Under the pieces are notes generated by a model, which saw only the letters and a list, made by a program, of their open reading frames with translations, ran no database searches and was not told the origin of the DNA. The translations under genes were made by a program, and so were the position numbers. Positions 1 through 64,000 of a stretch of DNA of 64,000 nucleotides are shown in pieces. The stretch spans positions 61,558 to 125,557 of the forward strand of contig SVRY01000001.1 of the NCBI GenBank assembly GCA_015064585.1. The letters run 5' to 3'. This stretch comes from Oscillospiraceae bacterium (lineage in GTDB: Bacteria; Bacillota; Clostridia; Oscillospirales; CAG-272). Within the stretch, counting starts at the first letter, position 1; each line of letters begins with the position of its first letter.

Positions 1-1
1 A

Positions 2-772
2 ATTCATTTTGCGGGATTGAAGGCAGTTGGAGAATCGGTAGCAAAGCCCCTTTTCTATTACCGCAATAATATTGACAGCACTTTGGTACTGCTTGAGGTT
101 ATGAAAAAATACGGTTGTAAGCAGATCGTATTCTCTTCTTCCGCGACTGTATACGGTTCTGACAATGAATCACCCTATAATGAAGATATGAAGACCGGTA
201 ATTGTTCCAATCCCTACGGTTCTACCAAAGCTATGCAGGAAGTGATCCTCAAGGATGAGGCAAATGCGGATCCTGATTTGTCGGTTGCTTTGCTTCGTTA
301 TTTCAACCCGATCGGTGCCCATGAAAGCGGACTTTTGGGTGAAGATCCCAATGGTATTCCCAATAATCTGTTGCCTTATATTTGTAAGGTAGCAGTGGGT
401 AAATTGCCGCAGCTTAACGTATTTGGCGATGATTACGATACACATGACGGAACCGGTGTACGCGATTACATCCATGTGGTGGATTTAGCAATCGGTCATG
501 TGAAAGCCATTGATTATTTGAATAAAAACAAGGGTGTTTTGACTGTCAATTTGGGAACCGGGATTGGCTACTCAGTATTGGATGTTGTTAAGGCTTATGA
601 AAAAGCATGCGGAAAACCGATACCGTACAAGATTGTAGAACGCCGCCCCGGCGACTTGGCAACCTGTTATGCTAATCCCGGCAAAGCAAAAGAACTGCTT
701 GGTTGGGTAGCAGAAAAGGATCTGGATACAATGTGCCGTGACAGTTGGAATTTTGCATGGCAAAATCTCTGA
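2..772 (+). CDS. galE: UDP-glucose 4-epimerase, C-terminal ~256 aa (5' end lies outside the window)
   Basis: The reading frame is open to the left edge. Translation from nt 2 reads IHFAGLKAVGESV...FSSSATVYG...YFNPIGAH...DYIHVVDLA, which is conserved GalE sequence. The track start at 17 is an internal TTG. Stop codon at 770-772. Confidence 0.9.
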   Translation: MHFAGLKAVGESVAKPLFYYRNNIDSTLVLLEVMKKYGCKQIVFSSSATVYGSDNESPYNEDMKTGNCSNPYGSTKAMQEVILKDEANADPDLSVALLRYFNPIGAHESGLLGEDPNGIPNNLLPYICKVAVGKLPQLNVFGDDYDTHDGTGVRDYIHVVDLAIGHVKAIDYLNKNKGVLTVNLGTGIGYSVLDVVKAYEKACGKPIPYKIVERRPGDLATCYANPGKAKELLGWVAEKDLDTMCRDSWNFAWQNL

Positions 773-785
773 TATATTATAAGTA

Positions 786-826
786 AAAAATCAAAGCCGT
801 CAGAAGTGTCGGCTTTGATTTTTTAT
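786..826 (+). terminator. Rho-independent terminator after galE
   Basis: Stem TCAAAGCCG (791-799) pairs with CGGCTTTGA (810-818) and is followed by a T-run at 819-825. Confidence 0.7.
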
Positions 827-1100
827 ATATAGAATATATGATTACTCAAAATTTTGATTTATAGGCATAAATTATTTAAAAATATGGAAAAATACAAAAT
901 TTGACGTTTGTTTTTTGTTTTAATATGGTTTTTTATAGTATTTTCAATTCAAAAAACCAGAAAGCAATTTGTTTTCAGCTTTTGTATGCTTATAATATAG
1001 CAAAAAATCACATATATCGAATAAAAATAATTATTTTTTTAAAAAATATAAGTAAAAATTAAAAAAAATAGAAAAAATACGTGCTTTTTTGATAAAACAG

Positions 1101-1129
1101 TTGACAAAACGATGATTTAAGGCTATACT
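1101..1129 (+). promoter_or_regulatory. Sigma-A type promoter candidate for glnA
   Basis: TTGACA (1101-1106), 17-nt spacer, TATACT (1124-1129), about 35 nt upstream of the ATG at 1163. Confidence 0.5.
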
Positions 1130-1162
1130 TACTTCATGACGTAAAAAGTGAGGGTGTTTCAT

Positions 1163-3232
1163 ATGGGCAAATTAACTGAAAACTTTGGTGAAATGGTTTT
1201 CAATGATCGGGCGATGCGTGAAAAGCTGCCCAGCGATATTTATAAATCCTTAAAGAAGACCATTCTTGACGGCAAAGATTTGGATATTACGGTTGCCAAT
1301 GTGGTTGCCAATGCTATGAAGGTATGGGCAATCGAAAAAGGGGCGACCCACTATACTCACTGGTTCCAACCGTTGACCGGTATTACCGCCGAAAAGCATG
1401 ATTCGTTTTTACAGCCGGCAGGTGACGGCACTGCCATTGAGAAGTTTTCGGGTAAGAATCTGATCAAAGGTGAGCCTGATGCTTCCAGTTTTCCTTCCGG
1501 CGGTTTGCGTGCTACCTTTGAAGCCCGCGGTTATACCGCTTGGGACCCCACGTCGTATGCATTTATCAAAGATGATACCCTTTGTATTCCTACCGCCTTC
1601 TGCTCATATGGAGGCGAAATGTTGGATAAAAAAACGCCTTTGCTTCGCTCCACTGAAATTCTGTCGGATCAAGCGGTGCGTGTTCTGCATGCGCTTGGCA
1701 GAACCGAAGTAAAGAGAGTTGTGCCCAATACCGGTGCTGAACAGGAATACTTTATTTTGGATAAAGAAGATTATCTTTCGCGCCGAGATTTGGTTTTTAC
1801 AGGACGCACTCTTTTTGGCGCACCTGCACCTAAGGGACAGGAACTGGACGATCATTATTTCGGTGTGATTAAGCCGCGCGTGAAGGCTTTTATGGCAGAA
1901 CTGGACCGAGAGCTTTGGAAACTGGGAATTTTCGCTGCCACAGAACACAATGAAGCGGCGCCGTCACAGCATGAGTTGGCTCCTGTTTATTCCGTTACCA
2001 ATTTGGCTGCTGACCATAATCAGCTTACCATGGAGATCATGAAAAAGGTGGCTGACCGTCAAGGGCTGGTATGTTTGTTCCATGAGAAGCCCTTTGCCGG
2101 TGTGAACGGAAGCGGAAAGCATAACAACTGGTCCATAGCCACCGGATTGGGTGAAAACCTGTTAAATCCCGGAAGCAATCCGCATGAGAATACCCAATTT
2201 TTGCTATTTCTTTCTGCGGTTATTACTGCAGTAGATGAGTATCAGGACCTGCTGCGCGTGATGGTTGCCAGTGCTTCCAACGATCACCGCTTGGGTGCAG
2301 GCGAAGCGCCTCCTGCTATTATTTCTATTTATTTGGGCGATGAATTAACAGCCATCCTTGATTGCGTAGAGTCGGGAAAGAAGTATTCTCCGGCAAAACT
2401 TGCTAATATGCAAACAGGCGTGCATGTATTGCCCGATTTCCAGAAGGATACCACCGACCGCAACCGTACCTCTCCCTTTGCTTTTACCGGCAATAAATTT
2501 GAATTCCGTATGGTAGGCTCTTCGCAGTCAATTTCCGACGCAAATATGGGACTCAATACCATGCTTGCGGAAGTGCTTTCTAATTTTGCAGACCGTTTGG
2601 AAGGAAAAAAGGATCCGATTGCCGCCGCACGCCGTATTATTCGGGATGCTTACCGTGATCATAAACGAATTATATTCAACGGAAATAACTATTCAAAGGA
2701 TTGGGAACAGGAAGCAGCCGCCAGAGGGCTTTCCAATTTGCGTACCACTGCAGATGCCATTCCGCGTCTTGCCGATGAAAAGAATGTGGCTCTCTTCACA
2801 AAAATGGGTATTTTCACAGAGGCAGAAGTACAGTCTCGCTGTGAGATCATGTTAGAAAATTATTGCAAAGTGTTGCGCATTGAAGCCAATACCATGTTGG
2901 ATATGGCGCGTCGGGATATTTTGCCTGTTGTGGCAGAGTATACCGCCAAGCGCAAGACCGAAGCGGATCTGCTTATGATTCCTGCAATGATAAATGACAG
3001 CGAAAAGCTGAAGAGTATTCTTGCGGATTTGTATGACCGCATTGATTGCTTGGCAATTGCTGTGGAACAGGCCCCCAAGGTGAGTCAAACATCATGTCAG
3101 GCTCAATTTTATAAGGACAGTGTATTGACCGCAATGAAAAACCTGCGTGAAGTAGCAGATGCCGCTGAAAAATGTATTCCTTCGGATAAATGGCCCTTCC
3201 CCACCTATGCAACCCTTCTTTTCGGTGTATGA
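1163..3232 (+). CDS. glnA: Glutamine synthetase, type III (689 aa)
   Basis: ATG at 1163 is preceded by GAGGG (1150-1154); the track's GTG at 1148 lies next to this RBS. The ~690 aa length and motifs [18 protein letters not shown] and [16 protein letters not shown] fit GS type III. Confidence 0.9.
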
Positions 3233-3249
3233 ATGCTAAATGATAAAAT

Positions 3250-3294
3250 AAAACTCGAAGAAGAAATTGTTCCGGTTTCTCCTTCGAGTTTTTA
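3250..3294. terminator. Bidirectional hairpin terminator between convergent glnA and dpaB
   Basis: AAACTCGAAG (3251-3260) pairs with CTTCGAGTTT (3282-3291), flanked by an A-run and a T-run on either side. Confidence 0.55.
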
Positions 3295-3858
3295 CTATAC
3301 GAACAAAGGTAGTTTTTGCCTGCCGTCAAGCGCTTCTGCTATGGTGTCTTCCAGTTGTGAAAAGTCACATACGAGAGAGGAGGGCTTTTTTAAAATATCA
3401 TCCTGACACAGAGGGACAAAGTACACATTTTTCTTTTCATACAGCGTTGCCAAATTTCGAAAATTTGCAGAAAGGGCGTCGTTCGATGCCACTGCTAAAA
3501 CGAGAGGCCGACGGTTACGAAGATGTGCTTTGGCGGCCAGAGTGACCGGAGTATCGGATATACCGCAGGCAAGCTTTGCCAAAGTATTGCCTGTACATGG
3601 AGATATGACCATAATATCGGGTTTGAGTTTAGGTCCCACCGGTTCAGCGCCCGATAGTGTAGTGATAATTGGGCAGTTGACTGCTTCCTCGATTCTTTTC
3701 ATGAGTTCTTCCGCTTTGCCGAAACGAGTGTCGGTTGCAGAAAAATGATAACTGCAAACAGGAATAATGCTGTGACCCAGAGAGATTAGTTTTTCTAACT
3801 CAGCAAAGGCACGTTCAAAGTTACAAAATGAACCGCAAAAACCGTAACAGATCAGCAT
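3295..3858 (-). CDS. dpaB: Dipicolinate synthase subunit B (SpoVFB)
   Basis: 187 aa flavoprotein-fold protein (MLICYGFCGSFCNF...SPCTGNTLAKLA). It overlaps the dpaA stop by 7 nt, the classic spoVF pairing. Confidence 0.85.
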   Translation of the reverse strand: MLICYGFCGSFCNFERAFAELEKLISLGHSIIPVCSYHFSATDTRFGKAEELMKRIEEAVNCPIITTLSGAEPVGPKLKPDIMVISPCTGNTLAKLACGISDTPVTLAAKAHLRNRRPLVLAVASNDALSANFRNLATLYEKKNVYFVPLCQDDILKKPSSLVCDFSQLEDTIAEALDGRQKLPLFV

Positions 3859-4697
3859 ACCGCATCACTTCCTTTTTTCATATGACGTATGACTGCTTCG
3901 GCAAGAAATTCGCCCGCACTTTCTTGACAGTATTTTCCCGGCAGTCCGCCTGCTTTGATCACGCGAAATGGCGGTCTGCTGTCCAATGCGCCCGGAGACG
4001 AGGCAAGTTCAATATAAAGTAAGTTTTTAGAGGCATTTTTTAATTTTTCTTCCGTGAGAATTGGGGAAGGAATGGTGTTAAATATCAGATCTGTATCGGA
4101 GAATAGTATGGGATCGGTGGGGCAGAAGACGGAATGCCCGTTTTCTATAGCTTCCTTTTGTACTTCTTTTCTGCGTGCTCCGATGAAGACCTTGGCTCCC
4201 AGAGCTGTTAAATGATGTGTTAAAATTTTTCCAATTCTGCCGTATCCCAAGACCGAACAACGCATTTTGAAAAATGCTTTTTTACTTTCGTTCATAGCTA
4301 CCAACAGAGCTGCCTCCGCTGTGGCGCGGGCATTATTATTCAGATATATTTCGTCATATGCCAGATCTATGATCCGATTGGAAAGCATTATATTGCAATT
4401 CTTATTGTTCCATAGAAAGATAACCGCATTTTGCGGCATTACTTGCAGAAGATCGTTCAGAGCAATTGTATTTTCGTATAGGGGCGTAAATAGGAAATTA
4501 TTCTTTTTTATGCTTGGTATGGGAAGAAGAATTGCTTCTGCTGCGTCAACTGTTTCGTGAAGAGTATAGGGGGCGGTGAAACCTGCCTTTGCTGCCATGT
4601 CATTTCCATATACAAAAGGCGTAAAACCTGCCAGATTAAGGTTTTTTGCGGCAGGAATCTGTCGGCTGTCACCGCCGATCAATGCAATTTTTCGCAT
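3852..4697 (-). CDS. dpaA: Dipicolinate synthase subunit A (SpoVFA)
   Basis: 281 aa. N-terminus MRKIALIGGDSRQ and Rossmann motif VLGYGRIGK as in DpaA; immediately upstream of dpaB. Confidence 0.85.
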   Translation of the reverse strand: MRKIALIGGDSRQIPAAKNLNLAGFTPFVYGNDMAAKAGFTAPYTLHETVDAAEAILLPIPSIKKNNFLFTPLYENTIALNDLLQVMPQNAVIFLWNNKNCNIMLSNRIIDLAYDEIYLNNNARATAEAALLVAMNESKKAFFKMRCSVLGYGRIGKILTHHLTALGAKVFIGARRKEVQKEAIENGHSVFCPTDPILFSDTDLIFNTIPSPILTEEKLKNASKNLLYIELASSPGALDSRPPFRVIKAGGLPGKYCQESAGEFLAEAVIRHMKKGSDAVC

Positions 4698-4754
4698 AGA
4701 ATAAACCGCCTTAAAACAAAAAGCCGCGGCACACGATTGAACCGCGTCTACTTA

Positions 4755-4782
4755 TAATATATGCGTTAACATAAAAATGAGT
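4755..4782 (-). promoter_or_regulatory. Candidate SigK-type (late mother-cell) promoter for dpaAB
   Basis: The minus strand reads AC, 17 nt, CATATATTA, which fits the B. subtilis SigK consensus AC-N16/17-CATA---TA. It lies about 60 nt upstream of the dpaA ATG. Short motif, so weak evidence. Confidence 0.3.
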
Positions 4783-4793
4783 TCATATAGCAA

Positions 4794-4826
4794 ACGGACT
4801 ATCTCAAATTTGGTGAGATAGTCCGT
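4794..4826 (-). terminator. Hairpin terminator after the dnaC-like gene
   Basis: Perfect 13-bp stem ACGGACTATCTCA / TGAGATAGTCCGT with a 7-nt loop, 8 nt downstream of the stop at 4835. The following T-tract is short (TTTG). Confidence 0.55.
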
Positions 4827-4834
4827 ACAAATAT

Positions 4835-5803
4835 TTATTGGTGCATTCTTTTTTGCTGTCGTATATCGGTTCCTTGCAGGCGGAAAAAAATAAATTCACC
4901 AAACAGACGGCTGGCAATACGGTCATCGTATCGATTTCGGATTTCGCTTGAGGAAAGATTGGTATTGATAATAATGGGACGCCCCGCGTTCATGCGGCTG
5001 TTAATAAGGTTGTACATACTGGCAATGGTAAAACTATTGCCCATTTCGGTTCCAAAATCATCGATGATCAATAGATCACAGCGGAAGTACTGCTCGGTAC
5101 GATCAGGGGAGTCATCTTTATAGTTTCTGCCAAATCGCTCATATTCAAAATCGGACAGTAGATTTTGTGCGCTTGTATATACACAGTCATAACCGCCGCG
5201 AATAACTTCTTGCCCAATTGCCGTGGAAAGATGGGTTTTGCCTAAGCCTGTAGCACCGGTTAAAAGAATATTTTCACTTGTTTTTTCCGAAAACTCAGCG
5301 GCATAACGGCGGCAAAAGGACAGCACGGCACTCATATTTTCGGGATCGCTGTAATAATGCAAAGAAAAGTTCTCGAAGGTTTGTTTTTCAGGAAGTTTTC
5401 CCAATCCGGAACGGGCAACACCTGCACGGAAAAGTGCTTCTCTCAGGCATGTGCACATTTTGCCATTGCAGTAGCCGGTATCTTCACAGGAACTGCATTC
5501 GAATTTAGGGTCGGTATAATTGACAGGGTATCCTCTTTTTTGCAGATATTCTTCTCGTTTGGCAAGCAGTAGTTCGTTTTCTTCCTTTAATGCCTGCATA
5601 CGTTCTTCCAATCCGAGTTTGCCCATACGAATTGCTTCCATAATGCGAAGCCCGGTGGTTTTTAAGATCATATCCACTTCGCGGATTTCGGGATATTTAT
5701 TGTCCAGTTCCTCCAAACGTTGGTCTGCAGCGGAAATTGCCTTTCTGCGCTTTTTTTCCAGTTCTGCCTTTACACTTGCATACATTTGCGGATTGTAACT
5801 CAT
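4835..5803 (-). CDS. DnaC/DnaI-type AAA+ helicase-loader ATPase
   Basis: 322 aa. Walker A LLTGATGLGKTHL, Walker B LLIIDDFG, Cys cluster CSSCEDTGYCNGKMCTC. Its start overlaps the dnaD-like stop by 4 nt (5800-5803). Confidence 0.8.
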   Translation of the reverse strand: MSYNPQMYASVKAELEKKRRKAISAADQRLEELDNKYPEIREVDMILKTTGLRIMEAIRMGKLGLEERMQALKEENELLLAKREEYLQKRGYPVNYTDPKFECSSCEDTGYCNGKMCTCLREALFRAGVARSGLGKLPEKQTFENFSLHYYSDPENMSAVLSFCRRYAAEFSEKTSENILLTGATGLGKTHLSTAIGQEVIRGGYDCVYTSAQNLLSDFEYERFGRNYKDDSPDRTEQYFRCDLLIIDDFGTEMGNSFTIASMYNLINSRMNAGRPIIINTNLSSSEIRNRYDDRIASRLFGEFIFFRLQGTDIRQQKRMHQ

Positions 5804-6843
5804 TTTTTGTCTCCGTTTTGCTTTTCGCGTGCCAGTTCCATGCTTTTTTGCAGCGCGATATCAAAAAACTCATCTGTGTTAAAGCTGCTTTCAGCAAAAG
5901 TCGGCGAAGGCTCGCTCTTTTTGCTGTATTGCTTTTTCATTTCGTTTTTGCGTTCTTCTATGCAGTTTTCCGCATCTTTTAGCGTAGTAACGCCTTTTTC
6001 CTTCCAACTGCGAAGAATTGTATTCATGAGGCTGACAGCTGCTTTCCCGCTGGAATCAACGGTTTTATCATATGCCAACTGTAGAATTTCATCTGTAAAG
6101 CCGAATTCTGCCCATTCAGCGAAAAATTTCTTTTCACGGGTGGAGAGTGCGCGCATGCCGATCCCCATCATTGTACGCATTTTTCCTTCAAACGAGGAGT
6201 TTTTTTCTCTTTGTTCGATATACGCTTCCAGAGCTGCCAGGGAATCTATATTGTTATGGTATAGCTCAGTTGCCGTTTTGGCGACGTAGGCTACACTTCC
6301 CTTCTGAATGGTTTTACAGTAGTTGCAGAGAAGCAGGATATAGGCATCTTCCAAGCCCAAATAATCTGCTAGGCCAATGATCTTGTTGGATTCATGTACG
6401 CTGAATACTTTGCCGAGCATATTTTGACATTCATCCAGCAGTGCTTTAAGCCCTTTTTTTTCTTGCAGAATTTGTTCAATTTCACTCCCGGTATAGGACG
6501 GCATGTCTCGGGTTCCTTGAATAACTTCCGGTGCGGGCAGTGCCATTTGTACCGGTTCTTTGACCTCTGTACTTGGTGAGGGAGTGGATGCCTTTTTCTT
6601 TTGCAGCTTGCCTCCCTTTAAAATGCCTGCTCCCCGCCAAAAAGCAATGGAGATCTCAATTTCCATGGGAGAAACACCCAGTGCGGAGGAAAGCTTTGCG
6701 GCGTCGGGAGTTTCGCGCAGTTGAGGAGACGATGCCAGCAAAAGCAATAGTTTCAGATCCAGCTCTCCTGCCATATCCAGACGCATGAGAACTGATTCCG
6801 GTAAACAGATTACTCCGTTTCCGAAATTAAATTCATATTTCAT
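5800..6843 (-). CDS. DnaD-domain replication initiation/restart protein (DnaD/DnaB-like)
   Basis: 347 aa with two DnaD C-terminal-type repeats (AYILLLCNYC...; ILQLAYDKTV...ILRSWKEKGVTT). ATGA overlap with the upstream membrane-protein gene at 6840-6843. Confidence 0.75.
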   Translation of the reverse strand: MKYEFNFGNGVICLPESVLMRLDMAGELDLKLLLLLASSPQLRETPDAAKLSSALGVSPMEIEISIAFWRGAGILKGGKLQKKKASTPSPSTEVKEPVQMALPAPEVIQGTRDMPSYTGSEIEQILQEKKGLKALLDECQNMLGKVFSVHESNKIIGLADYLGLEDAYILLLCNYCKTIQKGSVAYVAKTATELYHNNIDSLAALEAYIEQREKNSSFEGKMRTMMGIGMRALSTREKKFFAEWAEFGFTDEILQLAYDKTVDSSGKAAVSLMNTILRSWKEKGVTTLKDAENCIEERKNEMKKQYSKKSEPSPTFAESSFNTDEFFDIALQKSMELAREKQNGDKK

Positions 6844-7310
6844 GTATGCTCACCTGTAATGTTTTCGTTTGGTTGCGGAGCAAAATATTTTTTGCCCAAT
6901 CGGGTAGCCATGCCCTCAAACCAAATCGCATCGTAGGGCGGCAATTTTTTGAATTTTTCGGGGGAAATTTTTTTGACTGCATTGCGATAATGATAACGCA
7001 AAAAAGAGGGGATGGAAATAAGAGGCAACATAAGCGGCCCAAGCATCAGCGTTTGAATACTGTGCCCCGCTTCATGCCAGGTGACATGTTCTGTGGAGGT
7101 TGTATCTCTCAGAAAAACGGCACCCATTTCACATCCGCCCCAATGTTTGCCTATACGAAAGCAAAGCAATGGTCCTACCCTTTCCGGTTTTTTGCCGCAG
7201 AGCATGAGTACTGCGGCAAAAAACAATCCGGGTATTGTGGATAATGCACCCCAGGTAAGGGACAAAAACCAAAACAAAGGGTAATAGCGTGGATTTTTAG
7301 TCAATTTCAT
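6840..7310 (-). CDS. Small polytopic membrane protein with HExxH motif (putative metalloprotease-like), function unknown
   Basis: 156 aa with hydrophobic segments (YYPLFWFLSLTWGALSTIPGLFFAAVLML; LMLGPLMLPLISIPSFL) and TWHEAGHSIQ. Its start overlaps the rex 3' end by 14 nt. Confidence 0.5.
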   Translation of the reverse strand: MKLTKNPRYYPLFWFLSLTWGALSTIPGLFFAAVLMLCGKKPERVGPLLCFRIGKHWGGCEMGAVFLRDTTSTEHVTWHEAGHSIQTLMLGPLMLPLISIPSFLRYHYRNAVKKISPEKFKKLPPYDAIWFEGMATRLGKKYFAPQPNENITGEHT

Positions 7311-7977
7311 CTTTGGTTTGACGCAGGCGGTAGCACAGAGTCATCAAAGAGTCACCCAGGTGAACATTTTGAAGAACTATGTCGGGAGAGAGATTGAGCT
7401 CAACACCGGTAAAGTTCCAAACGGCACCAACCTGCAGAGCGCTCAGACGTTTACCGATTTCAGCTGCGGCGGGTTTGGGAGTGGTGAGCACTGCAATATC
7501 AACATTGTGAGACTGGAAAAACTTTTCCAAAGTGCTGATGTGATATACAGGCAGTCCGGCAACTCTTGTGCCTACAACTGCGGGAGAAACGTCAAACAAC
7601 GCGATAGGAGTAACACCGCGGCGTACAAATGTAGAACCGTTTGCCAATGCGCAGCCTAAGTTACCGGCGCCGATAATTACGGCAGAAAAGCCTTCTTTTG
7701 CACCCAAAATGCGGCTGATTTCACCAAACAAATATTCAACATTGTAACCGTATCCCTGCTGACCAAAACCGCCGAAACAGTTTAAGTCCTGACGGATCTG
7801 GGAAGCTGTTACGCTCATCATACGTGCCAAATCGCCCGAACTGATACGTCCAATGCCCTTGGCAAGCAATTCACGCAAATAACGGTAGTAACGCGGCAGA
7901 CGGTTAATAACTGCTTTGGGAACTACGGGAGGGTTGTTTTCGTTTTTGTTTTCAATTTTGTTTTCGTTGGTATTCAT
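7297..7977 (-). CDS. rex: Redox-sensing transcriptional repressor Rex
   Basis: NRLPRYYRYLRELL...ISSGDLA...SQIRQDLNCFGGFGQQGYGYNV plus Rossmann motif VIIGAGNLG. Start re-set to ATG 7977 (GAAAGGA RBS upstream); the track's 58-codon extension to 8151 has no Rex homology. Confidence 0.9.
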   Translation of the reverse strand: MNTNENKIENKNENNPPVVPKAVINRLPRYYRYLRELLAKGIGRISSGDLARMMSVTASQIRQDLNCFGGFGQQGYGYNVEYLFGEISRILGAKEGFSAVIIGAGNLGCALANGSTFVRRGVTPIALFDVSPAVVGTRVAGLPVYHISTLEKFFQSHNVDIAVLTTPKPAAAEIGKRLSALQVGAVWNFTGVELNLSPDIVLQNVHLGDSLMTLCYRLRQTKDEID

Positions 7978-8078
7978 AGTAGAGTCCTTTCTAATCATCA
8001 TTTTCGTTGTTACCGCAGAAAGCTGATAATTCGTTTGTGCATGTTTATATTCATTAAATTTAACACAAATTGGTAGAG

Positions 8079-8193
8079 TATTCCACAAATCCCACAGGGT
8101 TTTCCACAGGCAAAAGGGATTGTCCTTTTCATACATGAGGGTATATCGCAAAAAACAGGTGAGATTCGCACACTTTCCACATAGTTATCCACA
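8079..8193 (+). promoter_or_regulatory. DnaA-box cluster (four same-orientation boxes) in the tsaD-rex spacer
   Basis: Matches to TTATCCACA: TATTCCACA 8079-8087 (2 mismatches), TTTTCCACA 8100-8108 (1), CTTTCCACA 8173-8181 (2), TTATCCACA 8185-8193 (0). TCCACAGGCAAA is repeated at 8103-8114 and 8188-8199. Confidence 0.45.
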
Positions 8194-8318
8194 GGCAAAG
8201 CTGTTTTTCCATTGGGAAACCACATTTCCATGATTTCCTGAAAAAGGAAACATGAGCAATTTCAGTTTGTAATGTGCTATAAGGCTCCGTCAATTTGACG
8301 ATATATTTTGATGTTTTA

Positions 8319-9335
8319 TCATCTTCTGTGGGTTGCGCTGGGATTGAGAGAAAAGTCGGAGAAGTTGCCTGCTTCAGCCTCATAATAAGCTTGTGCACCA
8401 ATCATGGCGGCGTTGTCGCCGCAAAGCGACAGCTCGGGGATATAGATCTGTACATTTCTTTTTTTGCCAAATGCCAGGACTGCTTGCCGCAAATGTGAGT
8501 TGGCGGAAACACCGCCTGCCAATACGAATTTTGTGAATCCATACCGGTCCTTTGCTTCGTGCAGCCGTTCGGTAATAGCGCCGGTGACAGCTTTGGTGAA
8601 GGATGCGGCAATGTCTTCTTTGCTATATTCCTCGCCTTTTTGACGGCAAGTATTCAGATAGTTGATAACGGCAGTTTTGAGTCCGCTGAAGGAGAAATCC
8701 AAAGTATCTCCTTGGATGGCGGCAGAGGGGAATCGGATCGATTTGGGATTTCCCAGTGTTGCCAAACGATCCATTTCCGCGCCTCCCGGGTATGGCAAGC
8801 CCATTGTGCGTGCCACCTTATCGAAGCACTCACCCACAGCGTCATCTCGTGTTTTACCCACCGTTTCCACGGTGGTAAAATCTGTGAATGAGAGTAGCGA
8901 GGTGTGACCGCCGGAGGTAACCATAGCAAAAAAAGGAGGTTTCAATGCGGGGTGAGAGAGATAGGCGGCGGCTACGTGCCCCATAATATGGTCGACTGCC
9001 ACCAGCGGCTTTCGGTTGGCGTATGCGTAGGCTTTTGCAAAATTTACACCTACAAGCAGTGCGCCGATCAATCCGGGATGTGCTGTTACACCTACCAGAT
9101 CCACGTTTTTAACGGTGATATTTGCCTGTTTAAGGGCATTTTCGGTCAAGGAGGAAATGGCTTCGGTATGGGCTCGGCTGGCAATCTCGGGTACAACTCC
9201 GCCGTACAATGCGTGAATTGATACCTGAGAAGCAACCAGTGATGAGAGTATTTTGCGTATACCGCTCTTTTCGTCCATTTCAAGGACGGCGACGGCGGTT
9301 TCATCGCAGGAGGATTCAAATGCCAGGACGATCAT
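8319..9335 (-). CDS. tsaD: tRNA N6-adenosine threonylcarbamoyltransferase TsaD (Gcp/Kae1)
   Basis: 338 aa. MIVLAFESSCDETAVAV...HMGHV...SGGHT...LAGGVSAN are typical TsaD motifs. Confidence 0.95.
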   Translation of the reverse strand: MIVLAFESSCDETAVAVLEMDEKSGIRKILSSLVASQVSIHALYGGVVPEIASRAHTEAISSLTENALKQANITVKNVDLVGVTAHPGLIGALLVGVNFAKAYAYANRKPLVAVDHIMGHVAAAYLSHPALKPPFFAMVTSGGHTSLLSFTDFTTVETVGKTRDDAVGECFDKVARTMGLPYPGGAEMDRLATLGNPKSIRFPSAAIQGDTLDFSFSGLKTAVINYLNTCRQKGEEYSKEDIAASFTKAVTGAITERLHEAKDRYGFTKFVLAGGVSANSHLRQAVLAFGKKRNVQIYIPELSLCGDNAAMIGAQAYYEAEAGNFSDFSLNPSATHRR

Positions 9336-10231
9336 AGGGATTCCTTTTGTGTATTGTTAAGTGAAAGATACATCAGTAATGCATCTTCTACCGGATTTTG
9401 GTAGTAATTTTTCCGTTTGGACTCATATTCAAATCCAAACTTTTCATAAAGCTTTTGGGCGGCGATATTGGACTGCCGTACTTCAAGCCGCAGGGTTTGG
9501 GCATTATAGGTTTTACAGTGGGCAATTACTGCCTGTAGCAATTCTGATCCGACGCCTTTTTCTCTGTTTTGGGCATCAACGGCAATGTTGTACAGTTCTG
9601 CTTCTTCAAACAGCACTGAAAAAATTGCATATCCTGTCAGTGTTCCTTTTTCTATCTTTACAATTCCATGGGTAACGGGATTTTCCATACTGACAAGAAA
9701 GGATTCTTCACTCCACGGGGTTGTGAAACTGTTGCGTTCAATATGGTAAATGGACGCCACATCGTTTTTGATGAGGGGTAAAATACCTTCACTGCGAGCA
9801 GTTACCGTTCGGTAAAGTTCCGAAACCCCGTTGCGTATGCTCGCAAGCGTTGATAGATATACAGAAAGATCACAGCCGTACGGATCGGGAATTTCATCAG
9901 GGAAGACTGTAATTTTATCACGATACTGCGGAAAATGGGTACGCAGTATATCAGCATGTTGATTGGTGATCCCGACCACGAGATCTGCGTTTTGCAGGTC
10001 TTCTTTTGAAATTTGACGAGATAAGTGATTGGGATAAGGGGCGCGCGTGTCGATGGGTGTGCCTGTAAAACGCAGAGCTTCCAATGAACCATGGCTTATG
10101 GCATCGCCCGGATAGGCATGGAGTCCTGCTGAAGCAGCAGAACAGTTTGGATCATGTAAGGCGTTGAGCAAAGCGGCAGCCATAGGTGAACGGCAGGTGT
10201 TTCCGGAACAAACAAAAAGTATGTTTTTCAT
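9332..10231 (-). CDS. Fusion protein: N-terminal low-molecular-weight protein (Tyr/Arg) phosphatase plus C-terminal RimI-type GNAT N-acetyltransferase
   Basis: Residues 1-145 carry the CX5R(S) loop (CSGNTCRS) and DPYG. Residues ~150-299 are RimI-like (TPWSEESF...NIAVDAQNREKGVGSELL...LEVRQSNIAAQKLYEKFGF). ATGA overlap with tsaD at 9332-9335. Confidence 0.85.
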   Translation of the reverse strand: MKNILFVCSGNTCRSPMAAALLNALHDPNCSAASAGLHAYPGDAISHGSLEALRFTGTPIDTRAPYPNHLSRQISKEDLQNADLVVGITNQHADILRTHFPQYRDKITVFPDEIPDPYGCDLSVYLSTLASIRNGVSELYRTVTARSEGILPLIKNDVASIYHIERNSFTTPWSEESFLVSMENPVTHGIVKIEKGTLTGYAIFSVLFEEAELYNIAVDAQNREKGVGSELLQAVIAHCKTYNAQTLRLEVRQSNIAAQKLYEKFGFEYESKRKNYYQNPVEDALLMYLSLNNTQKESL

Positions 10232-10719
10232 CAGTATCCAAAGGTTCCGGTCAGACTGTCATCGTTTTCAATCCAATCTTGTACGGAATATTCGGTATAG
10301 GTATCTTTATCTTCGCGTACGATAACATTCCTGATGCCGGCGTTGATGATCATGCGTTTGCACATGGCACAACTGCTCACATTGCCCACAACCGTTTTAG
10401 CTGCGGGATCAATACAGGTCATATACAGTGTCGCACCTATCATAGATTCTCTGCCTGCGGCGATAATTGCATTTGCCTCGGCGTGTACCGAGCGGCATAG
10501 CTCATACCGTTCGCCGCGCGGAATGGAAAGGCGTTCTCGCATACAGTATTTTAGATCACAACAGTTTTTTCTGCCGCGAGGGGCTCCGTTGTAACCGGTG
10601 GCAATGATAGAATCGTTTTGTACGATGATTGCGCCAAAACTGCGCCGCAGACAGGTGCCGCGGCTGGCAACGGTTTGTGCGATATCTAAATAGTAGTTGT
10701 GTTTACTGACACGCTCCAT
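10231..10719 (-). CDS. comEB: Deoxycytidylate (dCMP) deaminase, ComEB family
   Basis: 162 aa with zinc motifs VHAEANAI and CAMCKRMIINAGI. Its stop shares 1 nt with the start of the downstream fusion gene. Confidence 0.85.
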   Translation of the reverse strand: MERVSKHNYYLDIAQTVASRGTCLRRSFGAIIVQNDSIIATGYNGAPRGRKNCCDLKYCMRERLSIPRGERYELCRSVHAEANAIIAAGRESMIGATLYMTCIDPAAKTVVGNVSSCAMCKRMIINAGIRNVIVREDKDTYTEYSVQDWIENDDSLTGTFGY

Positions 10720-10827
10720 ATAGTGTTCCTTTCGGTCTTTGGATATTTATCCACACTTATTATAGCGCATATTTTTTAATAAATCAAGAACATTTTATGT
10801 ATTTTTTTATTTTTTGTTGTTTTTTTG

Positions 10828-11730
10828 TCAATTTTTTTGTATTGAACTAGATGGATATACTCCTGTGAGGTCAAATGCAGGTGTAAATACATGACTGGCG
10901 GAGCTTCTGTCCTGCATGTAGCCTTTGAATCCCAGTTTCAATGCATACTCAACCACAGTATGGTATTCAAATTCAGTAATTCTGCGTGTGGGCGCACCCG
11001 AGGCATTTGGCTGAGGAGTATATTGGCTCATGAGCGAAATAAGGATGTTATCAGTGCCAAAATCGTTATTGAGAATATCCAGAATCCGCATACTGTCTTT
11101 TCGGCATCCGGGTATGATCAAATGGCGAACCAAAACTCCCGATTGCAATATGCCCTGCTCGTTGAGCTTGGGTTTTCCTGTTTGTAAGATCATAGCTTTG
11201 ATGGCATTATGAACAATATCGGGGTAGTCGGAAGCGTGACAAAACTGTTTTGCCAGTGATTCGTCGGCGAATTTATAATCGGGTAAATAACAATCGGCAA
11301 TACGCCCCATGGTGCAAATGGCTTCCGGTAGATCATATCCGCCTGTATTACAGACGATGGGAATGCCCAGTTCTTCTTTTATGGGCTCTATTGCTTCGCA
11401 GATTTGGCGGGCATAATGCATGGGGGTAACAAGATTGATATTTTCTGCACCTTGGTCTTTCAGTTCCATACAAATTTCCTGCAGGCGTTTTGATGAAATG
11501 ACGGCGCCTGCTTTGCCTCTGCTGATCTCGTTGTTTTGGCAAAACACACAGCCCAATGAGCAACCGCTGAAAAAGATCGTTCCCGATCCATGTGTTCCCG
11601 AGATGCACGGCTCTTCCCACATATGCAAGGCGGCGCGGGCAACTTTTAGTTCAGACGGCACTTGGCAATAGCCAAGTGTGTTTGTTCGGTCAACTTGACA
11701 GTTGCGGGGACAAAGTTGACATTTGTTCAT
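10828..11730 (-). CDS. Radical SAM protein, PflX-like (homologue of pyruvate formate-lyase activating enzymes)
   Basis: CQLCPRNC...LHMWEEPCISG...GSGTIFFSGCSLGCVFCQN signature. Start set at ATG 11730 (GGAG 6 nt upstream) rather than 11742. Confidence 0.8.
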   Translation of the reverse strand: MNKCQLCPRNCQVDRTNTLGYCQVPSELKVARAALHMWEEPCISGTHGSGTIFFSGCSLGCVFCQNNEISRGKAGAVISSKRLQEICMELKDQGAENINLVTPMHYARQICEAIEPIKEELGIPIVCNTGGYDLPEAICTMGRIADCYLPDYKFADESLAKQFCHASDYPDIVHNAIKAMILQTGKPKLNEQGILQSGVLVRHLIIPGCRKDSMRILDILNNDFGTDNILISLMSQYTPQPNASGAPTRRITEFEYHTVVEYALKLGFKGYMQDRSSASHVFTPAFDLTGVYPSSSIQKN

Positions 11731-11769
11731 ATAAATCTCCATTCTTGGTACAAATAATACTATTCAATA

Positions 11770-11790
11770 TTGTGCCGCATTGCGGCACAA
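11770..11790. promoter_or_regulatory. 21-bp perfect palindrome, candidate operator upstream of the PflX-like gene
   Basis: TTGTGCCGCA-T-TGCGGCACAA lies 40-60 nt upstream of the start at 11730. Its outer half-sites TTGTG/CACAA resemble Rex or CRP/FNR-type operators. Confidence 0.3.
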
Positions 11791-11886
11791 AGAGCGGGTC
11801 GTTTGAAAAAAGGAAAAGAAGGTGAGAATTGAAGAGTTGATTTAATCGTGATGGGTATTCAAAATCGATTTTGGATTCTTCGTAAC

Positions 11887-11919
11887 AAAAAAGCTGTCCA
11901 CAAAAGTGACAGCTTTTTT
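11887..11919. terminator. Bidirectional terminator downstream of the zinc-ribbon gene
   Basis: AAAAAAGCTGTC, 9-nt loop, GACAGCTTTTTT: a stem flanked by an A-run and a T-run. Confidence 0.7.
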
Positions 11920-12014
11920 GTTCGTTCGACGAGCTCGTCGTTCGCTTGTGTGATTTCAGTTAGAAGTTCCCGTGTTGAGACTGTTACAAACTATCGCAAT
12001 CGGGGAATTTGGAA

Positions 12015-12293
12015 TCACTGCTCCTGCTTCATCTCAGCATAGCATTCACTGCAGTACACAGGTCTGTCGTTGCTGGGCTGGAAGGGAACCAGTGCTTCTT
12101 TACCGCACTTGAAACAAGTGGTGGTGAAAAATTCTCTCTGGGGCTTGCCTGCGTTCTTGCGCTGGTTACGGCATGCCTTGCATCTCTGAGGCTGGTTCTG
12201 GAAGCCCTTTTCCGCATAGAATTCCTGTTCACCGGCAGTGAATACGAATTCGTTTCCGCAGTCCTTGCACTTCAAAGTGATGTCCTGATACAT
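12015..12293 (-). CDS. Small zinc-ribbon protein with four CxxC pairs, function unknown
   Basis: 92 aa: KCKDCG...RCKACRN...TCFKCGK...YCSECYA. The coding-like codon pattern excludes the overlapping track ORFs. Confidence 0.75.
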   Translation of the reverse strand: MYQDITLKCKDCGNEFVFTAGEQEFYAEKGFQNQPQRCKACRNQRKNAGKPQREFFTTTCFKCGKEALVPFQPSNDRPVYCSECYAEMKQEQ

Positions 12294-12477
12294 TGTTTGT
12301 TACCTCGCTTTGCGATTATGTTATTTTACCCTAGGGCGGACTCTCACCGCCACCTTTGAAACTATAGGATGTCACAACGCTCTGTTGTTTGAGCTACACG
12401 GGCATATATCTTGACAGTTGTGAAACTGTTTATAAGTCAAATTGTATATGCAATCAGCAACTGAATTGCAGCCTCGC

Positions 12478-13020
12478 TCATTCGGTTTTGCTTTGGGCTG
12501 TACGAATCTTCTGGCGAATCCGATACAGGGCGTTGTCGATTGATTTGGGATCTGATTTCAGTTTTTGGGCTATTTCTTTATAAGAATAATTTTCAAGACG
12601 CAACTTCAAAACCTGTTTTTCGTATCGAGTCAGTAATTCTGAAAATTGCTCTTCTAAGTCTTCTTGACAGGGAGTGATTTGTTCGGCAGGAACAGCTGTT
12701 ATCTTTGCGACTTTATTCTTTTGCGCATAACGCCTCTGCTTTCGCAACGCAGATACCAAACGATTGCGAATGCAAATTTTAGCAAACAAGCCGAAGGTCA
12801 CTTTGCTTTGTTTTGTGTCATATTTGATTGCGGCACTGTAAAACGCGATATTGGCCTCCTGCAACAGATCATCGCGCCCCATTGTATCGGGGGGCATGCT
12901 ACCAAGAAAACTCTCGATTTGAGAAAGAATCAGTGGTTGATACTGCTGTGCCAGTCGGTTAAAAGCGCCTTGATCACCTGCGCGTACGAAATCAAGACAT
13001 TCTGCTAGAGTTTCGTCCAT
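12478..13020 (-). CDS. Sigma-70 family RNA polymerase sigma factor (regions 2 and 4 only)
   Basis: 180 aa. Region 2 (DDLLQEANIAFYSAAIKYD...FGLFAKICIRNRL) and region 4 HTH (YSYKEIAQKLKSDPKSIDNALYRIRQKI). Confidence 0.8.
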   Translation of the reverse strand: MDETLAECLDFVRAGDQGAFNRLAQQYQPLILSQIESFLGSMPPDTMGRDDLLQEANIAFYSAAIKYDTKQSKVTFGLFAKICIRNRLVSALRKQRRYAQKNKVAKITAVPAEQITPCQEDLEEQFSELLTRYEKQVLKLRLENYSYKEIAQKLKSDPKSIDNALYRIRQKIRTAQSKTE

Positions 13021-13167
13021 TTTTCCTCCGAAAGGCGGTCAAATTCCTGTATAAAACCATTATAGCACCGATTTTGGTTTTGTCAATAGCTTTTTTGCAT
13101 ATTTTCTTTACTTTGTCGACTTTTTACATGATAAAGGCGCGTTTTTTGTCGATTTTGCTGAAGGGTA

Positions 13168-13722
13168 TCATAGAAGATAATCTGCCTCTCCTGAAAGCAA
13201 TGCTAATATGGATCGATAAACTGTTTCCGGATTTTCTTCAAAGTGATGGCGCATGCGGTTGAGCTGATATCGGTTGTCCACAACCACAGACAATTCCATG
13301 GTGGGGCTGTTGGGTTCGGCTACAGCGCATTTTAAATCGAATTTTCCGTCCGGGCGCTGGACTGCCTCGGTATGGACAAAACAGCCCTTGCGGCTGAAAG
13401 AAAGATATCTCAAAGCACTTTTTAAGCTCTTGGTGCGGATATAACCGATGATGTCGCTTTGCAGAGCGGCAGCCACGGAGAGGCCTTGTTCGGTGATGAT
13501 ATATTTGTTTGTGTTTGGTTCATCTTCGCTTTTGCATTCGTTGATATTGCCTGTTTCCAACAACTCGGAGAAGCATTCTGCAAATTCGATGCTACCGACA
13601 AAATTGTCTTGCACCGAAATGTCATTGATTTGCGCATAGGTCAACGGATATCCTACATTGCTGAGCAAATAAAGAATAAAAATTTTTATATCGGTCTTGT
13701 TTTTTAATTTTGTTTTTAACAT
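13168..13722 (-). CDS. DUF4364-like protein (predicted winged-helix N-terminus), function unknown
   Basis: Start set at ATG 13722 (AAAGGAA RBS). KIFILYLLSNVGYPLTYAQINDI... matches my recollection of the DUF4364 family, not verified by HMM. Confidence 0.65.
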   Translation of the reverse strand: MLKTKLKNKTDIKIFILYLLSNVGYPLTYAQINDISVQDNFVGSIEFAECFSELLETGNINECKSEDEPNTNKYIITEQGLSVAAALQSDIIGYIRTKSLKSALRYLSFSRKGCFVHTEAVQRPDGKFDLKCAVAEPNSPTMELSVVVDNRYQLNRMRHHFEENPETVYRSILALLSGEADYLL

Positions 13723-13738
13723 GTTAGTTCCTTTTGTG

Positions 13739-13776
13739 AAAAAGGGGTTGTCGCAACAATGCGAACAACCCCTTTG
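13739..13776 (-). terminator. Rho-independent terminator after the substrate-binding protein gene
   Basis: On the minus strand, AAAGGGGTTGT, loop, ACAACCCCTTT, followed by a T-run. Confidence 0.7.
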
Positions 13777-13851
13777 ATTCTTTTCATAAATATTGCTTAT
13801 CGTGCGATCAAAAAGTGACATTGATCCGGCGATATGGTGTTTTCGCGTAAA

Positions 13852-15828
13852 TTACTTTTCTGCTTCGGCTTCCTCTTCTACGGGTTCAACATAGTTTTTG
13901 TAGGTAACTTTTGCAAAGTTTACGCCGCCGCCCCAAGAATACTTAAAGTTGCCCAGTTCTTTGCTTACATAATAGCCGTTCTGGTATACAAACAAAGGCA
14001 TAACAGGCATATCGGCGATGAGCATGGCTTCTGCCTTATGCAGAATGGCTGCACGCTTTGTAAGATCCTTTTCAGCAAATGCCTGGTTGATCAGCTTATT
14101 ATAGTTTTCACTGGCATAGCCGGTTACATGGTCAGCTGCAATGGGAGCGTTGTCGTCCGCATCAGTTGCCTGGTTGTACTGGCCAAGGTCAATGGAGCCG
14201 CCGTTATAGAAGGTTGCATAGCTTGCCAATGTTGCAAACGGGTCTACCGACAACTGTTGCATATCAATGGCAATGATATCAAAACCGGCAAGAAGATCTG
14301 CGTGTTTTTCGGGAGTCAGTTTGTCGCCCAACAGCTTTTGCTTTCTTGCAGGAATGACAACATCCTTGCCGCCTGCCAAATAGCAAGCGGTATACAGGTC
14401 GAATATGAGGTTTTCATATTCGGATGCCAGCGGATCGTAAGTGGGATCACTTTCAGCTACCATGTTGATATCGTCGTAAACGTAGTAACCCAGTTTGCGT
14501 ACCGAGCACTTCAAACCGAGCTGCTTGTTCCATACGTCAGCACAGTATTCTGCAATTTCAATGGCAACTTCATCGGTTGCCTTTACGGTAATGGTAAAGG
14601 GAGTGCTTGTGTCGATGCCGGACTTCTTGATCAGAGATTTAGCTTCTGTCAGATCGGCAGTGGCATTGATCAAAACATTTTCGGTATTACGGAACTGAGT
14701 CTTGCTCTTATAGGTGGTTTCGAATACGCCTTGAGGAACAATACCTTCAGCGGGCTTTGCGAACACTACCTTTTCTACCAGTTTGTTGCGGTCAATGGCA
14801 AGCGACAGTGCGCGGCGCACATCAGCGCTCTTGAAAAGATCGTTGTTGGTGTTGAACAGATAGGTGTGTGTAGACAGAGTGTCAACGATGGTGGCACCTT
14901 CTTCACTGCGGTTTGCAAGCGGGAACAAAGCATTGACGAGTACTTCGCCTGCCTTGTACTGTTCGTATCCGTATTTATCGGCACCGGAAATTCTGGCAGA
15001 GGAATCGGCACCGAAGATGAATTCCAGACGGTAGGGCAGTACAAATTCGTTTACCAGATCCTCTTCGTCTTCTTCGATACATCTGAGGTAGTAACGGTTA
15101 CGTTCCAAACGCATAAGCAACTGACCGGAGCCTTCTTCGACAGAAAGGTTCTTCAAGAAGAAGGGACCGTTTGCAAGAACGATAGCGTTGGTGGATGCCC
15201 AGTCATTATCATCGGTTTTGTTAACGGCAGTGTCACGCAACGGCACGAGTGCGGGGCTTGCCAAGTATTCAAGGAAAAGATCCATGTTGGGCTTTTCGGC
15301 AAAGGTGATACGGAGGGTATCACTGTCAACTGCCTGCGCGCCAAGGTCGAACTTGGTGATCTCGCCTACGGCGTTTCTGATCTCATAGGCGTTTTCTATC
15401 ATGTACAGCATGCTTGCTGCGGGAGATTGGTTGGCAGGATCCAGAATCCGTCTCCAAGCATATACGAAATCGTCTGCTTTAACAGTGACCTGGTCGTTCC
15501 AACGAGTTTCACGAATGGTGATTTCAATGATATAGGTTTCGGTCTTGTCGTCATTTTCGATCCATTTGTAACCGGTAGCAAGACCCTTTACGACCTTGCC
15601 TTTTGCGTCATACTTATACAGACCTTCATACATCAAGCTCAGCAAAGATGCGGCGGTGTTGTCAAGGTATGCAAGCTGTGGGTCAAATGTGGTGGGAATT
15701 TCCGAAAAATACACGGGAATGATCGGTCCGGTGTAGTCCTCGTTGTATTTCTCACCGCATCCGGCAAATGTAAAGCATGCGGATGCAAGCATAATGAGGC
15801 AAAGAATAGCGGATAATACTTTTTTCAT
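13852..15828 (-). CDS. ABC transporter substrate-binding lipoprotein, family 5 (peptide/nickel, OppA-like)
   Basis: 658 aa. Signal peptide with lipobox (LASACFTFAGC). Length and motifs fit SBP family 5. The codon-aligned 660-aa plus-strand ORF is antisense noise. Confidence 0.9.
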   Translation of the reverse strand: MKKVLSAILCLIMLASACFTFAGCGEKYNEDYTGPIIPVYFSEIPTTFDPQLAYLDNTAASLLSLMYEGLYKYDAKGKVVKGLATGYKWIENDDKTETYIIEITIRETRWNDQVTVKADDFVYAWRRILDPANQSPAASMLYMIENAYEIRNAVGEITKFDLGAQAVDSDTLRITFAEKPNMDLFLEYLASPALVPLRDTAVNKTDDNDWASTNAIVLANGPFFLKNLSVEEGSGQLLMRLERNRYYLRCIEEDEEDLVNEFVLPYRLEFIFGADSSARISGADKYGYEQYKAGEVLVNALFPLANRSEEGATIVDTLSTHTYLFNTNNDLFKSADVRRALSLAIDRNKLVEKVVFAKPAEGIVPQGVFETTYKSKTQFRNTENVLINATADLTEAKSLIKKSGIDTSTPFTITVKATDEVAIEIAEYCADVWNKQLGLKCSVRKLGYYVYDDINMVAESDPTYDPLASEYENLIFDLYTACYLAGGKDVVIPARKQKLLGDKLTPEKHADLLAGFDIIAIDMQQLSVDPFATLASYATFYNGGSIDLGQYNQATDADDNAPIAADHVTGYASENYNKLINQAFAEKDLTKRAAILHKAEAMLIADMPVMPLFVYQNGYYVSKELGNFKYSWGGGVNFAKVTYKNYVEPVEEEAEAEK

Positions 15829-15901
15829 TTCTCTGGTTCCCCCTTATTGAATCAAACGGATTCGGTGTGCCGACCGCTCCGTCGCAGTATTCTACTCCAG
15901 T

Positions 15902-15930
15902 ATTATATCACCTTTTTTTTCGATAATCAA
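15902..15930 (-). promoter_or_regulatory. Sigma-A type promoter candidate for the substrate-binding protein gene
   Basis: The minus strand reads TTGATT, 17 nt, TATAAT, about 75 nt upstream of the ATG at 15828. Confidence 0.5.
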
Positions 15931-16142
15931 GAGGATAGACCACAGGTTTTTTTCAAAAAAAGTTTTTTAGACGATTGCACAATATCAGGCCCTCAAATTT
16001 GTGATTTTGCAACAAAAAAACATCCTTAATTTTTAAAAAACGTTCTTTCGCATAGAGAAATTGTCGTCAAAATTAAAATTTTATGAGTAAAATACCAAAA
16101 AATGTATACACTAAAAACAGAAAATGCAGGGAGGGATGAAAA

Positions 16143-17027
16143 ATGATCGATGAATATATCCATACAGACCTGGCAACGGAGTGTCGGGATGATGCGGGAG
16201 CGGGGGAGGCACAGGGCGTTATTTATTCGGAAGTTGCCCATGGAGCGGTGACGGTTTCCCGGATCGAGATTGTGAACGAAGAGGGGGAGAGAGCGCTTGG
16301 AAAACCGAGGGGGAAATACATTACCCTATCTTTTGCGGAGCCCTGGATGCTGGATGGGGAGGCGCAGGAGACTTTGTGCAGAATGCTGTCGGAACAGTTG
16401 GAGGCACTTTTGTATGACGCCGTGCCGAACGTGAAAACGGTATTGGTGGTTGGGCTTGGCAATCGGCGGATTACGGCAGATGCAGTGGGGCCGCAGACGC
16501 TGGAGCGCATTACCGTGACAAGGCATTTGCAGGCACTGGACCCTTCGCTTTTTCGCCGTGTGGGACAGTTGTCGGTGGCGGCATTGACCCCGGGGGTTTT
16601 GGGAGATACGGGTATGGAGGCGGCGGATCTTGTGGCAAAAGCCGCTGAGACGGTTAAGCCGGATGCGGTGATTGTTGTGGATGCACTTGCGGCACGACAC
16701 GTTGACAAACTGGGACGCACGATCCAACTGTCAAACAGCGGGATTTCCCCCGGTTCCGGCGTTGGTAACCGCCGTCAAGCGCTGTCCAAAGAAACTTTGG
16801 GTGTTCCCGTGTTGGCGCTGGGGGTGCCGACTGTGGTGAATTCGGCAACGCTTGTGCGCGATGCGCTGTCCGAGGCAGGAATTGAACTGCTTTCCTCAGC
16901 ATTGCAGGAGGTTTTGGCAAACGGAAAGAGCTTTTTTGTTACCCCGAAAGAAAGTGATGCGGCGGTGGATGCGCTTGCGGATATACTGTCGCAGTCTCTG
17001 GATATGGCATTGGCTGTCGATCGTTAG
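16143..17027 (+). CDS. gpr: GPR endopeptidase (spore germination protease)
   Basis: 294 aa: HTDLA...ITLSF...VVGLGNRRITADAVGPQT...VIVVDALAAR are GPR signatures. GGGAGGG RBS. Confidence 0.9.
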   Translation: MIDEYIHTDLATECRDDAGAGEAQGVIYSEVAHGAVTVSRIEIVNEEGERALGKPRGKYITLSFAEPWMLDGEAQETLCRMLSEQLEALLYDAVPNVKTVLVVGLGNRRITADAVGPQTLERITVTRHLQALDPSLFRRVGQLSVAALTPGVLGDTGMEAADLVAKAAETVKPDAVIVVDALAARHVDKLGRTIQLSNSGISPGSGVGNRRQALSKETLGVPVLALGVPTVVNSATLVRDALSEAGIELLSSALQEVLANGKSFFVTPKESDAAVDALADILSQSLDMALAVDR

Positions 17028-17039
17028 GAGGGGAATAGG

Positions 17040-17741
17040 ATGAAGCCGCTTTGCGTTATGGAAGAACTGTTGATTCATGATGTGTCTATTGATAAGGCGT
17101 GCCGTTTGATTGCACAGAGATCACCGCGTACATTTATGATGGTTTTGATGGCAGATGCGGCGCTTGTGATGCGCTGTGCAAAAGATAAGACGGAGAAAGA
17201 GGCGTGCGCCGCTGCAGACTTGATCTTTGCGCAAGGAAAAGAAATGAGGTCTTTGGCAGGAAAACTGGGAACGCCGCTGTCGGAGGCGTCCTTTACGGGA
17301 GCGGATCTGCTCTCGGCTTTGATGGCAAAAGGATTGGACAGATTCTTTTTTCTTGGCGGGGAAAAGGGCTTGGCGCGCCGCGCCGCAGTGGCAGCGGCAA
17401 AACGATCGGGAAGAGTTCCCTGCCCTGCAGTCGGCGGCGTGCCGGGGAATTTTTGCCGAAAAGGCAAAGAGAATACTGCTGTGTTGACCCGCATTTGGGA
17501 ATGCCAACCGCAGGTTGTAGCTGTGTGTACCGAAGATAGCGCGAATTGGGTTTGCTGTAATCGAAATAAATTGCCGCCTGCACTGTATATTTGCGCTCCT
17601 GAGCGCACTATGTGGGAACTGGTGGGAATCAATGCGCTGTTTGTGCAGGACCGTATGGCGCAAGAATTGTGGCAGAATTATCGTATGAGATGGATGTTGT
17701 ATTTATATCTTAGACAAAGAATAAAGAAATTGGTGCAATAA
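17040..17741 (+). CDS. WecB/TagA/CpsF-family glycosyltransferase-like protein, apparently degenerate
   Basis: 233 aa, collinear by eye with TagA (ADLIF..G...FFFLGGEKGLARRAA...), but the conserved PDG.G and PKQE.W positions read AQGKE and EDSANW. AGGAGG RBS. Confidence 0.5.
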   Translation: MKPLCVMEELLIHDVSIDKACRLIAQRSPRTFMMVLMADAALVMRCAKDKTEKEACAAADLIFAQGKEMRSLAGKLGTPLSEASFTGADLLSALMAKGLDRFFFLGGEKGLARRAAVAAAKRSGRVPCPAVGGVPGNFCRKGKENTAVLTRIWECQPQVVAVCTEDSANWVCCNRNKLPPALYICAPERTMWELVGINALFVQDRMAQELWQNYRMRWMLYLYLRQRIKKLVQ

Positions 17742-17790
17742 ACAAGAAAGGAAACCTTCTTTTGGAAAGTTTCCTTTCTTGTTTATTGTT
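17741..17790. terminator. Bidirectional terminator between convergent genes
   Basis: Perfect 16-bp stem AAACAAGAAAGGAAAC / GTTTCCTTTCTTGTTT (17741-17756 and 17770-17785). Confidence 0.75.
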
Positions 17791-17792
17791 TG

Positions 17793-20558
17793 TTATCGGG
17801 TGACCGATACAGTGCCGTTTGAGGCAACAGTGATGTTTGCGTAGGATGCGGTTTTGAAGGCGGTGGTTTCACTGCCTTCATATGCGATGGGGGTGATGCT
17901 TACGCTGTAAGTACCTTCCCCAAGGTTTGTAATGCTGTGACAGAATAGATATGCGCTGTTGCCGTTTGGGTTAAGGGACACGGTACCGGAAGATGTTTTT
18001 GCGGCAACAGAAACAGCAACGCCGTTTTTGGATTTGAGCTCCGTATATACGGTGGCGGTGGGGCAGGTGTAGCTGCTTGCTTTGCCGGTGGCATCGGTAA
18101 AGGTGATTTTCAGATCAAATCCATTGTATGTATCAAATGCATTTTGGGTAATATATCCGATAAATCGGATGGAATTTTTACCTGTTTGCAGACCGACATA
18201 GCTTACATCATAAACTATTTCGGTTAATGAATTGATGGCGTTTTCCAAATTTTCCTGTGCTTTGATCAGTTCCTCTGCGGTGGCACTTTCCAGTGCTTTT
18301 TTGGCTTGCGAAACTGCAGCTTCATAAGCTTCAAAAGATTCCTTGGTGTAATCGTCTTTGTTATATGCAGGCAGATTGTTCAAAGCGTTTTCCAAAGATT
18401 GTTTTGCAAGGATCTGATCGTAGTCCACTTTGGTTCCGTATGCACGCACCTCATTGATATGAAATGCGGAATTGGCGGAATTGTACTGCCCTACAATCTT
18501 GATGTATTTTGCATAAAGAACGGTGTCGGTAAATGTAAAGTCGTTGCCATATACGGTTTCGGCGGTTTTATCGCTCTTGCTTCCGACTTTAGTATAGTTA
18601 ATTCCGTCTGTGCTTGTATATACAGTGTAATGATAATATCGGTTATCTGTACGCATCCAATAGGCGATCACGTTGATTTTGTCAAGCTGATACACGCCGT
18701 CCAGAGCGACGGTGGCAAAGGGGGAATCGGCGTATTTGCCTGCGTCCCAGTAGGTGGAACGGTCGCCGTCGTTGATCTTGTCACTGGTGGCTGTGGCAGA
18801 GGAGGATGCGGAAGTGTCCGATCCGCTGGAGGTAACGGTTTTATTCAGAGCTATATTATTTGCTTCCGAACCGAAAACTTGGATCTCGCAGATATGGATA
18901 TTGTTGATGTCAGCTCTGCCGACGACTTTGGTGGAAACACCGACAAGCTTGACATATGCTGTTTTAGCTTGCATATTGTGTGTAATGCCATTTGAGGTGA
19001 CGTATTCATCGGAACTGTTTTCTCCGATGGAGAACCAATTTTCACCGTCTGTGCTGCCCAGTAATTTGTATTTGTAGATGCGCTGACCGCCCCAATAGGG
19101 GTATACAGTGACAGCTTCCACATCATACAGACCGTCCAGATCGATGATCAGTTCTGCTTGGGCGCTGGGAACATTGGTATTTCCGTTTAAACTTGACCAG
19201 TAGTTGGAGGTGCTGATGGTGCCGTCGGTGACCTTAGATGCTTCGGTGCTGTTGCAGTTGACGGTAACATTCATTTTGTAGGCGATGTTTGCAAGCAGAA
19301 CCAAACTGTCCATGGCTGCTGACAGACCGGTGTATGCATTTCCCACTTCGGTCAGTGTAGGACTGCTTTGGGCAAGAACTGTTTTGGCATTTGTCAGCGC
19401 GCTTTGCAATTTTGCGAAGGAATCGGCGGTGTATTTACCGGATTGGAGCGTATTTGCTTCATCGACCAGATTTTGCAGATACTGCGTGGAGAAAAAAGTT
19501 GCTTTGGTTTCGGAAAGGGACATGTTTCCTTTTACGGTAATTCCGTTTTCGGTGTAGGAAACCGAAATTGTCTGTTCACTTCCCTGCGCGGCGTTGAATC
19601 CGGAAATGGTTATCAGGTCGGTGATGTCGCGGGTATAACCGTTGTGATAGGTAGCGCTTGCGGAAATGTCCAGCGGATTGCCTTTTTGGTGGGGTTTATT
19701 CAGTTTTATATCCAGCTGTGCCAACTGAGACAATTCGATTTCTACTCCGGAAATGCTGACACCTGCCACCGAGGAGATTCCCGATGCCTGCAGGGAGATG
19801 GATTCGTATCCGTTGGTGCCGGTGTAATAACCTGCGTTGGAAATCAGATTGAGCGGTTTGCCGCCCGATTCATATGCGGCAAGCAAGCACTTGGAATAGA
19901 ACAGGATGCATCCTCTGGGAATGTGGTAGTCGCTGGTGACCATAACAAAAGAGGATACTTGGGGATACTGTTTATTCAGAATATCGTAGGTGTTTTTTGC
20001 ATTGCCCACAGTATCGGCGGCTTTATCTTCGATGATCAAGCGAGTGGAGTCGAGACCGTTGTTCAATAACCATTGCCCCATGGCGCCTCCTTCGGTTACG
20101 CCGTTTGTGCGTTGACCGCCTGTAACTACTACATAGGCATTGGGATAGGCTTTGGCGAGCGAAAGTCCGGTCTGCAATCTGCCGATCAGCTCATTTTTCA
20201 TGGTGCCGTCGGAATTCAGGGAGTAGCCCAAAATGACGATTGCCATGCTGTTGTCCTGCGGAAGATTTTTGTCAATTGTTCCTGTATTGACAGTCATATC
20301 CGTATTGACATGGCTCCAATAGTCCATGATCTGCGTCCAGACGGCAGCTTTTTCTTTGTTTATTTTGGCCATATCGTCCAAAATGCGCATAATATCGGTT
20401 TGGGCGTTTTCTTGGTATTCTTTATAGTAAACAATAAGTTCTTTGATATAATCATTTACTGCTTTTTCGGCGGCTGCCATAATAGGAGTGGCTAGGATGT
20501 TCAGCGCTATAATAAAAGCAAATAAGAATGATAGATACTTGGTTGTCCGAGTGTTCAT
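17793..20558 (-). CDS. Secreted/anchored multidomain protein: YdcF/DUF218-like domain, Ig-like region, helical repeats, two F5/8 type C (discoidin) domains, C-terminal Ig-like domain
   Basis: Start at ATG 20558 (AAGGAGG 8 nt upstream). N-terminal TM/signal segment, DUF218 signature (VILGYSL...VVVTGGQ...TSDYHIPRG), and two discoidin-like repeats (VTDGTISTSNYW...; INDGDRSTYWDAG...). Confidence 0.8.
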   Translation of the reverse strand: MNTRTTKYLSFLFAFIIALNILATPIMAAAEKAVNDYIKELIVYYKEYQENAQTDIMRILDDMAKINKEKAAVWTQIMDYWSHVNTDMTVNTGTIDKNLPQDNSMAIVILGYSLNSDGTMKNELIGRLQTGLSLAKAYPNAYVVVTGGQRTNGVTEGGAMGQWLLNNGLDSTRLIIEDKAADTVGNAKNTYDILNKQYPQVSSFVMVTSDYHIPRGCILFYSKCLLAAYESGGKPLNLISNAGYYTGTNGYESISLQASGISSVAGVSISGVEIELSQLAQLDIKLNKPHQKGNPLDISASATYHNGYTRDITDLITISGFNAAQGSEQTISVSYTENGITVKGNMSLSETKATFFSTQYLQNLVDEANTLQSGKYTADSFAKLQSALTNAKTVLAQSSPTLTEVGNAYTGLSAAMDSLVLLANIAYKMNVTVNCNSTEASKVTDGTISTSNYWSSLNGNTNVPSAQAELIIDLDGLYDVEAVTVYPYWGGQRIYKYKLLGSTDGENWFSIGENSSDEYVTSNGITHNMQAKTAYVKLVGVSTKVVGRADINNIHICEIQVFGSEANNIALNKTVTSSGSDTSASSSATATSDKINDGDRSTYWDAGKYADSPFATVALDGVYQLDKINVIAYWMRTDNRYYHYTVYTSTDGINYTKVGSKSDKTAETVYGNDFTFTDTVLYAKYIKIVGQYNSANSAFHINEVRAYGTKVDYDQILAKQSLENALNNLPAYNKDDYTKESFEAYEAAVSQAKKALESATAEELIKAQENLENAINSLTEIVYDVSYVGLQTGKNSIRFIGYITQNAFDTYNGFDLKITFTDATGKASSYTCPTATVYTELKSKNGVAVSVAAKTSSGTVSLNPNGNSAYLFCHSITNLGEGTYSVSITPIAYEGSETTAFKTASYANITVASNGTVSVTR

Positions 20559-20586
20559 GCGGAATTCCTCCTTTTGATTTGAGAGA

Positions 20587-21309
20587 CTATTTTTTGTTGC
20601 TTTCTTCCTCACTCATACCGCAGGTTAAAAAATAAATGGATCTTTCAACCGCATCTTTGGCGTTTCCCCAAGGCTCGGCATCGTAGCGGTAGTCGAATTT
20701 GTTGCAGAAATGGGAAACGTCGCCGCGTAATGAATCAAAATAATGAAAGAAGGGTTCGGCGACTCTTGCGTGAAATTCGCTATATTTTTTCTTGTTCAGA
20801 CGATCTTTTGCGCATGATAAAAACCTTGTAAAATGCGGAATGCAGTAGGAGGGTTGTTTTTGCGCTTTTTTAGGGAATTCGGGGTCGTCTTCATATAAGA
20901 TGATGGCTGTTTCGAACATTTTTTCAAAATTGGAGGAGATCCGCTTACATATGTAGCAGCTGTCTTTCAATTCTTCTGCCCGTTTGATGGCGGCGCCTCC
21001 CTTGCCTTTGACCAAGTCCACTGCGGCGTTAGACATTTCTTCGCGCAATTGGTTGAGGTGGCTTTCCAGGATCAAACCCATGCCCAGGCGGTTTTTGCGA
21101 GTGAACATTTTACTGTAATGATCGTGGCAAAAGCCTTGCTTGTTGGTACGGATGCGAATATCCGGCTCCATCATGGCTCCGCCCAATATGATCTCCAGTT
21201 CATTTTCCTCAAGCATATTGTAAAGGCGGCAGAAAGGGCATTCCTTGCCTCGCTCCAAGGATGTGTCGAATGCCTCACTGACCGGTATTTTATATATGGA
21301 TTCAGCCAT
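20587..21309 (-). CDS. Conserved hypothetical Cys/His-rich protein (possibly DUF6062)
   Basis: 240 aa with a twice-repeated CxxC...CxxH pattern (CPFC...CHDH; CYIC...CIPH). The family name is from memory only. Confidence 0.6.
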   Translation of the reverse strand: MAESIYKIPVSEAFDTSLERGKECPFCRLYNMLEENELEIILGGAMMEPDIRIRTNKQGFCHDHYSKMFTRKNRLGMGLILESHLNQLREEMSNAAVDLVKGKGGAAIKRAEELKDSCYICKRISSNFEKMFETAIILYEDDPEFPKKAQKQPSYCIPHFTRFLSCAKDRLNKKKYSEFHARVAEPFFHYFDSLRGDVSHFCNKFDYRYDAEPWGNAKDAVERSIYFLTCGMSEEESNKK

Positions 21310-21404
21310 CTTTTGTATCCTCCCTTGATTTTTTATAGATTATGCGATACAATACTGGTATTGTAGCATGTTAAATAAAATTTGTCAATAACGAGGATGA
21401 AATT

Positions 21405-22355
21405 ATGAATAACCCCTTCCCTTTTAGTGATTCCAACAAACGATATTATACATTTGATTATTATTTGCGTCGTACTTTTGGAGGAAAATGTGCAAAAATC
21501 ACTTTGGATGGGGGATTCACCTGCCCCAATCGGGATGGTACGCGCGGTATTGGCGGATGTACTTTCTGCTCGGGCAGGGGTAGCGGCGATTTTTGCGAAA
21601 AAGCTTCCGTACCGATCGCTGATCAGTTTGCCGTACAAAAAGAAATGATGCGTAAAAAATGGGATAACGCGCGTTTTCTTGCTTATTTTCAAGCGTATAC
21701 GAACACGTATGCTTCGTTACCGCAGTTAAAAGAATTATATGAAGAGGCTTTGAGGCAGCCTGATGTAGTGGGGCTGAATATTGCTACCCGCGCTGACTGC
21801 CTTACGCCTGAAATAGTGGCGTATTTACGGGAGCTCTCCGAGCGGACTGCGCTGACGATTGAATTGGGCTTGCAAACGATCCATGACCAAACGGCAAAAC
21901 GGGTCAATCGCGGTCATTCGTGGCAAGAGTTTTTGGATGGATATGAAATGCTTTCGGGCTTGGATGTCTGTGTACATATAATCAATGGACTGCCGGGAGA
22001 AAGTGCCGAAATGATGTTGGATACTGCCAAGGCGGTTGCCGGATTGCATCCCAAGTTTTTAAAAATACACTTATTGCATGTGCTGGAGGGGACTGTTTTG
22101 GCATCACAGTATTTAAAAGGTGAATTTTCAGAACTGTCACTTGCGGACTACGTGCGGATCGTGTGCGACCAACTGGAAATATTGCCGCCCGAAACGGTTT
22201 TGGGCAGAGTGACAGGAGATGGACCTGCTGATAGTTTGATTGCACCGCTTTGGAGTAAAAAGAAGCTGGTTGTGATGAATGAAATCGACAAAGAATTGGT
22301 CAGAAGGGGCAGTTATCAGGGAATTTGGTACAATTGCACAAAAAACAAGACGTAA
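21405..22355 (+). CDS. TIGR01212-family radical SAM protein (YtqA-like)
   Basis: 316 aa: KITLDGGFTCPNRDGTRGIGGCTFCS... is the characteristic N-terminal cluster of this family. Confidence 0.85.
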   Translation: MNNPFPFSDSNKRYYTFDYYLRRTFGGKCAKITLDGGFTCPNRDGTRGIGGCTFCSGRGSGDFCEKASVPIADQFAVQKEMMRKKWDNARFLAYFQAYTNTYASLPQLKELYEEALRQPDVVGLNIATRADCLTPEIVAYLRELSERTALTIELGLQTIHDQTAKRVNRGHSWQEFLDGYEMLSGLDVCVHIINGLPGESAEMMLDTAKAVAGLHPKFLKIHLLHVLEGTVLASQYLKGEFSELSLADYVRIVCDQLEILPPETVLGRVTGDGPADSLIAPLWSKKKLVVMNEIDKELVRRGSYQGIWYNCTKNKT

Positions 22356-22393
22356 ATTCTCACTTTTGACCGCCCATAAAACAAAAAATTCTC

Positions 22394-22422
22394 TTGCATC
22401 CCATTTTTCTTTCGTATATAAT
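22394..22422 (+). promoter_or_regulatory. Sigma-A type promoter candidate for the EF-G paralogue
   Basis: TTGCAT (22394-22399), 17 nt, TATAAT (22417-22422). Confidence 0.55.
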
Positions 22423-22494
22423 AGATACAGTGCGAAAAGAGTTGCCAAAACGGCAGCATTTCCATATATTACCAAAGAAAAGAGGATTCCCACA

Positions 22495-24564
22495 ATGGCA
22501 ACAATACCTTGCGAAAAAATCAGAAACGTTTGCCTGCTTGGACACGGCGGCAGCGGAAAAACCACAATGGCTGAAGCAATGCTTTATATGAACAAAGCGA
22601 CCGACAGAATGGGAAATACTTCTGCCGGAAATACCGTATGCGACTTTGATCCTGAAGAAGTCAAGCGTGGATTTTCTATTTCCGCAGCATGTGCAAACTA
22701 TACCTATAGAGGTACAAAAATCAATGTAATTGACGCTCCCGGATTTTTGGAATTTTCGGGAGAGGTGCATGGCGCTTTGCGCGTGGCAGGTTGTGCGGTT
22801 ATTATGGTAGACGCTAAGAGCGGTATCCAGGTGGGTACTGAGCTTGCTTGGGAAAATGCAACTGCGGCAGGACTGCCTAAGGCTTTCTTTATTAACAAGT
22901 CTGATGATCCTGAGGCTAATTTTGAAAAAGTGTTTGCTTCCCTGCGTGAAACTTTCGGTAAATCTGTTTGTCCGATCGTTATTCCGGCGGCAACTCCCGG
23001 CGCATTTATCAATTTGATTGATGAAAAGAAATATGAGTACGGTTCCAGAGGCGAACGCACTGAGTGTGAAATTACGCCTGAATACCGCCCTACTATGGAG
23101 CAATATCGCGAAGAATTGTTTGATGCAATTGCTTCCACCAATGATGACTTGATGATGAAATTTTTTGAGGGTGAAGAAATCACTCGCGAGGAAGCTGTGC
23201 AGGCTATTCAAGACGGTATTCTTGCCCGTACGATTACACCCGTATTCTCCGGTTCTGCTACAAAGTTCTGGGGCATTGGTTCTTTGATGGACAGCATTGT
23301 TGATTCCTTCCCTGCTCCTATTCATAAATCTGTTCGCATTGTGAAAGAAGACGGTTCTGTTGAAAAATTAAAGATGAATCCTGAGGGAGAGCCTGCGGTA
23401 TTTGTATTTAAGACCACGGTTGACCAGTTTGGCAGAACTTCTTATTTTAAGGTTATGAACGGCACCTTGAAGAGCGGTGTTACCTTGAAGAATGCCCAAA
23501 ATGGCACCATGGAAAAGTTTGCTCATATCTATACTGTTATTGGTAAGAAGCAGGTTGAAGTGGATGAGCTGGCTTGCGGTGATATTGGTGTTGTAACCAA
23601 GCTTGCCAATACTTCCACCGGACATACGTTGTCGCTGAATGATGTGGTATATGCTCCTGCCGTCTTCCCTGAGCCTTTCTATACTGTGGCTGTTCGTCCC
23701 AAGGCAAAGGGTGAAGAAGATAAAGTTGCTCAGGGAATTTTCAAGCTGATGGATGAAGATATGACCCTTCGCTTTGAAAACAATCCCGAAACCAAGCAGC
23801 TGCTGCTGAGTGCTATGGGTGACATGCAGATAGATGTTGTGCTGGCTAAGCTGAAAGCGCGCAGCGGTGTTTCTGTTGAATTGTCTGCGCCCAAGATTGC
23901 TTACCGTGAAACGATCAAGGGCAAAGCAGTCGTGGAAGGAAAGCACAAGAAGCAATCGGGTGGTCATGGTCAGTATGGTCATGTTAAGATCACGTTTACT
24001 CCCGGAGAAGGTGACGGATTGACATTTACGCAGAGCGTTGTGGGCGGTTCTGTTCCGAAGAACTACTTCCCTGCCATCGAAAAAGGCTTGCAGGAAGCAA
24101 TGCAGAAAGGCGTTTTGGCAGGATATCCTGTGGTTGGGCTAGCTGCAGATTTGTTTGACGGTTCCTATCATGATGTAGACTCCAATGAACTTTCCTTTAA
24201 AATGGCGGCGTCCTTGGCATACAAGGCAGGCTTGCCGCAGGCTAAGCCGGTTTTGCTTGAACCGATTGGCGAGTTGAATGTTACCGTTCCGGACGGTATG
24301 GTTGGTGATGTAATGGGTGATATCAACGGTAAGCGCCGCGGCTCGGTGCTCGGTATGAATCCTGCTGAGGGCAAGAGCGGTTACACCACCATTCAGGCGG
24401 AGGTTCCGAAGGCTGAAATGGTTGACTATACTATTGCACTGCGTGCTATGACACAAGGCAAGGGCGGATATACATTCTATCAGTCTCGCTATGATGAAGT
24501 GCCCGGAAATGTAGCTGAAAAAATTATTGCACAGGCCAAGCTGGATGCAGAAAATGACGATTGA
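22495..24564 (+). CDS. Elongation factor G paralogue (EF-G-like translational GTPase, atypical G3 motif)
   Basis: 689 aa from ATG 22495 (AGAGGA RBS); the track's upstream extension overlaps the previous gene. G1 GHGGSGKTT, G3 DAPGFLEF, G4 NKSD, and EF-G domains II-V (HGQYGHV..., GSYHDVDS). Confidence 0.9.
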   Translation: MATIPCEKIRNVCLLGHGGSGKTTMAEAMLYMNKATDRMGNTSAGNTVCDFDPEEVKRGFSISAACANYTYRGTKINVIDAPGFLEFSGEVHGALRVAGCAVIMVDAKSGIQVGTELAWENATAAGLPKAFFINKSDDPEANFEKVFASLRETFGKSVCPIVIPAATPGAFINLIDEKKYEYGSRGERTECEITPEYRPTMEQYREELFDAIASTNDDLMMKFFEGEEITREEAVQAIQDGILARTITPVFSGSATKFWGIGSLMDSIVDSFPAPIHKSVRIVKEDGSVEKLKMNPEGEPAVFVFKTTVDQFGRTSYFKVMNGTLKSGVTLKNAQNGTMEKFAHIYTVIGKKQVEVDELACGDIGVVTKLANTSTGHTLSLNDVVYAPAVFPEPFYTVAVRPKAKGEEDKVAQGIFKLMDEDMTLRFENNPETKQLLLSAMGDMQIDVVLAKLKARSGVSVELSAPKIAYRETIKGKAVVEGKHKKQSGGHGQYGHVKITFTPGEGDGLTFTQSVVGGSVPKNYFPAIEKGLQEAMQKGVLAGYPVVGLAADLFDGSYHDVDSNELSFKMAASLAYKAGLPQAKPVLLEPIGELNVTVPDGMVGDVMGDINGKRRGSVLGMNPAEGKSGYTTIQAEVPKAEMVDYTIALRAMTQGKGGYTFYQSRYDEVPGNVAEKIIAQAKLDAENDD

Positions 24565-24575
24565 TTTTTAATATG

Positions 24576-24617
24576 AAAGAGCGTTTCGGTGATCGGGACG
24601 CTCTTTACTTTTTTTGG
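24576..24617 (+). terminator. Rho-independent terminator after the EF-G paralogue
   Basis: AAAGAGCG / CGCTCTTT stem followed by ACTTTTTTT. Confidence 0.7.
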
Positions 24618-24650
24618 TGCGGGTTGTATTAAATAACTTTAAATCGCCAA

Positions 24651-24666
24651 TGTTCCACGTGGAACA
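24651..24666. other. parS: parS centromere-like site 1
   Basis: TGTTCCACGTGGAACA, a fully symmetric version of Firmicute parS (TGTTNCACGTGAAACA). It is the centre of a perfect 48-bp palindrome at 24635-24682. Confidence 0.85.
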
Positions 24667-24852
24667 TTGGCGATTTAAAGTTAAGGCGGTTTGTTTGAAT
24701 GTGCGGAACAAGGCGACAGAAGGTTTTTAAATACGACGGCTGAAAAGGAATGGATTTGCACACGCAGTGTGATAATGTGGATGCAGATAACAAAAGTGCG
24801 GAGGTGTTGCTTTTTGAAAAGCAGGAAATGGAAGCGGAACAAGGAGTTTGTG

Positions 24853-25716
24853 GTGAAAGAACGGTTGGTGTCGGTGCCGATACCGCGAAACGACAGGTTG
24901 TCTGCGATTGTTCCCATTGATCGCATTTGCGAAGAAGAAGGGCGAGATGTTGGCGAGGGGACGGAGGCTTTTTTGGCACTCTGCGAGTCGGTTCGCAAAA
25001 ATGGCATATTGCAACCGCTGCTGCTTCGCAGAGTGTGTGATGAAAAAAGTTCCTTTGGCGGGATATACCTTTTGGTTGCAGGCAGAAGGCGTTTGGCGGC
25101 GGCGAGGAAAGCGGGACATAAAGCGGTGCCGTGCTATATCGTCACTATGGACGCGAAAGAGGCGGCGCTGACGGCTGTGGTGACTGACATGGACAGAGTC
25201 AGCCGTAATATGTTTGAATTGTCGGATGCTATTGAAGAGATGCGCGTGCGTTTTCATATGTCGATTGCTGAAATTTCTATAGGGATTGGAAAAACCGAAA
25301 TATACATTGCCGGAAAGCTGCTTTTGCAAAGATATACGTGTGAGGAGCGCGGGTATATCTTGCGGAATCGGATTCCGGAAGACATTGCACTGGTGCTCCT
25401 TCAAATTCGGGATCCTGCGGCAAGGTTGGCAGCGATGCGGCAGGTGTGTGAAAAGAGAATGAATCGTACTGTGGCGGCTGATTATGTGCGTTCGGTTCTG
25501 TCAAGAAGTGTGCCGTCTCCCAAGAACTCGCTTTCTGATTTGCAGTTTTTTTACAATTCCGTGGATAAGTTGATGGATGCGCTGCGGCACAGCGGTGCGA
25601 ATGCTGACTTGGAGCGCAGAGAATATGCAGAAGAAACGGTGGTTACGATTCGTGTGGCTCACCGAGATGCGCGCCGCTGCGTGCAGGAGAAAAACTTGTC
25701 CGGTCAGAAAATATAG
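24853..25716 (+). CDS. ParB/Noc-like paralogue (ParB N-terminal domain plus HTH), diverged
   Basis: ILQPLLLR...LVAGRRRLAAARKAG (ParB box II-like) and an HTH (SIAEISIGIGKTEIYIAGKL). The start is uncertain: GTG 24853 has AAGGAG 6 nt upstream, while the track ORF begins at 24691. Confidence 0.75.
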   Translation: MKERLVSVPIPRNDRLSAIVPIDRICEEEGRDVGEGTEAFLALCESVRKNGILQPLLLRRVCDEKSSFGGIYLLVAGRRRLAAARKAGHKAVPCYIVTMDAKEAALTAVVTDMDRVSRNMFELSDAIEEMRVRFHMSIAEISIGIGKTEIYIAGKLLLQRYTCEERGYILRNRIPEDIALVLLQIRDPAARLAAMRQVCEKRMNRTVAADYVRSVLSRSVPSPKNSLSDLQFFYNSVDKLMDALRHSGANADLERREYAEETVVTIRVAHRDARRCVQEKNLSGQKI

Positions 25717-25735
25717 AATGGGCGGATCGAACTTG

Positions 25736-25770
25736 ACAAAGGCAGGGGAGACCTTGCCTTTGTTTGTTTT
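25736..25770 (+). terminator. Terminator after the parB paralogue
   Basis: ACAAAGGCAGG, loop, CCTTGCCTTTGT, followed by TTGTTTT. Confidence 0.6.
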
Positions 25771-25780
25771 GGATCACAAA

Positions 25781-25796
25781 TGTTCCACGTGGAACA
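25781..25796. other. parS: parS centromere-like site 2
   Basis: A second exact TGTTCCACGTGGAACA, the centre of a perfect 34-bp palindrome at 25772-25805, about 45 bp upstream of the soj promoter -35. Confidence 0.85.
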
Positions 25797-25841
25797 TTTG
25801 TGATCGGTAAAAACCGCAAGCGAAATTATATCGTCTCACTC

Positions 25842-25870
25842 TTGACTTTTGGCTGCGTATTTGCTATAAT
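25842..25870 (+). promoter_or_regulatory. Near-consensus sigma-A promoter for soj-spo0J
   Basis: TTGACT (25842-25847), 17 nt, TATAAT (25865-25870). Confidence 0.6.
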
Positions 25871-25918
25871 ATTTTTATAGTTTCGTTGCGCAGAGCGCAC
25901 GGGAAGGAACAGAGAAAC

Positions 25919-26680
25919 GTGGGAAAAATCATTGCTTTTGCCAATCAAAAAGGCGGAATAGGAAAAACGACTTCTGCCATTAATATAGCCGCCAGTGTTG
26001 CGGCAACGGGCAAAAAAGTGCTTCTTGTTGACTGCGATCCCCAAGGAAACAGCTCCAGTGGGCTGGGAATCAATAAGAAAGCGCTGAAATTGTCAACATA
26101 TGATCTTTTGGTGGGGCGTTCAGATGCGTCGGGGGCGGTTGTCAACACTGCTTTTGAAAATTTGGATGTGATTCCGACCAATATATCGCTTGCGGGCGCT
26201 GAATTTGAATTGATTCAGCTGGATGACAGAGCGTTTCGCATGAAAAACAGTCTGGAGAGCTTGAAGGATACATACGATTATATTTTTATTGATTGTCCGC
26301 CATCCCTAGGCATACTTACGATCAATGCATTGGTGAGTTCTGACGGTGTGATCATCCCGATGCAATGCGAGTATTTTGCGTTAGAAGGATTGTCGCAACT
26401 GATGGTGACGGTACGAAAGATCAAAGAACTGTATAATCCTTCCCTTGAGATTACCGGCATACTGATTACGATGTATAACGGACGGCTGAATCTGTCTACG
26501 CAGGTGCTTGCAGAACTTAAGAAATATTATGCGGATAAATTGTTTAAAGAGCCCATTCCGCGCAGTGTGCGTCTGAGTGAGGCGCCAAGTTACGGTATGC
26601 CTATTACCTACTATGATAAAAATTCCAAGGGCGGCGAGGCGTATGCTGCGGTGGCGGCAGAGCTGATCCGACGGATATGA
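25919..26680 (+). CDS. soj: Chromosome partitioning ATPase ParA/Soj
   Basis: 253 aa from GTG 25919 (GGAAGGAA upstream). Deviant Walker [12 protein letters not shown]; DCDPQGN; IDCPPSLG. Confidence 0.92.
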
Positions 26681-26689
26681 GGAGGCGCT

Positions 26690-27598
26690 ATGAGCAGTAA
26701 ATACGGCGGAAAATTCAGCGGACTGGGAAGAGGACTGGATTCGATTTTTGTAGAAAACACCGCGCCTGTTGGAAATGGTGTGACTATGTTGCGAATTACC
26801 GATCTGGAACCGAGAAAGAATCAGCCAAGAAAGGTGTTTGATAGGGAAGCGTTGCAGCAATTGGCGGATTCCATTGCCGCTCACGGAGTAATCCAACCTG
26901 TTGCGGTAAGAGAATCTACCGGCGGTTTTTATGAAATTATCGCAGGTGAACGCCGTTGGCGTGCCGCTAAAATGGCAGGATTATCGGAAATTCCGGCGGT
27001 GGTGTTAACGGCAGATGATCAGAAAACAGCCGAACTGGCGCTGATAGAAAATATTCAGCGCGAAGATTTGAATCCGATTGAAGAAGCAAAAGCTTATGAA
27101 AAGCTGTTAACCGAATATGGGCTTACCCAGGAAAAGCTTTCGCAAAGTGTGGGAAAAAGCCGCAGCAGTATTGCAAATTCTCTGCGTATTTTGGAACTGA
27201 CTCCCGAAGCACTGGATCTTTTGGCAAACGGAAAGATCAGTGTGGGACATGCGAAGGTGCTCTTGGGCTTGGAGGACCGTGACAGCATGGACCGTGTTGC
27301 CCAAGAAATTGCGGAAAATGAACTCAGTGTCAGAGAAACCGAATCCATCGTCAAAAAACTGAATCGATCGGTTACATTGACACCGCCTGAAGTGATTGAT
27401 GAAGAACTGCCGGCACTGCCCAAAGTGGATTATGTGGCTGAATTGGAGAGCAGAGTCTCTACCAGATTGGGCAGACGTGTAAAAATCATGGGAAAAGGGA
27501 AGAGTAAACGCATTGAATTGTATTTTGAAGACAATGAAGACCTGGAAGAACTATTGATGAAGGTCTGCGGTAAAGATATTTTTAACGACGATATTTGA
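26690..27598 (+). CDS. spo0J: Chromosome partitioning protein ParB/Spo0J
   Basis: 302 aa: GLGRGLDSI, NQPRKVF, GVIQPVAVR, IIAGERRWRAAKMAG, and the HTH LTQEKLSQSVGKSRSSIANSLR. Confidence 0.92.
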   Translation: MSSKYGGKFSGLGRGLDSIFVENTAPVGNGVTMLRITDLEPRKNQPRKVFDREALQQLADSIAAHGVIQPVAVRESTGGFYEIIAGERRWRAAKMAGLSEIPAVVLTADDQKTAELALIENIQREDLNPIEEAKAYEKLLTEYGLTQEKLSQSVGKSRSSIANSLRILELTPEALDLLANGKISVGHAKVLLGLEDRDSMDRVAQEIAENELSVRETESIVKKLNRSVTLTPPEVIDEELPALPKVDYVAELESRVSTRLGRRVKIMGKGKSKRIELYFEDNEDLEELLMKVCGKDIFNDDI

Positions 27599-27638
27599 GG
27601 AAATATTATATATCCCCCGAGAAAGGAAGTTTATTACT

Positions 27639-28928
27639 ATGTTAGATATCAAATTGATCAAAGAAACCCCTGATGCTGTTAAAGCGGGTCTGCGCGCAAA
27701 AGAAGTGGATTGCGATGCGACCATTGATCGTATTCTGGAACTGGATGAAGCACGCCGTGCATTGATCGCATCCACCGAGGAGCGCAAGGCGCGTCAGAAC
27801 AAAGTGTCCAAAGAAATTCCTCTTTTGAAAAAGCAGGGAAAGGATGTAGCGCCGATTTTTGCGGAAATGGCTGAATTGAAAGCAGGTATTGCGGAAGATG
27901 CCGTTAAATTGGACGCGGTGATGGCAGAGTATCGTTCTTTGATGCTGAGTCTTCCGAATTTGCCCGATGCCGACCTTTTGCCCGGCGGAAAAGAAAACAA
28001 TCAGCCTTTGCGCTATGTTGGGGAAAAGCCTGTATTTGATTTTGAGCCGAAGCATCATGTGGATCTTTGCCAAGGCTTGGGTCTTATCGATTATGAACGC
28101 GGTGTCAAATTGGCAGGTGCAGGCAACTGGATGTACACCGGTATGGGTGCACGTTTGGAATGGGCGCTGCTGAACTATTTTATTGATACGCACACTGCAG
28201 ACGGCTATGATTTTATTTTGCCTCCTCATATGTTGGAATATATGTGCGGTGAAACAGCGGGGCAGTTCCCCAAATTTGCCGATGAAGTATACAAGATTGC
28301 CAATCCCACGGATGACCGTATTCACTACATGCTTCCCACTGCAGAAGCAGCACTTTGCTCCATTTACCGTGATGAAATTGTCCCTGAGGCGGATCTTCCC
28401 AAGAAACTGTTTGCATACACCCCCTGTTTCCGTCGTGAAGCAGGCTCCCACCGTGCGGATGAGCGCGGAATGGTACGCGGTCACCAGTTTAACAAAGTGG
28501 AAATGTTCCAATTCTGCCGTCCCGAAGATTCGGATGCGGCATTTGAAGAACTGGTAACCAAAGCGGAAAAATTGGTGGAAGGCCTTGGGTTCCATTTCCG
28601 TACGGTGAAGTTGGCGGCGGGCGACTGCTCAGCTTCCATGGCACGAACCTATGATATTGAGATTTTGATTCCTTCTATGGATGGCTATAAAGAAGTATCT
28701 TCTGTATCCAATGCCAGAGATTATCAGGCACGCCGCGGTAACATCCGTTTCCGCCGTGAATCTACCGGAAAGCCTGAGTTCTTGCATACACTGAACGGCT
28801 CGGGCTTGGCAACATCCCGTATATTCCCGGCGCTTGTTGAGCAAAATCAAATGGCAGACGGTTCTGTAAAAGTGCCTGAAGTGTTGCAAAAGTATTTGGG
28901 ATGCGAAGTAATTCGCAAAACAAAATAA
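27639..28928 (+). CDS. serS: Seryl-tRNA synthetase
   Basis: 429 aa. MLDIKLIKE... coiled-coil arm, then class II motifs (FRREAGS...RGMVRGHQFNKVE, GSGLATSR). Confidence 0.95.
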   Translation: MLDIKLIKETPDAVKAGLRAKEVDCDATIDRILELDEARRALIASTEERKARQNKVSKEIPLLKKQGKDVAPIFAEMAELKAGIAEDAVKLDAVMAEYRSLMLSLPNLPDADLLPGGKENNQPLRYVGEKPVFDFEPKHHVDLCQGLGLIDYERGVKLAGAGNWMYTGMGARLEWALLNYFIDTHTADGYDFILPPHMLEYMCGETAGQFPKFADEVYKIANPTDDRIHYMLPTAEAALCSIYRDEIVPEADLPKKLFAYTPCFRREAGSHRADERGMVRGHQFNKVEMFQFCRPEDSDAAFEELVTKAEKLVEGLGFHFRTVKLAAGDCSASMARTYDIEILIPSMDGYKEVSSVSNARDYQARRGNIRFRRESTGKPEFLHTLNGSGLATSRIFPALVEQNQMADGSVKVPEVLQKYLGCEVIRKTK

Positions 28929-28950
28929 AAAATACAGGAAGGGTTAATGT

Positions 28951-29466
28951 ATGAGTTTAATGGAAGTATTGCGGGAGGCTAAGGGCGGTGTTACCCCCGA
29001 GCTTGTGATCTGGGCATTATTTTTCGGCTTTTCGTTGGCGCTTGTATTTGCCTTGTTTAGCAAGCGCTATATGGGAAAATTCGTGCATACCCTTCTTTCC
29101 GAAAAGATCGACAGCCCGGAAAAAGCCAAAACACTGAAGGAACTCGGCTATGGTAATAACATATTTGTTCGCATGGCTCTTGTGGGGAAAACAGCCTATT
29201 CTGGGTTGATTTTTGAGAAAAATGAAGCGGTGGGAATTCATGGCAACTCGGTAGTGCCGATCATTCGTTATAAGATCGATTATGCCTCGGCGCGGTTTTA
29301 TATACCGAAAGTATTGATGCCCAGAGCTGCTATCCGCTACGAGAAAAAAGGAACACATATAGTGGCGCTGTTAGTTGGCGTGGCAGTGTTTTTTTTGCTT
29401 GCCATGTTGGCAATCTATTACTATCCCACTGTAGAATCTTTTATTCGGGAAACAATTGTTCAATAA
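28951..29466 (+). CDS. Hypothetical membrane protein (2 predicted TM segments)
   Basis: 171 aa with a GGAAGGG RBS. Hydrophobic segments LVIWALFFGFSLALVFALF and IVALLVGVAVFFLLAMLAIYYY. I recognise no family. Confidence 0.55.
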   Translation: MSLMEVLREAKGGVTPELVIWALFFGFSLALVFALFSKRYMGKFVHTLLSEKIDSPEKAKTLKELGYGNNIFVRMALVGKTAYSGLIFEKNEAVGIHGNSVVPIIRYKIDYASARFYIPKVLMPRAAIRYEKKGTHIVALLVGVAVFFLLAMLAIYYYPTVESFIRETIVQ

Positions 29467-29478
29467 GGGAGACCAAAA

Positions 29479-30363
29479 ATGGGTGTTGCGAATAAAAAAC
29501 CAAAAAGTTATTTGGCACGTTTTTGGGTGCTGATCGTTGCCGTAGCGATACTGTTATTGGCAGGTACACTGGCGATTCTGTATTTTGGCCAAGGCTATCG
29601 TATTGTCAGTTATCAATTTGAGACGGAAGGAAATGACGAGATTACTAAAATATATGCGGTTGTGCGTGTGGATGCGAAAGGCGATATGTTTTCCGGCACT
29701 GCGTGGTGCAGTGATGGAACGGAATTTACCTTGAAGCGTCTTAGCGACGAATATTATAAAGTTGCATATGACAATGGGGATGTTTACTACGGAGGACTTG
29801 AAAGCCTGCAGAAAAGCGGCACCGGACGTATGCAACTGGCGAACGGCGATGTGTATGAAGGAACTTTTTCTTATGATGTACCGTGGGGCGAAGGGGAGTA
29901 CCGATATTTTAACGGCGATGTTTATACGGGAAGCTTTTATCACGGAAAGAAAAGCGGAGAAGGTGTGTACACCTGGGCTGAAGTGGAAGGAGAAGTGCAG
30001 CGAAAATACGAAGGCGGCTTTTCCAACGATATGCGTAACGGATATGGTGTATACTACTATGCCAATGGTTCTGTGTATCAAGGATTTTTTTTGAATGATT
30101 TGAAGTCGGATACCAATGGGACTTTGCTGATCAAAAACAAAGACGGCACTGAAGATATCTATGTTGGAGGATTTGCCAAGGATGTTAAGGAAGGCTACGG
30201 AGAATACCGCTGGAGCAGCGGCGCTGTTTACGCAGGTGATTTTTCCGGTGATGTGATGGAAGGGCAGGGTACTTATACATGGCCTGACGGTATTCACAGC
30301 TATCAAGGTACCTTTCAAAACAATAAGCCGTATATCGAATCCGAAGGGGAAGAATCTGATTAA
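29479..30363 (+). CDS. Membrane-anchored MORN-repeat protein
   Basis: 294 aa. N-terminal TM (FWVLIVAVAILLLAGTLAILYF), followed by about 8 repeats of the YxGxxxxGxxxGxG type (GDVYEGTF..., GDVYTGSFYHGKKSGEGVY..., GSVYQGFF..., GAVYAGDF...). Confidence 0.75.
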   Translation: MGVANKKPKSYLARFWVLIVAVAILLLAGTLAILYFGQGYRIVSYQFETEGNDEITKIYAVVRVDAKGDMFSGTAWCSDGTEFTLKRLSDEYYKVAYDNGDVYYGGLESLQKSGTGRMQLANGDVYEGTFSYDVPWGEGEYRYFNGDVYTGSFYHGKKSGEGVYTWAEVEGEVQRKYEGGFSNDMRNGYGVYYYANGSVYQGFFLNDLKSDTNGTLLIKNKDGTEDIYVGGFAKDVKEGYGEYRWSSGAVYAGDFSGDVMEGQGTYTWPDGIHSYQGTFQNNKPYIESEGEESD

Positions 30364-30373
30364 ATACAATCTG

Positions 30374-30405
30374 TTTGGGAGTTGCCGTTGGCAACTCCCA
30401 AATTT
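30374..30405 (+). terminator. Hairpin, possible weak terminator or attenuator before polA
   Basis: Perfect 13-bp stem TTTGGGAGTTGCC / GGCAACTCCCAAA with a 3-nt loop, but only a TTT tract follows. Confidence 0.45.
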
Positions 30406-30423
30406 AAAAAAGAGAGGAAACAC

Positions 30424-32949
30424 ATGAAAACTCTGCTGGTAGTGGATGGAAACAGTATTATCAATCGCGCATTTTACGGTGTAAAGCCATTGACCAATAA
30501 AAATGGACAGCAGACCGGTGCCGTATTTGGTATGCTGAATATTATATTATCACATATGGAACGTTTGATGCCCGATTATGCAGCGGTGGCATTCGATATG
30601 CGTCATCCTACATTCCGCCATGCGATGTATGATGGTTATAAAGGCAATCGCAAAGGAATGCCGGAGGAACTTGCCTCGCAGCTGCCCTATGCCCGTCGGG
30701 CGCTTGCCGGCTTGGGCTTTACTCTTTTGGAAAAAGAGACTTATGAGGCGGATGATATTTTGGGTACTCTTGCCCGTATGTCGGAAGAATCGGGCGATTG
30801 TCGCTGCTACTTGCTGACAGGTGATAAAGACAGCTTGCAATTGATTTCCGATACCACGTCGGTTTTGTTGGCAGGCAATAGCGAGACTGTGCTGTATGAT
30901 AAGGCGAAGTTTTTTGAAAAATACGGAATTGATTCGGATATTTTTGTGGATCTCAAAGCACTGATGGGGGACACTTCCGATTGCATTCCCGGTGTACCCG
31001 GGGTTGGTGAGAAAACTGCGCTGAAATTACTCATGGAATATGGATCGCTTGACGAAATATTTGCGCATAAAGAAGATTCTTCTCTCAAGCCTGCACTGAA
31101 AAATAAGTTGGCAGAAGGTGAAAAATTGGCATATCTTTCCAAGGATTTGGCAAAGATATGTCGCGAAGTTCCGTTGGATATCCCTCTTACGGAATTACGG
31201 TGCCGCGGAAACGATCCTGCAATACTGCTGCCGCTGTTTACCGAACTTGAATTTAGTTCATTTATAAAAAGATTGTCGTTGGATCAGGTGCGTGAGTCTG
31301 AAAAAACAGAGAAACAATCAGAATTTCCCTGCGAAACCTTATCGGAAGGTGCATTGCTTGCATTGCCGACCGATAGGGAATATGCGGCTGTTATGAGTGA
31401 AAATTCATTGGAATTGTTTGACGGCAAATCGCTATATAGTTGTTCTTTTTCGCAATTGTCGGATATTGTTGGATTTTTTGATAAAAACCGAAAAATAGTT
31501 TTGTTCGATTCTAAATTGCTTTGGCGTGCACTGCTTGCACAAGGGCTTACCGATCTTCCTTTGGCAGAGGATTGTTCCCTTGCGGCGTATGTGTTAAATG
31601 CTTCCGAGGGGGACTATACTTTTTCCAGGCTAAATCTTGCATATTTGGGCAAGAGCGAGGAAACAGAAAACGCACAAAGTGTCTGGCATTTATGGCAAGC
31701 ACTCTTGGCTAAACTTGAGAGTGAGAATGTTTTGACACTTTACAAAGAAGTGGAACTGCCGCTGTCTTATACACTTGCCCGTATGGAGCATACAGGCTTC
31801 CGTGTGGACAGAGAGGGCTTGGAGGCATATTCGAAGCAGCTTGCTAAAATGAGCGAAGAATACGCCGCATCCATTTATCAATTGGCAGACGGCGAATTCA
31901 ATATCAATTCGCCCAAGCAATTGGGGGAGGTTTTGTTTGAAAAACTGGGGTTGCCTGCCCTCAAAAAGACCAAAAGCGGATATTCTACCAATGCTGAGGT
32001 GCTTGAAAAGCTTCGCCCTTATCATCCGATCATTCCTTTGATTTTTGAGTACCGCAAGGTAACAAAACTGCGTTCGACATATACCGAGGGGCTTTTGCGC
32101 GTAGCGGATACCGATGGCGTTGTGCATACCTGTTTCCGTCAGACCGGTACTGCCACGGGCAGATTGTCTTCCAGTGAGCCCAACCTGCAAAATATCCCCA
32201 TCCGAACTGAAATGGGTCATGAATTGCGGCGATACTTTTTGCCCTCCGCCCCCGGTCGGGTATTGGTGGATGCAGACTATTCGCAGATTGAACTGCGCAT
32301 TTTGGCGCATATGGCAAAGGAAGAAACCATGCTGGAAGCCTTTCGACTGGGAGTGGATATCCATACAGTCACTGCTTCGCAGGTGTTCGGATGCATGCCT
32401 GAGCTGGTAACAACGGAAATGCGAAAACGGGCAAAAGCGGTAAATTTTGGCATTATATACGGTATTTCCGATTTTTCATTGGCGGGAGATATTGGAGTAT
32501 CCAAGCAGCAGGCGGGACAATATATCAAAAGCTATTTTGCCACATATCCCGGTATTCGCGCATTTATGGACGGTACGGTGGCACAGGCAAAGGAGTGCGG
32601 TTATACCGAGACAATGCTGGGCAGACGCCGTTATATCCCCGAGCTTGCTTCCGGCAAAGCAATGCTGCGTGCATTTGGCGAGAGAGTGGCAATGAACAGC
32701 CCGATTCAGGGAAGTGCTGCCGATATTATCAAATTGGCGATGTTGCGCACCGAAAAAGCATTGCAGGAAGCAAAACTGGACGCTAAGCTGATTTTACAGG
32801 TGCACGATGAACTGGTGGTCGACGCATCAGCTAAGGATGCGGAACAGGTTGCTGAAATATTAAAGCGAGAGATGGAAAGTGCATTGCAGCTTTCTGTACC
32901 GCTGACTGTTGAGCTTTCCATTGGAAGCAACTGGTATGAGAATAAGTAA
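30424..32949 (+). CDS. polA: DNA polymerase I
   Basis: 841 aa from ATG 30424 (AGAGGAA RBS). 5' nuclease (LLVVDGNSIINRAFYG), and polymerase motifs A (DYSQIELR), B (RRRAKAVNFGIIYG) and C (QVHDE). Confidence 0.95.
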   Translation: MKTLLVVDGNSIINRAFYGVKPLTNKNGQQTGAVFGMLNIILSHMERLMPDYAAVAFDMRHPTFRHAMYDGYKGNRKGMPEELASQLPYARRALAGLGFTLLEKETYEADDILGTLARMSEESGDCRCYLLTGDKDSLQLISDTTSVLLAGNSETVLYDKAKFFEKYGIDSDIFVDLKALMGDTSDCIPGVPGVGEKTALKLLMEYGSLDEIFAHKEDSSLKPALKNKLAEGEKLAYLSKDLAKICREVPLDIPLTELRCRGNDPAILLPLFTELEFSSFIKRLSLDQVRESEKTEKQSEFPCETLSEGALLALPTDREYAAVMSENSLELFDGKSLYSCSFSQLSDIVGFFDKNRKIVLFDSKLLWRALLAQGLTDLPLAEDCSLAAYVLNASEGDYTFSRLNLAYLGKSEETENAQSVWHLWQALLAKLESENVLTLYKEVELPLSYTLARMEHTGFRVDREGLEAYSKQLAKMSEEYAASIYQLADGEFNINSPKQLGEVLFEKLGLPALKKTKSGYSTNAEVLEKLRPYHPIIPLIFEYRKVTKLRSTYTEGLLRVADTDGVVHTCFRQTGTATGRLSSSEPNLQNIPIRTEMGHELRRYFLPSAPGRVLVDADYSQIELRILAHMAKEETMLEAFRLGVDIHTVTASQVFGCMPELVTTEMRKRAKAVNFGIIYGISDFSLAGDIGVSKQQAGQYIKSYFATYPGIRAFMDGTVAQAKECGYTETMLGRRRYIPELASGKAMLRAFGERVAMNSPIQGSAADIIKLAMLRTEKALQEAKLDAKLILQVHDELVVDASAKDAEQVAEILKREMESALQLSVPLTVELSIGSNWYENK

Positions 32950-32951
32950 AG

Positions 32952-32986
32952 AAAAATCCAAGATCGCCTTCGATCTTGGATTTTTT
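32952..32986. terminator. Bidirectional terminator between convergent polA and ftsH
   Basis: AAAAATCCAAGATCG, CCTT loop, CGATCTTGGATTTTT. Confidence 0.75.
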
Positions 32987-33008
32987 GATGGTTTGAGATA
33001 TCGTTCAA

Positions 33009-35150
33009 TTATTGGGTATCTTCGTCATGAGAGTTGTCTTGATTGAATTCGCGACGCAGACGATCACGGTACTGCTCTGCCTCGGAATCAGTATCGCTAT
33101 TGTCGGGAGCGATTTTGTCTTCCTTGGTGTCATCATGATCGGTTTGCAGATCTGCTTTAAAGTCACGCCGCAATTGATCACGGTAATCCTTATCCTGCTC
33201 ATCGTGACGCATATTTTTCTTTTTTTGTTCTTCTTCGTCACGTTTGCGCTTTGCTTCGTTTTCTTCTTCGCTGATCTTGCGTTTTTCGGCAACCATTTCG
33301 TCCAGTTCTTCGTAGGTGATATCGTCTCTTTCCATTGCTGCCTTGAACTGATTTTCATCCATAGTTTCGTACTTCATTAAGAAGCCGGCAATGAAATGGA
33401 GCTTTTCCATGTGTTGCTGCAGATATTCGGTACAACGCTTGTATGCTTCGTCGATCAATGTGCGAATTTCATCGTCAATGGCAGCTGCGGTCTTTTCAGA
33501 GAAGTTTTTGCCGCTGGAGAAGTCTCTTCCCAAGAACACTTCGTCATTGGTGTGCTCGGATCCGTAAAGTACAGTACCCAGTTTTTCGCTCATACCGTAG
33601 CGGGTGACCATGTCGCGGGCAACGGCTGTGGCGTGTTGGATGTCGCTGGAGGCGCCGGTGGAAATATCATCCATAACAAGCATTTCGGCAACGCGTCCGC
33701 CAAGATCCACAACAATGTGGTCAAACATTTGTCCCTTGGTCTGACCCAAACGGTCATGCTCGGGAACCATTAAGGTAACGCCGCCGGTGTTGCCTGCGGG
33801 AATGGTGGTGATATGCTTGACGGGGTCGGTAGTGGGACAGCAGTGGCAAGCAATGGCGTGACCGGTCTCGTGGTATGCTACCAGCTTGATGTCGCGTTCG
33901 GTGCGTACCTTGTTGCGTTTTTGAGGACCGAGCAGGATCTTCATATAGGATTCTTCGATATCGTTCATACCGATCAGAGTCTTTGCTTTACGGGCAGAGA
34001 GCAGTGCTGCTTCGTTTAAGAGATTGGCAAGGTCAGCCCCTGTGAAACCAACAGTCATCTGCGCGATCTTTTTCAGATCAACTGTTTTTTCCATAGGCTT
34101 TTTGCGGCTGTGAACCCGCAAAATAGCTTCTCTGCCGCGGATATCGGGATAATTTACAGTTACCTGGCGGTCAAATCTTCCGGGACGCAGGAGAGCGGGG
34201 TCAAGAACGTCGGGACGGTTGGTAGCGGCAATCACGATGGTGCCTTCGCAACCTACAAAGCCATCCATTTCCACCAACAGTTGGTTCAGGGTTTGCTCTC
34301 TCTCGTCATGTCCGCCGCCAAGACCTGTGCCGCGGCGACGTCCGACAGCGTCAATTTCATCGATAAAGATAATGCTCGATTTGTTTTTGCGTGCGGTATC
34401 AAACAGGTCGCGTACACGGGATGCACCCACGCCCACATACATTTCCACAAAGTCTGAACCGGAAATGGAGTAGAAGGGAACATCTGCTTCGCCTGCAACT
34501 GCTTTGGCAAGCAGTGTTTTACCGGTACCGGGAGGGCCCACCAACAAAACGCCGTGCGGAATTTTAGCACCGAGTTTTTCATATCTGCCGGGATTTTTTA
34601 GAAATTCAACAATTTCCTGCAGCTCTTCTTTTTCTTCATCCGCACCGGCTACGTCGGAAAAATAAACACGTTCGCCGGAATCACCAATGGTTTTGGCTTT
34701 GGATCTGCCAAAGCTGCTGGCGCCGCCTTTGCCGGATGCTTGACGCTGTACATAGAAGAAGAGTGCAATGCCGAGAGCGAGCAGAATGATGGTGGGAAGC
34801 ATGCTGACCCACCAAGGAATGGTGGTGGGTTCTTTGAAGTTAAAGGTAATTTGTCCTTTCTCGTCGCCGATGTTGCCGTTTAGGTATACATTATAAATGT
34901 GTTCGTTAAAGAATTCTTCGGTGACGGTAAAGACGTATTCTTTACCGTCGGATGTTTTTACCGTGAGTTCATCACTGTAATTGTCCATTTCGCATTCTTT
35001 AACTTTGCCGTCGGCGAAAAGTTTCAGTAGGTCATCGGTTTTTTTATCTTCGCCGCCCATGTTGCCCACAAGCAGGGCAATTACGGCAATGATAATAACG
35101 ATGGAAACGGCATAGAGCAGTAGCCGTTTGATCCAACCGTTGTCTTTCAT
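33009..35150 (-). CDS. ftsH: ATP-dependent zinc metalloprotease FtsH, with an extended charged C-terminal tail
   Basis: 713 aa from ATG 35150 (AAGGAGG RBS). Walker A GPPGTGKT, Walker [15 protein letters not shown] zinc site. The track's extension to 35318 overlaps the tilS 3' end and is rejected. Confidence 0.95.
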
Positions 35151-35244
35151 AGGTTCCTCCTTGTTTCCGCGGATCTTGCCGGGATGCTTTGTATAGTATA
35201 GGACGATTTTCCAAATAAAATGCAAAACATAAAAAAGTATGCAT

Positions 35245-36654
35245 TTATTTGGTGTTTGTTGATGGCTTTCTCTCACGGTCCTCGGGAATGTATACCAACA
35301 GATATTCGCTGTTGGCATCGCCGTTTATGTCATCCCTTGCGGGAAAACCGGGGACCCAAAGCGGACCCATGTCATCACACACAATAGGGAGTGTGTTCCG
35401 CATGGCGGGAGAAAGCCCTGTTTGCCAGAGAAGTTTTTTTATCCGGCGTGTCATGCCGCCGATACGGATGGTATCGGACGGTTGGCGGTAACGCCAATAC
35501 AGATTGCTACTTAGTATAGCAGAACTGACAGGGGTTTTGATTGCTAAATTGTAAACTTTTTCCGATCTTTGTGTTTCTTTTTCAAATTGTATACAGGATA
35601 CAATACGAATGTGATTGTCGGATGAAGGGGAGCTGTTGTTTTTTTGAAAAATCGGATGGCGGACATGGGTCGGAAGGTGAGAGACGGCTTCTCGGTCTGT
35701 CGGCACAAAAATTAAAGCTGTTTTTGTACGCAGTGCCGAAATGCAGCCCGGCAGATCAATTCTATTGCCGGTGCACCCCTCTTTGATGAGCCATATAAGA
35801 TTATTATAATGCTCTTTTTCAATGCCAAGTCCGCCTGCTTTTTCGTATTCTCGTTTGAGGGTACGGATCAATAAGGGGCGGGGCATGGCAAAAAGCTCTG
35901 CAAGATGGGGCATGTGGTCAGGAATCTGTGTGTTTAAAAACAGATCGTCCTCCCGCAGGGCGTCACTCATTGACAGACTTGCCTTGGCGGCATTGGGATT
36001 GATGTGGCGCATGCCGGGCATAAGAACGCTTCGGATGTAGTTGCGGGTATAATCCGTATTGCTGTTGGTGCTGTCGGTTACATAGTCTTGATCCACTATT
36101 TTGAGATAATGCAGGATCTCTTCTTTGGTTAGAGAAAGCATGGGGCGAATGATATTATCCCGCGCGGGGGCAATTCCCTGCATTCCTCTTGTTCCGCTGC
36201 CGCGCGCCAAATGAAACAAAACGGTTTCCAGATGATCGTCTGCGTTATGAGCAGTGGCTATTATGTCGCAGCCTGCCGATGCTGCAGTGGATTGCAAAGC
36301 ATTGTACCGCAATTTACGCGCAGTTTCTTCCATGCCTCGTTTTTCTGCCTTTGCCGTGGCGGGGACATCTATATGCACACAATAAAACGCAATGCCTAGT
36401 TTTTGGCAAAGCAGGCGGCAAAACAGTTCGTCGCGCTCTGCTTCCTTTTCGCGAATGCCGTGATGGACATGGCAGGCTGAAAGCAGAAATTGTTTTTGCG
36501 GCGCAATTTCGTTAAAAAGCCGCAGGAGAGCCACCGAATCGGCTCCTCCCGACAGCGCGATTAAAATATGTGTATTTTCTTTGGACGGCAGGTGAACCAA
36601 GGAAAGGCAGTGAGAAAGCCCTGAAAGAAACTGTTCTCTTGTGTTTTGAGGCAT
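35245..36654 (-). CDS. tilS: tRNA(Ile)-lysidine synthetase
   Basis: 469 aa with the PP-loop ALSGGADSVAL and a TilS-type N-terminal domain. Confidence 0.9.
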   Translation of the reverse strand: MPQNTREQFLSGLSHCLSLVHLPSKENTHILIALSGGADSVALLRLFNEIAPQKQFLLSACHVHHGIREKEAERDELFCRLLCQKLGIAFYCVHIDVPATAKAEKRGMEETARKLRYNALQSTAASAGCDIIATAHNADDHLETVLFHLARGSGTRGMQGIAPARDNIIRPMLSLTKEEILHYLKIVDQDYVTDSTNSNTDYTRNYIRSVLMPGMRHINPNAAKASLSMSDALREDDLFLNTQIPDHMPHLAELFAMPRPLLIRTLKREYEKAGGLGIEKEHYNNLIWLIKEGCTGNRIDLPGCISALRTKTALIFVPTDREAVSHLPTHVRHPIFQKNNSSPSSDNHIRIVSCIQFEKETQRSEKVYNLAIKTPVSSAILSSNLYWRYRQPSDTIRIGGMTRRIKKLLWQTGLSPAMRNTLPIVCDDMGPLWVPGFPARDDINGDANSEYLLVYIPEDRERKPSTNTK

Positions 36655-36656
36655 AT

Positions 36657-37994
36657 TCAGGGCTCCTCAACATCCGAAATGGACGAAAACTTGGTATATT
36701 GTCCAAACCAACCCAGTTTGGCGGTTCCCACCGATCCGTGTCGGTTTTTGGCAATAATGACTTCTGCCTCGGTTTGACCGTCTTTGCTTTCTCTGTCGTA
36801 GTATTCATCACGGTATAGGAACATAACGATATCTGCATCCTGCTCGATAGCACCCGAGTCACGCAGGTCGGAGAGCATGGGGCGTTTATCTGTTCTGGAT
36901 TCGGGGCCGCGGGAAAGCTGAGCGCAGCAGATGATCGGAATCCCCAGATCCTTTGCCATGATCTTTAAATTTCTCGAAATTTCAGAAACTTCCTGTACTC
37001 GGTTATCAATACGGCGGTCACTTTGCATCAAACCCAAATAGTCGATTACCACCATACCCAGATTTTTTACTCGGCGCAGCTTGGCTTTCATGGAGGTGAC
37101 CGAAACACCGGATGTATCGTCGATGTAGATATCGCATTCCGATAGGTAGGAAGAGGCATCAGCCAACCGTTTCCACTGTTCGTCGCTCAGTTTTCCCGAG
37201 CGCAGTGCATAACTGTCTACCAGCGCTTCGCTGGACAGCATGCGCGAGACGAGCTGTGTTTTTGACATTTCAAGCGAAAAAATACAAACGGCTTTGCCTG
37301 AACTGCGGGCAACATTGGTTGCCAGATTCAGTGCATAACTGGTTTTACCCATACCGGGACGGGCGCCGACTAACACAAGGTCTCCTTTGCCGAATCCCAC
37401 GAGCAGTCGGTCGACTTCGGAAAATCCGGAAGGCGTTCCAAGGGCTTCTCCTTTGTTCTTGATGATTTCATCGAGTTGCGCATATGTGTCGATCAATACG
37501 TCACGAATGTGGGTAAAATCCCCCTTGGCAGTTTCTTCTGAAAGACCGAGTATCTTGCCGCCTGCCATATCCAGAATGTCCTGGGCGGTATCTTGTTGCT
37601 CATAAGCCAGGGTGCCGATCTCATCACATGCGGAGATCAAGCGGCGAAGCAAACTTTTGTCGCGTACGATTTTGGCATAGTCGGCGATGTTGGCGGCAGA
37701 GGGGACGATTTCTGCGATGACTTTCATATAGGCAACGCTTTCATCTCGATTATATACCCCGGAAGCTACCAGAGTTTCAATTAAAGTAACAAGGTCAATG
37801 GTGCGGCTTTGCAGAAACAGCTTTTGCATGGCAAGATAGATCTCGCTGTGCTCTTTCATATAAAAGTCGGTGCTTTGAATAATGCCCGAAATATCGCCAA
37901 AGCGTTCCGGATCAATCAGTATGGAGCCTAAAACGGATTGTTCTGCTTCCATACTGTGGGGCATAACTCTTGCCCCGAATAATGTGTCAGCCAA
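36657..37994 (-). CDS. dnaB: Replicative DNA helicase (DnaB family; DnaC in B. subtilis nomenclature)
   Basis: 445 aa: PHSMEAEQSVLGSIL, Walker A GARPGMGKTS, VVIDYLGLM, AQLSR. Confidence 0.95.
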   Translation of the reverse strand: MADTLFGARVMPHSMEAEQSVLGSILIDPERFGDISGIIQSTDFYMKEHSEIYLAMQKLFLQSRTIDLVTLIETLVASGVYNRDESVAYMKVIAEIVPSAANIADYAKIVRDKSLLRRLISACDEIGTLAYEQQDTAQDILDMAGGKILGLSEETAKGDFTHIRDVLIDTYAQLDEIIKNKGEALGTPSGFSEVDRLLVGFGKGDLVLVGARPGMGKTSYALNLATNVARSSGKAVCIFSLEMSKTQLVSRMLSSEALVDSYALRSGKLSDEQWKRLADASSYLSECDIYIDDTSGVSVTSMKAKLRRVKNLGMVVIDYLGLMQSDRRIDNRVQEVSEISRNLKIMAKDLGIPIICCAQLSRGPESRTDKRPMLSDLRDSGAIEQDADIVMFLYRDEYYDRESKDGQTEAEVIIAKNRHGSVGTAKLGWFGQYTKFSSISDVEEP

Positions 37995-38008
37995 CGGTAT
38001 GTCCTCCG

Positions 38009-38449
38009 TCAGCCTGTAATGAGCAGATGAATATTGCCCACAACATCGGTGTACAAACGAACTTCCAGCGTGTAGCTGCCAAAGGCTTTGATGGGATCCA
38101 TGGAGATCTTGCGGCGGTCAACGGTGATGCCGTGTTGTGCGGCAAGCTGTTCGGCAACTTCCTTAGAAGTCACTGCGCCGTAAAATCTGCCGTCAGAGCC
38201 GGCGGATGCCTTAATTCTGACCTGAACGGTATCCAGTTTTTCTGCCAGTTCTCTAGCTTGCTTCTTTTCTTGCTCAATTTTGTAAAGACGGGCTTCCTCT
38301 TTGTTTTTTAAATCGGCAAGTGCGCCTTTGTCTGCTTCAACAGCCAGCTTTCTGGGGAATAGAAAATTGCGGGCATAGCCATCCGAAACGGTGATCAGAT
38401 CGCCTTTTTTTCCCTGTGCTTTTACATCTTGCAATAAAATAACTTTCAT
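38009..38449 (-). CDS. rplI: 50S ribosomal protein L9
   Basis: 146 aa: [32 protein letters not shown]. Confidence 0.95.
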
Positions 38450-38489
38450 TTGGTATAACCTATCCTTTCAAGGGTTCTTTTTTTCTGTT

Positions 38490-40523
38490 TTATTTTTTCT
38501 TTTCTTTTTCTTCTTGTTCTTTCAGATATTCATAAACGGCTTTTTCCAAAAGATCTGCCGCTTCATCGGGAGTGACATTGCTCATGCTGGTAGCAGCGGC
38601 TTCAAAATGGCCTCCTCCGCCCAGTTTTTCCATGATGCGTTGTACATTGATCTTACCGCCGGAACGTGCGGAGATACGAATGGCGCCGTCTACTAAGCAA
38701 ATTGCAAAGGATGCCAATACACCGTCAATGGAAAGCAGTTTATCGGCTGCTTTGGCGGCAGCGATACGGTCGCCTGCCGTGTTATCCTCTCTGTGAGAAA
38801 TGGCAATCACGACAGTTTCGTTGGCGATAGAACGAAGATCGGTGAAGAAGTAGGATTCGCGCATAAAATCATAGCGGCTGGCGGCAAACAGCTCTTGTAC
38901 TTCCACAGGATTTGCGCCTTCGCTTTCCAAATACTGGGCTGCACTAAAGGTTTTGGTACCGGTATTGATGGCAAACTTTTTGGTGTCCAGTACAATACCT
39001 GCCAGCATCAGCTCTGCTTCATCCTTGGCAAGCGCACCTGCGGGAAGTGTTTGCTCTAACATGTCGGCAACCAGTTCACAGGTGGAGCTGGCGGTGGGGT
39101 CAATATATTTTACAACAGGTCGGGTATCAAATTCAGCTGCTTGTCTGTGATGGTCGATATACGCAATATTGTTGGCATTTGCAGCAAGATCTGCCGACTC
39201 AAACTGTGTTTTGTTGTTTACGTCGGCAATGATCAGAAGTGTATCGGAGCGCAGACGGTCTTGCGCGGTAAAGCTGTCAATGAACATTTCTTCAAATCCG
39301 GAAAGTCTGCGTGCTTTTTCAAAGCACTTGGCAAGCGAGGCATCGCGCAAATTGGAAACGATATTGACCGGTTTGCTGCTGTCGCACATCAAACAAAAAC
39401 GGGCAAGACCTACGCAGGCACCGAATGCGTCAAAGTCGGCATTGCGATGTCCCATGATTAAAACAGAGGATGCGTTTTGTACACAGGAAGCCAGGCTCGA
39501 AGCGATTACGCGTGCACGCACTTTAGTACGCTTTTGGAAGGATTTTGTTACACCGCCATAGAAAAAGATACTGTTGCCTTCTTTGGCGACCGCTTGGTCG
39601 CCGCCGCGTTGTAACGCCATTTCCAGAGCTCCCGAAGCTGCTGCGGCTTTTTGGGTCAAAGAACCTTCTACTTTGGCAGTGCCGATAGAAATTGTGACAG
39701 GGGTGTTGTTTTCGCCTACGCGAATCTCCCTGACCTTGTCCAATACCGAAAATTTGGATTCGGCAAATTTGCGAAATTGAGAAGCTTCATAAAAGAAAAT
39801 ATATTTATCGCGGCTGTATTCATTCAGTACGCCTCCGGTGTCTTTGCACCAGTCTTCCAAAATTGCGTGTACTTGCGAAGCAACCGAACGGTAGTTTCCC
39901 TGCACAAACTGCATCAGTTCTTCCAGGTTGTCGATAGTGATGTATGCGACAAGGGTTTGTTCCTCTGCCATTTTGTGTTCCAAGGCACGCATTGCGGTCA
40001 ATTCTTCCCATACTGTAATATAAACAGGGCGGTCATCCGAAACGGTGAGGAATGCTTTGATGTTGAAAACACGATCCGAAAAGGTGCATTCGATGCCCGC
40101 TTTGTCGTTTATCAGTGTGTCCAGTTGACGGGTAAACAGTTGGTGAATGCTTTCGCCGCGCAGATCTTTTCCGTCCAGTACGTCACGGCAGGCTGCGTTC
40201 ATCCAGCTGATCTTTTCGTTTTTATCACAAATGAGAATGGGCATTGTGGCGCGCGAAAGTGTTTGCAGAGACAGAGAGCCCGAGAAAAGCAGATCGTTGA
40301 TATCGGAGTTGCTGCGCGCAGTTTTGATGAAATAGAATACAACAACACCGAGAACGATCATACAAATGTATACTACCAATATCATATATCCGATACTGAC
40401 GGCTTCCGATTGGCTTAGATAGCTCAAAATTATATATGCGGTAATGCTGAGAAGACCCAGTGCCAAACTCAGAATGGTTGGCAGCATGGAGCGAAACATT
40501 TTATTTCGGAATTTGTTTTTCAT
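38490..40523 (-). CDS. gdpP: Cyclic-di-AMP phosphodiesterase GdpP (YybT-type DHH/DHHA1 membrane protein)
   Basis: 677 aa from ATG 40523 (AAAGGAG RBS). Two N-terminal TM segments, a PAS-like and a degenerate GGDEF-like region, DHH (GHRNADFDAFG, IDHHR) and DHHA1 (GGGGH). The gdpP-rplI-dnaB order matches B. subtilis. Confidence 0.85.
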   Translation of the reverse strand: MKNKFRNKMFRSMLPTILSLALGLLSITAYIILSYLSQSEAVSIGYMILVVYICMIVLGVVVFYFIKTARSNSDINDLLFSGSLSLQTLSRATMPILICDKNEKISWMNAACRDVLDGKDLRGESIHQLFTRQLDTLINDKAGIECTFSDRVFNIKAFLTVSDDRPVYITVWEELTAMRALEHKMAEEQTLVAYITIDNLEELMQFVQGNYRSVASQVHAILEDWCKDTGGVLNEYSRDKYIFFYEASQFRKFAESKFSVLDKVREIRVGENNTPVTISIGTAKVEGSLTQKAAAASGALEMALQRGGDQAVAKEGNSIFFYGGVTKSFQKRTKVRARVIASSLASCVQNASSVLIMGHRNADFDAFGACVGLARFCLMCDSSKPVNIVSNLRDASLAKCFEKARRLSGFEEMFIDSFTAQDRLRSDTLLIIADVNNKTQFESADLAANANNIAYIDHHRQAAEFDTRPVVKYIDPTASSTCELVADMLEQTLPAGALAKDEAELMLAGIVLDTKKFAINTGTKTFSAAQYLESEGANPVEVQELFAASRYDFMRESYFFTDLRSIANETVVIAISHREDNTAGDRIAAAKAADKLLSIDGVLASFAICLVDGAIRISARSGGKINVQRIMEKLGGGGHFEAAATSMSNVTPDEAADLLEKAVYEYLKEQEEKEKKK

Positions 40524-40766
40524 TTTGAATCTCCTTTGGCATGGAATATACCTATTCACAGTAGATTATAGCACAAAATTTTCGATTTGTAAACCATATC
40601 TTGGATGGTTTTGGAGTCGGTTTTAAAAAAAGTTGCATTTTGTTTCGATGTGTGTTATTATATAAAGGGATGAGGTATATTTCCAAATCCTTGCACATAT
40701 GATACAATATTAAACTAAATGCTTTGGATGATTTTCAAAAGCATTGCCGGGAAAGGATATGAATAA

Positions 40767-41285
40767 ATGATTACTTTTAAAGAAATGTTGCCGCAAGAAC
40801 TTAGCGAAAACACTTTTCGCATGATCGGTGACGATTGGATGCTGATTACCGCAATGGATCCCGCAAATGGCTCGTATAACACCATGACGGCAAGTTGGGG
40901 CGGCTTGGGAGTCTTGTTCCACAAGCCGGTTGCCTATATTTTTATCCGTCCCCAGCGGTATACCAAAGAGTTTGTTGACCGTGCCGATCAGATCACGCTG
41001 TCGTTTTTTGGAGGCGATATGCGTCGCGCCCTGCAGTTTTGCGGTTCCAAATCCGGAAGAGACTGCGACAAGATCAAACAGGCAGGGCTATCGGCGTTTG
41101 TGGATGGAAAAATAGTTGGCTTTAAAGAAGCGGAAAAAATATTTGTTTGCCGAAAGTTATATGCTTCTCCTTTGATGAAAGAAGGGTTTGTCGGGGACAA
41201 AATTCCTCGGTCGGTATATGCAGACGATGATTACCACACAATGTACATTCTTGAGATTGAAAAGATATTGACAAAACAAATATGA
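40767..41285 (+). CDS. Flavin reductase-like (FMN-binding split-barrel) family protein
   Basis: 172 aa. NTMTASWGGLGVLFHKPVAYIFIRPQRYT is typical of the flavin reductase domain family. Confidence 0.7.
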   Translation: MITFKEMLPQELSENTFRMIGDDWMLITAMDPANGSYNTMTASWGGLGVLFHKPVAYIFIRPQRYTKEFVDRADQITLSFFGGDMRRALQFCGSKSGRDCDKIKQAGLSAFVDGKIVGFKEAEKIFVCRKLYASPLMKEGFVGDKIPRSVYADDDYHTMYILEIEKILTKQI

Positions 41286-42067
41286 TAACAAGGAAAACTA
41301 AAAACGGTGTTGTTTATTACCGCAGTACCATACTGAAAAATCCCCATGGTTTTTCCACCCGTTTGGGCGGAGTGAGCAGCAAGGCACATTTGGCTTCTAT
41401 GAATTTGGGGCAGGACAGAGGAGACAGCCAAGAAACACTAAGAGAAAATTACCGTCGGTTTCATGCGGCAGCAGAACTGCCCTGTGCAATGGTCTATGCA
41501 CATCAGATCCATTCTGATCTTGTATTGACGCTTGACAGGATGCCCGATGCGGCGTGGGAAATTCCGCAGTGTGACGGCTTTGTAACATCTGTTCCTGAGT
41601 TGACGCTGGCAGTCAAGATTGCCGACTGCCTGCCTGTTCTTTTGGAAGATTGTCAGGCGGGGGTGATCGGTGCTGTACATGCCGGGTGGAGGGGGAGTGC
41701 AAAAGGAATTGTTTTGCGCTCCCTTGAAAAAATGGAGGCCCTTGGTGCAAAACGGGAACGTATCCATGCTGTGATCGGACCGCGCATTGGGGGGTGCTGT
41801 TTTGAGGTGAAGGAGGACTTTGTTTTAGAATATCTTTCGTTGCTGGGAAATTTCGGAAAGCAATTTTTATATATCAGGCAGGACAAAACATTTTGTGATC
41901 TTCCCTCTCTTAACCGCGAATTGCTGTTTACGGGCGGGGTCTTGCCTGAACATTTTGAGGATTCCGGGCTTTGTACCTGCTGCCAACCGAATGTGTTCTT
42001 TTCCCACCGCGCCTCGGGCGGAAAACGGGGGACAATGGCAGCAATGATTGCGTTGAAGCATGAATGA
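41282..42067 (+). CDS. pgeF: Peptidoglycan editing factor PgeF (YfiH / laccase-domain protein)
   Basis: 261 aa: HQIHSD...DGFVT...ADCLPVLL...HAGWRG...C..F..SHR. 4-nt overlap with the upstream gene. Confidence 0.85.
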   Translation: MITRKTKNGVVYYRSTILKNPHGFSTRLGGVSSKAHLASMNLGQDRGDSQETLRENYRRFHAAAELPCAMVYAHQIHSDLVLTLDRMPDAAWEIPQCDGFVTSVPELTLAVKIADCLPVLLEDCQAGVIGAVHAGWRGSAKGIVLRSLEKMEALGAKRERIHAVIGPRIGGCCFEVKEDFVLEYLSLLGNFGKQFLYIRQDKTFCDLPSLNRELLFTGGVLPEHFEDSGLCTCCQPNVFFSHRASGGKRGTMAAMIALKHE

Positions 42068-42112
42068 CTTTTTAGGCATAAAAAACATGTGAATGGATCA
42101 TATATTGTATAT

Positions 42113-42152
42113 AGAAAAGATCTTTGCCTTTTGTTGGATGAAGATCTTTTTT
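42113..42152 (+). terminator. Rho-independent terminator after pgeF
   Basis: GAAAAGATCTT, loop, AAGATCTTTTTT. Confidence 0.7.
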
Positions 42153-42226
42153 GATTTGAATGCTTCTGTTTGAACGGCATCGGTAAAATTTTTTGTCTTT
42201 TTGCACACTTTTTTCACGCTTCGTTC

Positions 42227-42255
42227 TTGATTTGTTTACAATGTTATGATAGAAT
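42227..42255 (+). promoter_or_regulatory. Sigma-A type promoter candidate for the ABC-2 operon
   Basis: TTGATT (42227-42232), 17 nt, TAGAAT (42250-42255). Confidence 0.5.
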
Positions 42256-42343
42256 AAAAAAGATGGCGGATTATACCTCGTCAACATATGTATTTCTCCT
42301 GTCCCAGAGACGGTTGCAGTATAACATGAAAGGAAGTCCAACT

Positions 42344-43321
42344 ATGATCAAAATTCAGAATCTGGTGAAGAACTATGGCGGCATTCAAGCTGTCAAGAAT
42401 ATTAGCTTTACCGTGGAAGAAGGCGAAATTGTAGGTTTTCTCGGGCCAAACGGCGCGGGCAAGTCTACGGTTATGAATATTCTTACGGGATATCTTTCCT
42501 CAACTTCGGGTGAGGTGGAAGTAAACGGCATTAATGTGCTGGAAAATCCCCTGGAAGCTAAAAGGCAGATTGGTTATCTGCCCGAACAGCCCCCGTTGTA
42601 CCCCGATATGACAGTAAAGGAGTACCTTTCTTTTGTATATGATCTCAAGGGCTGTAAACTCAAAAAGGAAGCGCACCTTTCCGAAATTTGCGATGTGGTT
42701 AAAATCAAAGATGTATATAACCGCGTGATCCGTAACTTGTCAAAAGGCTACCGCCAACGTGTGGGAATTGCACAAGCGCTGATCGGCAATCCTAAGGTTG
42801 TTATTTTTGACGAGCCTACCGTTGGGCTTGATCCCAAGCAGATTATTGAGATCCGTACCTTGATTCGTGATTTGGGACGCAATCATACCGTTATTCTCAG
42901 TACCCATATTCTGCCCGAGGTACAGGCTGTTTGTGATCGCATTGTCATTATCAGCAAAGGCAAAATTGTTGCCAACGAAAAGACAGTGGAAATCAGCCGT
43001 GCGGTTGAAGGGGCAGGCAAATTGAGCATTAAGATTTGCGGTCCCGAAAAGGAAGTATTGGCAACTCTGCGTTCGACATCCGGCGTGCAGTCGGCTGAGG
43101 TGCTGGGCGCGCGTGATTCTGACAGTATTACCTATTACGTGGAAAGCACAGGCGGACTGGATATTCGAAAGATTCTGTTCCGTACTATGGCACAAAAGGG
43201 TTGGCCCATTATCGGTATGGAATCGCTGGGAGTTAATTTGGAGGATGTATTCCTCTCTGTTGTAGAAGATCCCGGCACCACCGGAACCAAAAAGAAGAAT
43301 GTGAAGGGAGGCAAAGCATAA
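42344..43321 (+). CDS. ABC transporter ATP-binding protein (ABC-2 / GldA-like subfamily)
   Basis: 325 aa from ATG 42344 (AAAGGAAG RBS). Walker A GPNGAGKST, signature LSKGYRQR, Walker B VVIFDEP. The track's 58-codon extension lies in non-coding leader. Confidence 0.9.
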   Translation: MIKIQNLVKNYGGIQAVKNISFTVEEGEIVGFLGPNGAGKSTVMNILTGYLSSTSGEVEVNGINVLENPLEAKRQIGYLPEQPPLYPDMTVKEYLSFVYDLKGCKLKKEAHLSEICDVVKIKDVYNRVIRNLSKGYRQRVGIAQALIGNPKVVIFDEPTVGLDPKQIIEIRTLIRDLGRNHTVILSTHILPEVQAVCDRIVIISKGKIVANEKTVEISRAVEGAGKLSIKICGPEKEVLATLRSTSGVQSAEVLGARDSDSITYYVESTGGLDIRKILFRTMAQKGWPIIGMESLGVNLEDVFLSVVEDPGTTGTKKKNVKGGKA

Positions 43322-44025
43322 TGCTGGCACTTCTGAAAAAGGAAATTCATTCCTATTTTACTACCCCTATTGGATATGCATTTATTGCCATTTATTTGGC
43401 TGTTAACGGTGTATTGTTCACTGTTTTTACATTGAAATCCGGCTACTCCACGCCTGAAACCTACTTCACTTGGTCTGTTTTGGCGCTTATCTTGCTGGTT
43501 CCGATTTTGACCATGAAGAGCTTTTCCGAAGAGCGGAAAATGAAAACTGACCAACTTTTGCTGACTGCCCCCATTTCCCTTGGTGCGGTAGTGGGTGCCA
43601 AGCTGCTGGGTGCTTATGTTGTATACGTGATCACCGTATTGGCAAGCACGCTTAATTGTATTGCTCTTGGTATTTACGGCAAGATCAATCTTGGCGTTCT
43701 TTTTGGTTCGTATCTGAGCCTGCTTTTGATCGGGCTTGCCTGCATTGCCATTGGCGTGTTTGTTTCTGCCCTGACCGAGAACCAGTTGGTTGCGGCAGTG
43801 TTTACCATGGGATTGTTGCTTATCATTATCTATATCAGCTTGTTCAATTCGCAGATCGAAAACGACTTTCTGCGTTCGGTTCTGAGCTGGATCTCTTTGC
43901 TGGATCGTTATGCGCTGTTTACCTACGGCATGTTTGACCTGTCGGCTTTGATTTATTATATTTCGATTGCAGGTGTGTTCTATTTCTTAACCATCCGTGT
44001 TTTCGAAAAACGCCGCTGGGAATAA
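43321..44025 (+). CDS. ABC-2 family transporter permease (GldF-like)
   Basis: 234 aa with about 6 hydrophobic segments. Its start shares 1 nt with the ATPase stop. Confidence 0.8.
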   Translation: MLALLKKEIHSYFTTPIGYAFIAIYLAVNGVLFTVFTLKSGYSTPETYFTWSVLALILLVPILTMKSFSEERKMKTDQLLLTAPISLGAVVGAKLLGAYVVYVITVLASTLNCIALGIYGKINLGVLFGSYLSLLLIGLACIAIGVFVSALTENQLVAAVFTMGLLLIIIYISLFNSQIENDFLRSVLSWISLLDRYALFTYGMFDLSALIYYISIAGVFYFLTIRVFEKRRWE

Positions 44026-44049
44026 TGCGGATAAGAAAGGAACGTAAAA

Positions 44050-45564
44050 ATGAAACTGACAAACAATAAGAAATTTAAATACGGTTCGCTTTCGATTCTG
44101 CTGACCGCACTGTTGATTGTGGTGGTGATTCTTGCGAATGTGGCAATTACCGCGTTGTTCAGCTCGAAGCTTTGGTATATTTACAATGTGGATGGCGATA
44201 TTCTCGATATATCCAAAGTAACTGATGACCTTTTTGCGGAATATGTGAATGAAGAACAGGACAAGATCGAGATCGTGTTTATGACCGACGAGGACCGTGT
44301 CAACTCGATCAACGAGTATATGAAGCAGATTCACGAACTTGCCAAATTGTATGAAAAGCGATATGGTTTTATTTCTGTTAAATATGTGGATTATGTAAAC
44401 GATCCCCAGCAGTGGCTGACCGACTATAGAAAACAGGAAAATAAGATCATCAATACCGAATATGTAATTGTGAAGAAGGCAGGCTCCGATTCTGCCATTA
44501 AAGCACTGCATTATCAGAACTTCCTTGCCACCGATACCAGCAATAACAATGCTGTATTTGCTTTTGCGGGAGAACGTCGTTTTACCATGAGTATTCTTTC
44601 GCTGTATGCGGGTAATACCGTGGCATATCTGACCACCGGGCACGGCGAAGTGTCCCTTGATAAGTTAAATGAATTTAAAAATATCTTGGAGGATACCGGT
44701 TTTACTGTCAAAACTATTGACCTTTCCAAAGAGGACATTGCAGAAGAAGCTGAATTGCTTGTGATTGCGGGTCCTGTAAAGGATTTCAATGATATTACCA
44801 CCGGTATCAATGAAATTGGAAAACTGGAAGCATTCAGCGAGCGCAAGGGTAACATTATGGCGTTTATTGATCCGGGTACAGTGGATGAACTGGATAACCT
44901 GTGTGAATTCTTGGCACAGCGCGGTATGACCTTTAACAATGACCTGGTCTACGAAGATGCGGCACATTCTCTTGTCGGTAATTCTCAGAATGTGATCGGG
45001 ACATTTGTCAGCGATGGTAAAACCGGATCAGGTCTTACTGCCGGTATTCGCGACATGAAGGATGTAAAGGCTCTGCTTAAGCAGGTATGTACCATCACCA
45101 TTAACCGTGCGGGACAGGGACATATTGATGATTCCAAGTTGGCAACCAGCGTATCTGCAGTGCTCACTACTTCCAAAGATGCACAGGCTGAAAACTATGC
45201 AACCAACGAAAAGACCGATGCGGTCAATGCACCTGTAATGGTGTTGATGGAACAAAAATGGGCAGAGAACAATAATACTCTGATTTCATATATTCTTTCT
45301 TGCGGTACTTCCGACTTTATTTCGGATTCCGCACTGACCGGAAGCTATGTGAATGATACCATTTTGTATACAGCGTTGCGCGCCATGGTGGCAAAGAACA
45401 CGCCGGAGGATATTATCAATATTGAATTTGTCAACTATGCAGATATGTCGCTTTCCATCACCGAAGGACAGGCAAATGCATGGATGGTTATTTCCGCTGT
45501 GGTGGTTCCGCTTGCAATCCTGATCACCGGCGTAGTGATTTATATGAAGCGCCGCCACAGATAA
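44050..45564 (+). CDS. GldG-family auxiliary protein of the ABC-2 system
   Basis: 504 aa with N- and C-terminal TM anchors around a large extracytoplasmic domain. The position after the ABC-2 ATPase and permease is as in GldAFG-type modules. Family call is from memory. Confidence 0.7.
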   Translation: MKLTNNKKFKYGSLSILLTALLIVVVILANVAITALFSSKLWYIYNVDGDILDISKVTDDLFAEYVNEEQDKIEIVFMTDEDRVNSINEYMKQIHELAKLYEKRYGFISVKYVDYVNDPQQWLTDYRKQENKIINTEYVIVKKAGSDSAIKALHYQNFLATDTSNNNAVFAFAGERRFTMSILSLYAGNTVAYLTTGHGEVSLDKLNEFKNILEDTGFTVKTIDLSKEDIAEEAELLVIAGPVKDFNDITTGINEIGKLEAFSERKGNIMAFIDPGTVDELDNLCEFLAQRGMTFNNDLVYEDAAHSLVGNSQNVIGTFVSDGKTGSGLTAGIRDMKDVKALLKQVCTITINRAGQGHIDDSKLATSVSAVLTTSKDAQAENYATNEKTDAVNAPVMVLMEQKWAENNNTLISYILSCGTSDFISDSALTGSYVNDTILYTALRAMVAKNTPEDIINIEFVNYADMSLSITEGQANAWMVISAVVVPLAILITGVVIYMKRRHR

Positions 45565-45585
45565 AATCGAGGATACAAATAAATT

Positions 45586-47220
45586 ATGAACAATAGTGTT
45601 AAAAAAGGTAAAAATTATCTCAGCACACAGGTAAAGGCGATCATTGTTTTTGTGGTGATGATTGTTGTGTTTGTTCCGTTATGGTTCTTTGTGCTAAAAC
45701 CGGAAGAAACGCCGACACAAACGAATAAACAGCCCAGCGTTGATTACAGTTTGTATGACCACGCGGTATATATCGGAACCAATGAAACGGTAAAAGAAAT
45801 CGCTTCCGACAATGTGGAAAGCATTCACATGACAAAGGACGGTACGACTTGGGGCTTTGTTTATGACTATACCGACGAAACGTTTTACCTTGACGGGTAC
45901 GGCAAGAAAATCGCTTATGACACCATGTCCTTTGGTTATATCAATTATTTTTGCTATTCCGGAAGTGCTCTCAAATTAATTGCGGAAGATGTCAAGGATC
46001 TTGGACGCTACGGACTTGCTTCCGATTCGGAAAATCTTCTGACGCTGCATGTGAAGACCAGAGACGGAAAAGAAGTGGAAGTTTTGGTGGGGGATCAAAT
46101 GGTGGATACCAGCGGTTACTATGCTACAACCGCAGGCAATGATAAGGTTTATTCCATAAATTCCATGACATATGGCTATATCAGTTGTTCCGAATATGAT
46201 ATTATGAGCCTTCGTATTACCAATCCTTTCACCGAAAGTGAGTATACTCCTAATAGTTTTGTGATCTATCACGGAAGTGAGAAGTTTGTGGAATTGAAGA
46301 GTTTTGATGTAAACGAAGCAACCGATATGGAATATGTCAAAACTACGCAGGTAATCTATCCTACCGCATATATTCCTTTTTCCGCCAGCAACGCGTACTC
46401 CAATATGACATATACGTATCTCAGAAGTGTCATAAACGGTGAGCGTGTAGTGGCGGCAGAAAAGGAAAATGAAACCTTTGATGAGGCATATCTGAAGGAA
46501 ACCTTCGGTATCGATGCCAATGATCCTAACTGCATGCGATTGGTTTATAACCATGAATTTGAGGATGTGGGTCTGATCGAAAACGATGTGCTGTTCAGTG
46601 CCAAAGACAAAGACGGTTATTATTATGCCTATAATTTGGCGTTGGGAACCGTTGTTAAAATCAAGGCGTCCAGTATACCGTTTATGGAATGGGATGCCGA
46701 GCAGTATATGGAGCCGGCAGTATATTTGCAGAGTATCAATACTGTAAAAGAATTGATCATTAACAGTACAGGACTGCAGGATTATTATGTGAAAGACGGT
46801 CACCATAGTCTGAATGAAAAGTTTGTTTCCAATGCGCCCCTGGAAGCTGATTCAGCTACTTTGGAAGTGAAACGAGGCGACGGCAGTGCGTTGCCGCAGG
46901 TTTATAAGGATGGGGCTCTTTACAGAACGGGACTGGATAACTACCGTTATCTGTTCTTGGCACTTCAATCCATCGATATTCACGAAAAAATGAATGAAGA
47001 TGACATCAAGGATAAAAACATTGATTTGAATGCCCCCGGTGTGACGGTTACCATCGTAACCCGTTCCGGCTCGGAGCATGTTCTGAGATTCTATTATTAT
47101 GGCTCCAGCGGTGCATATTTCACTTATAACGGTGAAGGCGGCTACAGCGTTCCGCAAAGTTCTATCAAGAAAATGCTGACCGCTTGCTATAATGTTTGCA
47201 ACGGTATTTTGGTTGCATAA
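45586..47220 (+). CDS. DUF4340-like extracytoplasmic protein, N-terminally anchored
   Basis: 544 aa with a single N-terminal TM (AIIVFVVMIVVFVPLWFFVL). It is the usual fourth gene of this module. The family name is not verified. Confidence 0.6.
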   Translation: MNNSVKKGKNYLSTQVKAIIVFVVMIVVFVPLWFFVLKPEETPTQTNKQPSVDYSLYDHAVYIGTNETVKEIASDNVESIHMTKDGTTWGFVYDYTDETFYLDGYGKKIAYDTMSFGYINYFCYSGSALKLIAEDVKDLGRYGLASDSENLLTLHVKTRDGKEVEVLVGDQMVDTSGYYATTAGNDKVYSINSMTYGYISCSEYDIMSLRITNPFTESEYTPNSFVIYHGSEKFVELKSFDVNEATDMEYVKTTQVIYPTAYIPFSASNAYSNMTYTYLRSVINGERVVAAEKENETFDEAYLKETFGIDANDPNCMRLVYNHEFEDVGLIENDVLFSAKDKDGYYYAYNLALGTVVKIKASSIPFMEWDAEQYMEPAVYLQSINTVKELIINSTGLQDYYVKDGHHSLNEKFVSNAPLEADSATLEVKRGDGSALPQVYKDGALYRTGLDNYRYLFLALQSIDIHEKMNEDDIKDKNIDLNAPGVTVTIVTRSGSEHVLRFYYYGSSGAYFTYNGEGGYSVPQSSIKKMLTACYNVCNGILVA

Positions 47221-47281
47221 GAAAAATACAACGAAGAGAGAGGGTGTAAACCGTTCTCTCTTCGCTTGATTTGAGGGTTAT

Positions 47282-48253
47282 ATGAAAAAAATAGTTTCGA
47301 TGTTATTGGTTGTTTTGACGTTTTGCGGTCTTGTTGCCTGCGGGGGCAGCAAATACGCCCATGGAAGTGAAAAAATCGTTTTGAAATTGGGCGATCATAA
47401 GGTGAGCGAAGAGGTGTATCGCTATTTCTTGCTGAATACCATGGACGAAATGGCAAACGGCGATAATAACTATTTCCAAGGAGCAGATAGAGAGGAAAAG
47501 CTGTCCCAACTGGAGAAGACGGTGCTGGGACATCTCAAGCAGTTTTATTCGGTACTGGATCTGGCAGATGAATGTGATATTGAAATGTCTGAGAAAGAAT
47601 TAGAGGCAATTGATGAGACAATGGAAGCGTTGCGTGCCGATTTTGAGTCGCCGGAGAAGTATCAGGAAGAATTGCAGGCGGCGTATCTTTCGGAATACAT
47701 GGCATATTCTTTGATCTATAACGAAAGTTTGCAGACAGCATTGTATAATACAATGTCGCAGACCGGAAAGTATTTTTCGGTGGACGGAAACGATATTTTG
47801 GCATACGCTAAGGAGAATTTTTTGTTTTGCCGTCAGTTTGTCGTAAAAACAGACGACCCTGCAACCGATGAGGAAGCAATGGAAAAGGCGCAGACGATTC
47901 ACGACAGACTCTCACAAGGCGAAGATCCCGCCGACGTACTCAAGGAATATGAGAGCGACGACACTGTTATTGGGGCGTATTATTGTTTTGCCGAAACCGA
48001 AGACTTTGCGGGGCTGAATGAAGAAGCTGTACAGGAACTGAAAGAGGGAGAGATTTCAGATATCCGCATGGACGGCTATGGTTTCCATATCATTATTCGT
48101 ATGAAGCCAGACACGGAATATCTGGAAGATAATCTTTCCGACGGTGTGTTTGAATCTTACTGTATGCATCAAATGAATTTGAGACTGGAGAAGATTCAAA
48201 AAGAATATACTGTAACTTATAAGAATAAGCAGGAACCCGAAGCATATCGGTGA
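47282..48253 (+). CDS. Lipoprotein with parvulin-type peptidyl-prolyl isomerase domain (PrsA-like)
   Basis: 323 aa. Lipobox LTFCGLVAC; C-terminal PPIC-like stretch (FCRQFVV...ISDIRMDGYGFHIIIRM). Confidence 0.65.
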   Translation: MKKIVSMLLVVLTFCGLVACGGSKYAHGSEKIVLKLGDHKVSEEVYRYFLLNTMDEMANGDNNYFQGADREEKLSQLEKTVLGHLKQFYSVLDLADECDIEMSEKELEAIDETMEALRADFESPEKYQEELQAAYLSEYMAYSLIYNESLQTALYNTMSQTGKYFSVDGNDILAYAKENFLFCRQFVVKTDDPATDEEAMEKAQTIHDRLSQGEDPADVLKEYESDDTVIGAYYCFAETEDFAGLNEEAVQELKEGEISDIRMDGYGFHIIIRMKPDTEYLEDNLSDGVFESYCMHQMNLRLEKIQKEYTVTYKNKQEPEAYR

Positions 48254-48257
48254 TTGA

Positions 48258-48303
48258 GAAAAGGAAGTTTGGGATCGCGTAGGATCTAAAACTTCCTTTT
48301 TGG
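48258..48303. terminator. Bidirectional terminator between convergent genes
   Basis: GAAAAGGAAGTT, loop, AACTTCCTTTTT. Confidence 0.7.
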
Positions 48304-48334
48304 TTTAAAGAATTCTGTGATAACAAGTATTTGT

Positions 48335-49678
48335 TTACTCAATGACCACGCAGCATTCCGTAATGCCGTAATATTGAAAGAGACGGATGGCGTTTTGGTC
48401 AATGCGCTGTCCCATGATAACGATCGGAACCGCGGGCGGGCAGGCTATGTTGGCAGATGCCAATATTCTGCCGCATGCTTGCGCCAGTGAAACAGTTTCG
48501 CTGGCGCATAACATAGCATCTTTGGGAGCCATTGCTGTTTCGGGAGTGAAAAGAGTGGGAAGCACCGGTCGCAGGGGGGCTTTGGGGGGGATTTGGCAGA
48601 TGGTTTTTGCAAGATCGGCAAGGCTTGCTTCTTCGATTGCAGGACTTAGCATCAAAACGACCACATCCGGATCACAGAATTCGCATTCCATGCCCTGTTT
48701 TCTTAGAATGGCGGCAAATTCGATGCCGGTGTATCCATATTCTCTTGTGAGAATGGTCAGTTTTAGCGGTTCATTGCCCAAAAGAGTAAAACCAAATCGG
48801 GACAGCTTTTCTTTAACAGCTTGGATTTTGGGGACAAAACTTTGCAGTTTTTTAGGATAACACTTTGCCAATGAGCGGTTTGCCAGATCCAATGACTGCA
48901 ATATCAGATAGGAAGGGCTGGTGGAACCAAACAGCGAAAGTGCGTTTTTGGCGTTTGTTACAAAAAAATCAGGGGCATTTTGTGAAATGTGCAGATAAGC
49001 GCCTCCGGTCAGCACCGGGAGCGTTTTGTGTGCAGAGTCACAGCAGAGATCTGCGCCCAGATCCATGGGATGCCAAGAGGGATAAAGGAATCGCAGGTAG
49101 GCACCGTGGGCGTTATCGACAAGCAAAAGCACGCCATGTGCGTGGCACACTTTTGAGAGCGTGGCTATATCGGCAATATTTCCCAAATAATCCGGGGAAG
49201 TAATGTACACTGCGGTGGGCAAAGTGTCACAGCCATTCAGATAGTCGGCAAGTGAGCTTGCATTTATTGTACAGGCAAGATAGCTTTCACTGAGAGCGGA
49301 TGGCAGATAATCCACCTCTATGTCCAGTAGTGCTGAAGCTGTAACAAAGGTTTTGTGGGCATTGCGGCAGGCGGCAATGACCGCCTTTTTTTTGTTTTGT
49401 GCGGCATACAGTTTTATAAGCCAAAGCATACCGCGGATACAAAGAGAGGATCCTTCGGTGGAAAAGAATGTGGCTTTTGTGCCAAACAGTTTTGCGGCGT
49501 TTTGTTCGCTTTCTTGAATGATCCCCCCCGCCTCGTATAAACTGTCAGCACCCGGGATTTCGGTGATGTCCCTTGCTTCAATGCCAAGCGGACCATTTCC
49601 CTTGTGCCCCGGCATATGAAGCCGTAAAGCGTTTTTTTGACAGTAGAGGTCAATATAGTCGGAAATCGGCGTATTCAT
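48335..49678 (-). CDS. Orn/Lys/Arg decarboxylase-family PLP-dependent enzyme (YaaO-like)
   Basis: 447 aa: LHMPGHKG..., SLYEAGG, STSPSY, DSAHKTLP (PLP lysine). Its ATG overlaps the stop of the SCIFF maturase (ATGA at 49675-49678). Confidence 0.8.
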   Translation of the reverse strand: MNTPISDYIDLYCQKNALRLHMPGHKGNGPLGIEARDITEIPGADSLYEAGGIIQESEQNAAKLFGTKATFFSTEGSSLCIRGMLWLIKLYAAQNKKKAVIAACRNAHKTFVTASALLDIEVDYLPSALSESYLACTINASSLADYLNGCDTLPTAVYITSPDYLGNIADIATLSKVCHAHGVLLLVDNAHGAYLRFLYPSWHPMDLGADLCCDSAHKTLPVLTGGAYLHISQNAPDFFVTNAKNALSLFGSTSPSYLILQSLDLANRSLAKCYPKKLQSFVPKIQAVKEKLSRFGFTLLGNEPLKLTILTREYGYTGIEFAAILRKQGMECEFCDPDVVVLMLSPAIEEASLADLAKTICQIPPKAPLRPVLPTLFTPETAMAPKDAMLCASETVSLAQACGRILASANIACPPAVPIVIMGQRIDQNAIRLFQYYGITECCVVIE

Positions 49679-51051
49679 TCTTCGCCGCCCATTTCACGGG
49701 CAATCGCTACCATGATGGCGCATTCCATTCGTTTGCGAAAGAGCTCGCAACCGCTTTGATAAATACCTTTAACGCTGCCTGTGGCGTGGTAAGCGTTGGC
49801 GGCACATCCGCCGGAACAGTACAGTCTTGCCCAGCAGTCACGGCATTCGGGGCGGGTATAAACATTGCATTCTGCAAATTCGCATTGGGCGCATTTGTTG
49901 GTAATACCCTGCCAAATGTCACCCAAACGGTATTTTTCTTCGCCTACGAACTGATGGCAGGGGTACAGATCCCCCCAAGGAGTGACAGCCATATATTCAG
50001 TGCCCGAACCGCAACCCGAAACACGCTTATAGATACAGGGACCGCCTGTGAGGTCGATCATGTAATGATAGAAAGTGAAGGGTTTTCCTTCTTTGTCGCG
50101 TTGCAGCATGAGCATTGCCAGATCTTCGTACTGTCCCTTGACAATTTCCATATCCTCAGGGGTCAATTCGGAAGGATCGCCCGGCGCACAAACTACCGGT
50201 TCCATGCTCAGTTCGGTAAAGCCAAGGTCAAGCATTTGTTGGATATCGGCAAGAAAATCGGGGTTGGCATGGGTAAACGTGCCGCGCATATAGTAATTTT
50301 TGCCGTTGCGTGCCTCTACTAACTTTTGGAATAACGGAACGATGCGCTCCCAACTGCCCTTTCCGGCATAATCCACGCGGAAACGGTCGTGAATTTCTTT
50401 TCTGCCGTCCAGGCTGAGTACCACATTGCTCATTTCGCGATTGGCAAAATCGATAACATCTTCATCAATCAGCATGCCGTTTGTGGTTAAGGTGAAGCGG
50501 AAATTTTTGTTGTGTTCTTTCTCAATGCTGCGGGCATAGGCAACCAGCTCTTTGATCATGTCGAGATTCATCAGCGGCTCTCCGCCAAAGAAGTCAACTT
50601 CCAGGTTGCGGCGCGTGCCGGAATTTTCAATAAGAAAATCCAGCGCTCTTTTTCCCACTTCCGGCGACATGATAGCGCGTTCTCCATGGTATTTGCCTTG
50701 GCTGGCAAAGCAATAGGAGCAGTTGAGGTTGCAGGTGTGGGCAACATGCAGGCAGAGCGCTTTGACCACCGATGCGTTTTTTTCTTTCAGCTTGCCCGCG
50801 AGCGGCGCAAAAGTATCTTGAGCGAACAGCTTGCCCATGTCGCGCAGTTCTTCGATCTGGCTATAGCATTCGGCAATTTCTTCTTCGGTGCAGGCAGGAT
50901 ATTTTTCTTTCATGGAGGCATAGATCGTGCTGCGATCGTTGGATTCGTACATGGCGATAATATCATACGCCACATCGTCCACAACGTGAACGGAACCGGA
51001 ACATACATCCAAAACAATGTTGTATCCGCCGAGTTTATATTGATGTATCAT
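49675..51051 (-). CDS. scfB: Radical SAM/SPASM thioether cross-link-forming SCIFF peptide maturase
   Basis: 458 aa. CX3CX2C (AHTCNLNCSYC) and a C-terminal SPASM Cys clusters (CGSGTEY...CHQF...CAQCEFAEC...CRDCWARLYCSGGC). Directly downstream of a SCIFF precursor. Confidence 0.9.
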   Translation of the reverse strand: MIHQYKLGGYNIVLDVCSGSVHVVDDVAYDIIAMYESNDRSTIYASMKEKYPACTEEEIAECYSQIEELRDMGKLFAQDTFAPLAGKLKEKNASVVKALCLHVAHTCNLNCSYCFASQGKYHGERAIMSPEVGKRALDFLIENSGTRRNLEVDFFGGEPLMNLDMIKELVAYARSIEKEHNKNFRFTLTTNGMLIDEDVIDFANREMSNVVLSLDGRKEIHDRFRVDYAGKGSWERIVPLFQKLVEARNGKNYYMRGTFTHANPDFLADIQQMLDLGFTELSMEPVVCAPGDPSELTPEDMEIVKGQYEDLAMLMLQRDKEGKPFTFYHYMIDLTGGPCIYKRVSGCGSGTEYMAVTPWGDLYPCHQFVGEEKYRLGDIWQGITNKCAQCEFAECNVYTRPECRDCWARLYCSGGCAANAYHATGSVKGIYQSGCELFRKRMECAIMVAIAREMGGEE

Positions 51052-51100
51052 GATATTTGTTTCTCCGATATTGTGATTAGAAATTTTTATGTTTCAAACC

Positions 51101-51143
51101 AAAAGGGCTGCCGCAAACCCGAAATTTGCACACAGCCCTTTTT
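51101..51143 (-). terminator. Hairpin between precursor and maturase genes (possible partial terminator/attenuator)
   Basis: AAAAGGGCTG (51101-51110) pairs with CAGCCCTTTT (51133-51142). On the minus strand it is followed by TTTTGGTTTG. Confidence 0.45.
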
Positions 51144-51156
51144 GGACGATTGATTC

Positions 51157-51306
51157 TTACTTCTTTTCGGTGTTTTCGCACTGCTGATTTGCGATGCCGC
51201 AGCTGGTCTTGCAAGCAGACTGGCAAGAGGTCTGGCATTCGCCGCAACCGCCGTTCTTTGCGCTTTCGCACAGGTTACGAGTGGCGAGAGTCTTGATGTG
51301 TTTCAT
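51157..51306 (-). CDS. scfA: SCIFF (six-cysteines-in-forty-five) ranthipeptide precursor, 49 aa; absent from the ORF track
   Basis: Manual translation gives MKHIKTLATRNLCESAKNGGCGECQTSCQSACKTSCGIANQQCENTEKK. GGAGGA RBS 8 nt upstream of ATG 51306, TAA stop at 51157-51159. The GGCGECQTSCQSACKTSC core is the SCIFF hallmark. Confidence 0.9.
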   Translation of the reverse strand: MKHIKTLATRNLCESAKNGGCGECQTSCQSACKTSCGIANQQCENTEKK

Positions 51307-51343
51307 TGTGGTATCCTCCGTCGGAACTTAAATACTTTATATC

Positions 51344-51372
51344 AGTTTAGCACACTTTTATGCCAAAGTCAA
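51344..51372 (-). promoter_or_regulatory. Sigma-A type promoter candidate for the SCIFF operon
   Basis: The minus strand reads TTGACT, 17 nt, TAAACT, about 35 nt upstream of the scfA ATG. Confidence 0.55.
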
Positions 51373-51402
51373 GACAGCAGCGAAAAAAAACGTTATTTGC
51401 GC

Positions 51403-52284
51403 TTATAATAAGTCGGCAGCTTCCATTTCTCTTTCCAGAAGCCGTTTGGTTTCTTCGCTTGGTTCGGTCAGCGGCAATCGCCAGTCTGCCCGACAGAACC
51501 CCAGTCTGGAAAGCGCCCATTTGACAGGGATGGGGTTGGTTTGCGAAAACAGCGCATCAACAAGCGGCAGAATTGACAGTTGTATTTTGGCTGCTTTGGC
51601 CGTATCGCCCGCTTCTGCGGCCTCAGTCATGGCTTGGATACGTGCGGGCATCAGATTGGAGATGACAGAAATGCAGCCCATCCCTCCAATGGACATAAGC
51701 GGAACGATGCTGTCGTCATTTCCGCTGTAGACAGGGATATCGGAGGCGTTTAAATAACGGGCGCTCATGGCAATGTCGCCGCCGGCATCTTTTAGCCCTA
51801 CAATGTTTGGCAGAGCGGAAAGGCGCTTCCATAGATCAGCAGCTATCCTGATGCCGGTGCGTCCGGGCACTTGATAGACAATGATGGGCAGATCGGTGGC
51901 TCGGGACAGTGCTTTATAATGCTGATACAGTCCCTCGGCGGACGGCTTGTTATAATAGGGGGTGACTGCTAAAATGCCGTGCACACCGCTTGCTGATGCC
52001 ATATGTGTAAGCGCGAGAGAGCCCATTGTGTCACAGGTGCCGCATCCCGCAATGAGCGTGGCGTGATTTCCGTATTCTGCCCCGGCAAAAGAAAACAGGG
52101 ATTGCTTTTCCGAGGGGGTGAGCGTTGCGCTTTCACCTGTTGTACCGCAGAGAACGATGGTTTTTACCCCGCCTTCCAGTTGATATTCAATCAGACGGGA
52201 TAACGCGGCAAAGTCGATTTTTCCGTTTGTAAAAGGAGTGATCAGCGCGGTGGCTGTTTGGTGAAATAAGGGTGTGTTTTTCAT
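51403..52284 (-). CDS. dapA: 4-hydroxy-tetrahydrodipicolinate synthase
   Basis: 293 aa: ALITPF...GTTGESATLT...YNKP...and the active-site region GLKDAGG. Confidence 0.92.
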   Translation of the reverse strand: MKNTPLFHQTATALITPFTNGKIDFAALSRLIEYQLEGGVKTIVLCGTTGESATLTPSEKQSLFSFAGAEYGNHATLIAGCGTCDTMGSLALTHMASASGVHGILAVTPYYNKPSAEGLYQHYKALSRATDLPIIVYQVPGRTGIRIAADLWKRLSALPNIVGLKDAGGDIAMSARYLNASDIPVYSGNDDSIVPLMSIGGMGCISVISNLMPARIQAMTEAAEAGDTAKAAKIQLSILPLVDALFSQTNPIPVKWALSRLGFCRADWRLPLTEPSEETKRLLEREMEAADLL

Positions 52285-52343
52285 ATTGTCTCCTGTATTC
52301 TCAAAATGAAATTCGGTTTTTGTTAATAAAATTAAAAAAACAG

Positions 52344-52372
52344 TTGCATTACGGGAAAATTTATATTATAAT
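52344..52372 (+). promoter_or_regulatory. Sigma-A type promoter candidate for queA
   Basis: TTGCAT (52344-52349), 17 nt, TATAAT (52367-52372). Confidence 0.55.
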
Positions 52373-52468
52373 GAAAAGTGATAGTTATTTTTACTCATGG
52401 TGTGTATGCAAATGACAGCAACTGCCAAGGATAGGAAGGACGGCGGAAAAACTGCCGGGTTAAAAAGT

Positions 52469-53533
52469 ATGATCGTCAATAACAGACCCCAAACAACGCT
52501 TTCCACAAAGGATTTTTACTATGATCTACCGGAATCACAAATTGCGCAAACGCCGGCAGAGCCCAGAGACAGTTCTCGTTTGTTGGTGGTAGATGCAAAG
52601 ACCGGCGAAACCCAAGATCGGATCTTTCGGGATATTGTTGATTATTTACATCCGGGAGACACGCTGGTGGTAAATGATTCCAAGGTGATTCCCGCAAGAT
52701 TGTATGGCGTGAAAGCCGACAGCGGTATTGAATGCGAGGTCGTATTGCTTCGCATGCGTGAAGCGGATGTATGGGAATGTCTGGTGCGTCCCGGCAGAAG
52801 ATTAAAGCCCGGTGCTATCATTGTATTCGGAAATGGGCTTTGCCGTGCCACTGTGAATGAAACAGTGGAGGGTGGAAATCGATTGCTTTCGTTTGTATAC
52901 GATAAAGAAAAATGGAATTTTTATACTTTGCTTGACGAGATCGGTCAGATGCCGCTGCCGCCGTATATTACTGAAAAATTGCGGGATAAAGATCGCTATC
53001 AGACTATATATGCCAACGAAGAAGGATCTGCGGCTGCTCCCACAGCGGGACTGCATTTTACCAATGAACTTCTTGATAAGATTCGTCAAATGGATGTTGC
53101 GGTGGTGCCGGTCATGCTGCATGTGGGTTTGGGAACCTTCAGACCCGTTAAAGTTGAAAGTATCACCGATCACGAAATGCACAGCGAGTATTTTGTGGTA
53201 AGTGAAGCGGCAGCCAGAACCATCAATGAAAGACGCAGGGCGGGTGGTAGGACTATTTGTGTGGGTACCACTTCTTGCCGTACACTGGAAAGCGCTGCTG
53301 ATGAGAACGGTATGGTGCACGCAATGCAGGGAGATACCGGCATCTTTATTTATCCGGGCTACCGATTCAAAGCGATGGATGCTTTGATTACAAATTTCCA
53401 TCTGCCCGAGAGCACGCTTTTGATGTTGGTGTCGGCTTTTTCCAGCCGAGAAATCATGCTGAACACATACAATGAAGCTGTTGAGAAAGGCTATCGGTTC
53501 TTCTCCTTCGGAGATGCGATGTTTATTTCGTGA
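52469..53533 (+). CDS. queA: S-adenosylmethionine:tRNA ribosyltransferase-isomerase
   Basis: DFYYDLPESQIAQTPAEPRDSSRLL...PLPPYI...TAGLHFT...VGTTSCRTLES. The start is uncertain: ATG 52469 best matches QueA N-termini but has a poor RBS, and the track start is 52397. Confidence 0.88.
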   Translation: MIVNNRPQTTLSTKDFYYDLPESQIAQTPAEPRDSSRLLVVDAKTGETQDRIFRDIVDYLHPGDTLVVNDSKVIPARLYGVKADSGIECEVVLLRMREADVWECLVRPGRRLKPGAIIVFGNGLCRATVNETVEGGNRLLSFVYDKEKWNFYTLLDEIGQMPLPPYITEKLRDKDRYQTIYANEEGSAAAPTAGLHFTNELLDKIRQMDVAVVPVMLHVGLGTFRPVKVESITDHEMHSEYFVVSEAAARTINERRRAGGRTICVGTTSCRTLESAADENGMVHAMQGDTGIFIYPGYRFKAMDALITNFHLPESTLLMLVSAFSSREIMLNTYNEAVEKGYRFFSFGDAMFIS

Positions 53534-53555
53534 GAATTCTGTGTAGGTAGTTTAT

Positions 53556-54479
53556 ATGACCGATCAAAAGATTAAAGTTATAGGCGTAGTAGGTCCTACT
53601 GCGTCGGGAAAGAGTTCGCTGGCTTTGATGCTTGCCAAAGAACTGGACGGTGAGATTGTATCCTGTGATTCCATGCAGATCTATCGCGGCATGGATATCG
53701 GAACCGCCAAAGCATCCAAGATCGAGCAGAATGAAATAAAACACCATATGATCGATATTGCCGATCCCGATGAAAATTGGTCGCTTGTGGATTTTGCCGC
53801 AGCTGCACATCGGTGCATTGCCGATATTGCGGCAAGAGGAAAACTTCCTGTTTTGTGCGGGGGAACCGGCCTGTATATGGATAATATATTATTCGATACC
53901 GCACTTTCCGAAGCGCCGGGAGATCCTTCTTATCGGCAGAGCCTTTGTGCATTGTCCTGTGAAGATTTACATGCAATGCTTTTAAAGGTTGATGATGCAT
54001 CTGCTCGGGCGATCCACCCGAATAACCGACGAAGAGTGATCAGAGCGCTTGAGATCTACCATGCCACCGGAAAAACGAAAACAGAGTGGGATGCAGCGTC
54101 CCGGGTGAAGATATCGCGGTATGAATCCATCTTACTGGGATTGCGCGCCTCTGATCGGGCATATTTGTATGAACGCATTGAAAGGCGTGTGGATGAAATG
54201 GTCGCAAACGGACTCATCAAAGAGGTGAATCGCCTTGCTCCCAATTTGGGAGGTACTGCTGCCCAAGCCATCGGATATAAGGAGATTCTTTGCGGGATTA
54301 GGGGGCAATGCACTATGGAACAGGCAATTTCTGATTTGAAAACTGCCACCAAACGCTATGCAAAACGGCAAATGACATGGTTTCAAAACAATCCGTCTAT
54401 ACATTGGTTGGATATTTGCGGCAGCACACAAGAGACGCTTTTAGCCGAAAGCCGGATGTTACTGAAGGATTTTCTGTAA
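53556..54479 (+). CDS. miaA: tRNA dimethylallyltransferase
   Basis: 307 aa: VVGPTASGKSSLA...SCDSMQIYRGMDIGTAK...HHMID. Confidence 0.92.
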   Translation: MTDQKIKVIGVVGPTASGKSSLALMLAKELDGEIVSCDSMQIYRGMDIGTAKASKIEQNEIKHHMIDIADPDENWSLVDFAAAAHRCIADIAARGKLPVLCGGTGLYMDNILFDTALSEAPGDPSYRQSLCALSCEDLHAMLLKVDDASARAIHPNNRRRVIRALEIYHATGKTKTEWDAASRVKISRYESILLGLRASDRAYLYERIERRVDEMVANGLIKEVNRLAPNLGGTAAQAIGYKEILCGIRGQCTMEQAISDLKTATKRYAKRQMTWFQNNPSIHWLDICGSTQETLLAESRMLLKDFL

Positions 54480-54499
54480 AAATAGAAAGAGGAGAATGT

Positions 54500-55738
54500 G
54501 TGGATAAAAAATATATAAAAAGTGTAATGATATATGTTCTGTCCGGCATTCTGGCACTGGTTGGCATCGGATATATTGTATATCATATGCTTGGCGGCAA
54601 TATTACCGAAGTGAAAACGGAGGTTGCCATGCTGACCGAAGCGGAGGACAGCATTACCGCGCAGGCTGTTATCATGCGAAGCGAGATCGTGGTAGACGGG
54701 GTCGGAAGCGATATTTGCGGAGTGGTTCAAGATGGAAAAAATGTACATCAAGGCGAAGATATATTATGGATCTTTTACGGTGACGGCTCTGTGGGCGAAC
54801 AGATTCGTCAGATTGAAAAGGAGATTGATATACTGGAAGACAGCCTGATGGGGAAAGATATTCCGTCGGGACTGGATACAACTGTGAAGGATCTGCAACA
54901 GTTGTACACACAGATGCTGGCAAGTGTGGCGCAGGGAAGATTGGAAGGAATCGGCGAAACCACGGTGGAACTGCAGACTTTGATCAACCGGAAGAAAAAA
55001 TCCGCTTCCACCGAAGAGGCAATCCAAAAGTCGATCGAAGAGCTGGTTGCGCGTCGGACTGCATTGATGAAAGCCAATTCTGCAGGTATCAGCACACTGA
55101 CTGCTCCCGATTCGGGGTTGTTTTACAGTTATACCGATGGATATGAAATGCTGTGCACTATGGAGCGCGCCAAGTACCTAACGGTTTCGGATTATGTTTC
55201 CGTGAAAGAACAAATTTTGTCCGGCAATAGTTCCAATGACGGCATTTGCAAAATTGTTACCGATATGTATTGGTATGTTTGCTTGACAGTGGATAACACT
55301 GTTGCGCGCAACTTGGTGCAGGGGGATGCATACAAGGTGCAATTCCATGAAAATGATGGAATTATACTGAATATGACACTGGATCGATTGGTTACAGAGT
55401 ATGGCGAGGAGCAGAGCTTGTTGGTATTTGGCTGTCGCACGATACCGAATGAATTTGATTTTAAGAGAATTCAGAATGTATCGGTGGTAACATCGAATTA
55501 TTCCGGTTTCCGTGTGCCCGCCAATGCCGTGCGCTATGTGGATGGCAAAGTAGGCGTATATGTGACAGATGGGAACAAAGTGCGCTTTCGCAGGATTGAT
55601 ATTTTGTTTGCCAAGGACGGAAATTATATTGTAAAGCAATATGATACAACAGAGGAGGCATATGCTGACATGCTAAGACTATACGACAAGATTATTCTTG
55701 CGGGCAAGGAATTGTATGACGGTAAATATCTGAGTTAA
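54500..55738 (+). CDS. Membrane-anchored HlyD-like (barrel-sandwich/coiled-coil) protein, function unknown
   Basis: GTG 54500 follows AGAGGAGA; the track start at 54377 lies inside miaA. N-terminal TM, then a lipoyl-like segment and a coiled coil. The family assignment is tentative. Confidence 0.45.
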   Translation: MDKKYIKSVMIYVLSGILALVGIGYIVYHMLGGNITEVKTEVAMLTEAEDSITAQAVIMRSEIVVDGVGSDICGVVQDGKNVHQGEDILWIFYGDGSVGEQIRQIEKEIDILEDSLMGKDIPSGLDTTVKDLQQLYTQMLASVAQGRLEGIGETTVELQTLINRKKKSASTEEAIQKSIEELVARRTALMKANSAGISTLTAPDSGLFYSYTDGYEMLCTMERAKYLTVSDYVSVKEQILSGNSSNDGICKIVTDMYWYVCLTVDNTVARNLVQGDAYKVQFHENDGIILNMTLDRLVTEYGEEQSLLVFGCRTIPNEFDFKRIQNVSVVTSNYSGFRVPANAVRYVDGKVGVYVTDGNKVRFRRIDILFAKDGNYIVKQYDTTEEAYADMLRLYDKIILAGKELYDGKYLS

Positions 55739-55739
55739 A

Positions 55740-56462
55740 ATGGATAAGAACAAGTTACTGGAAAATATAGAATCGGTAAGAGAAGAGATAAAAAAAGCGG
55801 AGATTTCCGCCGGCAGAAAACCGGGATCGGTACTGCTTCTTGCGGCGACAAAGACTGTTTCGCCGGAGGATATCAATTTTGCTGTGAACCAAGGCGGGAT
55901 TACCGACATCGGGGAAAACCGTGTGCAGGAACTCTTGGCAAAGTATGACCGTCTTGACAGAGAGAAAATGAGGATTCACTTTATCGGTACGTTGCAGACC
56001 AATAAGGTAAAGTATATCATTGATAAGGTGGACATGATCCACTCGGTGGATAGTTTGAAACTGGCAAAGGAAATCGATCGCCGTGCCGCGGCAATCGGCA
56101 AGATACAGGACATTTTGCTGGAATACAACAGCGGAGATGAAGAAAACAAAAGCGGCTTTTCTGAGGAAGAATTGTATTGTTCACTGCCTGAAATTGCCAA
56201 ACTGCCGCATGTTCGGCTGTGCGGGGTAATGACAATTGCCCCCAAATGTCGGTGTGACGAAGATTATTGTAAATTTTTTGCTAAAACATATCAAATTTTT
56301 ATTGACATTTCGCAAAAAAAACTGCATAATGGTAGTGTATCGGTATTGTCCATGGGCATGTCGGATTCTTATGTTGCAGCAATCAACACCGGGGCAACGG
56401 TAGTACGTGTGGGAAGCAAAATTTTCGGTGCGCGTATTTACCCCGAAACCAAAATGAATTAA
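55740..56462 (+). CDS. yggS: YggS/YlmE-family pyridoxal phosphate homeostasis protein
   Basis: 240 aa: LLAATKTV (PLP Lys)...IGENRVQE...HFIGTLQTNKVK...LSMGMS.D. Confidence 0.88.
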   Translation: MDKNKLLENIESVREEIKKAEISAGRKPGSVLLLAATKTVSPEDINFAVNQGGITDIGENRVQELLAKYDRLDREKMRIHFIGTLQTNKVKYIIDKVDMIHSVDSLKLAKEIDRRAAAIGKIQDILLEYNSGDEENKSGFSEEELYCSLPEIAKLPHVRLCGVMTIAPKCRCDEDYCKFFAKTYQIFIDISQKKLHNGSVSVLSMGMSDSYVAAINTGATVVRVGSKIFGARIYPETKMN

Positions 56463-56488
56463 TTGAAAAATTAAGGAGGAATACAAAA

Positions 56489-56923
56489 ATGGGAAACTGG
56501 AAGAACTGGGGAAGAAAAGAAGAAGTGGCAAACGAGCCTGAATACACCAATGAGGGCGGATACGATGAAAACGCATATGTAACCGGCGACAGCTACGGCG
56601 ATCCTGCAGGGGATGCGCTGGAACTGACCGTTGTGCGTCCTGAAGGTTTTGAAGCAGCTACACAGATTGCTGACAATCTGCTCAATCAGCGCACTGTTGT
56701 TTTGAATCTGGAAGCAACCAGCAAGGAAACCGCACGCAGACTGCTTGATTTTTTGGCAGGCGTTACCTATTCAATTTCCGGCAAGCTGAAGAGAGTGGCA
56801 ACCAACACATATGTGATTACTCCCAGCAATGTGGGTGTAACCGGCGAAACTATGAAAGAAGCTCCCGTGGCAACTCCTGCAGCTCCCCAAAGATCTGCAG
56901 AAGAGGACGGATTCGGATTCTGA
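56489..56923 (+). CDS. sepF: Cell division protein SepF
   Basis: 144 aa: VVRPEGFEAATQIADNLLNQRTVVLNLE...RLLDFLAGVTYSISGKLKRVATNTYVITPSNV. Confidence 0.88.
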   Translation: MGNWKNWGRKEEVANEPEYTNEGGYDENAYVTGDSYGDPAGDALELTVVRPEGFEAATQIADNLLNQRTVVLNLEATSKETARRLLDFLAGVTYSISGKLKRVATNTYVITPSNVGVTGETMKEAPVATPAAPQRSAEEDGFGF

Positions 56924-56998
56924 TCTCAAAGAGCATACAGGTGCATAGAGTCGGAGTATGTCCGGCTTTATGCACTTTGTGCGTTTTCAAAGAGGGCG

Positions 56999-57301
56999 GT
57001 GTACGGGGTGAATATTGCGTTTTTGATTGTAAAAACAGGACAGACTGTATTTGGATTTTGTCTTTGCCTCGTTTTTTTGCGGGAAATACTGCCTCTTTTT
57101 GGGAAAAAAACCTATGTGTTTGAAGTGGTTGTGAAAAAGCTTACCCGCCCGATCTGGTTTTTGTCGGACTGCGTCTGCCGTATGATGGGCATACCCCTGG
57201 ACCACGGCGGAATAGAAATGAGATACCCTGTAGCACTGACCATTACGGCGCTTGCCATGTATGCTGTGACCGGCTTTGGGGTAAATGTGAGGTATGGGTG
57301 A
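56999..57301 (+). CDS. yggT: YggT-family (YlmG) small membrane protein
   Basis: About 100 aa. LTRPIWFLSDCVCRMMGIPLDHGGIEMRYPVALTI resembles the YggT core (T.P...P.R...P..GG.D.S). Its position between sepF and ylmH fits. The start (GTG 56999 or 57008) is uncertain. Confidence 0.55.
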   Translation: MYGVNIAFLIVKTGQTVFGFCLCLVFLREILPLFGKKTYVFEVVVKKLTRPIWFLSDCVCRMMGIPLDHGGIEMRYPVALTITALAMYAVTGFGVNVRYG

Positions 57302-58185
57302 TGGAAAAGGATGCGATGACACTGCTTGCGGCGCGGGCAGAAGATTGGTATACCGCCGCCACCAAAAAAGGAATTGCCGCAGGTGATTTTTTGGGTCCTG
57401 CCGAACAAAGTTATCTGAATTCTCTTGCCGGGCGCATCTATCCCGAAAATATATTGACTTTTTTCGGAGGATACGACGAAGCAGAACGCCGTGTGCCTGT
57501 TTTTTGTACAGATGAATACCGAACCCGCCGTCAAAAACAGCGTGACTGTGCGGGAACCGACATTGATTGGGACAGCATTGATTGGGAAAAGGATGATTGG
57601 TGGGAAATCCCTCTCACAAAAGAAACGATTGGTACAAAGGAAACGGCAGTCACATGCGATGAGGCCGGCATTGTATCTTTACACCTGCGTGTGCCTAAAG
57701 GTGCGCAGCTGCCGGGACATCGGGATTGCCTGGGCACTTTGATGGGATTGGGGCTGGAGCGCAGCGCTGTGGGCGATATTGTGGTTTTGGAAAATGCTGT
57801 GTGGCTGTTTGTTAAGGATACAGTGGCGGCTTTTTTGGTAAATTCGCTTACGCGTGTGGCGAAAAGTCCGGTTCAAGTCGAAATATCAGCACTGCCAAAG
57901 GATTTTGCTGTTAAGCGGGAATATGAGGAAATGTCTTTGACGCTTGGCTCGCTGCGGGCAGATGCAGTTACTGCCGCCATTGTGGGCTGTTCGCGCGAAG
58001 AAGCCAAATCGATGGTGATTGCGGGACTGTTTCGCCGTAATTATTTGCCTCTTACGGAACCCGCCTTTCAATTGGCAGAAGGAGACATCTTTTCTATACA
58101 AGGAAAGGGTCGGTTCCTGTTTTTTGCCAACAAAGGTGAGACCAAAAAAGGAAGATTGCGAATCATTTTGCAAAAATATATATAA
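57298..58185 (+). CDS. ylmH: YlmH-like RNA-binding (S4 domain) protein
   Basis: 295 aa: GDFLGPAEQ..., HRDCLGTLMGLGLERSAVGDIVV, and a C-terminal S4-like SLRADAVTAAIVGCSREEAKSMV. It carries a Trp/Asp-rich insertion (DIDWDSIDWEKDDWWEIP). Confidence 0.75.
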   Translation: MMEKDAMTLLAARAEDWYTAATKKGIAAGDFLGPAEQSYLNSLAGRIYPENILTFFGGYDEAERRVPVFCTDEYRTRRQKQRDCAGTDIDWDSIDWEKDDWWEIPLTKETIGTKETAVTCDEAGIVSLHLRVPKGAQLPGHRDCLGTLMGLGLERSAVGDIVVLENAVWLFVKDTVAAFLVNSLTRVAKSPVQVEISALPKDFAVKREYEEMSLTLGSLRADAVTAAIVGCSREEAKSMVIAGLFRRNYLPLTEPAFQLAEGDIFSIQGKGRFLFFANKGETKKGRLRIILQKYI

Positions 58186-58198
58186 TAAGGAGAATTTC

Positions 58199-58876
58199 AT
58201 GCTGCCGCCTCATGAACTGAAAAACAAATCATTTTCGCACTCTCTGCGGGGATACAGTACCGCTGAAGTGGATGAGCATATCGCGTTTATTCTTGAAAAG
58301 TATACGGAATTATACAGAAAATGTGATATGTTGGAAAAAGAATGCGAGAGTGCAAAAGCGGAGCTTGCGGATCTTCGTGAAAACGAAGAGGTTATCCGTC
58401 AGGCAATGGTAAATGCCAAACAGACCGAAATGAAGACTATCCGCGATGCAGAAGAACGTGCCGATTTGATCATGCGGACCGCTAAGATCAATTGTGACCG
58501 CACGATCATGCAATTTAAAAATGAAATCAAGACTGAACGGGATATGCTGCGTCGTTTGCGCAAAGCTACGGCTGAGTTCAAAGCCAAGAATTTGCGTTTG
58601 TATAAAGCACATTTGGAATTTATTGCGCAGTTCTGCCCCGATAGCCCCGAGACCGATCTTTTGATCAGAAGTGAAGAAGAGATCGCGCAAGCTACGGTAG
58701 AACAGGTAAAGCTGGATATCAGAGATAATTCCAAAAATGTGTTTACCGAAGAAACGCCCGGGCAGCAGGCTGTCCATGATAAAGAGCCGCAAACAACAGA
58801 AGACGACCAACCGCAAAGCCGCGGAAATGATACGGATGAGCAATTGGATCTTTTGTTTGAAAGCTCCATCAAATGA
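58199..58876 (+). CDS. divIVA: DivIVA-domain cell division/polarity protein
   Basis: 225 aa from ATG 58199 (AAGGAG RBS). LPPHELKNKSFSHSLRGYSTAEVDEHI followed by coiled coil. The track's extension overlaps ylmH. Confidence 0.85.
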   Translation: MLPPHELKNKSFSHSLRGYSTAEVDEHIAFILEKYTELYRKCDMLEKECESAKAELADLRENEEVIRQAMVNAKQTEMKTIRDAEERADLIMRTAKINCDRTIMQFKNEIKTERDMLRRLRKATAEFKAKNLRLYKAHLEFIAQFCPDSPETDLLIRSEEEIAQATVEQVKLDIRDNSKNVFTEETPGQQAVHDKEPQTTEDDQPQSRGNDTDEQLDLLFESSIK

Positions 58877-58998
58877 GAAAATAAACGGGAAAATAACCGT
58901 TTGAGATAGAGAATTGCATTTTGAGCTTTGACGATCATTGGGATAGGATCCCGAACAAAATATAATTATCATCAATGTAAATAAAGGAGTATTTAACT

Positions 58999-61800
58999 AT
59001 GGCTAAGGATTATACCGCAAGCTTGAATCTGCCCAAAACCGAATTTTCCATGCGGGCAAATTTGGCTGCCAGAGAACCTAAAATGCTGGAAGAGTTCGAA
59101 AAGAAGGATCTTTACAATCGTATGCTGGAGAAAAGAGCCGGGAAACCCACTTTTGTTCTGCACGATGGCCCTCCTTTCTCCAACGGCAATATCCATATGG
59201 GTCACGCTCTGAATAAGACCTTAAAAGATTTCATTGTCCGTTCCCATGCGATGATGGGCTATTATACCCCCTATGTTCCCGGTTGGGATAACCACGGTCT
59301 GCCGATTGAGCGCGCCATTGAGGAATCCAAAAAGAAATTGAATAAAGATATGTCGGTTCCCGAGTTCCGCAAGGCATGTGAGGCTTTTGCTGAGGATTTT
59401 ATCGGCAAGCAGATGGCAGGTTTTAAGCGCCTGGGTGTAGTGGGCGATTGGGAGCATCCCTACCGTACTATGGACAAACATTTCGAAGCACAGGAAGTCA
59501 AGGTCTTCGGTAAGATGTTTGACAAAGGATATATTTACAAAGGCTTGAAGCCTGTTACCTGGTGTTCCTTCTGCGCTACCGCTGTGGCAGAGGCTGATAT
59601 CGAGTATAAAGATGATCCCTGCACTTCTGTATATGTTAAGTTCCCCATGCAGGATGATCTTGGTAAACTGGCAGGCTTTGACCTAACCAAGACCTATTTC
59701 GTCATTTGGACTACCACCATCTGGACACTGCCCGGAAACATGGCAATCTGCCTGCATCCCCGTGACAGTTATGTGCTGGTGAAAGCGGATAACGGTGAAA
59801 GCTATATTATGGCAGAGGCGCTGGCTGAAAAGACCATGAAAATGGGCGGTTTTGAAAGCTATGAGATCCTTGCCACTTACCCCGGTGCCTTTTTTGAAAA
59901 TATGTTGGCAAAGCATCCTTTCCTTGATAAGACCTCACGTCTTGTCAACGCAGAATATGTTACCATGGATTCGGGTACCGGTTGTGTACACACCGCTCCC
60001 GGATTTGGTGCTGACGACTATCAGACCTGTATGCGTTACGGTATGGATCTGGTGGTTCCCGTGGACGACCACGGCCGCCATACCGACTATGCGGGCAAAT
60101 ATGCGGGTCTGCCCACCGAAAAATCCAACCCCATTATTTTGGAGGATATGAAGGAAAGCGGCATGCTCTTTGCTTCCGAGGAGATTGTACACTCTTATCC
60201 TCACCACGACCGTTGCAAGAAGCCCATTATTTTCCGTGCTACCCCGCAGTGGTTCTGCTCGGTGGAATCCTTTAAGGATCAGGCGATCAAGGCCATTGAA
60301 AACGTAAAATGGTATCCCGCTTGGGGTGAAGATCGTATGATCAGCATGATCAGAGAACGTGCTGACTGGTGTATTTCCCGTCAGCGCCGTTGGGGTCTGC
60401 CCATTCCCGTTTTTTATTGTAAAGACTGCGGAAAGCCCGTTTCCACTCCCGATTCCATTGAAAAAATCTCCGCACTCTTTGATGAGTACGGTTCCAATGT
60501 TTGGTTTGAAAGAGAAGCAATGGAGCTGGTTCCCGAAGGATTCACCTGCCCTCACTGCGGCGGTAAAGACTTTGACAAGGAGACCGACACCCTTGACTGT
60601 TGGTTTGACTCCGGTTCTACTCATTTTGCTTCGCTGATGAAGGATACCCCCGAACTGTGGCCTGCCGATGTTTATTTGGAAGGTGCTGACCAGTATCGCG
60701 GTTGGTTCCAGTCCTCTCTCTTGACATCTGTCGGTGCTCTTGACAAGGGCGCGCCCTTCCGTCAGGTACTCACCCATGGTTGGGTCGTGGATGGCCAGGG
60801 CAGAGCGATGCATAAATCGTTGGGCAACGGCGTGGATCCTGCCGATCTGATCAAGGAATTCGGTGCCGATCTTGTCCGTTTGTGGGCAGCATCTTCCGAC
60901 TATCATGCAGACGTGCGCTGCTCCAAGGAGATCTTCAAGCAGCTTTCCGAATCTTATAGAAAGATCCGCAATACTGCCCGCATCATTCTTGCCAATCTGG
61001 GCGACAAGGGTAGCGATTTTGATCCCGATCTGCATATGGTTACTTTTGAGCAGTACGAAGAAATTGATAAATGGATCCTTTCCCGCTTCAATAGCCTTGT
61101 AAAAACAGTGCTTGAGGCGTATAACCACTATCAATTTCACATTGTCTACCACGAAATCCTCAATTTCTGCACAGTGGAACTTTCCAAGATCTATATCGAT
61201 GTGACCAAGGACCGTGTTTATACCGAAAAGAAGGATAGCATGGCAAGACGTGCCGCACAGAGCGCTATGTTTATTGTTCTTGACGGACTGACGCGTCTGA
61301 TCGCTCCTATTCTTGCATTTACCTCTGATGAGATTTGGCAGTGCATGCCCCACAGAAAGGCCGACAATACCGAGCACGTGCTGTTTAACGATATGCCCAC
61401 ATACAACGAAAACGATCCTTTCCTTGAGATTGCTGCTAAGCACGATGCTTTCTTCTTACTCAGAGATGATGTTTTGAAGGCACTTGAAAATGCGAGAAAC
61501 GAAAAGATCATTGGCAAGTCGCTTGAGGCAAAGGTTACTATTTTTACCGAAGAGGAAAATACTGCTGCACTTTTGGAAAGCTTTGGCGAAACGCTGAAGA
61601 CTCTCTTGATCGTATCCGAGGTGCAGGTGGTTAAGGGCAAGGCGCCCGCAAATGCGTTTGAAGGAACAAGCGGTATTGCGGTGTTGGCAGAGGTTGCAGA
61701 AGGCTGTAAGTGTGACCGTTGCTGGATGCACTCCACAAAGGGTCTTGCCACCGAGGATGGATTCCTCTGCGAGCGTTGCCGTAACATTCTGGAGCTGTAA
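58999..61800 (+). CDS. ileS: Isoleucyl-tRNA synthetase
   Basis: 933 aa: HDGPPFSNGNIHMGHA (HIGH), KMHKSLGN (KMSKS), and C-terminal zinc-binding CDRC...CERC. Confidence 0.97.
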   Translation: MAKDYTASLNLPKTEFSMRANLAAREPKMLEEFEKKDLYNRMLEKRAGKPTFVLHDGPPFSNGNIHMGHALNKTLKDFIVRSHAMMGYYTPYVPGWDNHGLPIERAIEESKKKLNKDMSVPEFRKACEAFAEDFIGKQMAGFKRLGVVGDWEHPYRTMDKHFEAQEVKVFGKMFDKGYIYKGLKPVTWCSFCATAVAEADIEYKDDPCTSVYVKFPMQDDLGKLAGFDLTKTYFVIWTTTIWTLPGNMAICLHPRDSYVLVKADNGESYIMAEALAEKTMKMGGFESYEILATYPGAFFENMLAKHPFLDKTSRLVNAEYVTMDSGTGCVHTAPGFGADDYQTCMRYGMDLVVPVDDHGRHTDYAGKYAGLPTEKSNPIILEDMKESGMLFASEEIVHSYPHHDRCKKPIIFRATPQWFCSVESFKDQAIKAIENVKWYPAWGEDRMISMIRERADWCISRQRRWGLPIPVFYCKDCGKPVSTPDSIEKISALFDEYGSNVWFEREAMELVPEGFTCPHCGGKDFDKETDTLDCWFDSGSTHFASLMKDTPELWPADVYLEGADQYRGWFQSSLLTSVGALDKGAPFRQVLTHGWVVDGQGRAMHKSLGNGVDPADLIKEFGADLVRLWAASSDYHADVRCSKEIFKQLSESYRKIRNTARIILANLGDKGSDFDPDLHMVTFEQYEEIDKWILSRFNSLVKTVLEAYNHYQFHIVYHEILNFCTVELSKIYIDVTKDRVYTEKKDSMARRAAQSAMFIVLDGLTRLIAPILAFTSDEIWQCMPHRKADNTEHVLFNDMPTYNENDPFLEIAAKHDAFFLLRDDVLKALENARNEKIIGKSLEAKVTIFTEEENTAALLESFGETLKTLLIVSEVQVVKGKAPANAFEGTSGIAVLAEVAEGCKCDRCWMHSTKGLATEDGFLCERCRNILEL

Positions 61801-62348
61801 TGTCTCTGGTACTGTTTTTAATACTGGCGCTGGGTATTCCCGTTCTTGATCAGATCACCAAACTGATCGTGGATGCGAATATGACCCTTGGCGAAAGTAT
61901 TCCGTTGATTAAAGACGTTTTTCATATTACCTATATACACAATGAAGGGGCGGCGATGGGAATGCTCTCGGAACACCGTTGGGTATTTCTCATCCTGTCC
62001 ACCGTTGCTATCATTGCCATTTTCGGTTATATTGTTTACAGCCGTAAGACTATTGCGAAAATGGAAGCTATTGCCTTTGGTATGATCGCGGGCGGCGGTA
62101 TTGGCAATATGATCGACCGTACCTTTTACGGTGAATCACTGTTTAACGGTGCCGTAATTGATTTTTTTGACTTTCGTCTCTTTTCCTTTTGGAAATGGAT
62201 CTTTAACGTGGCGGATATTGCCGTATGTGTGGGTGTTGGATTGTACGCTCTGTATGTGATCCTTACCGAAGTGCAGGCTTACAAAAAACGCAAGGCGGAA
62301 AATGCGGCCGCCTCTGTCAAAGAAGTCACCGAGGAAAGCAATGATTGA
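61800..62348 (+). CDS. lspA: Lipoprotein signal peptidase II
   Basis: 182 aa: HNEGAAMG...GGGIGNMIDR...IDFFDF...FNVADIAV. Its start shares 1 nt with the ileS stop. Confidence 0.9.
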   Translation: MSLVLFLILALGIPVLDQITKLIVDANMTLGESIPLIKDVFHITYIHNEGAAMGMLSEHRWVFLILSTVAIIAIFGYIVYSRKTIAKMEAIAFGMIAGGGIGNMIDRTFYGESLFNGAVIDFFDFRLFSFWKWIFNVADIAVCVGVGLYALYVILTEVQAYKKRKAENAAASVKEVTEESND

Positions 62349-63252
62349 CAGAGAAGCAGCCGGGCGTCGGCTGGATCAATATTTATCGCAACGGGAAGAC
62401 GCCTCCCGCTCTGCCGCACAAAAATGGATTGAAGATGGTCTTGTCACGGTAAACGGCAAGACCGTTTCCAAAAGTTATAAACTATCTGAAGGTGATATGG
62501 TAGAGTTTACCCGCCCCGAAGCCAAGCCCATGGAGGCAAAAGCTGAGGATCTGCCGCTGGAGATTGTTTATCAGGATGATTATTTGGCAGTGGTGAATAA
62601 ACCCAAGGAAATGGTGGTTCATCCTGCTCCCGGCAATGCCGAGGGAACGCTGGTTAACGCTTTGCTTTACCATTTAGACAATCTTTCGGGCATTAACGGC
62701 GTGATCCGTCCCGGAATTGTTCACCGCATTGATAAAAACACGAGCGGTCTGCTTATCGTTGCCAAGGAAGACAAGGCGCATATTGGGCTTGCCGAACAGA
62801 TCAAGGAGCATTCTTTTACAAGAAAGTATCGCGCCATTGTGGTGGGAAATTTGAAAGACGATATGGGTACAGTGGATAAGCCCATCGACCGCCATCCCGT
62901 CAACCGTCAGAAAATGGCAGTGGTACAGGGAGGCAGAGAAGCGGTGACCCACTATTGCGTTTTGGAGCGTCTGCCCGGTTTTACCTATGTGGAGCTGACG
63001 CTGGAAACAGGACGCACCCATCAGATCCGTGTTCATATGGCAAGTCTTGGTCATCCTGTGATGGGGGATACGTTATATGGAGGCGGAAAAACCGAATTTG
63101 AAAAGAAAAATGCAAAAATTTTGAAAGAACAATGCTTGCACGCATGCCATATCGGCTTTGTGCATCCCATAACGGGCGAGCAGCTTTCTTTTGATGCGGT
63201 TCTTCCCGGTTACTTTGAGGAAGTTTTGAAAAAATTAAGACGTATGTCTTGA
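62341..63252 (+). CDS. rluD: RluA/RluD-family 23S rRNA pseudouridine synthase
   Basis: 303 aa from ATG 62341 (GAGGAAAG RBS, 8-nt overlap with lspA). S4 domain, HRIDKNTSGLL, and GRTHQIRVH. Confidence 0.9.
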   Translation: MIDREAAGRRLDQYLSQREDASRSAAQKWIEDGLVTVNGKTVSKSYKLSEGDMVEFTRPEAKPMEAKAEDLPLEIVYQDDYLAVVNKPKEMVVHPAPGNAEGTLVNALLYHLDNLSGINGVIRPGIVHRIDKNTSGLLIVAKEDKAHIGLAEQIKEHSFTRKYRAIVVGNLKDDMGTVDKPIDRHPVNRQKMAVVQGGREAVTHYCVLERLPGFTYVELTLETGRTHQIRVHMASLGHPVMGDTLYGGGKTEFEKKNAKILKEQCLHACHIGFVHPITGEQLSFDAVLPGYFEEVLKKLRRMS

Positions 63253-63326
63253 TTTTGGCTTTTCAAAGCATTTCCAAACTTTAAGCTTTAGTAAAGTAAA
63301 AAGTATTATACGAGGTATTATCAAAG

Positions 63327-64000
63327 ATGGAAAAACAAAAATTTTATCTGACAACGGCGATTGCGTATGCTTCCCGTAAGCCGCACATCGGCAATACCTA
63401 CGAGATTATCATGACCGACGCGGTGGCACGCTACAAGCGTCAGCGCGGATATGATGTGTTCTTTATGACAGGTACCGATGAGCACGGTCAGAAAATTGAA
63501 GACTTGGCAAAAGCAGAGGGTATTTCTCCCCAAAACTATGTGGATAACGTGGCAGGCGATATTCGCCGTATCTGGGATCGAATGAACACTACCTACGATC
63601 ATTTCATCCGCACCACCGATTGCCATCACAAAAAGGCTGTACAGCACATTTTTAAGAAACTGTACGACAAAGGTGATATTTACAAAAATGAATATGAGGG
63701 ATGGTATTGCATTCCCTGTGAGTCCTTTGTGCCTGAATCCCAATTGAAGGACGGTAAATGTCCCGACTGCGGCAGAGAAGTGACCCGTACTAAGGAAGAA
63801 ACCTACTACTTCCGTATGAGTAAATATGCCAACCGTCTGATCAAATATATAGAAGACAATCCTGATTTTATTCAGCCCGAGTCTCGTAAGAAGGAAATGC
63901 TCAATAACTTCCTGCTCCCCGGACTTCAGGATCTGTGTGTATCCCGTACTTCCTTTAAATGGGGCGTGCCCGTGGATTTTGATCCCAATCATGTGGTATA
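63327..64000 (+). CDS. metG: Methionyl-tRNA synthetase, N-terminal 224 codons (continues past the window end); absent from the ORF track
   Basis: Manual translation from ATG 63327 gives MEKQKFYLTTAIAYASRKPHIGNTYEII...FFMTGTDEHGQKIE...GWYCIPCESF...CPDCG...YYFRMSKY. No stop occurs before nt 64000. The track's minus-strand ORF 63321-63992 is antisense noise. Confidence 0.92.
   Translation, partial: MEKQKFYLTTAIAYASRKPHIGNTYEIIMTDAVARYKRQRGYDVFFMTGTDEHGQKIEDLAKAEGISPQNYVDNVAGDIRRIWDRMNTTYDHFIRTTDCHHKKAVQHIFKKLYDKGDIYKNEYEGWYCIPCESFVPESQLKDGKCPDCGREVTRTKEETYYFRMSKYANRLIKYIEDNPDFIQPESRKKEMLNNFLLPGLQDLCVSRTSFKWGVPVDFDPNHVV

Follow-up and report, generated by a model that had tools for sequence, protein, structure and literature searches.

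A predicted DnaA-box cluster conserved downstream of tsaD in an Oscillospiraceae bacterium, a likely counterpart of the post-gcp cluster of Bacillus subtilis

The sequence analyzed here, referred to as the window, is a 64-kb stretch of contig SVRY01000001.1 from an Oscillospiraceae bacterium (GCA_015064585.1), and all coordinates are window positions. All genes around the cluster described below are encoded on the minus strand. In the direction of transcription, they comprise a tadA-like deaminase gene (10231–10719), a rimI acetyltransferase gene fused to a low-molecular-weight phosphatase domain (9332–10231), tsaD, also known as gcp (8319–9335; Pfam TsaD, E = 4e-85; 47% identity to B. subtilis TsaD), rex (7297–7977; NCBIfam Rex equivalog at 262.9 bits, cutoff 233, with Pfam matches as well), a 156-amino-acid open reading frame (ORF) without annotation (6840–7310), a gene for a DnaD-domain protein, here called dnaD-like (5800–6843; Pfam DnaB_2 and NCBIfam DnaD_dom), and a gene for a DnaC/DnaI-family AAA+ ATPase, here called dnaI-like (4835–5803; PRK06835). 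The Pfam and NCBIfam matches agree with an earlier note on this DNA, made from the sequence alone, which had named tsaD, rex, and the dnaD-like and dnaC/dnaI-like genes as neighbors of the spacer. The rex, dnaD-like, and dnaI-like genes run in the same direction as tsaD and are packed tightly. The tsaD-rex spacer (7978–8318; 341 nt) is among the approximately four longest noncoding stretches of the window on a crude ORF map. Copies of the spacer in four further metagenome samples of this organism are near-identical to it (mean column identity, 99%) and uninformative for footprinting. The presence of dpaA and dpaB marks the organism as a spore former.

Four plus-strand DnaA-box 9-mers had been claimed for the tsaD-rex spacer, and all of them are present: TATTCCACA at 8079–8087 (two mismatches), TTTTCCACA at 8100–8108 (one mismatch), CTTTCCACA at 8173–8181 (two mismatches), and TTATCCACA at 8185–8193 (exact). 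Two degenerate further boxes, AATCCCACA at 8088–8096 and ATTCGCACA at 8164–8172 (also plus-strand readings), lie in register with these and complete two modules on the minus strand, each of which is 30 bp long and consists of three head-to-tail 9-mers in the layout box-3 nt-box-box. The tsaD-proximal module A (8193–8164) reads 5′-TGTGGATAA cta TGTGGAAAG TGTGCGAAT-3′ and contains the exact box (8185–8193), a two-mismatch box (8173–8181), and a degenerate box (8164–8172). The rex-proximal module B (8108–8079) reads 5′-TGTGGAAAA ccc TGTGGGATT TGTGGAATA-3′ and contains the one-mismatch box (8100–8108), a degenerate middle box (8088–8096), and a two-mismatch box (8079–8087). The modules are separated by 85 bp, start to start, and all boxes in the window read TGTGGAWAA along the direction of tsaD transcription. 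A seventh box, weak and read in this same direction (8216–8224; plus-strand reading GAAACCACA, minus strand TGTGGTTTC), has three mismatches and may or may not belong to the cluster. The 12-nt direct repeat TCCACAGGCAAA reported in the earlier note is present, but only as the core of a 45-nt direct repeat (8084–8128 and 8169–8213; 73% identity, 85-nt spacing) detected with a repeat finder. The first box begins 126 nt after the tsaD stop codon and the last ends 101 nt before the rex ATG, such that the boxes span 101 to 216 nt upstream of rex. By the published criterion, which allows one mismatch to the consensus TTATNCACA (PMC2533591), two boxes of the window qualify (8185–8193 and 8100–8108), and the rest of the module positions are occupied by two boxes with two mismatches and two degenerate ones. 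The clusters of relatives described below contain three to five qualifying boxes, and the cluster in the window is weaker than those.

Within the window, the tsaD-rex spacer contains the sole 120-bp stretch with four boxes of ≤2 mismatches, although, with words of ≤2 mismatches at a background of 3.9 per kb, a single stretch of this kind in 64 kb is unremarkable. The exact box TTATCCACA occurs five times in the window against an expectation of 0.57. In Markov simulations matched to the composition of the spacer, four or more boxes on one strand, two among them at ≤1 mismatch, arose with a probability of ∼1.5e-4, a value that is not decisive genome-wide because several thousand spacers are available. 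Taken alone, the evidence from the window is no more than suggestive, and the cluster is only moderately unlikely to have arisen by chance.

Relatives were collected by a TsaD protein scan of species-representative genomes, which returned at least 80 loci (L001 to L080), mostly from metagenome-assembled genomes of uncultured Eubacteriales, Oscillospiraceae, and “Flemingiibacterium”; the best TsaD identity among the matches listed was 66%. Box enrichment was counted over 76 TsaD loci among the matches listed. The 500 bp after tsaD in these loci contain 84 boxes with ≤1 mismatch, compared to 8.6 ± 2.9 expected from composition-matched simulations, corresponding to a box density of 2.29 per kb in this region versus 0.27 per kb elsewhere in the loci. 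The boxes favor the TGTGGAWAA (TGTGGATAA) orientation along tsaD, as in the window, by 66 to 18 (binomial p = 1e-7). When 8-mers were counted without regard to motif over the 400 bp after tsaD, TGTGGAAA (59-fold enriched, present in 21/76 loci) and GTGGAAAA (35-fold, 22/76 loci) ranked at the top. The comparison of related tsaD spacers that the earlier note had proposed thus reveals conserved boxes, enriched approximately tenfold, and on this sequence evidence we regard the repeats downstream of tsaD as a genuine conserved cluster of predicted DnaA boxes. Relatives usually possess one or two box-3 nt-box-box modules, often after a single inverted box, and the commonest box variant among them is TGTGGAAAA, not the canonical TGTGGATAA. 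The module layout recurs in distinct clades whose surrounding sequence is unalignable. The cluster was found in one Oscillospirales-like clade, in one clade in which a DUF6062 gene forms the context, and in three metagenome lineages whose TsaD leans toward that of B. subtilis. Most of the Oscillospiraceae and Ruminococcaceae loci listed that are more distant lack it, and three or more good boxes are present in only 18/76 of the loci listed; the cluster is therefore dispensable or often lost.

In most cluster-bearing relatives, the gene that follows tsaD is rex, as in the window, where rex is codirectional and the cluster does not lie between convergent 3′ ends. Other neighbors were also observed. 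The next gene is icd, encoding isocitrate dehydrogenase, in three loci (L002, L012, and L013), a GNAT gene in one (L064), and a convergent DUF6062 gene in four (L027, L029, L031, and L033), which places the cluster of the latter between convergent 3′ ends; in L023, tsaD and the boxes are directly followed by a DnaD-domain gene, without rex. Because the cluster stays after tsaD whichever gene follows, it is anchored to the 3′ end of tsaD rather than to a rex promoter. Synteny of the type tsaD-(rex)-dnaD-dnaI was found in 24/80 of the relatives listed, and in 14 of these 24 loci a cluster lies upstream of the dnaD/dnaI genes. Among the 10 syntenic loci without a cluster, eight are boxless and two (L018 and L067) have no more than one or two one-mismatch boxes in isolation; tsaD abuts the DnaD-domain gene in two of the 10. 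Since both the cluster and the synteny are concentrated among the closest relatives, their association is inseparable from shared ancestry.

The earlier note had equated the 85 bp of the window with about 8 helical turns. Distances between modules in the tsaD-linked clusters fall into three classes (73 to 75, 84 to 85, and 95 to 97 bp), and the sequence between the modules has diverged within each class. Box distances in these clusters have an apparent 10.5-bp periodicity, although the pairs are not independent and the loci are related; no such periodicity was detected in 81 nonredundant module contexts from metagenomes (R = 0.12, p ∼0.4).

The metagenome modules were obtained by scanning contigs for TGTGGAWAA-N3-TGT-N6-TGTGGAWAA, which yielded 120 matches whose neighbors were then examined. 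The middle 9-mer, which the scan pattern leaves mostly unconstrained, is usually box-like too. Modules of this type flank dnaA in four loci (L121, L123, L138, and L168), one of which, L121, is a textbook dnaA-dnaN origin with the module followed by more boxes, a run of TAC repeats, and an AT-rich stretch before dnaN. The module is located downstream of tsaD in seven metagenome loci (L115, L118, L125, L144, L160, L162, and L186), and in three of them (L115, L125, and L160) TsaD resembles the B. subtilis protein more closely than it does that of the window. It was also found upstream of rex or a DnaD-domain gene (L109 and L195) and, in 11 loci, upstream of mnmE/trmE, which is another of the six known positions of DnaA clusters in B. 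subtilis (PMC3245932). Modules use the variants TGTGGAAAA and TGTGGATAA interchangeably, and each of the two is found in modules flanking dnaA at origins. The window box TTTTCCACA fits the consensus TTATNCACA with one mismatch. Because the module flanks dnaA, the variants interchange, and the consensus fits, we take the repeats to be DnaA boxes.

A cluster at the corresponding position is known from B. subtilis, where a DnaA peak was detected by ChAP-chip in the gcp(tsaD)-ydiF spacer (Ishikawa 2007, PMC2533591), in agreement with the earlier note. The box cluster downstream of gcp was termed “highly conserved” among Bacillus species in that study, and conservation at the gcp-ydiF position has been noted within Bacillus and Geobacillus (PMC2533591). 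In vitro, Smith and Grossman (2015, PMC4447404) obtained a Kd of 0.15 µM for ATP-DnaA and 10 sites at the gcp-ydiF spacer, a high-affinity location at which, at low concentration, ATP-DnaA was preferred 16-fold. Deletion of the gcp-ydiF cluster alone leaves the ori/ter ratio unchanged, and deletion of all six B. subtilis clusters leads to early initiation, which reinsertion of the gcp-ydiF cluster does not rescue (Okumura 2012, PMC3245932). Even the model element is thus without demonstrated function, having neither a single-deletion phenotype nor the ability to rescue the loss of all six clusters, and the titration of DnaA that the earlier note had suggested for the window is unproven on the same grounds.

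We retrieved the gcp-ydiF spacer from a B. subtilis-group genome. It contains six boxes at ≤1 mismatch, compared to two at ≤1 mismatch in the window, and five of the six are in the TGTGGATAA orientation along tsaD. A terminator is followed by one inverted box and then by these five, which include an abutting pair; the boxes begin 48 nt after the tsaD stop codon, and the gene order is tsaD, convergent ydiF, moaC, and rex. The B. subtilis cluster, DBC[gcp-ydiF], and the cluster of the window therefore share a location immediately downstream of tsaD/gcp, tandem boxes that mostly read TGTGGATAA along tsaD, abutting pairs of boxes, and the proximity of rex to tsaD, and the single inverted box that precedes the array in B. 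subtilis is found in many of the relatives. The suggestion that the position relative to tsaD is conserved over a large phylogenetic distance holds, with equal place and polarity in two genomes whose TsaD proteins are 47% identical. The two clusters also differ. A clear terminator precedes DBC[gcp-ydiF], which is bordered by convergent 3′ ends, whereas in the window the next gene is codirectional and the search for a terminator was negative; the boxes of the window, mostly of the TTTTCCACA type, form two regular triple modules, whereas the arrangement in the B. subtilis-group genome is looser; and DBC[gcp-ydiF] is a DnaA-bound element of Bacilli, whereas the cluster in the window is a predicted one from an Oscillospirales-like member of the Clostridia.

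Several other systems resemble the window cluster in part. Arrays at Firmicutes origins, represented by the dnaA-dnaN origin L121, contain the same box-3 nt-box-box module made of TGTGGAAAA and TGTGGATAA, but the window lacks the adjacent dnaA and dnaN, the trio-like repeats, the AT-rich unwinding element, and the switch in GC skew. The E. coli locus datA, whose function depends on an IHF site and a specific arrangement of boxes, has no sequence or positional homology to the window cluster. Like the latter, datA is a non-origin DnaA-box cluster, and it is thought to lower initiation potential; Firmicutes possess neither IHF nor datA (PMC13220808). At the DnaA-regulated promoters of B. subtilis (dnaA, sda, ywlC/tsaC, and yydA), box arrays adjoin a transcription unit, as they do in the window, but there the boxes lie in mapped promoters and expression follows the level of DnaA, whereas the window cluster tracks the 3′ end of the upstream gene. 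The gene ywlC, tsaC in current nomenclature, is like tsaD a t6A tRNA-modification gene. Both ywlC and yydA are negatively regulated by DnaA in B. subtilis (Ishikawa, PMC2533591).

One rival reading treats the cluster mainly as a DnaA-responsive operator of the rex/dnaD-like/dnaI-like operon, at which bound DnaA would repress or activate a spacer promoter and through which the supply of the helicase loader would track the status of the initiator. The earlier note had placed the cluster in the promoter region of this operon. The position of the boxes, 101 to 216 nt upstream of the rex ATG and ahead of codirectional, tightly packed genes, is compatible with such a role, as are the clusters upstream of dnaD/dnaI genes in 14/24 of the syntenic loci listed, the boxes directly upstream of a DnaD-domain gene without rex in L023 and L195, and the lack of a minus-strand terminator or stable hairpin between tsaD and rex. 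On the coding (minus) strand of the spacer, a standard scan returned neither a sigma-70-type promoter nor a terminator. A relaxed scan returned one weak, putative candidate for a rex promoter (8057–8085, minus strand), with an extended −10 element (TGtTAAATT, 8065–8057) and a poor −35 element (TGGAAT, 8085–8080) sharing bases with the final box of module B; this extended −10 would put module B at about −35 to −65. The same relaxed scan found no consistently placed promoter in 14 relatives, however, and thus no promoter position that is conserved relative to the boxes. The cluster persists before icd, GNAT, convergent DUF6062, or ydiF, where a role as operator of rex or dnaD is precluded, ten syntenic loci do without it, two of them with tsaD directly against the DnaD-domain gene, and ∼35 nt separate the last box from the start codon in L006 and L017. 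Because the cluster follows tsaD across changing neighbors, no promoter was found by the standard scan, and 10/24 of the syntenic loci lack the cluster, the assignment as a promoter element of the operon is not upheld. An operator as the main role of the cluster is possible but doubtful, and control of the rex, dnaD-like, and dnaI-like genes by DnaA is, from the sequence, plausible.

The remaining alternatives concern what the repeats are. A functionless build-up of DnaA-like words in an AT-rich spacer would agree with the window statistics, since about one stretch of four boxes with ≤2 mismatches in 120 bp could arise by chance per 64-kb scan and the per-spacer probability falls short of genome-wide significance, but the cross-species data rule it out: boxes are enriched approximately tenfold at the equivalent position among the 76 tsaD loci, the strand bias is strong, the module recurs within unalignable sequence, and the B. 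subtilis group has a cluster of equal position and polarity. We therefore consider chance very improbable. Binding of the TGTGGAAAA-like words by another protein, either a regulator of the Spo0A type, a lineage-specific regulator, or Rex, would fit the predominance of TGTGGAAAA over the canonical TGTGGATAA in relatives and the sporulating lifestyle of the organism. The Spo0A box TGTCGAA also resembles the motif. Against it, TTTTCCACA is within the accepted DnaA consensus TTATNCACA at one mismatch, and TGTGGAAAA and TGTGGATAA replace one another within modules, including those at dnaA origins; as to Rex, no match to its operator TTGTGAA-N4-TTCACAA was found at ≤3 mismatches within 7978–8318, and the motif is not palindromic, unlike Rex sites. 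Another binder is thus quite improbable. The modules are of the origin type and lie beside DnaD-domain and DnaI-like genes, as might be expected of a displaced or second oriC next to helicase-loader genes, but the 64-kb window contains neither dnaA nor dnaN, and its cumulative GC skew climbs monotonically, without a change of sign around 8 kb, on which grounds the origin reading was rejected. In addition, whereas L121 has such features after its boxes, the window shows neither a DnaA-trio-like run nor a long AT-rich unwinding element beyond its own, and the counterpart in B. subtilis does not serve as an origin (PMC2533591, PMC3245932), leaving this explanation extremely improbable. The spacer also contains a 73-amino-acid ORF on the minus strand (8010–8231), which is called as a 71-amino-acid gene in two metagenome annotations (L203 and L205). 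Its translation is not conserved: no protein-level similarity was found in relatives (best tblastn E = 0.67), six relatives have no open frame across the boxes at all, and gene callers disagree on the region, so that a small protein was rejected as barely conceivable. A structured RNA (riboswitch, leader, or small RNA) was likewise rejected, as no Rfam match was found at E ≤1 within 7000–9500 and the tsaD-proximal 128 nt fold no more stably than shuffled sequences (z = −0.81), with no evident terminator or leader.

We consider it likely that the tsaD-rex spacer is a secondary, non-oriC DnaA-box cluster that acts as a landing site for DnaA and is the counterpart of the post-gcp cluster of B. 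subtilis. The spacer has the architecture, the conservation, the anchoring to tsaD, and the identity with origin-type modules described above, and we infer by analogy that DnaA would bind it in this organism, with whatever regulatory consequence may ensue. Most likely, ATP-DnaA would bind the arrays cooperatively via domain IV and form short oligomers, as on the B. subtilis site. The element would then be a chromosomal landing site for DnaA that buffers initiator activity together with other clusters. Because the next genes are codirectional and no terminator separates them from tsaD, the bound array would probably also damp transcription entering the rex/dnaD-like/dnaI-like operon; transcription that passes through the boxes, from tsaD or from a weak promoter in the spacer, might be impeded by bound DnaA.

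A broader scenario joins these elements. An ancient landing pad at the 3′ end of tsaD would predate the split between Bacilli and Clostridia, its twin triple-box modules, set at whole helical turns, would present two DnaA oligomers facing each other, and it would have been recruited in Oscillospirales to couple the status of the initiator to transcription of the dnaD-like and dnaI-like genes, within a wider link between DnaA clusters and genes for tRNA anticodon-loop modification (tsaD, tsaC/ywlC, and mnmE). As a whole, we regard this scenario as rather unlikely.

The kind of element and its position after tsaD are already known in Bacillus and close relatives, and the literature searched, which includes three B. 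subtilis studies, does not mention the cluster outside that group. What appears to be new is its presence in Clostridia (Oscillospirales-like) and in other, unplaced lineages, the regular triple-box module that it has in common with origins, and, in this clade, its placement directly upstream of helicase-loader genes. The role of the gcp/tsaD cluster has been unexplained since 2007, and its single deletion in B. subtilis has no measurable effect. Because the site has been kept in distant gut Clostridia despite changed surroundings and a changed neighbor gene, we argue that it is under long-term selection. The finding is unsurprising to a replication specialist, yet it strengthens the case for selection on a functionally silent site. 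The natural variants, which differ in neighbors and spacing classes and include losses, help to work out which features of the site matter, and its position upstream of helicase-loader genes offers a testable link between the occupancy of DnaA and the supply of loading factors.

Exact copies of the DnaA box TTATCCACA occur five times in the 64-kb window (at positions 7236, 8185, 10747, 54499, and 63539), versus 0.57 expected from shuffled sequences. Two of the five are intergenic, and the remainder are isolated copies within ORFs or at ORF edges. Directly adjoining the copy at 10747-10755 is a weak box in inverted orientation, TTTGGATAT. The two form a pair (10738-10755) within the spacer on the upstream side of the gene string made up of tadA-like, rimI-phosphatase, and tsaD. 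Thus, DnaA boxes flank this gene string at either end.

In the clusters located downstream of tsaD in the window and in related loci identified by the TsaD scan (L002, L005-L008, L014, L020, and L027-L033), the module-to-module distances fall into three classes, 73 to 75, 84 to 85, and 95 to 97 bp, and the sequence between the modules has diverged. The three classes hint at helical phasing of the modules, a pattern that did not recur when the broader collection of metagenome loci was considered.

At two of the related loci, L004 and L010, the DnaD-domain and DnaI-like genes start approximately 25 nt past the end of tsaD, with neither rex nor DnaA boxes present, indicating that the helicase-loader genes can be joined to the transcription unit of tsaD. 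In the window, a 156-aa ORF on the minus strand (6840-7310) is located between rex and the DnaD-domain gene. Neither Pfam nor NCBIfam gave a match for the product, in which an HEAGH motif and hydrophobic segments are present, and all 80 of the related loci among the matches listed lack the ORF; the ORF looks like a lineage-specific insertion in the operon. The rimI-type acetyltransferase (9332-10231, minus strand) carries a low-molecular-weight phosphotyrosine phosphatase domain as an N-terminal fusion, and a two-part phosphatase/rimI match upstream of tsaD is also present in several relatives. Directly downstream of the DnaI-like gene are dpaA and dpaB (3295-4697, minus strand), encoding dipicolinate synthase, which marks the organism as an endospore former.

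Four copies of this organism from different JGI metagenomes (L202-L205) carry discrepant annotations: gene callers start rex at different positions, yielding versions of 226, 233, and 279 aa, and a 71-aa ORF spanning the DnaA boxes was called in two of the four. These discrepancies show that the DnaA-box region misleads automatic annotation. Elsewhere in the window, two nearly coextensive ORFs of approximately 660 aa each lie on opposite strands (13834-15816, plus; 13852-15828, minus; 13834-15828 overall).

Among the metagenome contigs matching the bare box-3 nt-box-box pattern (L081-L200), the module was located upstream of mnmE/trmE (11 loci), ftsH (9 loci), a sporulation-type sigma factor gene (6 loci), and an Amidase_3 gene (5 loci), and within the mutL linker coding sequence (7 loci), with some of these counts inflated by repeated sampling of the same species. 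One match, L121, contains a textbook-type dnaA-dnaN origin (1280-1560), in which the triple module and extra boxes are followed by a run of trio-like TAC repeats, an AT-rich stretch, and dnaN. This origin is a useful point of comparison for how an uncultured Firmicute uses its boxes.

Follow-up and report, generated by a model that had tools for sequence, protein, structure and literature searches.

Organisation of the locus

The window, i.e. the whole stretch of DNA that was analysed, comprises 64 kb from an uncultured gut or rumen Oscillospiraceae bacterium. Its GC skew is positive throughout, with no switch and no origin inside the window. Two copies of a 16-mer, each exactly at the centre of a longer perfect palindrome with zero spacer, lie on either side of a gene for a ParB/Noc-like protein and upstream of soj and spo0J. 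The locus comprises the following features:

24576-24606, plus strand: intrinsic terminator of the upstream EF-G-like gene, a 14-pair stem followed by the T-run ACTTTTTTTG
24634-24683, no strand: palindrome 1, perfect, 50 bp, arms of 25, parS1 central
24651-24666, no strand: parS1, exact match to TGTTCCACGTGGAACA, the upstream, clade-specific site
24734-24737, plus strand: CGAC, invariant core of a TTCGAC-like motif resembling a Spo0A box, 5' of the paralogue promoter
24768-24776, plus strand: probable extended -10 element of the paralogue promoter, GTGTGATAA, with TG.TA invariant
24814-25716, plus strand: degenerate ParB paralogue at the noc position, 300 amino acids, with ParB_N, HTH_ParB and a Noc-type C-terminal domain
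25735-25764, plus strand: intrinsic terminator of the paralogue gene, a 13-pair stem followed by TGTTTTGG
25772-25805, no strand: palindrome 2, perfect, 34 bp, arms of 17, parS2 central
25781-25796, no strand: parS2, exact match to TGTTCCACGTGGAACA, the ancient site in the interval between the noc position and soj
25842-25870, plus strand: soj-spo0J promoter, TTGACT-17-TATAAT with TG, 11 of 12 matches
25919-26680, plus strand: soj, ParA ATPase, 253 amino acids (AAA_31, 2.5e-67)
26690-27598, plus strand: spo0J (ParB), predicted parS binder according to Pfam/family profiles and recognition residues

The 16-mer occurs only at these two positions, as a preliminary description of this DNA had stated, and no further copy of TGTTCCACGTGGAACA was found across the 64-kb window even when up to three mismatches were allowed. 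Two or more matches arose in just 3 of 100 shuffles. The consensus parS sequence TGTTNCACGTGNAACA likewise has two exact matches, which are the same two 16-mers. These are the chromosomal centromere (parS) sites of the host, and their earlier identification as parS is supported by the predicted cognate, parS-type Spo0J encoded just downstream.

The length originally given for the second palindrome (34 bp) is correct, whereas the first is 50 bp long and not 48 bp, with one more pair on each side. Symmetry beyond the 16-mer thus extends over 17 further positions in palindrome 1 and 9 in palindrome 2, which cannot be chance (approximately 4^-17 and 4^-9). Folded as DNA, palindrome 1 forms a hairpin of -24.3 kcal/mol (z = -12.5) and palindrome 2 one of -14.4 kcal/mol, compared to -3.6 kcal/mol for the core alone. 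Beyond a common core of 20 bp the arms had been regarded as unrelated, but a stretch of 37 nt is 84% identical between the two sites (ATCGCCAATG and ATCACAAATG), and eight of the ten arm positions adjoining the 20-bp core are common to both. There are two arm differences between the sites, each of them mirrored in both arms, and palindrome 1 runs 8 bp past anything that it has in common with palindrome 2.

Spo0J and the bracketed paralogue

The start codon of soj is GTG, in agreement with its relatives. Spo0J carries R173, N178, G201 and H-A-K (Caulobacter ParB numbering) together with GERRWRA and ENIQREDL, and R173 is invariant among parS-specific variants (PMC7383237). Spo0J is therefore, by prediction, the cognate ParB of the locus with parS-type recognition residues and intact CTP motifs.

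The open reading frame of the bracketed gene has its first possible start at 24691. However, the TTG at 24814 is most likely the true start, and the resulting protein of 300 amino acids is identical to the database protein P0001. The view that the two sites bracket a diverged ParB paralogue is upheld by its ParB_N and HTH_ParB domains and by its box II, which reads GRRRLAA compared to GERRWRA in the downstream Spo0J, with both arginines kept. Several observations connect the protein to Noc. Its alignment to the Noc model TIGR04285 extends to position 254 of 255, whereas that of Spo0J ends at 196, its C-terminal motif is common to the Noc-type proteins P0023-25, and its best matches among solved structures are Noc (7NG0, 7NFU). 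With 94.7 bits, the score is nevertheless far under the cutoff of 315 for this model.

In place of the NBS-specificity set Q173, K179, K184 and R201 (with N178 and R204), the paralogue possesses E173, K179, R184 and D201 (with G178 and L204), and E173, G178, D/E201 and L204 are found throughout the paralogues of the clade. Box III reads TDMDRV in the window and TDxD in the clade. When this Asn of box III is replaced in Noc (N121S), CTP is bound more weakly, and hydrolysis and spreading no longer take place (PMC8429893). The paralogue also has an insertion of seven residues (SSFGG) and a basic N-terminus (MKSRKWKR; sequence MKSRKWKRNKEF). It is not a pseudogene, because an alignment of 15 homologues, with 53-69% identity to the protein of the window, has 84 invariant columns out of approximately 300. 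A search of the 64-kb window for NBS sites gave a single match with two mismatches, which is the chance level. At the level of the sequence, the paralogue is thus a conserved yet degenerate Noc descendant, in which residues for DNA contact and the CTPase residues of box III have been lost. Since this applies to the contact residues of the parS type as well as of the NBS type, it is unlikely that the paralogue reads parS or the arms.

Terminators, promoters and spacers

Both palindromes are located 5-25 nt 3' of an intrinsic terminator and 5' of a promoter. In relatives, an equivalent terminator directly abuts the upstream parS and another one precedes the downstream parS, so that in most clade loci a terminator is found immediately 5' of parS at both positions. 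The minus strand of palindrome 1 also has a terminator-like score.

The promoter TTGACT-17-TATAAT, originally proposed for soj-spo0J 45 nt past the second 16-mer, was found again at 25842-25870 and is kept in all clade loci. The distance from the downstream parS to the -35 element of soj is either 22-25 nt or 43-45 nt, and these two classes differ by two helical turns. For the paralogue promoter, the extended -10 element reads TGTGATACAAT or CGTGATACACT in relatives. The CGAC core upstream of it consists of invariant alignment columns within a spacer that is otherwise poorly conserved. We also considered an overlap of the upstream parS with the paralogue promoter, as TTGACA occurs on the right-hand side of this parS in L081, L087 and L092. 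This was rejected, because the conserved extended -10 element lies approximately 100 nt further downstream and TTGACA is not conserved.

Distribution of the two sites in Oscillospirales

The arrangement with a parS-type site on either side of the paralogue and 5' of soj-spo0J is present in 11 of the 11 clade loci examined. The downstream parS is an exact 16-mer in every one of them, and the upstream parS is exact in nine loci and has one mismatch in L082 and L092. Most Oscillospirales loci with a canonical noc possess one to four parS between noc and soj, and among the other Oscillospirales examined a parS 5' of canonical noc was absent with the sole exception of L026. The downstream site is therefore ancient in Oscillospirales, and the upstream site was added in the clade of the window.

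The perfect arms of the upstream site have lengths of 25, 18, 15, 14, at least 13, 11, 10, 9 and 9 in the clade loci, and the two copies with a core mismatch have arms of 7 (L092) and 0 (L082). At the downstream site the arms are 17 in the window and 8-9 in all other clade loci. An extension is found in 5 of 10 cases, i.e. in about half of the lineages, at the upstream site and in 1 of 11 at the downstream site, although these lineages are not independent. Upstream arm sequences vary between lineages, and several relatives without extension (arm 8-10) share the locus architecture. The arms of the closest relatives look quite unlike those of the window (GTCAA in L081, GGAAA in L089). Yet these relatives agree with the window in the recognition-helix residues of Spo0J, and their paralogues are 70% identical. 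It had been suggested that the extended symmetry is dispensable for canonical binding. This, and its restriction to single lineages, agrees with the orthologous sites, which keep the 16-mer, mostly with arms of 8-15 and with other sequences. In L038, three parS copies carry the same 14-nt arms, a hint that a genome may maintain extended arms.

Excess of perfect symmetry around parS

Among 215 other, unrelated symmetric parS sites, there are 35 in which perfect symmetry runs on for at least 4 additional bp, compared to 1.7-2.7 expected, and 19 in which it does so for at least 6 bp, compared to approximately 0.2 expected. About 10-16% of parS sites across bacteria thus lie in a longer, species-specific perfect palindrome, which is approximately 15-100 times the prediction from local composition. 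To our knowledge, a general excess of perfect palindromes around parS has not been reported before. The preliminary description had regarded the symmetry as incidental if other parS copies in the genome lacked it and both proteins bound only the 16-bp core. The comparison with parS copies elsewhere points the other way, as their symmetry is extended far above chance. It is therefore a general phenomenon, which is restricted neither to the locus in the window nor to its paralogue. The palindromes of the window are an extreme case, and the arm of 25 exceeds those of all of the approximately 290 other parS-like sites examined.

The extended arms are idiosyncratic in sequence and have sharp edges. 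Right after the first mismatch, symmetry drops to 0.26, which is the chance level, and imperfect palindromes around parS are almost lacking. At flank positions 9-11, the 219 sites analysed show a general preference for an A-rich left and a T-rich right side. As a control we inspected palindromes other than parS in the same 1.41 Mb, and for arms longer than 9 their length distribution is equally heavy-tailed.

Origin of the arms

We consider it probable, judging from the comparative patterns, that the locus contains two ordinary parS sites whose arms are template-switch expansions seeded by the 16-bp palindrome, and that the Noc-like gene between them is degenerate and does not read the arms. 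As known for the ParB family, Spo0J (26690-27598) would nucleate on each parS, bind CTP, close into a clamp and slide outwards. Since it would do so from both sites, the bracketed gene of approximately 1.1 kb and the soj-spo0J promoter would come to lie where the partition complex is densest. The terminator a few bases 5' of each parS might shield the site against incoming RNA polymerase. The long arms would be lineage-specific inverted-repeat expansions, most likely from single events of replication template switching, in which the perfect 16-bp palindrome seeds a hairpin and one flank serves the polymerase as template for an inverted copy on the opposite side.

This interpretation is based on the symmetry excess, the sharp edges, the idiosyncratic sequences and two lineages in which one flank is ancestral. 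The left flank TTTTTGAT is common to L001, L083 and L088, but only L083 and L088 have the mirrored right arm ATCAAA(A). Likewise, the right flank ATTGACAAA is common to L087 and L092, and the mirrored left arm is found in L087 only. In the lineages of L083/L088 and of L087, one flank is therefore ancestral and the other its inverted copy. The arms of the window itself cannot be polarised in this way, because its closest relatives share neither flank. The perfect inverted copies at parS lie next to a hairpin seed that was already present and end abruptly, and template switching is documented to homogenise and expand the arms of inverted repeats (PMC13100816, PMC8794818, PMC7202029). The mirrored differences between the two window sites would fit continuing homogenisation, but they also fit selection for a symmetric element. 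Similarly, the near-absence of decayed, imperfect palindromes could equally reflect purifying selection on perfect symmetry. The bias of the extensions towards the upstream site (about half of the lineages compared to 1 of 11) argues against a purely mutational process, unless the downstream flanks are constrained. A selected function of the arms, for instance in cruciform formation or in promoter control, is conceivable.

The strongest competitor, which we nevertheless regard as unlikely, is that the palindromes are selected DNA structures, where extrusion of a cruciform or hairpin under negative supercoiling or during replication switches the parS duplex off, marks a place of ParB/SMC loading or acts as a roadblock, and where the perfect symmetry itself is under selection. 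The large general excess of perfect extensions, their sharp edges with almost no decayed forms and the mirrored differences between the window sites would all fit such a selection, and so would the very stable hairpins and the three identical 14-nt arms of L038. However, orthologous sites differ in their arms between species that share 55-70% identity in the paralogue, several relatives have the same architecture with unextended sites, and the downstream site is extended in the window only. Moreover, an extruded hairpin would have the centre of parS in its loop, so that the ParB binding site would be destroyed, a similar heavy tail exists for palindromes other than parS, and in the literature searched we found nothing relevant that links parS to cruciforms or extended palindromes. 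We find it less probable still that the palindromes act in RNA or transcription, i.e. that their hairpins back up the terminators, keep read-through or antisense transcription away from the paralogue and soj-spo0J, or serve as RNase III sites, or that bound ParB autoregulates both promoters. The position of both palindromes between a terminator and a promoter, the terminator-like minus strand of palindrome 1 and the two spacing classes in front of soj are in favour of such a role. Yet the plus strand has no T-run after either palindrome, genuine terminators are already present 5' of them, no minus-strand genes need protection, and in relatives without arms gene order and promoters are unchanged. 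For autoregulation by ParB, the 16-mer alone would suffice. A known RNA element was rejected as well, since Rfam models yielded nothing in 24300-26000 but miRNA-hairpin noise, far under the gathering thresholds.

That the arms extend recognition, with Spo0J or the paralogue binding a species-specific sequence of approximately 34 bp, (G/A)ATCrCmAA-parS-TTkGyGAT(C/T), which is common to both copies, seems very unlikely to us. The arm positions shared next to the 20-bp core, the A-rich and T-rich preference at flank positions 9-11 and the fact that the conserved paralogue family and the upstream site belong to the same clade might speak for it. The preliminary description had suggested the paralogue as the reader of the arms, but the arms differ among species with 55-70% identical paralogues, L081 and L089 differ from the window despite the same Spo0J helix residues, and palindrome 1 continues well beyond the part that it shares with palindrome 2. 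In addition, the paralogue is acidic at 173 and 201 and lacks the conserved contacts N178 and R204 (PMC7383237). We therefore do not think that the long arms are a recognition element. Finally, inverted duplications at palindromes are a possible product of metagenome assembly, and the extended symmetry might be an artefact of assembly or sequencing by fold-back at a palindromic k-mer. The probability of this is negligible and the explanation was rejected, since five independent JGI metagenome assemblies from different samples agree in every base of both palindromes, and since the arms end after 17-25 nt and the flanks run on into different, syntenic genes.

Relation to known systems

The locus is a standard ParABS centromere in a clade-specific arrangement, a known kind of element for which no new category is needed. 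It shares with the ParABS systems of Firmicutes the 16-bp core (B. subtilis consensus TGTTNCACGTGAAACA), a cognate ParB with R173, G201 and intact CTP motifs, and the clustering of sites at the soj-spo0J operon. It differs from these systems in that the gene at the noc position has a site on either side and in that these two sites lie in perfect palindromes of 50 and 34 bp. Compared to parS of B. subtilis, there is a C in both half-sites, which makes the core perfectly symmetric. One parS of B. subtilis is located inside spo0J, whereas the sites in the window are intergenic and follow terminators.

With regard to template switching, the parS arms resemble the products of quasipalindrome mutagenesis described in the E. 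coli assays of the Lovett laboratory (PMC7202029), by Monttinen and Loytynoja (PMC8794818) and for the expansion of inverted repeats in yeast promoters (PMC13100816). In both cases there are perfect, sharp-edged inverted copies of variable length beside a pre-existing palindrome, one flank is ancestral and the other overwritten by its reverse complement, and arm differences are symmetrised. Unlike in these assays, the mechanism at parS is deduced from comparative patterns. No description of template switching at bacterial centromere sites was found in the literature searched. A mutational excess around parS would mean that palindromic protein-binding sites of bacteria grow through template switching, whereas a selected one would give centromere function an additional structural layer. 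It is also imaginable, although we give it little credence, that symmetry beyond the 16-bp parS is selected across bacteria, so that the species-specific arms of approximately 10-16% of sites would tune ParB/SMC loading by extrusion or couple it to supercoiling and replication. In the clade of the window, a Noc descendant dead in CTPase activity and recognition would then work with a specialised centromere from its place between two such sites.

Noc (TIGR04285), which binds NBS (ATTTCCCGGGAAAT), is encoded at the same position upstream of soj-spo0J as the paralogue and likewise consists of ParB_N, HTH and the Noc-type C-terminal domain. In other Oscillospirales, the relatives encoded at this position have the Noc signature Q173/K179/(K/R)184/R201, and all such proteins examined are of the Noc type at the specificity positions, save the divergent L018 and L025. 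In the paralogue clade, by contrast, E173, G178, D/E201 and L204 replace specificity and contact residues, box II has G(K/R)RR instead of GERR and box III has TDxD instead of ENxQRxDL, the SSFGG insertion and the basic N-terminus are added, and the window is without NBS sites. This small clade of Oscillospiraceae is therefore a natural experiment in the evolution of Noc, with a conserved protein at the noc position that is without the residues for recognition and the box III CTPase residues, and it illustrates a possible fate of the ParB/Noc scaffold once it has ceased to be a site-specific CTP clamp.

Organization of the par locus

The locus belongs to a known type of element. It is a ParABS centromere whose arrangement is specific to the clade, with two parS sites (parS1 and parS2) bracketing a degenerate noc gene. 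The unusually long palindromic arms of these sites are probably incidental, and it is the general excess of symmetry at parS, together with a Noc derivative apparently dead in recognition, that merits follow-up. As the preliminary description had stated, there are two copies of the 16-mer TGTTCCACGTGGAACA (24651-24666 and 25781-25796); a search of the 64-kb window allowing up to three mismatches returned no other.

Features of the par locus in window coordinates
5'-most, +, radical-SAM gene
22279-24564, +, EF-G-like gene (EF-G-family GTPase paralogue), directly upstream of parS1
24576-24606, +, intrinsic terminator between the EF-G-like gene and palindrome 1
24634-24683, palindrome 1 (50 bp, arms of 25 nt), centred on parS1
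between palindrome 1 and the paralogue gene, +, spacer of about 150 nt with a probable extended -10 promoter
24814-25716, +, gene of the ParB-family paralogue (300 aa, identical to database protein P0001)
25735-25764, +, intrinsic terminator between the paralogue gene and palindrome 2
25772-25805, palindrome 2 (34 bp, arms of 17 nt), centred on parS2
25797-25841, +, 45-nt spacer from parS2 to the soj promoter
25842-25870, +, soj promoter, TTGACT-17-TATAAT
25919-26680, +, soj (ParA)
26690-27598, +, spo0J (ParB), followed by serS

The GC skew is positive across the entire window, and the replication origin therefore lies outside it. Throughout the clade, the EF-G-like gene and the par locus are syntenic; since the gene is annotated as 690 aa in relatives, translation in the window probably begins 3' of the first ATG of the open reading frame.

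Spo0J and the paralogue in the Noc position

We compared the proteins at the four positions that define specificity in ParB and Noc and at their conserved contacts, in Caulobacter numbering (PMC7383237). The downstream Spo0J possesses R173, N178, S179, E184, G201 and H-A-K as well as intact GERRWRA and ENIQREDL boxes, which by sequence is a parS-type signature. In other Oscillospirales and Clostridia, the gene at the position of the paralogue is clearly Noc-type in nearly all loci (Q173, N178, K179, mostly K/R184, R201, H-A-R). Whereas these Noc-type proteins carry GERRLRA and ENxQRxDL, the paralogue has GRRRLAA in box II and TDMDRVSR in box III, along with E173, G178, K179, R184, D201 and I-A-L, a pattern shared by 11/11 clade members. 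It scores only 94.7 bits against the Noc model (cutoff 315), with an alignment that still runs through the C-terminal domain, and its closest solved structures are those of Noc. The family is confined to a narrow clade of about 22 homologues, beyond which identity falls to 34%. An alignment of 15 homologues, each sharing 53-69% identity with the window protein, has 84 invariant columns, which indicates that the protein is under constraint. We conclude that it is a conserved but degenerate descendant of Noc, and from its sequence canonical recognition of parS or of the Noc-binding site (NBS) should not be expected. No NBS was found in the 64-kb window. In Noc, exchange of the box III asparagine (N121S) abolishes hydrolysis and spreading (PMC8429893), so the paralogue should also not cycle as a CTP clamp. 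The family (window 24814-24850, homologues P0002-P0018) additionally conserves an N-terminal peptide that is strongly basic (MKSRKWKRK) and, ahead of box II, an insertion of 7 residues (SSFGG); Noc-type relatives have neither.

Conservation of the bracket

The clade loci (L001 and L081-L092, paralogue identity 55-70%) have a parS-type site 5' of the paralogue, with one mismatch each in L082 and L092, and the exact 16-mer 3' of it. In most of them a terminator directly precedes each site, and the downstream parS precedes a conserved soj promoter. In Oscillospirales with a canonical noc, one to four parS sites lie between noc and soj in most loci, while only L026 has one 5' of noc. The site 3' of the paralogue is therefore old, and the one 5' of it is an innovation of the clade. 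By analogy with the family, Spo0J-CTP clamps would load at both parS sites and coat the interval, paralogue gene and soj promoter included, and the terminators would shield the nucleation sites against incoming polymerase. Counted from the downstream parS, the soj -35 element lies at one of two distances (22-25 nt or 43-45 nt in the window and L081-L092), about two helical turns apart, as if the helix face were preserved.

Extended symmetry at parS

Both 16-mers form the exact centre of perfect palindromes without spacer, as described before. The length of 34 bp given for the second was accurate, but the first measures 50 bp instead of 48 bp, one more pair on each side. The arms (nt per half, including 8 nt of core) had been regarded as unrelated beyond a 20-bp core; in fact 37 nt are 84% identical (ATCGCCAATG versus ATCACAAATG), and the two arm differences are each mirrored in both arms. 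As single strands, palindromes 1 and 2 fold with -24.3 and -14.4 kcal/mol, the 16-mer alone with -3.6. An assembly fold-back artefact can be excluded as the source of the symmetry, because five independent JGI metagenome assemblies carry the locus base for base.

The extended symmetry is also not peculiar to this locus. We analysed 215 distinct symmetric parS sites, taken partly from unrelated ParB loci and partly from metagenome contigs scanned for the exact 16-mer. Of the two nulls, one paired flanks of different sites with each other, and the other displaced the partner flank by 1-8 nt.

Extra symmetric positions at 215 parS sites
at least 4: observed 35, expected 1.7-2.7
at least 6: observed 19, expected about 0.2
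at least 8: observed 8, expected below 0.1

At +17 and +9, the window sites mark the extreme end of this general distribution, the 25-nt arm being the longest among about 290 parS-like sites examined. Arm sequences are idiosyncratic, and just past the first mismatch symmetry is down to 0.26. Longer perfect palindromes also surround two NBS cores (ATTTCCCGGGAAAT), each in an unrelated metagenome contig (L150, 13095-13120, arm 13; L192, 7688-7709, arm 11), so the tendency to extend is not restricted to parS. Our literature search found no account of parS sites with extended symmetry or of cruciforms formed there.

Within the clade, long arms are not conserved. Upstream perfect arms measure 25 (window), 18, 15, 14, at least 13, 11, 10, 9 and 9 nt, with sequences differing from lineage to lineage, and 7 and 0 nt in the mismatched copies of L092 and L082; downstream, the window has 17 nt and all relatives 8-9. 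Local duplications occur around parS: in L089 the left flank, over about 60 nt, recurs together with parS in both intergenic regions (606-681 and 1718-1793), and L001 has two parS copies 46 bp apart (4899-4960). The parS sites at this locus are thus dynamic.

Origin of the arms

It is unlikely that perfect symmetry is under selection through a cruciform or hairpin function. Imperfect palindromes are nearly absent at parS, and this lack of decayed forms speaks for selection, as do the mirrored differences between the window sites, the contrast between upstream and downstream sites, and the identical 14-nt arms (ACAAAA-TGTTTCAC) of three parS copies in a Hyphomicrobiales MAG (L038; at 672, 992 and 1204, within 550 bp). 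The flanks of these copies differ farther out, and the shared arms reflect either a duplication that happened recently or an extended consensus particular to this genome. However, orthologous sites do not conserve their arms, those relatives that have no extension keep the same architecture, and extrusion would destroy the duplex parS. Moreover, palindromes outside parS behave alike: in the same 1.41 Mb, each further step of a zero-spacer palindrome has a probability of about 0.33 as long as the arm does not exceed 8, and of 0.6-0.8 for longer arms, equal to parS. It is plausible that bound ParB regulates the two promoters, but for this the 16-mer alone would suffice.

More probably, the arms are template-switch expansions without a sequence-specific reader. 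Two cases could be polarised with outgroups; the nearest relatives of the window share neither of its flanks. The left flank TTTTTGAT, part of the terminator T-tract, is common to L001, L083 and L088, and its mirrored right arm ATCAAA(A) is found only in the sister pair L083/L088. Likewise, L087 and L092 share the right flank ATTGACAAA, mirrored on the left only in L087. In both cases one flank has been replaced by the other in reverse-complemented form. Such a pattern is the hallmark of replication template switching, a process documented to make inverted repeats more uniform and longer (PMC7202029, PMC8794818, PMC13100816). The mirrored differences between the window sites fit the same process.

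Some further observations concern the surroundings of the sites. An Rfam scan of the region gave no known RNA. In L092 (1-41), the site is flanked on either side by TTGACAAAT as a direct repeat, and the contig start has a degenerate half-site, TGTTGCAC. The unrelated metagenome contig L099 has a 62-bp perfect palindrome (220-281) 4 nt from its parS (201-216). Finally, a TTCGAC(C/T/A)GCA-like motif (window 24730-24740, invariant CGAC at 24734-24737) is present about 35 nt 5' of the paralogue's extended -10 in 11/11 clade loci, within a spacer that is otherwise poorly conserved. Read in reverse complement, the motif resembles the Spo0A box TGTCGAA, which would suggest that the degenerate noc gene is under sporulation control.

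Follow-up and report, generated by a model that had tools for sequence, protein, structure and literature searches.

The closest described counterparts of the locus analysed here are the SCIFF/ScfB systems, whose precursor-hairpin-maturase layout it shares. By curated HMMs, CteA/CteB of Acetivibrio thermocellus (PDB 5WGG) and Tte1186a/Tte1186 fall into the same precursor and maturase families as its first two genes. In vitro, Tte1186a and CteA have been reported to carry a Cys32-Thr37 link, and Thr34 was reported as the acceptor by Hudson 2019. The canonical neighbourhood of such loci reads tgt-yajC-(small membrane protein)-scfA-scfB-secDF-recJ-apt. According to a passage in PMC8102284, disruption of scfAB in C. 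beijerinckii lowered sporulation-gene expression and raised agr expression (Chen 2020), so that the remark of the first-pass annotation on an unknown role of SCIFF peptides is partly dated.

For the third gene of the locus the nearest described proteins are YaaO of Bacillus subtilis and SAR0482 of S. aureus (2X3L). B. subtilis YaaO has been tied genetically to the level of the 5-aminopentanol modification of EF-P Lys32, and the published view is that it supplies a substrate instead of acting on the protein itself. A position immediately upstream of tmk was used as the synteny criterion for YaaO by Li et al. 2021. SpeA-type ancestral AAT-fold decarboxylases belong to the same Pfam family and fold.

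The window, i.e. the whole stretch of 64,000 nucleotides that was analysed, carries these elements between 48259 and 51372. The minus strand of 48335-51372 is best read as a single operon, running from a promoter through scfA, a hairpin, scfB and a PLP-enzyme gene to a terminator:

51344..51372, minus strand: sigma-70-type operon promoter (-35 TTGACT at 51372-51367, 17-nt spacer, TG-extended -10 TAAACT at 51349-51344)
51314..51319, minus strand: Shine-Dalgarno sequence of scfA, GGAGGA, with a 7-nt spacer to the ATG
51157..51306 including the stop codon, minus strand: scfA, 49-aa SCIFF ranthipeptide precursor, from family HMMs
51099..51145 (approximately), minus strand: terminator-like hairpin and U-tract between scfA and scfB, from folding and comparison
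49675..51051, minus strand: scfB, radical SAM/SPASM SCIFF maturase of 458 aa with its own Shine-Dalgarno sequence, from TIGR03974
49675..49678, minus strand: ATGA stop/start overlap of scfB and the PLP-enzyme gene, read directly
48335..49678, minus strand: gene of a YaaO-like AAT-fold PLP enzyme (Orn/Lys/Arg decarboxylase family) of 447 aa, from PF01276, PF03711 and the fold
48259..48300, no strand assigned: strong hairpin separating the PLP-enzyme gene from convergent ppiC, probably a bidirectional terminator and the operon 3' end

The observed part of this operon picture consists of the gene identities, the signals, the conservation of both, and the tight coupling of scfB to the PLP-enzyme gene. 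The families of scfA and scfB are known, and public records already contain calls of both; what appears new at the locus is the third gene. No Rfam elements were found in the region.

Two sets of loci served for comparison. The close relatives are the best 80 of at least 595 matches, mostly MAGs and with biased sampling; their ScfB proteins are 76-82% identical to that of the window, and 76 of the genomes, each from another species, were informative. The broader comparison across Clostridia comprises 71 informative scfB loci.

The peptide proposed by the first-pass annotation was found exactly as described. It matches TIGR03973 of NCBIfam with 80.5 bits (cutoff 50, E = 6e-23) and PF13165 of Pfam with 82.6 bits (cutoff 27, E = 1.8e-23), the family match spanning model positions 1-43 of 43. 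Six of its seven cysteines lie within residues 21-43 (C21, C24, C28, C32, C36 and C43) and form the SCIFF core GGCGECQTSCQSACKTSC...C of this family of about 45 residues; C13, in the leader region, is extra compared with the known SCIFF systems. The acceptor Thr34 of Hudson 2019 is kept, whereas Thr37, the acceptor in Tte1186a and CteA, is replaced by Gly in the window peptide and in all 75 peptides of its clade. ScfA peptides of related loci (among the best 80 of at least 595 matches) are 78-94% identical. The peptide had been presented as hidden, which is correct for the supplied open reading frame track; a gene with an identical product is nevertheless called on 23 public contigs, where it carries the PF13165 match. 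Judged by its sequence, ScfA is an ordinary clostridial SCIFF peptide, for which thioether cross-links are predicted.

On the strand of scfA, scfB begins 105 nt further downstream. ScfB scores 751.5 bits against TIGR03974 (cutoff 425, E = 3e-226), so that precursor and maturase both lie well above their curated cutoffs, and it is 100% identical to a protein that NCBI names SCIFF maturase. The "not_ScfB" exception model NF040492 was rejected, with 555 bits against a cutoff of 855. The CX3CX2C radical SAM motif previously noted corresponds to C107-x3-C111-x2-C114. ScfB aligns with CteB (5WGG) over residues 1-449 (E = 8e-160) with all cluster cysteines conserved, and has the N-terminal leader-binding domain and C-terminal SPASM cysteines as in CteB; the Pfam SPASM domain taken alone falls slightly short (18.8 against a cutoff of 21.5). 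On these matches ScfB is a SCIFF maturase, predicted to form thioether cross-links.

The expression signals are likewise conserved. The promoter at 51344-51372 was read as first annotated. Its match of 9/12 is by itself no better than chance, since a scan of the window returned 12 such sites where 9.0 +/- 3.2 are expected, but its position and sequence are kept in relatives: the best -35/-10 pair reaches at least 10/12 in 63 of 74 loci against 4 of 74 shuffles, the -35 element is TTGACT or TTGACA in 63 of 74 related loci (from the best 80 of at least 595 matches), and the -10 element ends a median of 32 nt before the scfA ATG (74 related loci). The GGAGGA ribosome-binding site is present as claimed, although its spacer is 7 nt and not 8. 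Within the best 80 of at least 595 matches, a match to AGGAGG of at least 5/6 precedes scfA in 69 of 75 loci and scfB in 61 of 80.

The hairpin between scfA and scfB, first placed at 51101-51143, has a centroid energy of -25.2 kcal/mol (z = -3.36 against 200 shuffles) and is followed by UUUUGG. A hairpin of -12 kcal/mol or lower followed by a T-tract occurs in 73 of 74 close loci against 8 of 222 shuffles (3.6%), and in 55 of 68 distant SCIFF loci against 10 of 204 shuffles; its consensus shows double changes in 4 of 9 pairs. This conservation backs the earlier suggestion that the hairpin could set the stoichiometry of precursor and maturase. We interpret it as a leaky attenuator that would set the precursor:maturase ratio, the leakiness itself being what we infer. 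The hairpin at the other end of the operon, at 48259-48300, has -18.9 kcal/mol (z = -6.15, none of 200 shuffles being as stable), with an A-tract upstream and a U-run downstream.

The 447-aa product of the third gene matches PF01276 (106 bits, cutoff 27) and, at its C-terminal domain, PF03711 (28.1 bits, cutoff 24.2). Its best solved relative by sequence is 2X3L/SAR0482 (E = 3.7e-35). An AF2 model (pLDDT 81.6, pTM 0.84, the first ~45 residues being of low confidence) likewise retrieves 2X3L first in Foldseek (E = 8.5e-21), followed by LdcI, LdcC, ODC and AdiA. The motif around the PLP lysine reads SAHKTLPVLT and the Asp motif VDNAHG; S215-A-H-K218, with the PLP-binding Lys, and the cofactor Asp D188 are invariant in 26 family members, and S-x-HKTLPxLT is common to four tmk-linked orthologues and SAR0482. 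YaaO, SAR0482 and the window enzyme are all of the short "ancestral form" without the N-terminal wing domain. The window enzyme is, however, only ~31% identical to YaaO/SAR0482, and it overlaps scfB instead of lying upstream of tmk, a gene found neither within the 64-kb window nor at the 80 related loci (the best of at least 595 matches); downstream of it come the terminator and convergent ppiC. Derived features of its clade are VDNAHGxYL, LTGG and, ahead of SAHK, a CC pair; the clade forms a separate long branch with 100% support in a neighbour-joining tree without SpeA outgroup.

The domain matches and the likeness in fold to Lys/Orn/Arg decarboxylases, together with public records that label some homologues "amino acid decarboxylase", could point to a SpeA-type Arg, Orn or Lys decarboxylase making agmatine, putrescine or cadaverine and merely co-expressed with scfAB. 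We consider this highly improbable. The best polyamine-type chain reaches 35 bits as against 125 bits for the YaaO-type structure 2X3L, and the NCBIfam decarboxylase equivalogs all remain at or below 31 bits, with cutoffs above 290. After the PLP lysine the enzyme has HKTLPVLTGG, i.e. the YaaO-type HKTLPxLT, instead of HK-x-x-(G/A)-x-x-(T/S)-Q, and its 447 aa compare with 480-490 aa quoted for characterised ancestral forms. The genes speB, speE, speD and those for carboxyspermidine were not found among the ~50 annotated genes of the 64-kb window, although such clustering is supportive and not obligatory. Sequence and model thus place the enzyme within the Orn/Lys/Arg decarboxylase family on a branch that is YaaO-like and not of the polyamine type. 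The "decarboxylase-fold" of the first-pass annotation therefore stands for family and fold, but in this branch "decarboxylase" is a fold label that does not imply the activity.

The tight junction of scfB and the PLP-enzyme gene is a property of this clade of gut bacteria. The neighbour is conserved, as the coupling idea of the first-pass annotation required: of the 76 informative related genomes, 75 have the PLP gene directly after scfB, and 67 of the 76 junctions measure -4 to +5 nt, 13 of them being ATGA overlaps (both counts from the best 80 of at least 595 matches). In the same best 80, a Shine-Dalgarno match of at least 5/6 precedes the PLP gene in only 5 of 70 loci and is lacking in 65, and no flanking gene apart from the triad is conserved, from which it follows that the triad survived extensive rearrangement. 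Like the canonical loci, the window has scfA-hairpin-scfB and a close co-directional gene; unlike them, it lies away from the tgt-yajC...secDF-recJ context, with unconserved flanks, and its third gene, as in 75 of 76 relatives, encodes a PLP enzyme in place of secDF. Among the sampled members of the window-type clade the most basal one, P0490 (39% identical), is encoded behind a SUKH/SMI1 gene instead of scfB.

Across the 71 broader clostridial loci, the gene after scfB is secDF in 43 and a PLP gene of the YaaO-like type in only 4, so that the proposed tabulation upholds the coupling for the window clade but not for Clostridia at large. A second YaaO-like lineage (L158, L161-L163, L165, L166) lies directly against scfB or overlaps it, several times with ATGA, in genomes of Clostridiaceae, Peptostreptococcaceae and Proteiniclasticum ruminis-like bacteria and in two more. 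These enzymes are 27-31% (~28%) identical to the window enzyme, are longer (475-527 aa) and keep the canonical VDEAHGAHF and LTQ. Their closest relatives occupy the classic yaaO-tmk position, and together with these tmk-linked YaaO relatives they form a joint group with 91% bootstrap in the neighbour-joining tree without SpeA outgroup. L154 has a third YaaO-like gene, directly upstream of scfA. The coupling of scfB to a PLP gene is hence not general to SCIFF loci; it is kept throughout the window clade and recurs in a few other clades.

These distributions bear on whether the PLP enzyme works with SCIFF or is a passenger, that is, a housekeeping YaaO-type enzyme that moved behind a steadily expressed operon and shares its transcript without a biochemical link. 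The scfAB pair usually lies among housekeeping genes, and since secDF, itself one of them, follows just as closely in most Clostridia (mostly at 10-50 nt), a tightly packed downstream gene is normal at the scfB locus. The closest relative by both structure and sequence is the S. aureus YaaO homologue, the S-x-HKTLPxLT motif is shared with tmk-linked orthologues, and the function of B. subtilis YaaO is unrelated to any RiPP. To our knowledge no SCIFF system has been reported from B. subtilis or S. aureus, Bacilli with YaaO-type enzymes, so that the ancestral role of the family would need no SCIFF. Conservation could moreover partly be inertia, because a gene without promoter or Shine-Dalgarno sequence of its own cannot easily leave an operon. 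Inertia, however, leaves unexplained that three YaaO-like lineages lie beside scfAB in three arrangements (downstream with overlap twice, upstream once), a place that a one- or two-copy gene would reach by chance, on a rough estimate, in the order of 0.1% per genome. The overlap with scfB also persists where scfA is displaced (L163) or absent nearby (L018), and the window clade is altered beside the cofactor-binding Asp and Lys, its long, fully supported branch fitting a changed function. We regard the passenger as a serious possibility, yet a rather doubtful one.

A comparison of coupled with uncoupled SCIFF peptides found no feature that tracks PLP-gene coupling, which favours the passenger. 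Cys13 and Gly37 are specific to the window clade and missing from the second coupled lineage, whose peptides have Lys13 and Thr37; the L160 peptide has both, yet is followed by a Na+/H+ antiporter gene. Ala39, though present in every coupled peptide, is also found in 11 that are uncoupled.

The tails of the peptides concern the idea that the PLP enzyme tailors SCIFF directly, at the free N-terminal amine after leader removal, at a lysine side chain of the Lys-rich tail or at a residue exposed by proteolysis. Proteins that act together are often translationally coupled, as the enzyme appears to be to the maturase, and in daptide RiPPs PLP-dependent aminotransferases tailor the C-terminus. Tails after the last Cys are longer in the window clade (mode 7 residues; 4 in uncoupled loci), and 72 of its 75 peptides have a terminal Lys; a C-terminal Lys is, however, also common in uncoupled peptides (51 of 66), and in the second coupled lineage, which has no unique residue in common with the window clade, the tails are short and of other sequence (ENLDR, EREDN). 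PLP-dependent alpha-decarboxylation requires that one carbon bear both a free alpha-amino group and an alpha-carboxylate, which makes decarboxylation within the peptide backbone chemically implausible, and YaaO itself is published as a maker of substrate. Direct tailoring therefore seems to us unlikely.

Our preferred reading, to which we give even credence, is that the PLP enzyme would be a functional partner in the SCIFF pathway rather than a passenger; such a partnership is read from gene order, which cannot stand in for biochemistry. The conserved sigma-70-type promoter would drive scfA, translated from a strong ribosome-binding site, and the precursor would be made in excess because the hairpin would let only part of the transcripts pass. 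Read-through transcripts would encode ScfB, making the thioether cross-links in SCIFF, and the YaaO-like enzyme, up to the strong 3' hairpin that would end the operon. As the PLP gene has no good Shine-Dalgarno sequence of its own and its start overlaps the scfB stop, it is probably translated by reinitiation after ScfB, which would tie the level of the enzyme to that of ScfB. A YaaO-family enzyme may thus have been recruited to scfB and later modified around its cofactor site, its target most likely being a free amino acid or small amine-bearing molecule derived from, attached to, or needed beside the matured peptide. A SCIFF locus with a coupled YaaO-like enzyme gives a way to test the function of both orphan systems.

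All elements that the first-pass annotation had listed for positions 48335-51372 are present on the minus strand. Together with a hairpin beyond that range, they show an operon that consists of a promoter, a precursor gene (scfA) whose ribosome-binding site is strong, a terminator-like hairpin, the maturase gene scfB, an overlap-coupled PLP-enzyme gene without a Shine-Dalgarno sequence and a strong terminator:

51372-51367 and 51349-51344, minus strand: scfA promoter, TTGACT and TG-n-TAAACT separated by 17 nt
51319-51314, minus strand: Shine-Dalgarno sequence of scfA, GGAGGA, 7 nt 5' of the ATG
51157-51306, minus strand: scfA ORF, product identical to the 49-aa peptide first proposed
about 51099-51145, minus strand: hairpin between scfA and scfB, -25 kcal/mol, z = -3.4, with UUUUGG directly 3'
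49675-51051, minus strand: scfB ORF, with C107-x3-C111-x2-C114
48335-49678, minus strand: PLP-enzyme ORF, its ATG within an ATGA shared with the TGA of scfB
48259-48300: hairpin between the PLP-enzyme gene and a convergent ppiC-type gene, -18.9 kcal/mol, z = -6.2

The assignments of the first two genes are borne out. The 49-aa peptide scores 80.5 bits against the SCIFF model TIGR03973 (cutoff 50) and 82.6 against PF13165 (cutoff 27), and the 458-aa maturase ScfB scores 751.5 bits against TIGR03974 (cutoff 425), and does not reach the threshold set for the "ScfB-related orphan" exception model. ScfB aligns end to end with CteB (PDB 5WGG; E = 8e-160), all cluster cysteines being kept, and is 100% identical to an NCBI-named SCIFF maturase of a Ruminococcaceae MAG. 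The precursor is not "hidden", as had been claimed: a gene with exactly the same product is already called on 23 contigs in public data, among them a 129-kb JGI contig with the gene order of the window. The SCIFF precursor and maturase are consequently known and annotated already, correct but ordinary.

The window, from a MAG of Ruminococcaceae/Oscillospiraceae type from gut or rumen, belongs to the core chromosome of a spore-former (dpaAB, gpr, parAB/noc, dnaB, serS, polA, ftsH, tilS, queA, miaA, ileS, lspA). Directly beside the ppiC-type gene lies a four-gene cluster (42170-47220) that resembles the Bacteroidetes gliding-motility ABC transporter, here in a Firmicute. It encodes a GldA-like ATPase, a GldF-like permease and proteins of 504 and 544 aa with no NCBIfam match; the identical 544-aa gene on a public contig (L169) gives a weak DUF4340 Pfam match. 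At 13834-15828, near full-length ORFs of 660 aa (plus strand) and 658 aa (minus strand) overlap. Since it is the minus-strand product that matches OppA-type substrate-binding proteins, the plus-strand ORF is probably a shadow.

Two sets of loci were compared with the window. Set 1 comprises 80 loci from different species of Oscillospiraceae, Acutalibacteraceae, Ruminococcus, Faecousia and relatives, with ScfB 76-82% identical to that of the window; mostly from MAGs, they are the nearest 80 among at least 595 matches. Set 2 holds 80 metagenome loci led by CteB (ScfB 46-71% identical), the highest-ranking 80 among the first 600 pattern matches. Informative loci, with at least 600 nt 3' of scfB, number 76 in set 1; set 2 has 71 informative loci.

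Support for the scfA promoter is comparative and does not come from the window itself, in which a consensus scan returned no more sites than in shuffled sequence. Across set 1, a TTGAC(T/A) -35 element and a TG-extended, TATAAT-like -10 element occupy a fixed position, with a median of 32 nt from the end of the -10 to the scfA ATG, and the pair matches at 10/12 or better in 63/74 loci versus 4/74 shuffles. The dapA stop lies 97 nt 5' of scfA on the same strand, and 51373-51402 contains a T8 run. As no convincing hairpin occurs between this stop and the scfA promoter, read-through from dapA is possible in this genome.

The hairpin between scfA and scfB, stable and followed by a T-tract, recurs in 73/74 set 1 loci (3.6% of shuffled intergenic regions) and in 55/68 set 2 loci (4.9% of shuffled regions). 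Most relatives share the stem AAATGCCGCC/GGCGGCATTT, with double changes at 4/9 pairs. Among L001-L080, the set 1 loci, a near-identical AAATGCCGCC-loop-GGCGGCATTTTT is found in most species while the rest of the intergenic sequence is divergent; the window hairpin differs from this common stem, having another sequence and greater length. Such cross-species sequence conservation of a terminator stem is unusual, and an Rfam scan of 47000-53000 found no known RNA family at E <= 0.1. Because the hairpin is conserved in both sets, the earlier suggestion that it sets the ratio of precursor to maturase is well founded as an inference; partial termination at this site would yield an excess of precursor.

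The decarboxylase-fold neighbour of scfB is a constant feature of set 1. It is present within 1 kb in 75 of the 76 informative loci, with homologues 44-63% identical to the window enzyme, and in the sole exception (L009) scfB is followed by a convergent gene of the malate/lactate dehydrogenase family. Junctions measure -4 to +5 nt in 67/76 measurable loci, 13 of them ATGA overlaps. As proof of a partnership this tight spacing is weakened, since the gap between scfB and secDF in other Clostridia is short too, and the missing Shine-Dalgarno sequence of the PLP-enzyme gene is the stronger argument. A match of at least 5/6 precedes scfA in 69/75 loci and scfB in 61/80, but the PLP-enzyme gene in just 5/70. 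These sequences make it very probable that the PLP-enzyme gene is translated by ribosomes that have completed scfB; this would be true translational coupling, with the enzyme made in fixed proportion to ScfB.

No flanking gene family is common to more than a handful of set 1 loci; dapA, queA and ppiC accompany the triad in near-identical contigs only and not in other species. Apparent clusters of flanking genes in 8-11 loci turned out to be antisense shadow ORFs of scfB and scfA. The variable flanks indicate that scfA, scfB and the PLP-enzyme gene were retained together through scrambling of their surroundings. Rearrangements within the triad are instructive as well. One locus (L018:218-4197) lacks scfA within 1.45 kb 5' of scfB and keeps the overlap of scfB with the PLP-enzyme gene; a YhcG/DUF1016 PDDEXK nuclease gene occupies the usual scfA site, and the precursor may be elsewhere or lost. 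In another (L043:1511-2749) scfA and scfB are separated by an MFS transporter gene that overlaps the scfB start by 4 nt, and in a third (L074:11504-11917) a small gene for a 23S rRNA intervening-sequence protein (PF05635) splits scfB from the PLP-enzyme gene.

The 447-aa enzyme matches PF01276 and PF03711. The term "PLP decarboxylase-fold" used in the first-pass annotation describes the fold and not a demonstrated activity. No NCBIfam decarboxylase equivalog came near its cutoff. The closest solved relative is SAR0482 of S. aureus (2X3L), both in sequence (125 bits, the best polyamine-type chain reaching 35) and in fold (Foldseek E = 8.5e-21 for an AF2 model of pLDDT 81.6). Firmicutes possess two "ancestral-form" AAT-fold paralogues: SpeA-type enzymes, which lead to polyamines, and YaaO-type enzymes, whose genes lie 5' of tmk, which leave polyamines unaffected and whose reaction is unassigned; in S. 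aureus the YaaO homologue is the gene 5' of tmk (Li et al. 2021, PMC8503589). In addition, yaaO, the radical SAM gene yfkA and ywlG were found to influence how much of the EF-P Lys32 5-aminopentanol modification is present, yaaO by a suggested route via precursor synthesis (Witzky et al. 2018, PMC5885033). The motif S-x-HKTLPxLT is common to the window enzyme, SAR0482 and four homologues found 5' of tmk, whereas AdiA-type enzymes have HK-x-L-x-x-x-SQ in place of HKTLPxLT. A polyamine enzyme of the SpeA kind, to which the shared family might point, is highly improbable here.

The window-type enzymes form a clade of more than 150 representatives (50% clustering) at 310 bits or above, monophyletic with 100% bootstrap in a neighbour-joining tree built without a SpeA outgroup. 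Near the cofactor site they have derived VDNAHGxYL (versus VDEAHGxHF/L), LTGG (versus LTQ/LTM) and a Cys pair ahead of SAHK. Neither tmk nor a second OKR-family (Orn/Lys/Arg decarboxylase) gene occurs in the 64-kb window or in any fetched locus of the clade. The gene of the most basal sampled member, P0490 (39% identical), does not lie beside scfB on its 2.6-kb contig; it begins 1 nt after a SUKH/SMI1-KNR4 family gene (L173:121-2557). A gene for a YggS-family PLP-homeostasis protein (55740-56462) is located about 4.4 kb from the PLP-enzyme operon of the window, probably by chance, as other species do not share these flanks.

Coupling of scfB to a decarboxylase-fold gene holds for the window clade but is not general in Clostridia. 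An OKR-family gene lies 3' of scfB in only three of the 71 informative set 2 loci (L123, L157, L158) and immediately 5' of scfA in a fourth (L154); the four proteins are 27-30% identical to the window enzyme. The usual order in set 2 is tgt, yajC, a small membrane protein gene and then scfA-scfB-secDF-recJ-apt, with secDF immediately after scfB in 43/71 loci, mostly at a gap of 10-50 nt. This secDF precedent, together with the presence of YaaO in Bacilli, speaks for the main alternative, in which a housekeeping YaaO was relocated and has only the transcript in common with scfAB. SCIFF is not known from the Bacilli with YaaO (B. subtilis, S. aureus). We regard such a relocation as a serious, though minority, possibility.

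A search with the L158 enzyme uncovered a second coupled lineage. Six of ten genomic contexts examined are coupled (L158, a Proteiniclasticum ruminis-like genome, a Clostridiaceae MAG, a Peptostreptococcaceae MAG and two further contigs), the scfB stop abutting or overlapping the start of the YaaO-like gene. The other four, from C. cylindrosporum, C. thermosuccinogenes, Caloramator fervidus and one further contig (P0312), display the classic order yaaO-tmk-darA-holB-ricT. In the neighbour-joining tree the six coupled enzymes and the tmk-linked ones of C. cylindrosporum, Caloramator and P0312 constitute one group (91% bootstrap) that excludes the C. thermosuccinogenes enzyme; the six by themselves are monophyletic in 57% of replicates. 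Among YaaO-like enzymes, linkage to scfB has therefore changed at least twice, by gain or by loss. A third lineage, differently arranged, is represented by L154 and L157. By a rough estimate, a gene present in one or two copies would lie beside scfAB by chance in some 0.1% of genomes, as an order of magnitude.

Further rearrangements were observed in the second lineage. In the Peptostreptococcaceae MAG (L163:1516-7584), about 3 kb with five small genes (acetyltransferase, DUF4177, SnoaL-like and two others) part scfA from scfB, and the overlap of scfB with the PLP-enzyme gene is still 4 nt. The Proteiniclasticum-like loci L161, L162 and L165 always have a convergent gene for a helicase-like protein of about 1900 aa (DUF4011/AAA_11/AAA_12/MTES_1575) 3' of the operon, and L161 and L162 have GDSL-lipase and IclR-regulator genes 5' of it.

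The peptides provide a separate view on the role of the enzyme. All set 1 peptides (75/75) have Cys13 and Gly37, positions 37-39 being GIA in 74 and GVV in one; in uncoupled peptides, position 13 is Lys, Gln or Asn and position 37 is Thr. The Cys32-Thr37 thioether link reported in vitro for Tte1186a and CteA uses Thr37 as its acceptor, and Hudson 2019 reported Thr34 as the acceptor. Peptides of the window clade retain Thr34. With Gly at 37 and a seventh Cys at 13, in the leader region, SCIFFs of this gut and rumen clade may differ in cross-link pattern from the studied ones. No trait tracks the enzyme: peptides of the second coupled lineage have Lys13 and Thr37, one peptide (L160) has Cys13 and Gly37 at a locus whose downstream gene is a Na+/H+ antiporter gene, and Ala39 occurs in every coupled peptide plus 11 uncoupled ones. 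We interpret this lack of a peptide signature as evidence against residue-specific tailoring by the PLP enzyme, and direct tailoring of the SCIFF peptide, which adjacency to its maturase could suggest, appears decidedly unlikely.

That the enzyme is a functional partner of the SCIFF pathway is our preferred interpretation, held at even confidence, because its overlap with scfB persists through rearrangements, the coupling recurs independently and the active-site neighbourhood is altered in the window clade. Because PLP alpha-decarboxylases require alpha-amino acids in free form, the enzyme most likely acts on a free amino acid, or on a small amine-bearing molecule, tied to maturation or action of the peptide, and not on the peptide backbone. 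It is conceivable, though unlikely, that beyond signalling SCIFF serves as substrate or scaffold, its ScfB-modified product being processed by the PLP enzyme or joined with the product of the latter, in the manner of peptide-derived cofactors or of small molecules built on a scaffold.

SCIFF is among the most widespread RiPP systems of anaerobic Firmicutes, near-universal in Clostridia and abundant in gut and rumen bacteria, with a mature structure and role that are still debated; YaaO-type enzymes are equally widespread in Firmicutes. Our literature search found no paper that ties SCIFF meaningfully to a PLP enzyme, pyridoxal or a decarboxylase, and neither the YaaO-like enzyme coupled across the clade nor its reappearance next to scfB in other Clostridia is described in the literature searched. 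Homologues are currently annotated as "amino acid decarboxylase", "aminotransferase class V-fold" or "PLP-dependent transferase", and genome-mining tools handle SCIFF as a two-gene cluster, for which the coupled enzyme is relevant. If the coupling means co-expression only, the SCIFF locus is ordinary and just its neighbour in the operon is unusual. As the window shows, SCIFF and a YaaO-like enzyme, both long-standing orphans, are very probably locked by translational coupling in a large clade of Clostridia from gut and rumen, and if the partnership is true, the scfB-coupled forms would provide one experimental system for both. The coupled locus overturns nothing, and offers a concrete handle on two orphan systems.
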